Positions 1-32,000 of a DNA stretch of 32,000 bases are shown piece by piece. Position 1 is the first letter of the stretch. Every line of letters begins with the position of its first letter. This DNA is from an uncultured Chloroflexia bacterium (lineage in GTDB: Bacteria > Chloroflexota > Ktedonobacteria > Ktedonobacterales > JADMIN01), in NCBI GenBank assembly GCA_963718915.1, contig CAVRAI010000004.1, positions 930,001 through 962,000 of the forward strand, given 5' to 3'. Position numbers and translations under genes: made by a program. The notes beneath the pieces are model-generated. The model did no database searches and had not been told where the DNA came from. It was given only the letters and a program-made list of their open reading frames with translations.

Positions 1-312
1 AATGCCGAGGAGATCGCTACCTTCCTGAGTGGCGCGAATCCGAATTGGCCCAAGAGTGATGTGGTTGACCTGCTTGGTGTACACCTCAAGCTGACAAAAG
101 ACGAAGCAGTAGCACGCCTGACTGGAAATTGGGACGACGATGTGGTGGCCTTCGACGACATCTTCACCGAAATTATGACGGTATCGGATACGCTGGCTGA
201 CGGGATCGTGAAGCAGTTCCCCGAGCGCTTCGTCACCGTCGCAATACCTGCAACCGCAACAGCGGCGCCGGAGCGTCGGGGACTTGCCCGCATGTTTGGT
301 CGGGGACGGTGA
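1..312 (+). CDS. conserved hypothetical protein, C-terminal fragment (5' end outside window)
   Basis: Frame +1 is open from base 1 (NAEEIATFLSGANPNWPKSD...) and runs into the listed 61..312 ORF. The TGA at 310-312 overlaps the GTG of the next ORF (GTGA). Family not recognised. Confidence 0.5.
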   Translation, partial: NAEEIATFLSGANPNWPKSDVVDLLGVHLKLTKDEAVARLTGNWDDDVVAFDDIFTEIMTVSDTLADGIVKQFPERFVTVAIPATATAAPERRGLARMFGRGR

Positions 313-842
313 TCGCAATGCTCGCTATCGGTCAACGTGCGAGCGCCTTTCGGGACTTGCCAGGGGTTGATGGCGAGCGTTATTCGCTCGCCAGTTTCTT
401 GCGCTGGCGGGTGCTTATCGTTGCGTTCATCTGCACAGGATGTCCCACCGTCAAAGCTAATGAGGAGCGTCTTATCGCGCTCCAGGAGAAATACCACCAA
501 GCGGGAGTGCGGTTGGTCGCTGTCAACTCGAACAATCCGTATCTGTCTCCGCCTGATACGTTCGAGGAGATGTCGTATCGGGCACGCGAGAAAGGCTTCA
601 ACTTTCCCTATCTCAAAGATGCTGATGGCACCGTTGCCGAGCAGTTCGGCGCCATCAGCACGCCACATGTTTTCGTGCTTGACGCATCACGCCGCCTGGT
701 CTACAAAGGGCGAATCGACGATACGCGCGATCCATCGCGGGCAACCCGCAGCGATCTGGAGAACGCCCTGCACGATATGTTCGCTGGATTACCTATAACC
801 GTCCCGGAAACCCAGCCCTTCGGCTGCGCTATTGTGCATTAG
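309..842 (+). CDS. thioredoxin-fold (redoxin/AhpC-TSA-like) protein
   Basis: 177-aa ORF with a CxxC motif (FICTGCPTV) and VAVNSNNP...FNFPYLKDADGTVAEQFGAISTPHVFVLD, typical of thioredoxin-like family proteins. Start is GTG 309 or ATG 318. Confidence 0.8.
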   Translation: MIAMLAIGQRASAFRDLPGVDGERYSLASFLRWRVLIVAFICTGCPTVKANEERLIALQEKYHQAGVRLVAVNSNNPYLSPPDTFEEMSYRAREKGFNFPYLKDADGTVAEQFGAISTPHVFVLDASRRLVYKGRIDDTRDPSRATRSDLENALHDMFAGLPITVPETQPFGCAIVH

Positions 843-885
843 CGAGGAAAGCTGGACACCCGAAGCTACGCATTTGTGTCGTCAT

Positions 886-901
886 CCCTGGCGTGCCAGG
901 G
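886..901. repeat. perfect 16-bp palindrome CCCTGGC-GT-GCCAGGG in the intergenic gap (function unknown)
   Basis: Read directly: ccctggcgtgccaggg, arms 7+7 with a 2-nt centre, between the stop at 842 and the start at 967. Confidence 0.7.
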
Positions 902-966
902 AGCGCATGCTCCCGGTGCGCCGCCTGCTGCTGGTCTCGTGGCTTTGAGTCAACGAGGGAACTCGA

Positions 967-1764
967 ATGTCAACTGATCTCCATGCGCCACCCCCGCAAC
1001 ACATACGTATGCGTCTCGGCTGGCCGTGGCTGCTCGTCGGAGCCGCCTGGACTACCGCGATCATCGCCACGCTGTCGGGGTGGCGCATTCTCATCGACCA
1101 TCACTATTTGCTGGAGGAAAGCGGGCTGCCCTGGGCGATAGCCGCCGTGGTGTTTCTTGCCAGTTGGCAGGTGATGCTTGTAGCTATGATGGCGCCATCA
1201 GGCGTGCTTATTATGCCTGGAATCCCTGCCGACTGGAGCAAGCGTACCCATCCAAACCGGACGCTTGCACTCTTCTTTGCAGGATATGCCAGCGCGTGGA
1301 CAGTCTTTGGCCTGCTGGCATTCACTGATGACACGCTGATACACCGCCTGGTGGATGTGTGGCCCTGGCTTGCGATGCATAGTTTTGTGATCGGCGCGGT
1401 GACATTCGCGGTAGCGGGTGTATACCAATTCACTCCCTGGAAAGCCGCTTGCCTTGCGCGTTGCCAGGCGCTCCATGATTCATTCAAGGATAACGTGGGG
1501 ATGCGCCTTGCTTTCCGGCAGGGTATGCGCCATGGAGTGACATCGGTCGGCTGTTGCTGGGCGCTGATGCTGGTGATGTTTGGCATCGGCGTGGGGGATC
1601 TTGGCTGGATGGTGGCGCTTACAGTCATTATGGCCAGCGAGTCTTCGACAGCCGACAAACGGCGCAGCCGATATGTCCGACAGGTCATAGGCATTGCGTT
1701 GCTCCTGCTGGCTGCACTCTGGCTGGCGCATCCTGCCTGGTTCGTCCCGGCTGCGGCATCCTAG
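967..1764 (+). CDS. DUF2182-family multi-pass membrane protein (predicted metal-binding)
   Basis: 265-aa ORF with GAGGGA 6 nt upstream of ATG 967. Several hydrophobic segments and the MLVAMMAPS motif characteristic of DUF2182. Confidence 0.7.
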   Translation: MSTDLHAPPPQHIRMRLGWPWLLVGAAWTTAIIATLSGWRILIDHHYLLEESGLPWAIAAVVFLASWQVMLVAMMAPSGVLIMPGIPADWSKRTHPNRTLALFFAGYASAWTVFGLLAFTDDTLIHRLVDVWPWLAMHSFVIGAVTFAVAGVYQFTPWKAACLARCQALHDSFKDNVGMRLAFRQGMRHGVTSVGCCWALMLVMFGIGVGDLGWMVALTVIMASESSTADKRRSRYVRQVIGIALLLLAALWLAHPAWFVPAAAS

Positions 1765-1790
1765 ACTAGATGCGCTGATTGATGTTGCGA

Positions 1791-2261
1791 TCAGCCTGCT
1801 GCCGCCAGATCGGCAACCCTGGCGCCAGTGATGCGCTGTAGTTCATCGGGTGCGATGGGAAAGACGGCGTTGGGTGTTCCAGCCGCTGCCCAGACAAGCT
1901 CATATTGGAGCAAGTCGCGGTCGAGGTAGGTTGGCAGTTGAGTCGCGTGGCCTACTGGAGGCACTCCACCGATAGAGAATCCAGTTGCCTCGCGGACGAT
2001 GTCTGCGGTGGCGCGTTTGATTGGTCCACCAGCGACTGTCGCCAGCTTTTCTGTATCGACACGGTTCGTGCCCGAGACCAGCGCCAGCACAGGCTGCTCT
2101 CCTGCGAGAAATACCAGCGACTTGACGATCTGGCCAAGTGTGCTATTCACAGCCTCCGCTGCCTCCGAGGCCGTGCGCGTACTCTCCGTGAACTCGGTAA
2201 TCTCTACCTGGATGCCTAACTGCTCAAGAGCGTCCGCGACGCGTTGTACTGATGCCTTCAT
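1791..2261 (-). CDS. YbaK/EbsC-type aminoacyl-tRNA deacylase
   Basis: 156 aa. GQIVKSLVFLAGEQPVLALVSGTNRVDTEKLA and GFSIGGVPPVGH match the YbaK/ProX trans-editing domain. GGAG lies upstream of ATG 2261, 7 nt after the upstream gene's stop. Confidence 0.85.
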   Translation of the reverse strand: MKASVQRVADALEQLGIQVEITEFTESTRTASEAAEAVNSTLGQIVKSLVFLAGEQPVLALVSGTNRVDTEKLATVAGGPIKRATADIVREATGFSIGGVPPVGHATQLPTYLDRDLLQYELVWAAAGTPNAVFPIAPDELQRITGARVADLAAAG

Positions 2262-2268
2262 GTATTGT

Positions 2269-3150
2269 TTACTCCGCTATATCTTTGACGAACACCAGGG
2301 GTGCGCCGCCTGTCACGGCTGCTGAAATCATCAGGCCGTCCTCCCATGGTGCGCAGCGAACGCCACTCTGCCTGAGATAGTTGTGTGTGACAGCGAGGTC
2401 GGTGACAGCCACGGACACGCAGCAAACGCCCTCTCCAGCGCTCATCAGCCGATCATGCACGATTCCAGCGCCAAGCGGCTCCGCCAGCATGATGCGCTCG
2501 CCAGCAGCTTGCAATGGCAGCGCGCACGCGTTTGCGGCGAGTACTGGCACGGTCATTGCCGGTTTCTTTGCAAGTAACCCATAATCGTTTGCGAAGATAT
2601 CCTCTGTCGTTGAGAGACTCGCGACTGCCACAATCACCGATTGCAGGCGTTGCGCACCGTTTGGATGAGGCTCGACGGAGTCCGCGCCCGCCAGCTCCTG
2701 CTGGTGTTGTGCGCCGCTGCTGTCGTGTTGAATCAGAAATGGCATTGGCTCGGCGGCGCTGAAGAGATCGTCGCCGCCCACTGTTAACGTCTGCCACGAG
2801 CGCGCATTTCCATTTGGCGCGACGAGCCTGCCTGGCTGCGGCCCGCGTATGTCAGCTCCGCGCGCCCGCATTGCGTCGGCTTCCGCGACGATATCGGCTG
2901 ATTGAAGCGCAAAGCCAATCCAGCCTGGCGCCGCCGCGATCCGTTCCCGCACTGCTGGCGAGACGACCTGCTCGTCGGCAATCGCCAGGAGCTCGATATA
3001 TCCCTGGTCAAGCAGAATGATACGATTGCGTGTGCCAAGGTGGGGGTGCCGTCCGCCACCGACGACGTTGAATCCCAGCCGAGTAAATGCCGCCTCGAGT
3101 TGCGTCAGATCGCGCCCCGCGACGATGACATGGTCAATGCGCACCGGCAT
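2269..3150 (-). CDS. VOC (glyoxalase-like) family protein, two-domain
   Basis: 293 aa with AGGAGG 6 nt upstream of ATG 3150. The N-terminus MPVRIDHVIVAGRDLTQLEAAFTRLGF...GGGRHPHLGTRNRIILLDQGYIELLAI is typical of glyoxalase-like domain proteins. Confidence 0.7.
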   Translation of the reverse strand: MPVRIDHVIVAGRDLTQLEAAFTRLGFNVVGGGRHPHLGTRNRIILLDQGYIELLAIADEQVVSPAVRERIAAAPGWIGFALQSADIVAEADAMRARGADIRGPQPGRLVAPNGNARSWQTLTVGGDDLFSAAEPMPFLIQHDSSGAQHQQELAGADSVEPHPNGAQRLQSVIVAVASLSTTEDIFANDYGLLAKKPAMTVPVLAANACALPLQAAGERIMLAEPLGAGIVHDRLMSAGEGVCCVSVAVTDLAVTHNYLRQSGVRCAPWEDGLMISAAVTGGAPLVFVKDIAE

Positions 3151-3186
3151 ATTGCGCCTCCTACATCGAATGGCAGTGATAGCAAG

Positions 3187-3765
3187 TCAGGCGGGTGTCC
3201 CCTCCAGCCCAAGCTCGTCAGCCGCGCCATCCATCGCCGCGATGACAAACGCGATATGTTCATTGAGGTCCACGCCCAGTTCTTCAGCGCCCTTGACGAT
3301 GTCGTCGCGATTGACGCCACGTGCGAATGCCTTATCCTTCATTTTCTTGCGAACTGATGAGACTTCCAGCCCATGGATGCTCTTGTTGGGACGTACCAGC
3401 ACTGTCGCGGTAATCAGACCAGTGAGTTCATCGCAGGCAAAAAGCGCTCGTGACATCAGATCATCGCGCGGCACGCCATGATAGGCATTATGGGCGACAA
3501 CAGCATGCACGACGTGGTCTGGATAATCCTCATCCTTAAGCCAGTCCGCGCCGACTTTACCATGTTCTTCGATAGTAGGGTGCTTCTCATAGTCGACGTC
3601 ATGGAGCAATCCAGTCACGCGCCATGTCAGCTCATCTTCGCCATATTTGCGCGCGTAGGCCGCCATTGCCGCCGCCACTGCCATGCCATGTTTGACGAGA
3701 CTCTCATTTTCATTGTGCGCGCGTAACAACGCCAGCGCCTCATCGTAGTTTAGTTCCCTCGCCAT
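3187..3765 (-). CDS. HD/HDIG-domain phosphohydrolase
   Basis: 192 aa with an HD motif in GLLHDVDYEKHP plus downstream His residues (VVHAVVAHNAYH). GAGGAG RBS sits inside the 3' end of the upstream gene. Confidence 0.8.
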   Translation of the reverse strand: MARELNYDEALALLRAHNENESLVKHGMAVAAAMAAYARKYGEDELTWRVTGLLHDVDYEKHPTIEEHGKVGADWLKDEDYPDHVVHAVVAHNAYHGVPRDDLMSRALFACDELTGLITATVLVRPNKSIHGLEVSSVRKKMKDKAFARGVNRDDIVKGAEELGVDLNEHIAFVIAAMDGAADELGLEGTPA

Positions 3766-3771
3766 CTTGCA

Positions 3772-4854
3772 TTACTCCTCATCCTTTGCGCTGACGTTAC
3801 GGGCATTGCGCGCGCGAATTGGCTGTGTCGGTAGCTTCGCCGAGGCGCGGATGCGAACCCCGAGGCCCGGACGGTCGGGCAATACCAGCTTGCCATGCTC
3901 GACGCCCACGCCCTCAAACGGATCGTTGGAAATCAGCAGCGCGCCGTCAAGATCCGCGTAGTCTACCAGTGGGCTAATCTGGGCGGCGGCGGTAATCGCC
4001 ACCGAGCTTTCAATCATACAGCCCAACATCACCTGCAAGTGATGCGCGCGTGCCGTTGCGATCATCTTAAGCGCCTGTGAGATGCCACCGCACTTCATCA
4101 GTTTGATATTGATGCCATCCACTACGCCTGCCATTCTAGGGACATCTTCCAGCGTGACGCAGCTTTCATCCGCGAAAATCGGCAGATTAGTATGCTCGCG
4201 CACCAACCGCAATCCTTCGATGTCGCTAGCGGCGACTGGCTGCTCCACGAACTCAATGCCAAAGGCCTCCAGCGCATTGATTGTCTTGATAGCCTGCTTT
4301 GGTGTCCAAGCTTCGTTGGCGTCCACCCGCAGTCGCGCATCGGTCGCGTCGCGAATCGCGCGGACAATCTCCAGGTCGTCCGGCGTGCCTACCTTGATCT
4401 TGAGCACGGGGAACCGCGCGGCCTTCTGTGCCTTGCGCGCCATCTCAGAAGGAGTATCGAGTCCGATGGTGAATGAGGTCACTGGCGTCCGCTCTGGATT
4501 CAGCCCAAGCAGTTGATATACAGGCACACCTAGGCGCTGTCCCATGAGATCGTAGAGCGCCATATCGACCGCTGCTCGCGCCGCCGCATTGCCATGCATC
4601 ACCCGCTTGAGGTCGGCGGAAATATCCTCGATCAGCGTGGCGTCGTCGCCGAGATGCTCGGCAAAGTAAGATAGCGCTACCAGGACGCTTTCGCATTTCT
4701 CGCCGTAGTATCCGCTGGGCGCCGCCTCGCCAATGCCGGTAAGCCCATCGTCCTCGATATGGGCCAGCACGTTGTGTGCAACGGTCTGAACGCTGCGAGA
4801 GATGCGAAAGGGGACACTCAGATTCAGATCGAGCGCCTGCGCCGTCAATTCCAT
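3772..4854 (-). CDS. enolase-superfamily epimerase/racemase (dipeptide epimerase or N-acetyl-D-Glu racemase DgcA-like)
   Basis: 360 aa with MLE-subgroup signatures: KxK in VLKIKVG, metal-ligand regions RVDANEAW / VEQP / FADES, and a second catalytic Lys in NIKLMKCGG. Subfamily is not resolvable by eye. Confidence 0.85.
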   Translation of the reverse strand: MELTAQALDLNLSVPFRISRSVQTVAHNVLAHIEDDGLTGIGEAAPSGYYGEKCESVLVALSYFAEHLGDDATLIEDISADLKRVMHGNAAARAAVDMALYDLMGQRLGVPVYQLLGLNPERTPVTSFTIGLDTPSEMARKAQKAARFPVLKIKVGTPDDLEIVRAIRDATDARLRVDANEAWTPKQAIKTINALEAFGIEFVEQPVAASDIEGLRLVREHTNLPIFADESCVTLEDVPRMAGVVDGINIKLMKCGGISQALKMIATARAHHLQVMLGCMIESSVAITAAAQISPLVDYADLDGALLISNDPFEGVGVEHGKLVLPDRPGLGVRIRASAKLPTQPIRARNARNVSAKDEE

Positions 4855-4918
4855 GTCAACGCCCTTCCTGATATGGATAGTTCATTCAGCCGAGGAGACT
4901 GTTTGATAGCCAGTTTGT

Positions 4919-5965
4919 CTACGCCTGCGCGAGTAGTGCGTCTAGCAGCAGATCCGCCCCGAACCGCACCGGATCGGTCACTGGTAGGCCCGTCTCTCGC
5001 GCGGTGACCTCAATAGCTGCCTTCGCCGCCTCTTCATCTAATTGGGCGGTATTGAGCGCGATGGCAACTACTGGTGCGGGTTTGAGCCAGGCCGCTGCTG
5101 TCTCATTAATCTCCCGTACAACCGATAATGGCGGAATCGCGACATCGTAGCCGTGAATGTGCGTGCGCCCCGCCTCATGACAAAGGATCAGGTAGTCTGG
5201 CGCCGCGCCGTGCAGCAGGCCGAGCGTCACCGCTGAATATGCTGGGTGGCCGAGCGACCCCTGTCCCTCGACGAATACCCAGTCGTAGCGTTCGGCGAAA
5301 TCGAGCACCATTGCCTCGACGCCACCAGAAACGAAGTCGCTGATGAAGCGGTCAACCGGAATGCCGCTCCCGGAGATCATGACGCCTGTCTGGCCTGTGG
5401 CCGCGAAGACCGATGAGATGCCGCGCCGTTGGGCTGCGCGGTCAAGTTCGATACAGGCGGTCATCTTACCAACGTTGCAGTCGCTGCCGCAGAACGAGAC
5501 AACATGACTGCCCGGCCGGTGTGGCGCGCCTTCACGGATGCGCATGGCAAGTGATTCCGGCGGTCGACGCACATCCCAGATGCGCCCGTGATGCTTCAGA
5601 GCGGCAGTTGCCAGTTCATGGTCATCGCCAAGAAACTGGTGCAGCCCGCTCACGACCTCCAAACCGCGCTGAAGCGCCGCCAATACCTCAGAGCGCCAGG
5701 CGTCGGGCAATCGTCCGCCGATGGGCGCGATGCCAATCAACAAGGTGTCGGGATGATATGGCAATGTCGCGGCGAAGTTGGCGACGATGGGCACGCCGCG
5801 CCCCGGCCCATTGGGATCACCCAGAGCGACAGCGGCATCCTGGCCCGCGCGTGTGCTGTCGATCACCGCCACGACGGTATCGTTGCTGTAGCGCAACACA
5901 CCAACCGCCGTCTTCGCGCCCTGTCGGTCAAAGCGGCCCTCGGCCAGAATCGCAATGCGCCGCAT
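4919..5965 (-). CDS. DUF1611 family protein (N-acetyltransferase DgcN-like)
   Basis: The ORF runs to 5986. I prefer ATG 5965 (AGGA 7 nt upstream; MRRIAILAEGRF...). The P-loop-like GSDCNVGKMT and overall layout are typical of DUF1611. Confidence 0.75.
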   Translation of the reverse strand: MRRIAILAEGRFDRQGAKTAVGVLRYSNDTVVAVIDSTRAGQDAAVALGDPNGPGRGVPIVANFAATLPYHPDTLLIGIAPIGGRLPDAWRSEVLAALQRGLEVVSGLHQFLGDDHELATAALKHHGRIWDVRRPPESLAMRIREGAPHRPGSHVVSFCGSDCNVGKMTACIELDRAAQRRGISSVFAATGQTGVMISGSGIPVDRFISDFVSGGVEAMVLDFAERYDWVFVEGQGSLGHPAYSAVTLGLLHGAAPDYLILCHEAGRTHIHGYDVAIPPLSVVREINETAAAWLKPAPVVAIALNTAQLDEEAAKAAIEVTARETGLPVTDPVRFGADLLLDALLAQA

Positions 5966-5992
5966 AAAGCCGTCCTTTCCCAACATGTCCTG

Positions 5993-7732
5993 TTATTTCA
6001 TGCTGCCGCTATCTTCGGGCATGACGGGCGGATCGAACTTGGCAAAGAGTGGTGTCGGCACAGGCAGCGCCTGATCGACGGGTACCTCTTCAGCGTCCCA
6101 GGCACAGGTCTCTACCTTGCCAGAAAAGCCAAGCAGTTCGTGCAGTTTCTGGGACGAGAATGGCACATACGGCGCGAAGAGCACCTTCAACCCGTTGAGC
6201 ACCTGAATCATCGTGTACACGGTGGTGGCGGCGCCCTCACGATCAGTTTTGATGCGCTTCCATGGCGCCTGCTCGTCAAGGTAGCGGTTTGCCGCGCGTG
6301 CTACTGCCATTGCCTCATTCAGCCCATCGCGCAGATGTACCAACTCGATAGCCTCTGCCGCCGCGACCAGCCCCCGCCGCATCGTCGCCAGCATCGTCTC
6401 GTCGGCCTCGCTCAGCGTGCCTGGTTGGGGCACTCTGCCATCGAAGTTGCGGTGGGCGAAGGTCAGCAGGCGGTGGACGGCGTTGCCGTAGGTGGCTACC
6501 AGTTCGTCATTGTTGCGGCGTACCAGTTCGTCATAGGTGAAATCGGTGTCGTGATTCTCCGGCATCGTGCTGGCGAGGTAGTAGCGAACTGGATCAGGGC
6601 CGTACTGATCCATCACGTCTTTGGTCCAGATGACGTTGCCGCGGCTGCTCGACGCTTTGAACCCTCCCATCGTCATGAACTCGTTCGCGGGCACGTCATA
6701 CGGCAGCGCCAGCCCGCCGAATCCCAGCAGCATTGCGGGCCAGATGATTGTGTGGAAGGGAATGTTATCTTTGCCGATGAAATAGTACGAGCGCGAAGGC
6801 GCTGTCCCGTCCGGCAAAATCTCCCAGAAGCGTTTCCAGGCGTCTGGTTGGCCTTCCAGCGCTGCCCACTCGATGCTGGCGGAGAAGTAGCCAATGACGG
6901 CGTCGAACCAGACATAGATGCGCTTGTCATCGTAGCCAGGTAGTGGAACCGGTACACCCCAATCGAGGTCGCGAGTGATAGCCCGTGGTCGCAGCCCCTC
7001 GCGAATCCAGTTCATCGCGAAGTTGACGACATTCGGACGCCAGCGCGGCTGGTTCTCTTCCAGCCAGGCTTGCAGCTGCGGCTCGAACTTGGGCAGGTCG
7101 AGAAAGAAGTGTTCAGTAGAGCGAATCTCAATAGCGCTGGTGGCGCTGCCACAGAGGCGGCACTTTGGGTTGATCAACTGTTCGGGATCGAGCGTCCGCC
7201 CGCAATTATCGCACTGGTCACCCCGCGCATCGGCGAAGCCACAGTAGGGACATGTGCCGTTGATGTAGCGGTCAGGTAGAAAGCGCTGATCCGTCGGGCA
7301 GTACGGCGAGTTCATCGAATCTTTGTAGATGAAGCCTTTTTCCAGCAACCGCAAAAAGAAGTCCTGTGTGACACGGTAGTGGTTCTCGGTGGTTGTCTCG
7401 GTATAAAGATCCCACGAGATGCCGAGCCGTCGCCAGATATCGAGGATCTGCGCGTGATGGCGGGCGACGAATTCGCGTGGTGAGACGCCTTCGCGGTCGG
7501 CATCCACGACAATCGGTGTGCCATGCTCGTCGCTGCCAGAGACCATGAGGACGTCTTTTCCGCGCAGTCGGGAGTAGCGGGCAAAAATATCGCCGGGCAG
7601 GATCGAACCGACGATCTGACCGACGTGGGTGCTGGTTTTCGCGTAGGGCCATGCGATGCAGACAAGCACACGCTCTGACCCGGGAACGGTTGACGCACTA
7701 GACATGCGGGGTAGTACCTCTTTCGCAACCAT
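5993..7732 (-). CDS. metG: methionine--tRNA ligase
   Basis: 579 aa. It carries the WPYAKTSTHVGQ (HIGH-region) motif, Zn knuckles CPYCG...CDNCG...CRLCG, a KMSKS-equivalent loop FKASSSRG and an anticodon-binding helical C-terminus. Alternative start is ATG 7705 (AAGAGG upstream). Confidence 0.95.
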   Translation of the reverse strand: MVAKEVLPRMSSASTVPGSERVLVCIAWPYAKTSTHVGQIVGSILPGDIFARYSRLRGKDVLMVSGSDEHGTPIVVDADREGVSPREFVARHHAQILDIWRRLGISWDLYTETTTENHYRVTQDFFLRLLEKGFIYKDSMNSPYCPTDQRFLPDRYINGTCPYCGFADARGDQCDNCGRTLDPEQLINPKCRLCGSATSAIEIRSTEHFFLDLPKFEPQLQAWLEENQPRWRPNVVNFAMNWIREGLRPRAITRDLDWGVPVPLPGYDDKRIYVWFDAVIGYFSASIEWAALEGQPDAWKRFWEILPDGTAPSRSYYFIGKDNIPFHTIIWPAMLLGFGGLALPYDVPANEFMTMGGFKASSSRGNVIWTKDVMDQYGPDPVRYYLASTMPENHDTDFTYDELVRRNNDELVATYGNAVHRLLTFAHRNFDGRVPQPGTLSEADETMLATMRRGLVAAAEAIELVHLRDGLNEAMAVARAANRYLDEQAPWKRIKTDREGAATTVYTMIQVLNGLKVLFAPYVPFSSQKLHELLGFSGKVETCAWDAEEVPVDQALPVPTPLFAKFDPPVMPEDSGSMK

Positions 7733-7744
7733 ACGACGCTGGCA

Positions 7745-7753
7745 ATTATAGCA
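7745..7753 (-). promoter_or_regulatory. extended -10 promoter element TGcTATAAT upstream of metG
   Basis: The minus strand reads ...cctgTGcTATAATtgcc. There is no good -35. The predicted TSS is near 7738, which favours ATG 7705 or a near-leaderless 7732. Confidence 0.35.
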
Positions 7754-7851
7754 CAGGAGGCGTTAAATGCGGCTATTTCACCAGACCGGAAGACCATGAA
7801 CCGTTAGGACTATTGTAGGACTGCAGATGCTGTGGGAATGGTGTACAATGA

Positions 7852-7880
7852 TTGACGGCGTGGGCAATGTGCTGTTATAT
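7852..7880 (+). promoter_or_regulatory. sigma-70-like promoter (TTGACG-17-TTATAT) for the small ORF
   Basis: TTGACG at 7852-7857, a 17-nt spacer, then TTATAT at 7875-7880, about 20-45 nt upstream of the candidate starts. Confidence 0.35.
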
Positions 7881-7900
7881 ATCGCCCCTCGCACGAAATT

Positions 7901-8152
7901 ATGATCGTCGAGGAAAGAGAACCAATGCGTCATTACGAGAATGTTCGGACAGGTGCGGAGGTGGTTCTGGGAAAGACGGGCGCAGGCTTCTATGTTGAAG
8001 CTCGCCATCCCGATTTTCAGCTTCCATTCCGCAAAACGTACGAGTGGCATCAGTACGCTCTTGCATCCCGGGATTTCGATTTATTGAGTGCGGTAACCGG
8101 CGCCGTGCGCGAGGAGCGCACGCAAGAGCATTCAGAAGCGCTGGCAGGCTAG
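7901..8152 (+). CDS. small hypothetical protein
   Basis: 83-aa ORF in an otherwise empty gap. The internal ATG 7925 has GAGGAAAGAG just upstream and may be the real start. No family recognised. Confidence 0.4.
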   Translation: MIVEEREPMRHYENVRTGAEVVLGKTGAGFYVEARHPDFQLPFRKTYEWHQYALASRDFDLLSAVTGAVREERTQEHSEALAG

Positions 8153-8253
8153 CGCAAACCGTCAGGTATACAGCGTGGTATACCGTTCCCGCCATGTCGC
8201 GGACTGCTCTCATTAATTTTCATCACATCGCTGAGCTGTTATCAGCTAGGATA

Positions 8254-8282
8254 AAGCCCGTCGGCATATTACCGACGGGCTT
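8254..8282 (-). terminator. hairpin terminator downstream of the E2 gene
   Basis: GCCCGTCGG (8256-8264) pairs with CCGACGGGC (8272-8280) around a 7-nt loop. On the minus strand it is followed by TTTATCC, a weak U tract. Confidence 0.5.
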
Positions 8283-8308
8283 CACATATCGTCAAATATA
8301 TTTGCCGC

Positions 8309-9625
8309 CTAATACACCTGAATGTCAGAACCAGGGTTCTCTAGACGCCGCTTGATGGCGCCCATGAACTGGGCTGCGGTCAGCCCATCGAGGATACGAT
8401 GGTCGAACGAGATCGACATATACATCATGTCGCGGATGGCGATGGCATCTCCGATAACGACTGGACGCTTGACGACGGCGTCCATTGTGAGAATCGCGGC
8501 GTTGGGCTGGTTGATGATCGACATGGACATCATCGTGCCGAAGACACCGGGATTGTTGACGGTGAATGTCCCGCCCTGTAGCTCATCTGGCTTCAGCCGG
8601 TTCGTGCGGGCGCGAGCAACTAGGTCACTCATCGCGCGCGCGATGCCTGCCAGGCTCAGGGTATCGGCATTGCGGATAACTGGGACGATCAGGTTGTTTT
8701 CGAGCGCAATCGAGATACCGATGTTGATCTGGTGGCGCAGCAGAATCTTGTTGTCCTCGGTCCATGAGGCGTTCACGTAGGGATACTCGCGTAGCGCCTC
8801 GACCGCCGCTTTGATCGCGAATGTCTGGAACGAGATGCCATAGCCCTCGCGCTGGCGGAAGCCGTCTTTGTTCGCCGCCAGCCAGCGCGCCAGGTTAGTC
8901 ATATCCACCTCGAAGACAGTCGTCGCATGCGGAGATGTCTGCTTACTGCGTACCATGTGCTCCGCGATCACACGCCGCGCTGGCGACGGATTGATGAGTT
9001 GGTCGCCCTCCATCGCCGCCACTGGCATGGCAGACGCCGCAGGTCGTGGCGTGGGGGGCGCGACGGGTGCTGGAGCGGTTGCCGTCGGCTGGGTTGAGTG
9101 AGCGAGGTGTGCCATGATATCCTCTTTGCGGATGCGCCCGTTCTCGCCTGTACCCTGTATCTGTTGGAGATCAATCTGGTGTTCCTGCGCCATGCGGCGG
9201 GCGAGTGGCGAGACACGCTCTAACGTCGCCGTCGCACTTGACGCCCTGGGAGCAGAGGATGTGGCGCTTGTGCCATTACTGGCGCCCGCGCCTGGCACGC
9301 TAGCGGACGGAATACCACCATTGCCGGTTACGCCAGGAGCGGTACTTGAGGCAGTCGTACTGGTCGGGGAACCGCTCGCAGTCGCGCCAGCTTCTTCTAT
9401 CTCGGCGATCTCAGCGCCGACCTTTACAGTCTCATCCTCTTTCACCAGGATCTTGACCACGCGCCCCGTAACTGGTGAAGGATACTCCGCCGTCACCTTA
9501 TCGGTGATGATCTCCACCAGCGGTTCGTCACGCTTGATAGTCTCGCCTTCCTGCTTGAGCCAGCGACCAACAGTTCCCTCCGAGACAGACTCACCAAGCT
9601 GGGGCATGGTAATCCGGGTAGACAT
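8309..9625 (-). CDS. 2-oxoacid dehydrogenase E2 (dihydrolipoamide acyltransferase)
   Basis: 438 aa. It has an N-terminal lipoyl domain (VEIITDKVTAEYPSP), an Ala/Pro/Ser linker, an E3-binding domain (SPLARRMAQEHQIDLQQIQGTG) and a catalytic domain with SFDHRILDG. AGAGGAG RBS. Confidence 0.9.
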   Translation of the reverse strand: MSTRITMPQLGESVSEGTVGRWLKQEGETIKRDEPLVEIITDKVTAEYPSPVTGRVVKILVKEDETVKVGAEIAEIEEAGATASGSPTSTTASSTAPGVTGNGGIPSASVPGAGASNGTSATSSAPRASSATATLERVSPLARRMAQEHQIDLQQIQGTGENGRIRKEDIMAHLAHSTQPTATAPAPVAPPTPRPAASAMPVAAMEGDQLINPSPARRVIAEHMVRSKQTSPHATTVFEVDMTNLARWLAANKDGFRQREGYGISFQTFAIKAAVEALREYPYVNASWTEDNKILLRHQINIGISIALENNLIVPVIRNADTLSLAGIARAMSDLVARARTNRLKPDELQGGTFTVNNPGVFGTMMSMSIINQPNAAILTMDAVVKRPVVIGDAIAIRDMMYMSISFDHRILDGLTAAQFMGAIKRRLENPGSDIQVY

Positions 9626-9646
9626 GTGATGTGCTCCTCTTCATTG

Positions 9647-9664
9647 CCGCACAACGTTGTGCGG
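9647..9664. promoter_or_regulatory. perfect 18-bp palindrome CCGCACAAC/GTTGTGCGG in the E2 leader
   Basis: Read directly. It lies 22-39 nt upstream of the E2 start codon, next to the RBS (9634-9640). Could be an operator or a 5'-UTR hairpin. Confidence 0.4.
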
Positions 9665-9669
9665 GCGAC

Positions 9670-9699
9670 GCATGATCCAGGCATGATCCAGGCATGATA
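9670..9699. repeat. 11-bp tandem repeat GCATGATCCAG x2.7
   Basis: gcatgatccag gcatgatccag gcatgata, read directly, upstream of the E2 gene. Confidence 0.8.
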
Positions 9700-9953
9700 C
9701 GAGGTGGACCACAGGGGATGATGTACCCGTGAGCCATTACCGCTCGACCGATGACGCGCGCTCCAGCCGCAGTTCGCGACGAGCGCTGCGCGTGTTCCGA
9801 CGTTCCCTCCTATTGTACCGCGCTTGGCGCTGGCTGTATACGCATCCTCCTGCCAGTGTAGAGACGAGCAGGGCGGCTGTGTGGCTACGCTATCAATCAA
9901 TTGATAGACCCGTGCATCTGAATCGAGGGTTGTAAATCCTTAATAGGTGAGAT

Positions 9954-10643
9954 TCATTTGCTCTTTGTGGGCCTCGACTTGTTGTCCGAATTCTTGGTTG
10001 CATTATCGAGCCTACGATGGAGATACGAGATCAACGACAGAATGTCTATGGCGTCCTGCTCGTTCAGCGGCCACTCATCCTTAAGCTCATGGGCAGTGGG
10101 ATTGCGGAATGCCAAGAATACTCCTTGTAGCAAGTTCAAGAAGCCAGATTGCTCAGACCAGTGAGATTCTGTGGTAAGGGCATTGATAGCGAATGGGGGA
10201 GTGTCTCCCCCAAATGCCCTGCCTGCAAGCTTGCTTGCGTCTTCTGAAAATCCCGATAACTTCCTGATTTTGGAGACAATACTCTTTGCCGCTTCCAAAA
10301 CCGCGTGGTAGTAATTATTTGCCACAAGTTCGGGCTTGCAAACCTTCAAGACATCTGGGTGCGCATTTCTAGATGCAAGAAGATCGTACAGATTTGTCGC
10401 TCGCTGCTGAGCCTCTGCTAAGGTCTGTATAGGATTGATTGCAACTACATGGCCATCATCTTCTAATCGGTAACCACTGAATCCCAACACACTATTAAGC
10501 TCGGCCTGTTTTCTTGTGAATTGATCAGGGGAACGCCAATAGTTCAAAGGGATCATTGCACGTTCGATAAATCTGATTACATATATCCCGCTTTCGCTCG
10601 CTATTTGAGATGCGTGTAGAGCATCATAGAGAGACGTGCCCAT
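9954..10643 (-). CDS. TIGR02391 (Hypoth_Ymh)/HEPN-type Abi-like protein, C-terminal 229 aa of a frameshifted gene
   Basis: FLNLLQGVFLAFRNPTAHELKDEWPLNEQDAIDILSLISYLHRRLD carries the R-x4-H HEPN motif in the TIGR02391 context. Low-GC codon usage. The ATG 10643 ORF has no RBS of its own. Confidence 0.7.
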   Translation of the reverse strand: MGTSLYDALHASQIASESGIYVIRFIERAMIPLNYWRSPDQFTRKQAELNSVLGFSGYRLEDDGHVVAINPIQTLAEAQQRATNLYDLLASRNAHPDVLKVCKPELVANNYYHAVLEAAKSIVSKIRKLSGFSEDASKLAGRAFGGDTPPFAINALTTESHWSEQSGFLNLLQGVFLAFRNPTAHELKDEWPLNEQDAIDILSLISYLHRRLDNATKNSDNKSRPTKSK

Positions 10644-10786
10644 TTGGTACTCCCAGGGCTTACGTCGTCAATTCCAACCTCACTCAAGTATCTTTCAATC
10701 TCAGCGCCAGTAAGCCCGGTATTTGTATCACCTACGACTTTGCAGATTTGCTCCAAAATTCCGTCATTAAAAGCTGCTGGTTCCAT
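10601..10786 (-). pseudogene. N-terminal 61-codon fragment of the same TIGR02391-type gene (frame broken near 10628-10634)
   Basis: AAGGAG lies 9 nt upstream of ATG 10786. The fragment ends ...GSTKWARLSMMLYTHLK*, while the other frame continues ...SLYDALHASQ. The two ORFs overlap by 43 nt in different frames. Confidence 0.6.
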
Positions 10787-11099
10787 GTTGACTCACTCCT
10801 TCAGTATCGTTGTGCCCATGATTTCCTCATTTTGAAGACAGGCTAACAACTAATCTGCATGGTGTCAATCACGGTAACATGTGCCGCATGGATTTGGGGC
10901 TGGCAAGGCATGAGATAGCCACTTGTGCCAAGATGTGGTAATAATAGAACATAATTCTAAATACTGCCTTTGCAGTTACCGATTCAGTAGTCTCCGCAAA
11001 GAATGTTATCTGTGTCACAACTCCTCTAAATCACGGGGGTGACATGAAGAACCAGGCAACTTCCGGGCTGACAATTACCCGCGAAGGGAGTGCAAGAGA

Positions 11100-11873
11100 A
11101 TGGAAGAAACAACACTGCAGACCCAGAAGTCTTGGGATGAAATCTCAAAAGGCTTGCAGGAACCCTTCAACCCAGCAGATGTGGATTTCCGTGTGCAGGG
11201 CAGGGTGAACGAGCAGACCGGGCGCGCACAAGTCGTAGCCTATATTGATGCTCGTATGGTGCAGGATCGGCTCGATCAGGTGGTTGGCGCTGGTAACTGG
11301 TCATTCGATTGGGAGCCGCTTGTCATTGACAAGGGCGAAATTATGGTGACCAAAGGCATCCTCACCATCAACGGCGTCTCTAAGGCGGATGCAGGGACTG
11401 CCAGTAACTTCGAGCAATCGCTAGGGGCGGTCTCTCACTGCTTCAAGCGCGCTGCCGTCCATTGGGGAATCGGACGCTATCTGTATGACCTGCCGATGAA
11501 TTGGGTGCAGGTCGAAAAGAACGGGCGGATTTCAGATCAGCTTCTACGCGAGCTGAGGTCGAAACTGCCAATGCCTGAAGAAAAGGCTTCTTCGGATACT
11601 GTCCAGCGTCGCCGCTCGATACCAGCGTCCCGTGTCAGCCCCGTGGCTGCGCAGTCAGCACCCGCAGCGCCCACTCCCACACCTGTTGCCACGACTTCGC
11701 CAGCCAAGGGGACGGATGAGCCAGTCGCCAGCGAGCAGCAGTTGGTGAGCATCCGCAAGCTATGTGTGGCGCTTGGCAGGCCTGAGCCTGATAGCTCGCT
11801 CACCTATGCGGAGGCGCGGCAGTTGATCTCGCAGCTTAGCACCGAGTATCAGCGCTCCCGGCGTGCCAGCTAA
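11100..11873 (+). CDS. Rad52/Rad22 (Sak/DdrA-like) single-strand annealing protein with P/A linker and small C-terminal helical domain
   Basis: 257 aa with GAAGGGAG RBS. VVAYIDARMVQDRLDQVVGAGNWSFDW and CFKRAAVHWGIGRYLYDLP are hallmarks of bacterial/phage Rad52-family proteins. Confidence 0.75.
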   Translation: MEETTLQTQKSWDEISKGLQEPFNPADVDFRVQGRVNEQTGRAQVVAYIDARMVQDRLDQVVGAGNWSFDWEPLVIDKGEIMVTKGILTINGVSKADAGTASNFEQSLGAVSHCFKRAAVHWGIGRYLYDLPMNWVQVEKNGRISDQLLRELRSKLPMPEEKASSDTVQRRRSIPASRVSPVAAQSAPAAPTPTPVATTSPAKGTDEPVASEQQLVSIRKLCVALGRPEPDSSLTYAEARQLISQLSTEYQRSRRAS

Positions 11874-11894
11874 GATCTGGCCAGACTCTTAACC

Positions 11895-11945
11895 GACCTG
11901 TCCGCGAGATTTTGAATATGATCTCGCAGGCAGGTCATTCTTTTA
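11895..11945 (+). terminator. hairpin terminator after the Rad52-like gene
   Basis: GACCTGtccGCGAGAT ... ATCTCGCaggCAGGTC (11895-11936) with a 3-nt internal mismatch, followed by ATTCTTTTA. Confidence 0.5.
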
Positions 11946-12039
11946 CCCATAGTCCAGTACAACGAAACGGACTTTACCCCAGCGCTTGGCCAGGGTGTAG
12001 TCCGTTTGGTGGAAATACTGATAAGCAGCTAACCAGCGG

Positions 12040-12660
12040 TTACCAGTAGCGCTCTTCTTTCCAGGGATCGGCATGGTTGTGGTAGCCGCGCACCTCCCAG
12101 AAGCCGGGGTGATCTTTCTCCAGGAATTCCAGGCCATTAAGCCACTTCGCACTCTTGTAGGCGTACAGCTTGGGCACGATCAGGCGCACAGGACCGCCAT
12201 GATCGGGTTCGAGCGGGGCGCCATCATGGGTGAAGGCAATGAGCACATCATCATCGTCCAGATCGGCGAGCGGCATGTTGGTGGTATAGCCGGTGAATGA
12301 GTGCGCCGTCACGAATTTTGCTTCTGGCAGTGGCTGCGCCCGCTGGAGAATCTCGCGGATGTGCACGCCTTCCCAGGCGTTATCGAACCGGCTCCACGTG
12401 GTCACACAGTGAAAGTCCGATGTCAATTGAACGCGCGGCAGCGCCAGTAACTCATCCCAGGTCAACTCGAATGGCTCGGCCACCGCGCCCCATACCTTGA
12501 AGCGATACTTCTCCGCGTCGAATTTTGGAGTTGACTCGAAGCTTAAAATCGGCCACTTCTTTGTCAGATACTGGCCAGCGGGCAATCGCTCGCGTCCATC
12601 TTCGCGTATTTCTTTGGTTGCAGGGTCAGGCTCTCGTCGAAACAACTTCGTCAGATCCAT
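12040..12660 (-). CDS. sulfite oxidase-like molybdopterin oxidoreductase (small, YuiH-type)
   Basis: 206 aa. It has the Mo-ligand Cys context DFHCVTTWSR, GGPVRLIVPKLYAYKSAKWL, and the C-terminal GFWEVRGYHNHADPWKEERY. Confidence 0.85.
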   Translation of the reverse strand: MDLTKLFRREPDPATKEIREDGRERLPAGQYLTKKWPILSFESTPKFDAEKYRFKVWGAVAEPFELTWDELLALPRVQLTSDFHCVTTWSRFDNAWEGVHIREILQRAQPLPEAKFVTAHSFTGYTTNMPLADLDDDDVLIAFTHDGAPLEPDHGGPVRLIVPKLYAYKSAKWLNGLEFLEKDHPGFWEVRGYHNHADPWKEERYW

Positions 12661-12918
12661 GGATATGGTCTCCTATGTCAGATGCTGCCAGGGACTCCTG
12701 AGCAGCGGGGAAACGGCAGGGTGTTCACACAAAATTATGTCGCGATCAGTCATCATTGCGCAATGCGTGCACTGATGTAGTCTTGTATGGCTCTGAAATG
12801 TTACAGTGTGGCCAGGAGTCGGACTTACCCGGCGTGAATGGGGAGATGACAGTCGAGAAACGAGATTGACATCAACTGGCGAGATGTGTGTCGCGACCAT
12901 TTATAGAGTGAGGAATTG

Positions 12919-13167
12919 ATGCGTGCGATAGATGATGACACTGAGGCAACGGTGGCTGTATTGCGCAAATTGCGAGAGTGGGGATCGCTGCCAGAGAGCG
13001 ATGTCAGCCGCATGTTGAAGCAGTACATGCTCGTCACCGACGATTTTCGCGACATGGCCGAGGAGGGACTGCTCGATATGAGCTTTGTGGGTGACGAATA
13101 TGTGCTGTCATGCGCCACCCTTGGTCGGCTCTTCCTGGAACAGCAAGAGCAGCAGGAAAAGTCGTAG
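12919..13167 (+). CDS. small hypothetical protein (possibly winged-helix-like)
   Basis: 82-83 aa with TGAGGA 4 nt upstream of ATG 12919 (the ORF track starts at TTG 12916). The helix pattern LRKLREWGSLPESDV...EEGLLDMSFVGDEYVLS is wHTH-like by eye only. Confidence 0.45.
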   Translation: MRAIDDDTEATVAVLRKLREWGSLPESDVSRMLKQYMLVTDDFRDMAEEGLLDMSFVGDEYVLSCATLGRLFLEQQEQQEKS

Positions 13168-13223
13168 CGTCACTCATACATATCGCAGTGCCAGACTGGC
13201 GGGAAGCATTATACAGGCTACTG

Positions 13224-14753
<1,530 letters not shown>

Positions 14754-14834
14754 CAGTATACGTCACTAGATATGGAGTTGTGTGCTGTCAGCGCCCCAGT
14801 TGTGGAAGTTGTGTAGTCGCCATCTGTGGGGCCG

Positions 14835-16112
14835 TTATGAGAGGTCGGTGGTCAGACGGCGTGACAGCGTGATGGTGAAGATTGCGCCCTGCACCCGCGT
14901 GGAGCCACCACGATTGGCGACATGTAACGTCCCATGATGTTCGGCTACGATGCCACGGGTGATGAATAGACCAAGGCCACTCCCGCTGCTGTCAGATCCC
15001 TGCTCGCCGCGGATGAATGGCTCGAAAATCCGCTTCATGTCAGCCTCGGAGATGCCAGCGCCATAGTCGCCAACTTCTATCGTGACGGTATTCTTGTCTT
15101 CGCCAATGCGCACCTCGATGGCTCCATCTTCTATAGAGTACTTGACAGCGTTGTCTATGAGGTTGCGTACAGCCTGAACGATACGGTCGCGGTCCGCGTC
15201 GAGAACAACGGGGGTATCGGGATGTTCGTAGACGAAGCGCCGCTCGCGCACCGATGCTGCGAACTGATCCATGAGCTCGCCAACCGCTGCCATCAGATCA
15301 AATGGTTCGATGCGCAGTGAGAAGTGTCCTGTGCTCAGGTGTGTCGCTGTCTGGAGATCGTCCACCATACGGTTCAGGCGGAAGCCGTGCTCGACGATGA
15401 TATCCATGTAGCGGCCGAGGGCGCCTTCCTGGAGGTTGGGCCGTTTGGCAAGTTGCGCGTAGTTGATGATGGGGTTCAGCGGCCCGCGCATCTCGTGCGC
15501 GACCATCGCGACGAACCGGTCGTGCTGCTCTTGCGCCAGTTTGAGTTGGCGGTTTACCTCGTCGAGTTCTTCGACTTTTTGGCGCAGCTCACCCGTCGCA
15601 CGATCAACCTGCTCTTGCAGTCGAGTATTGAAATCGCGGGCAGCGGCGTGGGCGACCTCAAGCTCGCGGACGCGCGCCGCAAGTTCGTGCTGCAATCGCC
15701 GCCGCTCAAGTGCGCGAGCGAGCGTGATCCGCAATTCTTCCACGTCGATTGGCTTGGTGAGGTAATCGTAGACACCCCGACGTAAAGCCCGTAACGCCGA
15801 TTCCAGTGTCGCGTAGCTTGTCATCACCACGACGGTAACCGCGGGAACCGCCCGTTGAACCTGCTTGAGTACCTCTTGGTCGTGAGGATCATTGTCATCG
15901 AGGTCAGCAAGAAGGAGATCGAAATGCCCTTCTGCAAGAGCCTTCAATGCTTCCTCGCCGCTCGGAGCCACTTGTACGGTCCAACCGTCATGCCGTAGCA
16001 CTGCTCCCAGGGTACTGGCTGTGCCTGTGTCGGTATCCACGACGAGTATGCGCGCGCTGGAAGGTTTGACGTCCAGCATGCCCGAGCCACGGTTTGTGGT
16101 GTCCTTGCGCAC
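14835..16112 (-). CDS. hybrid histidine kinase: N-terminal receiver + coiled coil + HisKA + HATPase_c
   Basis: 425 aa with a GTG start preceded by AGGAGG (8-nt spacing). REC domain (ILVVDTD...DLLLADLDD...TKP), H-box FVAMVAHEMRGPLN, N-box NLIDNAVKY, and G-boxes DYGAGI / GSGLGL. No TM or sensory domain seen. Confidence 0.9.
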   Translation of the reverse strand: MRKDTTNRGSGMLDVKPSSARILVVDTDTGTASTLGAVLRHDGWTVQVAPSGEEALKALAEGHFDLLLADLDDNDPHDQEVLKQVQRAVPAVTVVVMTSYATLESALRALRRGVYDYLTKPIDVEELRITLARALERRRLQHELAARVRELEVAHAAARDFNTRLQEQVDRATGELRQKVEELDEVNRQLKLAQEQHDRFVAMVAHEMRGPLNPIINYAQLAKRPNLQEGALGRYMDIIVEHGFRLNRMVDDLQTATHLSTGHFSLRIEPFDLMAAVGELMDQFAASVRERRFVYEHPDTPVVLDADRDRIVQAVRNLIDNAVKYSIEDGAIEVRIGEDKNTVTIEVGDYGAGISEADMKRIFEPFIRGEQGSDSSGSGLGLFITRGIVAEHHGTLHVANRGGSTRVQGAIFTITLSRRLTTDLS

Positions 16113-16240
16113 GCCGCTACCCTCCTCTGCGCATGGAACGAGAAGCGCTGCCCCAGCACTGCTAAGTATACTATGTTGATTTGGGTCGCGTATCCAATTC
16201 CGTAGGCCTATCGGAGTAGAGATTTGGTCGCGCGCGGCGG

Positions 16241-16249
16241 TGATATAAT
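16241..16249 (+). promoter_or_regulatory. extended -10 promoter TGaTATAAT upstream of the acyl-CoA dehydrogenase gene
   Basis: tgatataat at 16241-16249, about 87 nt upstream of ATG 16336. The -35 is weak (GATTTG). Confidence 0.4.
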
Positions 16250-16335
16250 TCGCTTCATGCGGGCAGCGCCGCTCGTGTCGTTTCGATATGCGCCGGACAA
16301 TGTCGTTCTCTGGTGCGGACCAAGGAGCGCAACGT

Positions 16336-17478
16336 ATGGATTTTTCGCTCAGCGACGAGCAGCAGATGATCCGCGATATGTGTCGCGATTTCGCTGAAGA
16401 AGAGATTAAGCCCCACGCCGAAGAGATGGATCGATCTGGCGTATTCCCCTACGAGATTGTTCGCAAAATGGCTGATCTTGGCCTGCTTGGTCTGCCCTTT
16501 CCAGAAGAATATGGCGGCGCGGGAGCGGACTTTCTCTCGTACTGCCTTGCTCTTGAAGAAATTGGCCGAGGTGATGTCGCGGTTGGCATTACAATGGAGG
16601 CGCATACCTCGCTGGGAGCAACGCCATTCTACCTCTTTGGCAATGAGGAGCAGAAGCGGCAATATCTTGTGCCGCTGGCTCGTGGCGAGCAGTTATGGGC
16701 GTTTGGGCTGACGGAGCCAAATGCGGGTTCAGATTCTGCTGGCACAGAAACCCGTGCAGTGAAAACCGATGGCGTCTGGCATATCAATGGCGCGAAGACC
16801 TTCATCACCAACGCTGGCACTGATATGACAGGTGGCGTCACGATTACAGCGGTTACTGGCAAGCAGAGTGACGGCCACAAGGAGATCACCAATTTCATCG
16901 TGCCGAAGGGGACACCCGGCTATGTGATCGGCAACCCGTACCATAAGATGGGATGGCGAGCATCAGATACACGCCCACTCTCGTTTGAGGATTGCCAGGT
17001 ACAAGATGAAAATCGCCTCGGCTCTCAGGGTGACGGGTTTCGCCAGTTTATGTCGATTCTGGACGCCGGACGCATCGCGATTGCGGCGTTAAGTGTGGGC
17101 CTGGCGCAGGCATGTCTGGACGAGTCGCTGACATACTCGCGCGAGCGTCATCAGTTCGGTCGGCCGATCTCGTCTTTCCAGGCCATCCAGTTCAAGCTAG
17201 CCGATATGGCTACCGAGATTGAGCTAGCGCGCAATATGTATTATAAAGCAGCGTGGCTGCACATGGAGCAGCGCCCCTACTCGCGCGAAGCATCCATGGC
17301 CAAGTTGTTTGCCTCAGAGACGGCAAAGCGTTGCGCCGATCAGGCGGTCCAGATCCATGGTGGTTATGGATTCATGGACGAATACCCCGTCTCGCGATAC
17401 TGGCGCAACGTGAAGGTGCATGAGATCGGTGAAGGCACCAGCGAAGTGCAGCGGATTTTGATTTACAAGAACCTCTAG
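16336..17478 (+). CDS. acyl-CoA dehydrogenase
   Basis: The ORF opens at 16288, but AAGGAG lies 8 nt upstream of ATG 16336 (MDFSLSDEQQMIRD, a typical ACAD N-terminus). Motifs GLTEPNAGSD, FITNAG and a C-terminal catalytic IYEGTSEVQ-like HEIGEGTSEVQR. Confidence 0.9.
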   Translation: MDFSLSDEQQMIRDMCRDFAEEEIKPHAEEMDRSGVFPYEIVRKMADLGLLGLPFPEEYGGAGADFLSYCLALEEIGRGDVAVGITMEAHTSLGATPFYLFGNEEQKRQYLVPLARGEQLWAFGLTEPNAGSDSAGTETRAVKTDGVWHINGAKTFITNAGTDMTGGVTITAVTGKQSDGHKEITNFIVPKGTPGYVIGNPYHKMGWRASDTRPLSFEDCQVQDENRLGSQGDGFRQFMSILDAGRIAIAALSVGLAQACLDESLTYSRERHQFGRPISSFQAIQFKLADMATEIELARNMYYKAAWLHMEQRPYSREASMAKLFASETAKRCADQAVQIHGGYGFMDEYPVSRYWRNVKVHEIGEGTSEVQRILIYKNL

Positions 17479-17524
17479 TTGGCAGTTTCGCGCGGGCTAG
17501 AGGTAGCCGTGCGGGGGGCTAACC

Positions 17525-18637
17525 ATGAGGACGATACGGCGAACGGTCATTGTGCTCGGCTGCATCGGGTTCGTGATCCTCTTTGCGCTGCAATACATCA
17601 CTGCGCTTGCGGCGATGCCACTGATCGCAGTCTTCGGCATTATTGCGGGCATGGTAATCGCCAAGTGGCTGCCTTGGGCATGGTATGGCCGCCAGTTCGC
17701 GGCAGGCGTGCGTGGAGGCGTAGTGGCGTGCGGGCTTGCGGCGGCAGGAATACTTCTCTCGTCGCTCGCTTCTGGACCAAGATCCATCGAGGTGCTGGCC
17801 GAGCGTTCGCATCTCTCGGACATCGGCCTGGCCCAGTTCGTCAACGGTTTTGGTGATCTTGCCTGGTTCATGCCCTATCTGGCGCTCACAGCCCTCTTCG
17901 CAGTCGGCGGTATTCTTCTCGCTGGAGTGGTGGCGCAGTTCTTTGGGTGGAGTAAGAATGTTCGTACGGTGCGTATTATTCGCGAAGCCCATAATTCGGC
18001 CTCGCTCCTACATCGCAGCCAGACCTGGGCTCCTGTGTCGAACAATGTTCCATCGGTAGGTGGCTACTGGAACTCTATCCTCCCCTCCGCCAGTCCGGCA
18101 TCGCGCCCGGGACTGCTGGCAACTGGAACGATGGGAGCTACTGGGCATCATCCTCATCCTCATCCTCATGTTCCCGTATCTGCTGGCGGTTCATCGCGCG
18201 CGCGCGCCATGCAGGATGAACAATTCGATCAAGAGCCAGTTTTTCTTGCTCCCTTATCACCACATAATGTTGATGCGCCTGAACCAATTGCTTCTCTGCC
18301 AACACCAGAGCCGATTCCGCCTCGCCGCTCCGATTCGGGAGCCTATCCAGTGCAATTCGCAATGACAGATGACCTGCGTAATGCGCTGGATCGTTGGGAC
18401 AATGAGCCGGATAATTCTGGCCCCGACCATCCAGAATTAGAGCCTGATGACGTAGCTGACGTAGCTGACGTAGCTGACGTGCCCAGAAAGACGGGGGCCA
18501 CAAAGAAGCCCGCAACCTCGCGCGCGAAGACGCCATCGAAGCGAACACCGAAGGCTTCTGCCTATCTTAACAGTGAGACCCCAGCCGCGCCGCGCCGGAG
18601 CCGCAAGAAGCAGGACACGCGCGACTGGCTTTGCTAG
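17525..18637 (+). CDS. membrane protein with ~190-aa disordered, repeat-bearing C-terminal tail
   Basis: 370 aa. There are about 4-5 hydrophobic segments in the first ~170 aa, then low-complexity sequence with HHPHPHPH, DVADVADVADV and a Lys/Arg/Pro-rich end. No family recognised. Confidence 0.6.
   Translation: MRTIRRTVIVLGCIGFVILFALQYITALAAMPLIAVFGIIAGMVIAKWLPWAWYGRQFAAGVRGGVVACGLAAAGILLSSLASGPRSIEVLAERSHLSDIGLAQFVNGFGDLAWFMPYLALTALFAVGGILLAGVVAQFFGWSKNVRTVRIIREAHNSASLLHRSQTWAPVSNNVPSVGGYWNSILPSASPASRPGLLATGTMGATGHHPHPHPHVPVSAGGSSRARAMQDEQFDQEPVFLAPLSPHNVDAPEPIASLPTPEPIPPRRSDSGAYPVQFAMTDDLRNALDRWDNEPDNSGPDHPELEPDDVADVADVADVPRKTGATKKPATSRAKTPSKRTPKASAYLNSETPAAPRRSRKKQDTRDWLC
18146..18169 (+). 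repeat. hexanucleotide repeat (CATCCT)x3 encoding His-Pro repeats
   Basis: cat cat cct cat cct cat cct cat, read directly, in frame within the 17525..18637 ORF. Confidence 0.85.
18449..18480 (+). repeat. 9-bp tandem repeat GACGTAGCT x3.6 encoding (DVA)n
   Basis: gacgtagct gacgtagct gacgtagct gacgt, read directly, in frame within the 17525..18637 ORF. Confidence 0.85.
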
Positions 18638-18699
18638 CACTCAGACAGCATTCGCCGTGAGGTGAATCCCTGGCAGACATGAATCTCGCGTCGTCATAG

Positions 18700-19464
18700 C
18701 TATGGGGAGAGAGCGGACTCCGGAGCGGCAATAGCCGGAAGGGCGCGCATGCGAACAAGAAAGGTACCGGCTATCAGCAGCCATAGAGCCATCGCGATAA
18801 ACGCCAGGCCCGCGGTAGGAGTTTTGGCCTGGGTTGGTCCGAAGGCGAAGAAGACCGCGGTGGTTGCCTGGAGAGCGGCGCAGAGAACTCCTACCACACC
18901 GAACCAGAGTGGGAATCGTCGCATGCGCACCATGCGCATGCTCACGAGGATCAGGAACACCGTGAGGCAGATGCCGCCTAGCACACGCGAAAGCAATGTT
19001 TCGAGCGCATAGTGACCGGCGTAGTCGAAGGCGATAGCCTGACGGACGTTCTCGGTCTGGGTCTGAACATAGCTGGTGGCTGACGCGGCGCTTGTGAACA
19101 TGCCAATGAAAAGGGCCAGCGCAAACAGGGCGAATCCAATGCGTCCGAGCCAGGCGGCCAGTTGCCCACCCTGGCGCTCTCCGACCCAGAGAATCGAGCG
19201 GAGTGGGCCGGGTAGTCCCAGCGCCAGCAAAAACGGGATGACCTCGACCACACGGAACAGGCGGCTCTCCGATGGATGCGCGGCGGCCCAGGAGAGTAGC
19301 GGGCCAAAGTCCTCATGCGCGACAATCGCATTGACTGCTGAGACATATCCTGTTGGGACAAGTACTAGACTCTGAAAGAGCGGAACACCAAGTAACAGGA
19401 GTATCCCTGCCAGAATCGCATAGCCTCCGCGCAACCGTATCCGCGCCAATTCTTCGCTCAACAT
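18700..19464 (-). CDS. multi-pass membrane protein (DUF4386-like, tentative)
   Basis: The ORF extends to 19539. ATG 19464 (MLSEELARIRLRGGYAILAGILLLLG) is followed immediately by the first TM segment, and there are about 6 hydrophobic segments. The family call is weak. Confidence 0.55.
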   Translation of the reverse strand: MLSEELARIRLRGGYAILAGILLLLGVPLFQSLVLVPTGYVSAVNAIVAHEDFGPLLSWAAAHPSESRLFRVVEVIPFLLALGLPGPLRSILWVGERQGGQLAAWLGRIGFALFALALFIGMFTSAASATSYVQTQTENVRQAIAFDYAGHYALETLLSRVLGGICLTVFLILVSMRMVRMRRFPLWFGVVGVLCAALQATTAVFFAFGPTQAKTPTAGLAFIAMALWLLIAGTFLVRMRALPAIAAPESALSP

Positions 19465-19616
19465 GTGCTCCCATACAAGTCTATTCGAAATGCAGCTATT
19501 TTGTAGACATGGTAACAGATACGTGGGCTGGCAGGGCAACTAATCCTCAGATATAGTCGATATAGCCCGTCTGTCTGGTGCTACGTCGCTGCTACAGAGT
19601 ATCGAGAGGTGTTGTC

Positions 19617-21662
19617 ATGCCGCGTGATCTGCCACTTGCAAATGGTCATCTGCTGGTGAACTTCGATGCCAGCTACAACCTGCGAGACATCTACTGGCCG
19701 CATGTAGGCGAGCGGGGCCACACTCAAGGGCACGTCAACCACACCGGCATCTGGGTGGCAGGCCAGTTCGCCTGGTTCGACGCGCCAGAATGGCAGCGAG
19801 AACTCCTCTATGAACCGAGTACCTTGGTCACGGCGGTAACGATGACACATCCCGTGCTCAACGTCACGATCACTTGCACCGATGTCGTTGATTTTGACCG
19901 AGATATTTTCATGCGCAAGATGAAGGTGGTCAACCTGACCAATCAGGCGCGCGAAGTGCGCCTGTTCTTCCACTACGACTGGCACCTTGGCGAGAGCGAA
20001 GGCGCGAACACCGCTTATTACCGGCCCGACCTCCATATTCTCGGCGCATACAAAGATTCCTGCCACATGATCCTCAACGGCTGTGTTGGCGATGCCGATG
20101 CGGGCGCTCGCCAGGATGCGAATCACGGCAAAGTGGGCGTATATTCCTGGGCTACTGGCTATAAGGAGTTCAATGGACAGCAGGGTACCTGGCGTGACGC
20201 GGAAGACGGATCGCTCGAAGGCAATCCAATCGCACAGGGATCAATTGATAGCTGTATCGGCTTCTCGCTGGATGACATTCCGGCTGGTCAGGAGCGGTAC
20301 TGCTACCACTGGCTGTGCGCGGCGCATAAGTATCAGACAGCATGCAACCTGAACCGTATCGTGATCCAACGCGGGCCTGAGACCTTTATCCAGCGCACGC
20401 GCGACTACTGGCGCCTCTGGGTTGGCAACAAACCGCTTGACGCCTGCAATTTGCCGCAGCCACTCGTTGACCTGTACAGGCGCAGCCTGCTTATCATGCG
20501 CACGCAGATCGACCAGGACGGTGCGATTATCGCCGCGACAGATGGTGATGTGTGGGCTTTCGCGCGCGATAGCTACGCCTATATGTGGCCACGCGATGGC
20601 GCGCTGGTGGCAAACGTGCTCAGCCACGCGGGGTACAGCGACGCCACAGGCGCGTTCTTCCATTTTTGCGCGGAACACATCACCGATGATGGCTACCTGA
20701 TGCACAAGTATACGCCTGATGGTAATCTGGGCAGCAGCTGGCAGCCATGGATGGATAAGCAGGGAAATCTGGCCTTGCCCATACAGGAGGATGAGACGGC
20801 GCTGGTGCTCTATGCGCTCTGGCAACATTACACGCTATTCCATGAGATCGAGTTCATCCGGCCGCTCTATCGCCCGTTGATAACAGCCGCCGCCGACTTT
20901 ATGTGCGCCTTTCGCGATGAGCGCACAGGTCTACCACAATCATCCTGGGATTTATGGGAGGAACGACGCGGTGTTCACGCCTATACGCTCGCAGCGGTCT
21001 ATGGCGGACTGATGGCTGCGTCCCAGTTCACGGCGGCGTTTGGCGAGCATGATCGCTCACAGCGCTATGCCCAGGTCGCCGGGGAAATCAAGGATGCGAC
21101 AAATCGTTATCTCTGGCGCGAGGATGCCGGACGATTCGTGAGGACGCTCTATGTCGAGCCTGATGGTACGATGACGCCTGATATGGTCATCGACGCAAGC
21201 CTGTCGGGGCTGTACCAGTTCGGCATGTTCGATGTGCGGGATGACAGAATCAAGCGGACGATGCAGGCAGTGGAAGAGCGGCTGGTCATCAAATCGGAGG
21301 TCGGCGGTGTCGCGCGCTATGAGAACGACTACTATCATCAGGTGAGCCAAGACATCGCGAATGTTCCTGGTAACCCATGGTTCATCTGCGCCTGCTGGCT
21401 GGCCGAGTACAGAATAGAGAGTGCGACGACCATTGACGAACTCGAAAACGCCCTACCGTGGCTGCAATGGGTGCAGTCGCATGCGCTGCCCAGTGGTGTG
21501 CTTGCCGAACAGATTAACCCGTATACGCATGAACCACTTTCGGTCTCGCCATTGACCTGGAGCCACGCTGAGTATGCCGGAGCTATCCGCTGGTATATTG
21601 GGCGCTATCAGCACCTCACGCGCCTGGCGGCACAGACTGGCGCGCAGCGCGCCGCAAAGTGA
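19617..21662 (+). CDS. glycoside hydrolase family 15 protein (glucoamylase/trehalase-like)
   Basis: GAGAGG lies upstream of ATG 19617. The N-terminus MPRDLPLANGHLLVNFDASYNLRDIYWPHVG and the catalytic-domain motifs YMWPRDGA and WDLWEERRGVHAYT are typical of bacterial GH15. Confidence 0.9.
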   Translation: MPRDLPLANGHLLVNFDASYNLRDIYWPHVGERGHTQGHVNHTGIWVAGQFAWFDAPEWQRELLYEPSTLVTAVTMTHPVLNVTITCTDVVDFDRDIFMRKMKVVNLTNQAREVRLFFHYDWHLGESEGANTAYYRPDLHILGAYKDSCHMILNGCVGDADAGARQDANHGKVGVYSWATGYKEFNGQQGTWRDAEDGSLEGNPIAQGSIDSCIGFSLDDIPAGQERYCYHWLCAAHKYQTACNLNRIVIQRGPETFIQRTRDYWRLWVGNKPLDACNLPQPLVDLYRRSLLIMRTQIDQDGAIIAATDGDVWAFARDSYAYMWPRDGALVANVLSHAGYSDATGAFFHFCAEHITDDGYLMHKYTPDGNLGSSWQPWMDKQGNLALPIQEDETALVLYALWQHYTLFHEIEFIRPLYRPLITAAADFMCAFRDERTGLPQSSWDLWEERRGVHAYTLAAVYGGLMAASQFTAAFGEHDRSQRYAQVAGEIKDATNRYLWREDAGRFVRTLYVEPDGTMTPDMVIDASLSGLYQFGMFDVRDDRIKRTMQAVEERLVIKSEVGGVARYENDYYHQVSQDIANVPGNPWFICACWLAEYRIESATTIDELENALPWLQWVQSHALPSGVLAEQINPYTHEPLSVSPLTWSHAEYAGAIRWYIGRYQHLTRLAAQTGAQRAAK

Positions 21663-21786
21663 CCGTGGCGAGCCAATTCGGGTTATCCTATTGTCCATAC
21701 GGCGCGAGATTGCTTCAATAGAACCCAACGGCGACAGACTGGGCTTCTCAAGGAAGCGTCCCAGGTGGCGCAACTGGAGGTGAAGC

Positions 21787-22251
21787 ATGGCACGCACAAT
21801 TGGACTGGTCGCGGCCTCGAAGCGTCGACGTGGAGGCATTGCCCGCGCGCACGAGCAGTTCGACCCGTCGCCCGTGTTTCGCCGTGCCCGCGACTTCTGT
21901 GATCGCTCATATAGCGAGTGGTATGTTTTGAGTACGGTGTACCTGCTGGCGCTGCCACAGCAGGTGGTCGGGGCCGATGAGCCAGCGCTCTATATGTTGA
22001 GCGCGGCAGAGCGGTTGGCATGGGCTGAGGCGGTCGCCGGACAGTTGCGCGCGCGTGTTGGCCGGAGCGCTGAACCACTCACCTTTGCCCTTTATGGCAG
22101 CCAGATGTATTCCGAGCTTATGATGCGTGTGGCGCCTGATCTCGTGTTCGAGGCGCCCTTGAGCGGCATGTCATTCGTCGAGCGACTGCACTGGTATGAT
22201 GATCGGCTGCGTACCCGGCCACGTGTCCTCGCGACCCCTTCACGCTCGTAG
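21787..22251 (+). CDS. conserved hypothetical protein (DUF6884-like)
   Basis: 154 aa with a GGAGGTG RBS. The pattern IGLVAASKRR...PSPVFRRARDF...WYVLST...LSAAERLAWAEAV...FALYGSQMYSEL...EAPLSGMSFVERLHWY resembles DUF6884 from memory only. Confidence 0.5.
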   Translation: MARTIGLVAASKRRRGGIARAHEQFDPSPVFRRARDFCDRSYSEWYVLSTVYLLALPQQVVGADEPALYMLSAAERLAWAEAVAGQLRARVGRSAEPLTFALYGSQMYSELMMRVAPDLVFEAPLSGMSFVERLHWYDDRLRTRPRVLATPSRS

Positions 22252-22287
22252 CGCCGAGCAACTCCCTCAACAACACGAACTTCTGAG

Positions 22288-22896
22288 TTATTGCGCAGCT
22301 GTTATCTCCCGCTTCGACTCTCGATTAGCCTGCGAAGAAGCATGTCGGGTGACACCCGTGAGAAGCACAGTCACTACCTGCCGTGCCCAGTCTTTCGCCT
22401 GAATCGCACGATCACTGCGGCTCCATTGCATACCCGCGCCAAAGATTGCCCAACTCATGATCGACGCTACGGCATCCGGTGGCATGTCGGCCCACTGGTC
22501 GTGATGAAGCCAGTTGAGAAGATACACATAAAGTTCTTCCTGTACCTTGGCCTCGATTGGTGGATTTAGGTTACTGGCAGATGGAGCGCAGTGCCCATGA
22601 AAATTGCCCATAAAATCGCAGACGGTCACGACCAGAAGAGGGAGCTTGTTGGCCGAAAATGTCGATGAATTTCCTACCCGCTTCTCTACCTCCTCTCGGA
22701 ATGTTTCGCGAACCAGATAATCCATGAGCGCATACTTGTCTTCGAAATGAGCGTAAAAAGTTGCCCGGTTGAGTGTCGCACGCTCAGCAATATCTTGCAC
22801 ACTGATACTCTGGAAGTTCTTCTCTGCCATCAGGGAGACAAGCGCTTCTTGCAATAGCTTACGGGTGCGTTTCACTCGCGGATCAGCCTCGTTCAT
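22288..22896 (-). CDS. TetR/AcrR family transcriptional regulator
   Basis: 202 aa. N-terminal HTH: RTRKLLQEALVSLMAEKNFQSISVQDIAERATLNRATFYAHFEDKY. Confidence 0.9.
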   Translation of the reverse strand: MNEADPRVKRTRKLLQEALVSLMAEKNFQSISVQDIAERATLNRATFYAHFEDKYALMDYLVRETFREEVEKRVGNSSTFSANKLPLLVVTVCDFMGNFHGHCAPSASNLNPPIEAKVQEELYVYLLNWLHHDQWADMPPDAVASIMSWAIFGAGMQWSRSDRAIQAKDWARQVVTVLLTGVTRHASSQANRESKREITAAQ

Positions 22897-23006
22897 GCGT
22901 TACCTCATCCAGAGTAAATCGACATTTTCGCCGCAGTGTTGGTTAGACAACGAAACGCCAGATTTGCGGATTGCTTTCATGAAATGCAGACACTAGTATT
23001 GTACTC

Positions 23007-23034
23007 GACAACAGTTAATTAGACAACAGTTGTC
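23007..23034. promoter_or_regulatory. candidate TetR operator: direct repeat GACAACAGTT x2, the second forming the perfect palindrome GACAAC-A-GTTGTC
   Basis: gacaacagtt at 23007-23016 and gacaacagttgtc at 23022-23034, in the divergent tetR/doxX intergenic region. Confidence 0.45.
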
Positions 23035-23086
23035 GTTAATCGCTTGACAGTAGGCGCGAGGCGCGCCGATATTTTGATCGAGGAGC

Positions 23087-23467
23087 ATGGCATTTATGTC
23101 CGTAGTGTTGTGGATTATTCAGGTGTTATTGTCATTGGCGTTTCTCATGGCAGGGTTCATGAAATTGACGCAGCCGATTGCCACCTTGAACAAGCGTATG
23201 GCGTGGACTGCGGCGGTTTCGCCAGGGTTTGTGCGCTTCATCGGCCTGGCCGAGCTATTGGGTGGGATTGGGCTGATACTGCCCATGATCACTGGCATAC
23301 TTCCCGGACTGACGGTTGCCGCCGCCATAGGCCTGTCCATCGTGATGGTGAGCGCGGCGATATTCCACCTGACGCGGCATGAGGCATCGAATGTACTTGG
23401 CAATGTTGTGCTGCTGATCCTGGCGCTTGTCGTGGTTGTTGGGCGGCTGGTGGTTGTTCCGGTGTAA
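23087..23467 (+). CDS. DoxX-family membrane protein
   Basis: 126 aa with 4 TM segments and LLSLAFLMAGFMKL, typical of DoxX. GAGGAG ends 1 nt before ATG 23087 and 10 nt before ATG 23096, so 23096 may be the true start. Confidence 0.8.
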   Translation: MAFMSVVLWIIQVLLSLAFLMAGFMKLTQPIATLNKRMAWTAAVSPGFVRFIGLAELLGGIGLILPMITGILPGLTVAAAIGLSIVMVSAAIFHLTRHEASNVLGNVVLLILALVVVVGRLVVVPV

Positions 23468-23484
23468 CGATCTCTATCTGGCAG

Positions 23485-23523
23485 GGCAGGCGGCGCCAGA
23501 TCGTCTGCCTTTATTCATTTTTT
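23485..23523 (+). terminator. rho-independent terminator after doxX
   Basis: GGCAGGCG (23485-23492) pairs with CGTCTGCC (23502-23509) at 7/8 positions around a 9-nt loop, followed by TTTATTCATTTTTT. Confidence 0.6.
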
Positions 23524-23568
23524 GTCCGCACGCTCTCCCTCATAAGGCCTATAGCCTAAAAAGGCCCC

Positions 23569-23597
23569 TTGGCAACTCACCCCTAGCCAGTTAGAAT
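23569..23597 (+). promoter_or_regulatory. near-consensus sigma-70 promoter TTGGCA-17-TAGAAT for the ParA-like operon
   Basis: TTGGCA at 23569-23574, a 17-nt spacer, and TAGAAT at 23592-23597. It sits about 55 nt upstream of ATG 23653, which has GAAAGGGA 7 nt upstream. Confidence 0.5.
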
Positions 23598-23652
23598 ACC
23601 TTCGCCTGTGGTTACGGGATGGTTCTCGCGCCACAGCGAAAGGGACATATCC

Positions 23653-24513
23653 ATGCCTGTTGTGACGAGCATCATCAACCTCAAGGGTGGGGTTGGCAAA
23701 ACGACGATAACTCTCGCGTTGGCCCACTTCCTGGCAATCGAGCACCAGAAGCGTGTGCTGGTGATTGATCTTGACCCGCAGACGAACGCGACGGTGAGTC
23801 TGATTCCCGAGCTCGAGTGGAAAGCTCGCGATGAATCAGGTCGCACACTTTTCCAGCTTTTCGCCGATCTGGTCAAAGGCACCAAGCGTTTTCACGCCGA
23901 CGAAGCGATCGTGCGCGACGTCTCGAATATCGGCGGCGGCGTGCCCGGACTTGACCTTCTGCCCTCCAGCCTGGGCCTAATCAAGATTCAGGATCGCGTC
24001 ACCCAGTTGACCGACTTCGAGCATTTTTCACGGGGGCCGATCTACGGCCTGCGTGATGCGCTTGGCGATTTCCTCCCATACTATGACCACGTGCTGATCG
24101 ATTGCCCACCGTCGCTTGGCATAGTCACGCTCAACGGACTGGCCATCTCGAATACATATGTGATTCCCGTCGTGCCCGATATTCTCTCGGTGCTTGGCAT
24201 TCCGCCGATACTCGACCGTATCGATCACTTCGCTTCATCCACGCGGCACAATATCCGTGCGCTTGGCATTGTCATCTCCAAGATTCGTACTCAGACAATT
24301 CTGCACAACGAGATGGTGCAGCGCCTGCGTGATGACTTTCTCGACCGGCGTTTTCCGCTGGTCTTCGATACGATGATCCCCGAATCCACCAGAATCGCAG
24401 AGGCTGCCGATGTAATGGCCCCAGTTCATACGCTCCAGCAGAAGTATGGAGGCGGATCATATGAGTATTTATCGGAATTGACGAGGGAGTATCTGACCCA
24501 TGTCGCGCGGTAA
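23653..24513 (+). CDS. ParA/MinD-family (Soj-like) P-loop ATPase, orphan
   Basis: The ORF opens at GTG 23608, but an RBS precedes ATG 23653. Deviant Walker A with signature Lys (INLKGGVGKTT), VLVIDLDPQTNAT, HVLIDCPPSLG. 286 aa. Confidence 0.9.
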   Translation: MPVVTSIINLKGGVGKTTITLALAHFLAIEHQKRVLVIDLDPQTNATVSLIPELEWKARDESGRTLFQLFADLVKGTKRFHADEAIVRDVSNIGGGVPGLDLLPSSLGLIKIQDRVTQLTDFEHFSRGPIYGLRDALGDFLPYYDHVLIDCPPSLGIVTLNGLAISNTYVIPVVPDILSVLGIPPILDRIDHFASSTRHNIRALGIVISKIRTQTILHNEMVQRLRDDFLDRRFPLVFDTMIPESTRIAEAADVMAPVHTLQQKYGGGSYEYLSELTREYLTHVAR

Positions 24514-24955
24514 GCCGACTCCAGGTCGCGACGATGCCGAGGCTGCCGCCAGGCTGCTACGGGAGTTGGCTGAGCGGGCGGAACGCGATCCCGCCTTCGG
24601 CATTCAGCTTGCCGAGGCTGTACGCTCTAGTGGCCTGCTCGATACCACATCTACCACATCGCCACAGCCATCAGCACCAACACGCAAAAAGCCTGCGAAT
24701 GGCGCAAAACGTCCAACAACTACGGCCGCTGATCTCCCTGACCCGTTCCAAGTGCTACGCAAGCATGGCGAGGACGCCTTGCGCGCCCAGCTAACGCAGT
24801 TGGATATTGCGTCACTACGCCAGATTGTCCGTGCGCATCGGCTCGACCCCGCGCGTATTTCCGCCCGTTGGACCGCAACCGACCGCGTGATAGCTCTGAT
24901 TGTGGATCAGGTGCGTGCGCGGGCCAACCACGGACGCGCCTTCGAGCACATATAA
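24500..24955 (+). CDS. small ParA-coupled protein: basic N-terminal peptide, disordered S/T/P/K linker, helical C-terminal domain (unknown family)
   Basis: 151 aa. ATG 24500 overlaps the ParA-like 3' end by 14 nt, with GAGGGAG 10 nt upstream. Codon usage matches the neighbours. No ParB-type motifs seen. Confidence 0.6.
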   Translation: MSRGKPTPGRDDAEAAARLLRELAERAERDPAFGIQLAEAVRSSGLLDTTSTTSPQPSAPTRKKPANGAKRPTTTAADLPDPFQVLRKHGEDALRAQLTQLDIASLRQIVRAHRLDPARISARWTATDRVIALIVDQVRARANHGRAFEHI

Positions 24956-24959
24956 GCGG

Positions 24960-26228
24960 CTACACCAGCGTTGGGACACGCTCGGCAGGTTCGATAGTGG
25001 CCTTGATGGCAGTCGCAAGAACCGGCACGACCACCGGATCGAGTTCCGTATTCGAGGAAGCCTCTGAGCTACTCTGGCGGTGACGGCGCACCAGGAAGGG
25101 GCGCTCGATGAACTGGTAGGAGAGATACGAGATAAGAAATGCACCAGCAATCGCTATCATCAGCGGCACACCTAAGAAGATTGGGATTGCGCCGTGAATT
25201 ACTGGCAAATGCCACAAGTAGAGACTATACGAGAACAGGCCAGCAACGCGCATAGGCTGTACCTCAAAGAGAAGCCGTACCCGATGGCCACCCCATAGAA
25301 TCGCCAGCACAAGTCCGCCAAACCCCAAGCCCACCAGTAGTGGGTAGCAAATCACATCCGCGCCCCACCGCGTTCCCGGAGTCACCATCAGCCCGGCCAG
25401 CTCGACATGGGGAATCGCCAGCGCCATGCATACACCGGCGCCTGCAAGCATGACCAGACCAAGTTGGCGCAATCGTTCGGTTGAAAGTATATGCCGTTCG
25501 ATTGTGATGACAAACAGCAACGCGCAGAGCATGCCGACCGCAAATACCTCCAGGTATTTTCCCTGCACGCCCATCGTCGCCAGCACGAAAATCCCAGCAG
25601 GTGAACTAGGAAGCGTCGCATTCGCTGGCAACGATGCCATGATAATCGAGTCAGCCGTCCGTAGGGTCAGTGCGCCAGCGATCAATAGACCGATGCCAGT
25701 TGCGATTCGCCATGGGGAGCGGCGACTGCCACCGACCCGTGAGACAATCAGAGCAAGCAGCGGCAGCAGCAGATAGAACTGCGCCTCCACCGCGAGCGTC
25801 CAGAATGGGCCGTCGTAGTCGCGATTGAACTGTGGAAAGGAGTCATGGATGAGGGCAACATGCGCCGCAAAATCGCCGAGGCTAAACGGAACATGTTGCA
25901 CGTAGACCTTGAGCGCGACCATGATCGCCAGACAGACCCAGTAGGCAGGCAGAATGCGTAGCGCGCGGCGACGGTAGAAGCGGCGTGCCGAGGGCAACTG
26001 TTGACCGTCGAGCATAGATCGCGCATAGGGCAGGAAAAGCAGAAAGCCTGATAGCACAAAGAACAGATGGACACCAGTCGAGAGGTAATACCAGCTATTA
26101 TTGATCGCATGGCTCAGCGGCGTATACTCGATTTGCAGAAAGAGCATAACATGGAATAAAACGATGCTCAGCGCTGCCACCGCACGCAGCCCATCGAGCG
26201 CCCGTATCTCCCGCGGACCATTATCCAT
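24960..26228 (-). CDS. acyltransferase-3 (OafA/YrhL-type) membrane O-acyltransferase
   Basis: REIRALDGLRAVAALSIVLFH is the canonical acyltransferase_3 N-terminus, followed by about 10 TM segments. The ORF track begins at TTG 26303, and ATG 26228 is the first ATG. Confidence 0.85.
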   Translation of the reverse strand: MDNGPREIRALDGLRAVAALSIVLFHVMLFLQIEYTPLSHAINNSWYYLSTGVHLFFVLSGFLLFLPYARSMLDGQQLPSARRFYRRRALRILPAYWVCLAIMVALKVYVQHVPFSLGDFAAHVALIHDSFPQFNRDYDGPFWTLAVEAQFYLLLPLLALIVSRVGGSRRSPWRIATGIGLLIAGALTLRTADSIIMASLPANATLPSSPAGIFVLATMGVQGKYLEVFAVGMLCALLFVITIERHILSTERLRQLGLVMLAGAGVCMALAIPHVELAGLMVTPGTRWGADVICYPLLVGLGFGGLVLAILWGGHRVRLLFEVQPMRVAGLFSYSLYLWHLPVIHGAIPIFLGVPLMIAIAGAFLISYLSYQFIERPFLVRRHRQSSSEASSNTELDPVVVPVLATAIKATIEPAERVPTLV

Positions 26229-26381
26229 CGGCCTTATATAGGTAAGAATGCGCGCGCGTGATGACTGTGACGATGCTGTGGCAATAAGATCCTTCAACGA
26301 CAAAACAGAGCGCTCCTTGCTGCCAGGGTTCGAAATTCATGCGCGCCACAGGGTGACGTGAAGTTTTTATGGTGCGCACCC

Positions 26382-26397
26382 TGGCGCAGTATTTGCA
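26382..26397 (+). promoter_or_regulatory. sigma-54-type -24/-12 promoter-like motif cTGGCGC-agtat-TTGCA
   Basis: Matches TGGCAC-N5-TTGCW at 10 of 11 specified positions with correct GG-N10-GC spacing. It is intergenic, points toward the GT-C gene (ATG 26622), and is flanked by GC-rich repeats. Confidence 0.35.
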
Positions 26398-26621
26398 AGC
26401 TGCGCGCCACTAAACATCTGTGTCTTTCTCGCGCGGATGCGTGTCATATGATCGCGGACGAGCATGGCCGCCGCAAGCGAATTTTCCGTTACCTATGCCG
26501 TGATTCGTTGCGTCTTAACACGTATCTACATGACTTCCAACAACGGACATGAAAGTTGCCAACTGTCCGCGTGGAAGTTCGTGCGCACTGATTGGGCGCG
26601 GTGTTAAGGAGTCCACACACT

Positions 26622-27869
26622 ATGGGGATATTGGTACGAGACAAGGTAGATGCCCCGCCATCGGTTGAGCATGCGTCTCAGCGCGAAGAGCGTATTGCCT
26701 GGGAATATCTTGTCGTCCAGGCAGCCGCCATTTGGCTGGTGAGTCGGCTGGCGCTGATCAGTTTCACCTTCTTCTCGTTAGTCCTCACGTACCGCGAGGG
26801 CACATCGCGCGCCTCAATGCTGGATGCATGGTTTCGCTACGATGCGATCAATTATGTCAATATCGCAGTGCAAGGATATATGACCCCAAAAGATTCTGCC
26901 TTCTTTCCGCTCTATCCCATCCTGATCTACGTTGGCTCATTCATCTTTGGGAATACAGTCCTGATCGCTGTGATTATCAGCAATCTTGGCACTCTGGCGG
27001 CTTTTATCGGGCTGGCGCGGCTCTCGGTGGATGAAGGCGGCAATGAGCATACCGCGCGGCTCAGCGTGCTGGCGCTGTTGAGTTGGCCGCTGGGATTCTT
27101 TCTTGCCGCTGGCTATACCGAAGGCATCTTCCTTGCTTTTGCCGTCTGGTGTCTTTGGAGTATGCGTCGCGGATATTTAGGCCGCAAATATTGGTATCTT
27201 GCCGCAGTGTGCGCCTTCTTTGGCACGCTGACACGCTCCACAGGAGCAATTCTTTTTTTGCCACTCATCTATGAATTTGCGCGTCAGCATGGTTGGGTGG
27301 AGCAGATCCGTAAGCGTACGCTATCCTTCCATCTCGACCGCGGAGATATTCTTGCGCTTATGGCAGTTGTTGCCGCGGTACCGTTGGCGTTTGGTCTCTT
27401 TAGTGGCTTTTGTTTATTCCGCTACGGTGACCCGCTGATGTGGGTGCACATCCAGATTCAGTGGGATCGCGTATCCATGCCAATTTGGGATTCCATTTGG
27501 AAGACGATTCGTTACCATTTGAGTTTCTTGCCATTGAGTTACTTTCAGGGCCACACGCTGATCGACACCCTGCCATTTCTGGTGATCGTCATAGTGACCA
27601 TCATTGGCGTCCGTAAGCTTCCCGTGGCCTTCACCCTCTATCTTGTCGGGCTGAACTTTCTTATCTTATCTAGCCCGCGTGAAATAGCCGACAACGCCGT
27701 GTATCTCGTCTCGGCCGGACGATTCTCACTCGCTGCCTTGCCGGTCTTCCTGTTGATAGGCAAGTGGTCAGAGCGTTTACCAGGTGTCGCGACGTTCTTC
27801 ACCTATGGAGGCGTCTTGCTCCAGGCAGCGTTCCTGGCATTCTTTATTACAGGTGGACTGCTCATTTGA
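26622..27869 (+). CDS. GT-C-fold membrane glycosyltransferase (PIG-V/mannosyltransferase-like)
   Basis: The ORF opens at TTG 26592, and AAGGAG lies 10 nt upstream of ATG 26622. It has 10 or more TM segments, and WFRYDAINYVNIAVQGY resembles the W-x-x-W/Y-D-A-x-x-Y-x-x-I-A-x-x-G-Y motif of PIG-V-like enzymes. Confidence 0.65.
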   Translation: MGILVRDKVDAPPSVEHASQREERIAWEYLVVQAAAIWLVSRLALISFTFFSLVLTYREGTSRASMLDAWFRYDAINYVNIAVQGYMTPKDSAFFPLYPILIYVGSFIFGNTVLIAVIISNLGTLAAFIGLARLSVDEGGNEHTARLSVLALLSWPLGFFLAAGYTEGIFLAFAVWCLWSMRRGYLGRKYWYLAAVCAFFGTLTRSTGAILFLPLIYEFARQHGWVEQIRKRTLSFHLDRGDILALMAVVAAVPLAFGLFSGFCLFRYGDPLMWVHIQIQWDRVSMPIWDSIWKTIRYHLSFLPLSYFQGHTLIDTLPFLVIVIVTIIGVRKLPVAFTLYLVGLNFLILSSPREIADNAVYLVSAGRFSLAALPVFLLIGKWSERLPGVATFFTYGGVLLQAAFLAFFITGGLLI

Positions 27870-27930
27870 CGTTGGTGGTGGCCGCGACACCTCGTGTTGC
27901 CCGGTGATTTTCTGGCGCTGCTCGAAGGTA

Positions 27931-28938
27931 TCAGTGACCGGGGATCGCGTAGAGCAGCGTGATAACCAACAACACATAGACAATCACTGCGCCCAGGATT
28001 TGTGGGTCGCGCCAGAGTACTTCGTCTGGCTGGTCGCCCTCGGCGCGGGCATACATCAGATAGAGGTAGCGGAAAGTCCCGAAGAGCACCACCGGGATCG
28101 TTAACATGAGATCGTGGTTACTGTTCTCACCTTGAAAGGTGTAGAGGCAATAGGTGAGCAGCATGGCCGTGACGACTATCCCAATAAGCTGATCAAGCAG
28201 CCCGAGGGAATATTGGCGCAGGTTCTGGCGATGGATAGCCGCCTGATCATTGAGCCGAATCAGTTCCGAACGCCGCTTGCCAAGCGCCAGGAAGAGGGCC
28301 AGAAAGGTCATGCACACATAGAACCATGTGGATATTGGCACCGGAATGACGAATGCGCCCGCAAGCGAGCGCAAGACAAATCCAGCGGCGATGATGAAAA
28401 CATCCCAGATCACCAGATGTTTGAGCCAGAACGAATATGCGACGTTGATTGCCAGGTAGCATAGCAGCGTCAGAGCGAAGAGGAGCTGACTTCCTCCCCA
28501 TCGGCGGAAGGGGTCAGTGATATTGGGTGTCGTGGTGAGTGTGAGGAGAGCGACCAGCAAAGCGGCAACGCCGAGACAGAGCGCGAGGGTGATTGCCGCG
28601 CCACGCGCCGAGAGCAGCCCCGATGCAATAGGACGCAGGCGTTTGCGCGGGTGAGTACGGTCGCGTTCGCGGTCGACAAGGTCGTTGATGATATACACCG
28701 CGCTCGACGCGAAGCAAAATGCGACAAAGGCGATGAGTGTTCGGCCAAGTGCTGTGCCATCTGAGAGGCGGCGGGCAAAAATGAGGGCGAGGAGGACAAA
28801 ACCGTTCTTCGACCATTGGGACACACGCATAGCGCGTATGGCGGCCTTTACGCCAGCGAATGCACCCTTCTGAACCATTGACAGCGCTGGCCCTGACGTT
28901 TTTGATTGCTGTACGCTCTGCTCCTGGTCAGCGCGCAT
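27931..28938 (-). CDS. UbiA-family prenyl-phosphate phosphoribosyltransferase (decaprenyl-phosphate 5-phosphoribosyltransferase-like)
   Basis: 335 aa and multi-TM. YIINDLVDRERDRTHPRKRLRPIASG closely mirrors the NDxxDxxxD...KRxRPIA(A/S)G motif of DPPR synthases. ATG 28938 overlaps the upstream GT2 stop by 11 nt. Confidence 0.8.
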   Translation of the reverse strand: MRADQEQSVQQSKTSGPALSMVQKGAFAGVKAAIRAMRVSQWSKNGFVLLALIFARRLSDGTALGRTLIAFVAFCFASSAVYIINDLVDRERDRTHPRKRLRPIASGLLSARGAAITLALCLGVAALLVALLTLTTTPNITDPFRRWGGSQLLFALTLLCYLAINVAYSFWLKHLVIWDVFIIAAGFVLRSLAGAFVIPVPISTWFYVCMTFLALFLALGKRRSELIRLNDQAAIHRQNLRQYSLGLLDQLIGIVVTAMLLTYCLYTFQGENSNHDLMLTIPVVLFGTFRYLYLMYARAEGDQPDEVLWRDPQILGAVIVYVLLVITLLYAIPGH

Positions 28939-29734
28939 GAGTATTTCTCATCTCTAACAGGGCGGCGTCAGATGCGCCTGCGGAGACACCAGATGGGTCA
29001 TAATAGCCCTTACGCTGGTTGGCGCGTATGGTGAATACTTCCCGAAGCATGTTGAGTGTATCGCGCCCAAGTCGAACACGACTGTTGGTCATGTAGTACC
29101 ACGGTATTGGCACCTCACGCACCGCGAAGCCGTGGTGGCGGGCAATTGCAAGGAGTTCGACGTCGAATCCCCACCCCGAAATCGTCTGTTGCGTGCAGAG
29201 GGTCAGCGCAATGTCGCGGGGCATGCACTTAAAACCACATTGGGTATCCTGAATCCCTGGCAGCAGCAGAAGCTGCACGAGTCGGTTGAATACCCGGCCC
29301 ATCGCATGGCGATACCATGGCTCACCATACCTGTGCGCGCCTGAGGCTTCCCGTGAGGCAATCGCGATTCCAGCGGTCTTCTCGGCCACCGCCCGCAAGC
29401 GCTCCAGTTCGTTTACTGGCATCGAGAAATCGGCGTCGGAAAACGCCACCAGTTCTCCGTGTGCGGCGCGTACTCCCGCGCGTACCGCAGCGCCCTTGCC
29501 AGCATGTGATACAGAATGCAGCGTCAGCGCGGACCACTCCGTCATTGCGGCGCGTACAACCTTTGCAGTGTCATCGGTGCTGCCGTCGTCAACGACGATC
29601 ACCTCGGAGGTATAGGGTTGATCGTTCAGCCAGGTGTGCAAATGCCGCAGACTTCCTGGAAGACGGTGCGCTTCGTTATAGGCAGGAATGATGACTGAGA
29701 GTGTGGCTAGATGTGGCGACTTCTCCATGATCAT
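28928..29734 (-). CDS. family 2 glycosyltransferase (polyprenyl-phosphate glycosyltransferase-like)
   Basis: LSVIIPAYNEAHRLP, VIVVDDGSTDDT, AFSDADFS (DxD), QCGFK. The ORF opens at 29857, but GAAGGG precedes ATG 29734. Confidence 0.85.
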   Translation of the reverse strand: MIMEKSPHLATLSVIIPAYNEAHRLPGSLRHLHTWLNDQPYTSEVIVVDDGSTDDTAKVVRAAMTEWSALTLHSVSHAGKGAAVRAGVRAAHGELVAFSDADFSMPVNELERLRAVAEKTAGIAIASREASGAHRYGEPWYRHAMGRVFNRLVQLLLLPGIQDTQCGFKCMPRDIALTLCTQQTISGWGFDVELLAIARHHGFAVREVPIPWYYMTNSRVRLGRDTLNMLREVFTIRANQRKGYYDPSGVSAGASDAALLEMRNTHAR

Positions 29735-29866
29735 CCTGGTCCCTTCGCTTGGCGCGTAATCTGTTCCTCCATTATACGTTCTCGCGCGGGGAAAACCTCC
29801 CGAATAGGCCGGGAGGTTTGGATTGCTCCACCAGCAGAGGATATGTCGTATGAGCAAGCTGAATAA

Positions 29867-32000
29867 TCAGCCCGCAACGATGGCATCGCGGCGTGCGCGA
29901 GGGCGCGCCACCCGGCCGGATGGCGGAAGTGAATCCGACAATGGGCGGCTGGGTCGTACGGCGCCACGGGTCAGCGCGCCTGAAGTGGGCGCGGGGGTCA
30001 TGTCGCCTACGTCTGACGATTGGCGCAATGCGACGGCAATCACCTCATCCATGGATTCGACTGGTGCGAATGAGATCTGCGCGCGGATATCGGGTGTCAC
30101 GTCGTCTAGGTCTTTGAGGTTGCGGCGAGGCAAGACAATGGTATGGATGCCGGCCCGATGCGCAGCCAGCACTTTCTCCTTGATGCCGCCAACGGGCAGC
30201 ACGCGGCCCCGTAGTGTCAACTCACCGGTCATCGCGACATCACGGCGCACCGGACGCCCACTTAACGCCGACATCATAGCGATAGCCATCGTCACTCCCG
30301 CCGACGGGCCATCCTTGGGGATGCTGGCTGAGGGCAGGTGTACATGAATATCGTTGGTTTCGTGGAACAACGCTGGCAGACCAAGCGCCTGCGCCCGCGC
30401 GCGGGTGAACGTGAGCGCAGCCTGCGCCGACTCTTTCATCACGTCACCGAGCTGACCGGTCAGCTGCATGGAGCCGTGCCCTGGAAGAGCCATGACCTCT
30501 ACTGTCGTCAAATCGCCGCCAGCGGCCGTCCAGGCGAGGCCAGTCGCCACACCTACCTGGTCAGTCTCTTCGGCTTCCGTCGGGAAGTACTTTTGTGGGC
30601 CAAGATACGCAGGGACTCGAACCGAGGTAATGCTGGCCTTGTGGCGGCGCCCCTCTGCAATTCGTTTGGCGACGCGCCGCATGATAGCGCCTAGTTCGCG
30701 ATCAAGCCCGCGCACGCCTGCCTCGAAGGTATATTCGCGGATGATCCGATGGATGGCGCAATCGTCAATTTCAATTCGCGAGGTGTTCAGCCCAGTGTCA
30801 CGCATTTGGCGCGGGATGAGAAACTGTTGGGCGATCTGTGCCTTCTCTTCCTCGGTGTATCCTGGAATTTCAATAACTTCCATCCGATCACGTAGCGGCG
30901 CGGGAATTGTGTCCAGGACATTTGCCGTCAGAATAAAGAAGACTTTCGAGAGGTCGTAGGGCGCCTCAAGGAAATGGTCTGAAAAGCTGTTATTCTGCTC
31001 AGGATCGAGCACCTCTAACAGAGCCGCCGCTGGATCGCCGCGAAAATCAGAGGCGAGTTTGTCGATCTCGTCGAGCACAAAGACAGGATTGACGGTTTTT
31101 GCCAGCTTCATGGATTGTATGATGCGTCCAGGCAGCGCGCTCACATAGGTGCGGCGGTGGCCGCGAATCTCTGCCTCATCGCGCACCCCACCCAGCGAAA
31201 CGCGTACGAATGTGCGGCCTATCGCTTCGGCGACCGAGCGACCGAGCGATGTCTTGCCTACGCCTGGAGGGCCAACCAGACAGAGAATCGGCGCACGCCC
31301 CTCTGGCGCAAGCTTTCGGATCGCCAGGAACTCCAGGATACGCTCCTTCACCTTCTCCAGCCCGAAATGATGGGTATCGAGCACATCCGCCACGTGCGAC
31401 AAGTTCAAGTTATCGCGCGAGGCTACATTCCATGGCAACATGATGAGCCAATCGAGATAGTTGCGAAGGACGCTATATTCTGGAGCCATTGAAGGCATTG
31501 CTTCGAGGCGGGACAGTTCGCGGAGCGCGCGTGTCTGCACATCAGCGGGCATTCCAGCGGCTTCGATACGTTCGCGCAACTCGCTGATTTCACGGAGGGC
31601 AGGATCATGCTCGCCCAGTTCTTGCTGGATGATCTTCATCTGCTCCCGGAGGTAAAACTCGCGCTGGCCGCGATCGATCTCACGCTGGACGTCAGCTTGA
31701 ATCTTGCCCTCGATCTCAAGCACGTTTAGCTCGCGCAGCAGCAGCAAACAGGTCTTACGCAGGCGTTCCTGAGGGTCGAAGATTTCAAGGAATTCCTGGC
31801 GAATCGGTAGCGCGGGTTCTAGCTGAGCAATGATGAAGTCGGCTAATTCACCGACCGAACTGACATTGAGCGCCTGCACATACATATCTTCGTTGAGTCG
31901 CTGACTCAATCGTGTGCATTTCTCGAAGTATCCAAGTGCTGTGCGTGCAAGCGCTTCTGTTTGGTCGCTCGTACTTGGGGCATCAGTACAGGACAAGCCA
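29867..32000 (-). CDS. lon: ATP-dependent Lon protease (endopeptidase La), N-terminus outside window
   Basis: Walker A GPPGVGKTS, Walker B FVLDEIDK, and the protease-domain catalytic Ser in PKDGPSAGVT with Lys in the GGIKEKVLAAHRAG region. The reading frame stays open to the window edge. Confidence 0.95.
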   Translation of the reverse strand, partial: GLSCTDAPSTSDQTEALARTALGYFEKCTRLSQRLNEDMYVQALNVSSVGELADFIIAQLEPALPIRQEFLEIFDPQERLRKTCLLLLRELNVLEIEGKIQADVQREIDRGQREFYLREQMKIIQQELGEHDPALREISELRERIEAAGMPADVQTRALRELSRLEAMPSMAPEYSVLRNYLDWLIMLPWNVASRDNLNLSHVADVLDTHHFGLEKVKERILEFLAIRKLAPEGRAPILCLVGPPGVGKTSLGRSVAEAIGRTFVRVSLGGVRDEAEIRGHRRTYVSALPGRIIQSMKLAKTVNPVFVLDEIDKLASDFRGDPAAALLEVLDPEQNNSFSDHFLEAPYDLSKVFFILTANVLDTIPAPLRDRMEVIEIPGYTEEEKAQIAQQFLIPRQMRDTGLNTSRIEIDDCAIHRIIREYTFEAGVRGLDRELGAIMRRVAKRIAEGRRHKASITSVRVPAYLGPQKYFPTEAEETDQVGVATGLAWTAAGGDLTTVEVMALPGHGSMQLTGQLGDVMKESAQAALTFTRARAQALGLPALFHETNDIHVHLPSASIPKDGPSAGVTMAIAMMSALSGRPVRRDVAMTGELTLRGRVLPVGGIKEKVLAAHRAGIHTIVLPRRNLKDLDDVTPDIRAQISFAPVESMDEVIAVALRQSSDVGDMTPAPTSGALTRGAVRPSRPLSDSLPPSGRVARPRARRDAIVAG

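Follow-up and report, generated by a model that had tools for sequence, protein, structure and literature searches.

Our analysis shows that an uncultured bacterium of the Ktedonobacterales encodes, within the 32-kb stretch of its DNA analysed here (the window), a ParA/MinD-family ATPase together with a small protein of a previously unnamed family, and that across bacterial phyla the pair is coupled and inherited together. We hold with moderate confidence that the pair consists of an ATPase and a small adaptor dedicated to it, vertically inherited as a core-chromosomal system in uncultured Ktedonobacterales. ATPases of the ParA/MinD type arrange cellular components that range from chromosomes and plasmids to organelles and protein machines, and the role of each ATPase is set by its partner protein; what is new here is an unnamed partner family that matches no domain and whose linkage to one specific clade of ParAs is strict in at least 10 phyla. 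We found no account of this ATPase-partner pair in literature searches.

The module consists of the ATPase gene (23653-24513, 286 aa from an ATG start) and the partner gene (24500-24955, 151 aa), both on the plus strand and overlapping by 14 nt, and a Shine-Dalgarno-like GAGGGAG (24483-24489, plus strand) lies inside the 3′ end of the ATPase gene, 10 nt ahead of the partner ATG, in keeping with the translational coupling claimed in the preliminary description. Its 5′ boundary is a terminator-like hairpin with a T-run (23483-23521, plus strand; an 11-pair stem with six G-C pairs and the tail TATTCATTTT), which closes an upstream DoxX-like gene. A promoter-like TTGGCA-17 nt-TAGAAT (23569-23597, plus strand) matches the consensus at 10 of 12 positions; locus L003 keeps both hexamers (−35 and −10) as well as the upstream AAAAAGGCCCCTTGGC, and L001 and L002 keep them in part. 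Just 5′ of the ATPase ribosome-binding site (AAGGGA, 23640-23645), a candidate 5′-UTR hairpin (CTGTGG...CCACAG, 23603-23638, plus strand) has 10 predicted pairs, seven of them with compensatory change among four sequences, which weakly supports it; no Rfam family matched. On the other side lies a convergent gene for a 447-aa protein, its end (24960) 4 nt past the partner stop. The autonomy earlier ascribed to the pair was thus borne out, as was the claim that no parS-like repeat array accompanies it, a repeat search of the window having returned only short two-copy matches of 10-19 nt and no array. These observations support the pair as an autonomous, translationally coupled two-gene module.

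All three motifs earlier read from the 286-aa ORF (KGGVGKTT, DLDPQ, and LIDCPPS) were found, and the protein belongs to the ParA/MinD superfamily, with the deviant Walker A signature lysine, the Walker A′ aspartates, and the Walker B aspartate present. It matched Pfam AAA_31 (E = 8e-36; 124 bits, cut-off 27) and CbiA (E = 2e-18; 67 bits, cut-off 25.4), as well as the PHROG family phrog_164, "ParA-like partition protein" (E = 8e-48). The closest solved structures are chromosomal Soj proteins, from Helicobacter pylori (6iub) and Thermus thermophilus (1wcv), at E values of 5e-24 to 8e-23, and these share the same Walker A lysine, Walker A′, and Walker B residues. Soj R189 was reportedly found by Hester and Lutkenhaus in 2007 to be needed for non-specific DNA binding; in the alignment to the Soj structures, the window ATPase has an arginine that we take to be its counterpart, and an arginine at this position is retained in 36 of 43 partner-linked ParAs. 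K11, K16, D39, D41, and D150 are invariant in all 43, and among many contigs of uncultured Ktedonobacterales the ATPase sequences share 77-84% identity. The ATPase is intact and under strong constraint. It falls below the NCBIfam cut-offs for ParA_partition (72.8 vs. 180), partition_RepA (81.8 vs. 348), and SopA (48.6 vs. 725), and also below that of the MinD equivalog minD_bact (44.5 vs. 212.9). Its C-terminus (...ELTREYLTHVAR) shows no obvious amphipathic helix by eye, and its match to PDC-M28B in PADLOC-DB 2.0 is confined to the P-loop (residues 8-41).

The partner constitutes a new, previously unnamed family with a conserved three-part architecture. Conservation of the small ORF had been named beforehand as decisive, and it is plain: a word-indexed search yielded 272 homologues and an exhaustive search 539 clusters at 50% identity. 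An AlphaFold2 model (pLDDT 82) places helices at residues 10-29, 31-44, 82-89, 91-99, 103-112, and 127-149, and the partner models are confident in the folded parts. In the window protein a basic N-terminal peptide (aa 1-13) and a helical hairpin (aa 10-44) are followed by a basic, Pro/Ala/Arg-rich disordered linker (aa ∼50-79), which holds the low-confidence stretch of the model (∼50-77), and by a C-terminal domain (aa 80-151). Across 197 homologues the architecture is kept, with net charges of about −1 for the hairpin, +4 for the linker, and +4 for the C-terminal domain, and with a linker of median length 28 aa rich in A, P, R, S, and T. Conserved positions in the C-terminal domain include D81-P82, G90, W124, R129, R141, G145, and F148, and six partner residues (G90, L98, L106, W124, G145, and F148) are invariant; a basic stretch lies ahead of the conserved DPF motif. 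The basic N-terminal peptide emphasised in the preliminary description exists in the window protein but does not hold as a family feature: it is specific to the Ktedonobacterales clade, and although one or more basic residues occur near the N-terminus in 90% of homologues, no motif is conserved there.

Nothing exceeded threshold when the partner and 19 homologues were scanned against Pfam, NCBIfam, PHROG, and PADLOC, nor did a profile search of the PDB or Foldseek give a significant match of any kind, which agrees with the earlier view that the protein lies outside the known centromere-binding families. SAP, Rho_N, and HeH were absent at E ≤ 1 from the Pfam scans of these 20 members, as was MinE. 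The by-eye assignment of the C-terminal domain to SAP/Rho-N-type modules was not confirmed: the only Foldseek match bearing on it, to human DEK as solved in complex with the nucleosome, is sub-threshold and not significant (E values of 4.8-7.9 and probabilities of 0.25-0.41, with an rmsd of 2.7-2.9 across 49 aligned columns). A similarity to HORMA proteins recurred, likewise below threshold. The window partner matched bacHORMA_2 over 30 residues, at positions 21-50 of the profile, with 14.3 bits where the cut-off is 27.3; the best E value among members was 0.005, and PDB entry 6p8o matched at E = 0.009; in PADLOC-DB 2.0 the window partner had no match, and homologues P0162 and P0174 had a weak HORMA match only (E 0.008-0.015). 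With no HORMA structure among the Foldseek matches, this similarity is unexplained and probably does not reflect homology. The longer homologues P0185, P0206, P0197, and P0258 contain no recognisable extra domains, and P0165 and P0207 were low-complexity false positives.

The preliminary description had staked the pairing on adjacency in relatives, and a ParA homologue lies directly upstream of the partner gene in each of the ∼45 loci that could be evaluated, which represent at least 10 bacterial phyla, always on the same strand and at a spacing of −14 to +12 nt. Carriers of the cassette include Rhodococcus and a Lachnospiraceae isolate. The genome scan used one subclade only; the whole-family alignment was too divergent as a locus query. 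Because the two-gene unit recurs in so many phyla, we regard it as a real but uncharacterised system; no third conserved gene was found beside it among the related loci. An N-terminal extension of ∼60-80 aa that weakly matches helix-turn-helix models is usual for the ATPase outside the Ktedonobacterales, and several loci with an extended ParA have 7-8-mers repeated within the promoter region, some of them 31 bp apart; GTGTACA, for example, is present in three copies upstream of an extended ParA. The extension, combined with these operator-like upstream repeats, suggests autoregulation in these relatives.

In uncultured Ktedonobacterales, the pair is core-chromosomal and syntenic, and the ATPase lacks the N-terminal extension. 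The window itself contains metG, a 2-oxoacid dehydrogenase E2 gene, and Lon (the last assigned by synteny with L003), while the related locus L059 has a pentose-phosphate operon and lies on a chromosome-sized record of 5.07 Mb; in CP126532.1, a complete record of 5.07 Mb, 17 kb separate the pair from the end. GC skew over the window was uninformative on an origin. A possible accessory neighbour is a DUF6884 (YaaA-like) gene (21787-22251, plus strand; PF21818, E = 4e-19), which usually precedes the pair in this lineage: it is immediately 5′ of it in L001, L003, and L059/L060 despite differing farther flanks and is absent in L002. In the window, a TetR gene (22288-22896, minus strand) is inserted between it and the pair, and the DoxX-like gene (23087-23467) lies there as well. 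The pair may also offer insight into the cell organisation of the little-studied filamentous Chloroflexota.

If the partner is indeed a dedicated adaptor, the ATP-bound ParA dimer would bind the nucleoid non-specifically, and translational coupling would set a fixed ratio of partner to ParA. The partner would probably self-associate through its N-terminal helical hairpin, while its basic disordered linker and basic helical C-terminal domain would hold the target, either DNA or a protein assembly; because this domain has no significant structural or sequence relative, DNA binding is suggested by its charge alone. By stimulating the ParA ATPase, the partner could then cause the target to be moved or spaced along a ParA gradient. 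No cargo gene or binding site was identifiable in the window. A mechanism resembling that of McdA/McdB or that of type Ib partition, as put forward in the preliminary description, may apply, and the pair is a directly testable two-gene system.

The likeness to McdA/McdB, which with other ParA/MinD cargo-positioning pairs has been reviewed (PMC11407121, PMC10241942), is one of concept, a ParA-type ATPase adjoining a small, partly disordered adaptor without known domains. Unlike McdA/McdB, however, the cassette is mobile, without a conserved set of cargo neighbours, and neither carboxysome genes nor those for another cargo are found nearby, the carboxysome genes being absent from both the window and the related loci. 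Type Ib systems (ParA with ParG or omega) are alike in that a small ATPase is encoded ahead of a small partner that is linked to it translationally and contains a flexible basic stretch, and in the promoter-region repeats of some relatives, but here the partner matches neither the ribbon-helix-helix nor any other known family, repeats are missing from the window, and the family is almost absent from plasmids. The N-terminal helix-turn-helix of type Ia ParAs (P1 ParA and F SopA) recalls the extension of most non-Ktedonobacterales members, whereas the window ATPase has none and scores far below the SopA and RepA cut-offs, and the family's ∼140-aa partner is unrelated to the large type Ia ParB. 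Compared with Soj, the ATPase has insertions and is below the ParA_partition cut-off, its partner is not ParB/Spo0J, and no parS is present; as for MinD/MinE, the ATPase is under the minD_bact cut-off and the partner has no MinE match.

Counted against a housekeeping positioning role is the behaviour of the cassette in other phyla, where it is mobile and found among defence and mobile genes. Outside the Ktedonobacterales the cassette moves as a unit: sponge-associated MAGs with unrelated flanks share a 1.55-kb segment comprising promoter, ParA, and partner at 92-95% identity, and the identity is 74% for the copy in a Dehalococcoidia MAG. By raw count, defence or mobile-gene neighbours occur in ∼11 of 24 annotated contexts. 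They include BREX brxA/brxB with DUF4238; DUF499; PIN, PIN_8, and DUF3800; HsdM and an MmeI-type methylase; a methylase-helicase; and HNH, a serine recombinase, and HATPase_c_3. One plasmid copy, on a replicon with its own repABC, sits beside a Bil-like ubiquitin operon and Fic. We entertain, tentatively, a broader reading in which the cassette is a widespread mobile ParA/MinD class with an unseen partner fold, a self-regulated accessory (given the HTH-like extension and operator repeats) serving defence, exclusion, or the positioning of foreign or island DNA, which became a domesticated core system in the Ktedonobacterales, possibly together with a DNA-binding DUF6884 protein. The pair also offers a mobile form, usually with the HTH-like ParA extension, for comparison with a domesticated chromosomal form.

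The main rival to the adaptor reading takes the pair to be a selfish or defensive two-gene unit (addiction, exclusion, or anti-phage/anti-plasmid), whose extended ATPase would, in most relatives, bind specific DNA and repress its own promoter, with the partner serving as an effector or a modulator. The copy in the Ktedonobacterales would then have been domesticated and have lost the extension. The mobility of the 1.55-kb unit, its patchy spread over at least 10 phyla, the BREX, DUF499, Bil-like, PIN, HsdM, HNH, and similar neighbours, and the upstream repeats where ParA is extended are all in its favour. However, no PADLOC model matched beyond the ParA P-loop, and no nuclease, toxin, or other effector domain was detectable in the partner. 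Ordinary housekeeping genes (for aconitase, PEP carboxylase, FtsZ, and a beta-ketoacyl synthase, and an ORF resembling RNA polymerase beta-prime) make up ∼7 of the 24 contexts, the association with islands is one of raw counts, and the pair in the window's lineage is syntenic, core-chromosomal, and very conserved. We consider this explanation unlikely; if true, it would add a ParA-based entry to the defence catalogue.

A DNA partition system, in which the partner is a new kind of centromere-binding protein for a chromosome region, a chromid-like replicon, or an integrated element, appears to us a doubtful alternative. Its appeal is that it might explain the presence of parA without detectable parB on the chromid-like secondary replicons of Ktedonobacteria (2026 study, PMC13289182), and the type Ib-like layout with a small partner encoded downstream of ParA, the iterated 7-8-mers of extended-ParA relatives (which resemble centromere or operator arrays), the basic linker and C-terminal domain, and the position of the pair near the end of CP126532.1 are consistent with it. 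However, the window lacks repeats and contains core genes, the L059 record is chromosome-sized rather than a 1.5-3.5-Mb secondary replicon, no homologue with a source name comes from a cultured Ktedonobacteria strain, and the ATPase is under the NCBIfam partition cut-offs. We accordingly found no evidence that the pair is the chromid parA of that study. The family is also nearly absent from plasmids (3 of 72,556) and phages (0 of 50,697), with two viral contigs besides, and the annotated plasmid has its own repABC, so a plasmid or phage origin of the family as a whole was rejected. Taken with the extension, the repeats, and the mobility, this near-absence weakens the case for a minimal plasmid partition pair and raises that for defence or addiction. 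Finally, the notion that the 151-aa ORF is no real gene or that its adjacency is fortuitous has nothing but the low-complexity middle section to recommend it and is refuted by the 272 homologues and 539 clusters, the invariant residues, and the adjacency in every evaluable locus.

Within the known superfamily of ParA/MinD-type ATPases, the upstream member of the pair is unremarkable. Its 286-aa ORF lies on the forward strand at 23653–24513, opens with ATG and contains all three motifs first read in it (KGGVGKTT, DLDPQ and LIDCPPS); it matches AAA_31 (E 8e-36), CbiA (2e-18) and PHROG 164, "ParA-like partition protein" (8e-48), and its closest solved structures are the Soj proteins 6iub and 1wcv (E ∼1e-23). 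Identity is 77–84% over many contigs of the window's lineage, and the catalytic residues are invariant in an alignment of 43 distinct partner-linked ParAs. The relatives' ATPases begin at a conserved MPVV preceded by AAGGGA, and none of them uses the alternative GTG start at 23608.

The partner ORF (151 aa, 24500–24955, forward strand) overlaps the ATPase ORF by 14 nt and carries GAGGGAG 10 nt 5′ of its ATG, just as the preliminary description had it. The boundaries cited there as signs of autonomy were also found: a terminator-like hairpin with a T-run (hairpin at 23483–23511, forward strand) borders the pair upstream, a promoter-like TTGGCA-17-TAGAAT (23569–23597, forward strand) precedes the ATPase gene, and a convergent gene terminating 4 nt past the partner stop forms the downstream border. 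The window contains no repeat array. A candidate 5′-UTR hairpin (23603–23638) precedes the ATPase ribosome-binding site and shows compensatory changes across three related loci, a weak support drawn from only four sequences; no Rfam family matched it or the region.

The small ORF proved to be widely conserved, with 272 homologues in a word-indexed search and 539 clusters at 50% identity in an exhaustive HMMER search. The partner is thus a real gene from a conserved family without a name, and a spurious ORF is excluded. Its closest homologues, in MAGs labelled Ktedonobacterales bacterium, are annotated solely as hypothetical proteins and assign the window to uncultured Ktedonobacterales (Chloroflexota); neither Pfam, NCBIfam, PHROGs nor PADLOC recognises the family. 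Identity is 50–85% within the window's lineage; across 20 diverse aligned members, G90, L98, L106, W124, G145 and F148 are invariant and D81-P82, D116, R129 and R141 nearly so. The basic N-terminal peptide MSRGKPTPGR noted earlier is present, but the same alignment confines it to the Ktedonobacterales clade rather than the family. AlphaFold2 models (pLDDT 82) predict a helical hairpin (aa 10–44), a low-confidence linker (∼50–77) and a helical C-terminal domain. This architecture is constant in 197 homologues, in which the hairpin is slightly acidic, the linker (∼28 aa) is rich in A/P/R/S/T with a net charge of +4, and the C-terminal domain also has a net charge of +4. Foldseek returned no PDB match with E <1 for the model, and the sole low-rmsd match was human DEK, as a chain of DEK-nucleosome complexes (probability 0.25–0.41); the C-terminal domain may therefore be SAP-like, as proposed previously. 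Searched as a profile against all PDB sequences, the family yielded no more than a marginal similarity of 30 residues to bacterial HORMA2 (6p8o, E 0.009). The similarity recurs below threshold in 13 of 20 family members, where aa 103–132 (window 24806–24895) align with positions 21–50 of PF18173; Foldseek does not support it, and it probably does not reflect homology.

What is conserved is the pairing of ParA with the partner. The identical 14-nt overlap occurs in three other Ktedonobacterales loci as well as in L059/L060 of the same order, and distant family members likewise have ParA before the partner. The profile of one partner subclade, scanned against one genome for each species, retrieved 41 loci, spanning Gemmatimonadota, Actinobacteriota (including Rhodococcus isolates), Acidobacteriota, Verrucomicrobiota, Armatimonadota, Bacillota, Chloroflexota, Myxococcota, Gammaproteobacteria, Planctomycetota and Deferribacterales. 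In a scripted analysis of ORFs and HMM matches, a ParA homologue (E ≤1e-59) lay directly upstream on the same strand, at gaps of −14 to +12 nt, wherever that DNA was present and intact, so the adjacency queried in the preliminary description held in every evaluable locus; loci without an upstream ParA were contig ends or degraded copies. All-against-all clustering of neighbours revealed no third conserved gene. In the best-supported reading, which we hold at about even odds, the partner is an adaptor dedicated to its ParA-type ATPase and represents a new family; the pair would act on a target by the usual ATP-dependent gradient logic, of which we infer the steps from binding onward.

The module takes two forms. 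Most non-Ktedonobacterales ATPases are 340–380 aa long, with an N-terminal extension of 60–80 aa that gives weak helix-turn-helix matches; the extension is absent from the ATPases of the window and of Rhodococcus. Several extension-bearing loci carry three to four copies of a locus-specific 7–8-mer just 5′ of ParA: GTGTACA in L013, CTGTTGAC in L005 (3914–3964), AATAAACA at 31-bp spacing in L029 (4848–4938), and others in L042 (2353–2409) and L034 (4743–4802). These look like candidate autoregulation operators or a centromere-like site. No such repeats occur in the window.

A selfish or defensive cassette is the main rival, though an unlikely one, and it draws on the mobility of the unit and on its island neighbours. 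A ∼1.55-kb unit (promoter/operator, extension-bearing ParA, partner and ∼100 bp) is 92–95% identical between sponge-associated MAGs with no detectable homology between the flanks (4900–6500 in L013, L015, L017, L019 and L025; 4925–6361 in L021), and a Dehalococcoidia copy retains 74% identity along the same span. The unit has a conserved, operator-like triple GTGTACA upstream and, in its conserved 3′ ∼100 bp, a CCGACG...CGTCGG inverted repeat. Defence or mobile markers accompany ∼11 of ∼24 annotated non-Ktedonobacterales contexts (BREX with DUF4238; DUF499; a Bil-like ubiquitin operon with Fic; PIN, PIN_8 and DUF3800; HsdM and an MmeI-type methylase; HNH, serine recombinase and HATPase_c_3; a methylase-helicase), and ∼7 are plain housekeeping settings. 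The family occurs on 3 of 72,556 plasmids, in none of 50,697 phages and on only two IMG/VR contigs. We give a still lower probability here to DNA partition with the partner as a new centromere-binding protein; the annotated Methylocystis plasmid bearing the cassette has its own repABC. Neither the libraries nor the literature searches gave a match, so the partner family seems not to have been described before, and the same goes for the mobile cassette in which the two genes are strictly linked. In a Fimbriimonadaceae MAG (L041, 3597–6372), ftsZ lies directly 5′ of the pair on the same strand, a single case not repeated in the related L018.

In this lineage the pair is core-chromosomal. Genes carried by the window include metG, those for a 2-oxoacid dehydrogenase E2 and a two-component system, and Lon, the last by synteny with the related locus L003. 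In L059 (CP126532.1 5041926–5062789), a pentose-phosphate operon adjoins the pair in a 5.07-Mb complete record. The pair there is ∼17 kb from the end of the 5,069,607-bp sequence, which could place it near the origin or, on a linear chromosome, near a telomere. Chromid-like replicons of cultured Ktedonobacteria are reported to have parA without recognisable parB (2026 paper, PMC13289182). We found no evidence equating the pair with that system; no cultured strain is among the named partner homologues, and the contexts look chromosomal. In four of five distinct Ktedonobacterales contexts, with differing farther flanks, a DUF6884 gene directly precedes the pair and shares its strand (window 21787–22251; L001 4546–5034; L003 4487–4933; L060 9406–9894). 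DUF6884 is YaaA-like, with a proposed role in DNA binding and repair (PMC11701544); by eye, the CxxxK and LSAxxG motifs of the window copy look degenerate (AASK, LSTVYL). TetR-family-like (minus strand) and DoxX-like membrane-protein genes, named by eye, separate it from the pair in the window (22288–23467) and look like a local insertion, because they are missing at that position in L001, L003 and L060. Among genes that are otherwise housekeeping (metG, E2, and those for a sigma-54 activator and a histidine kinase), the window also has a gene for a Rad52/Rad22-family recombination protein (11100–11873).
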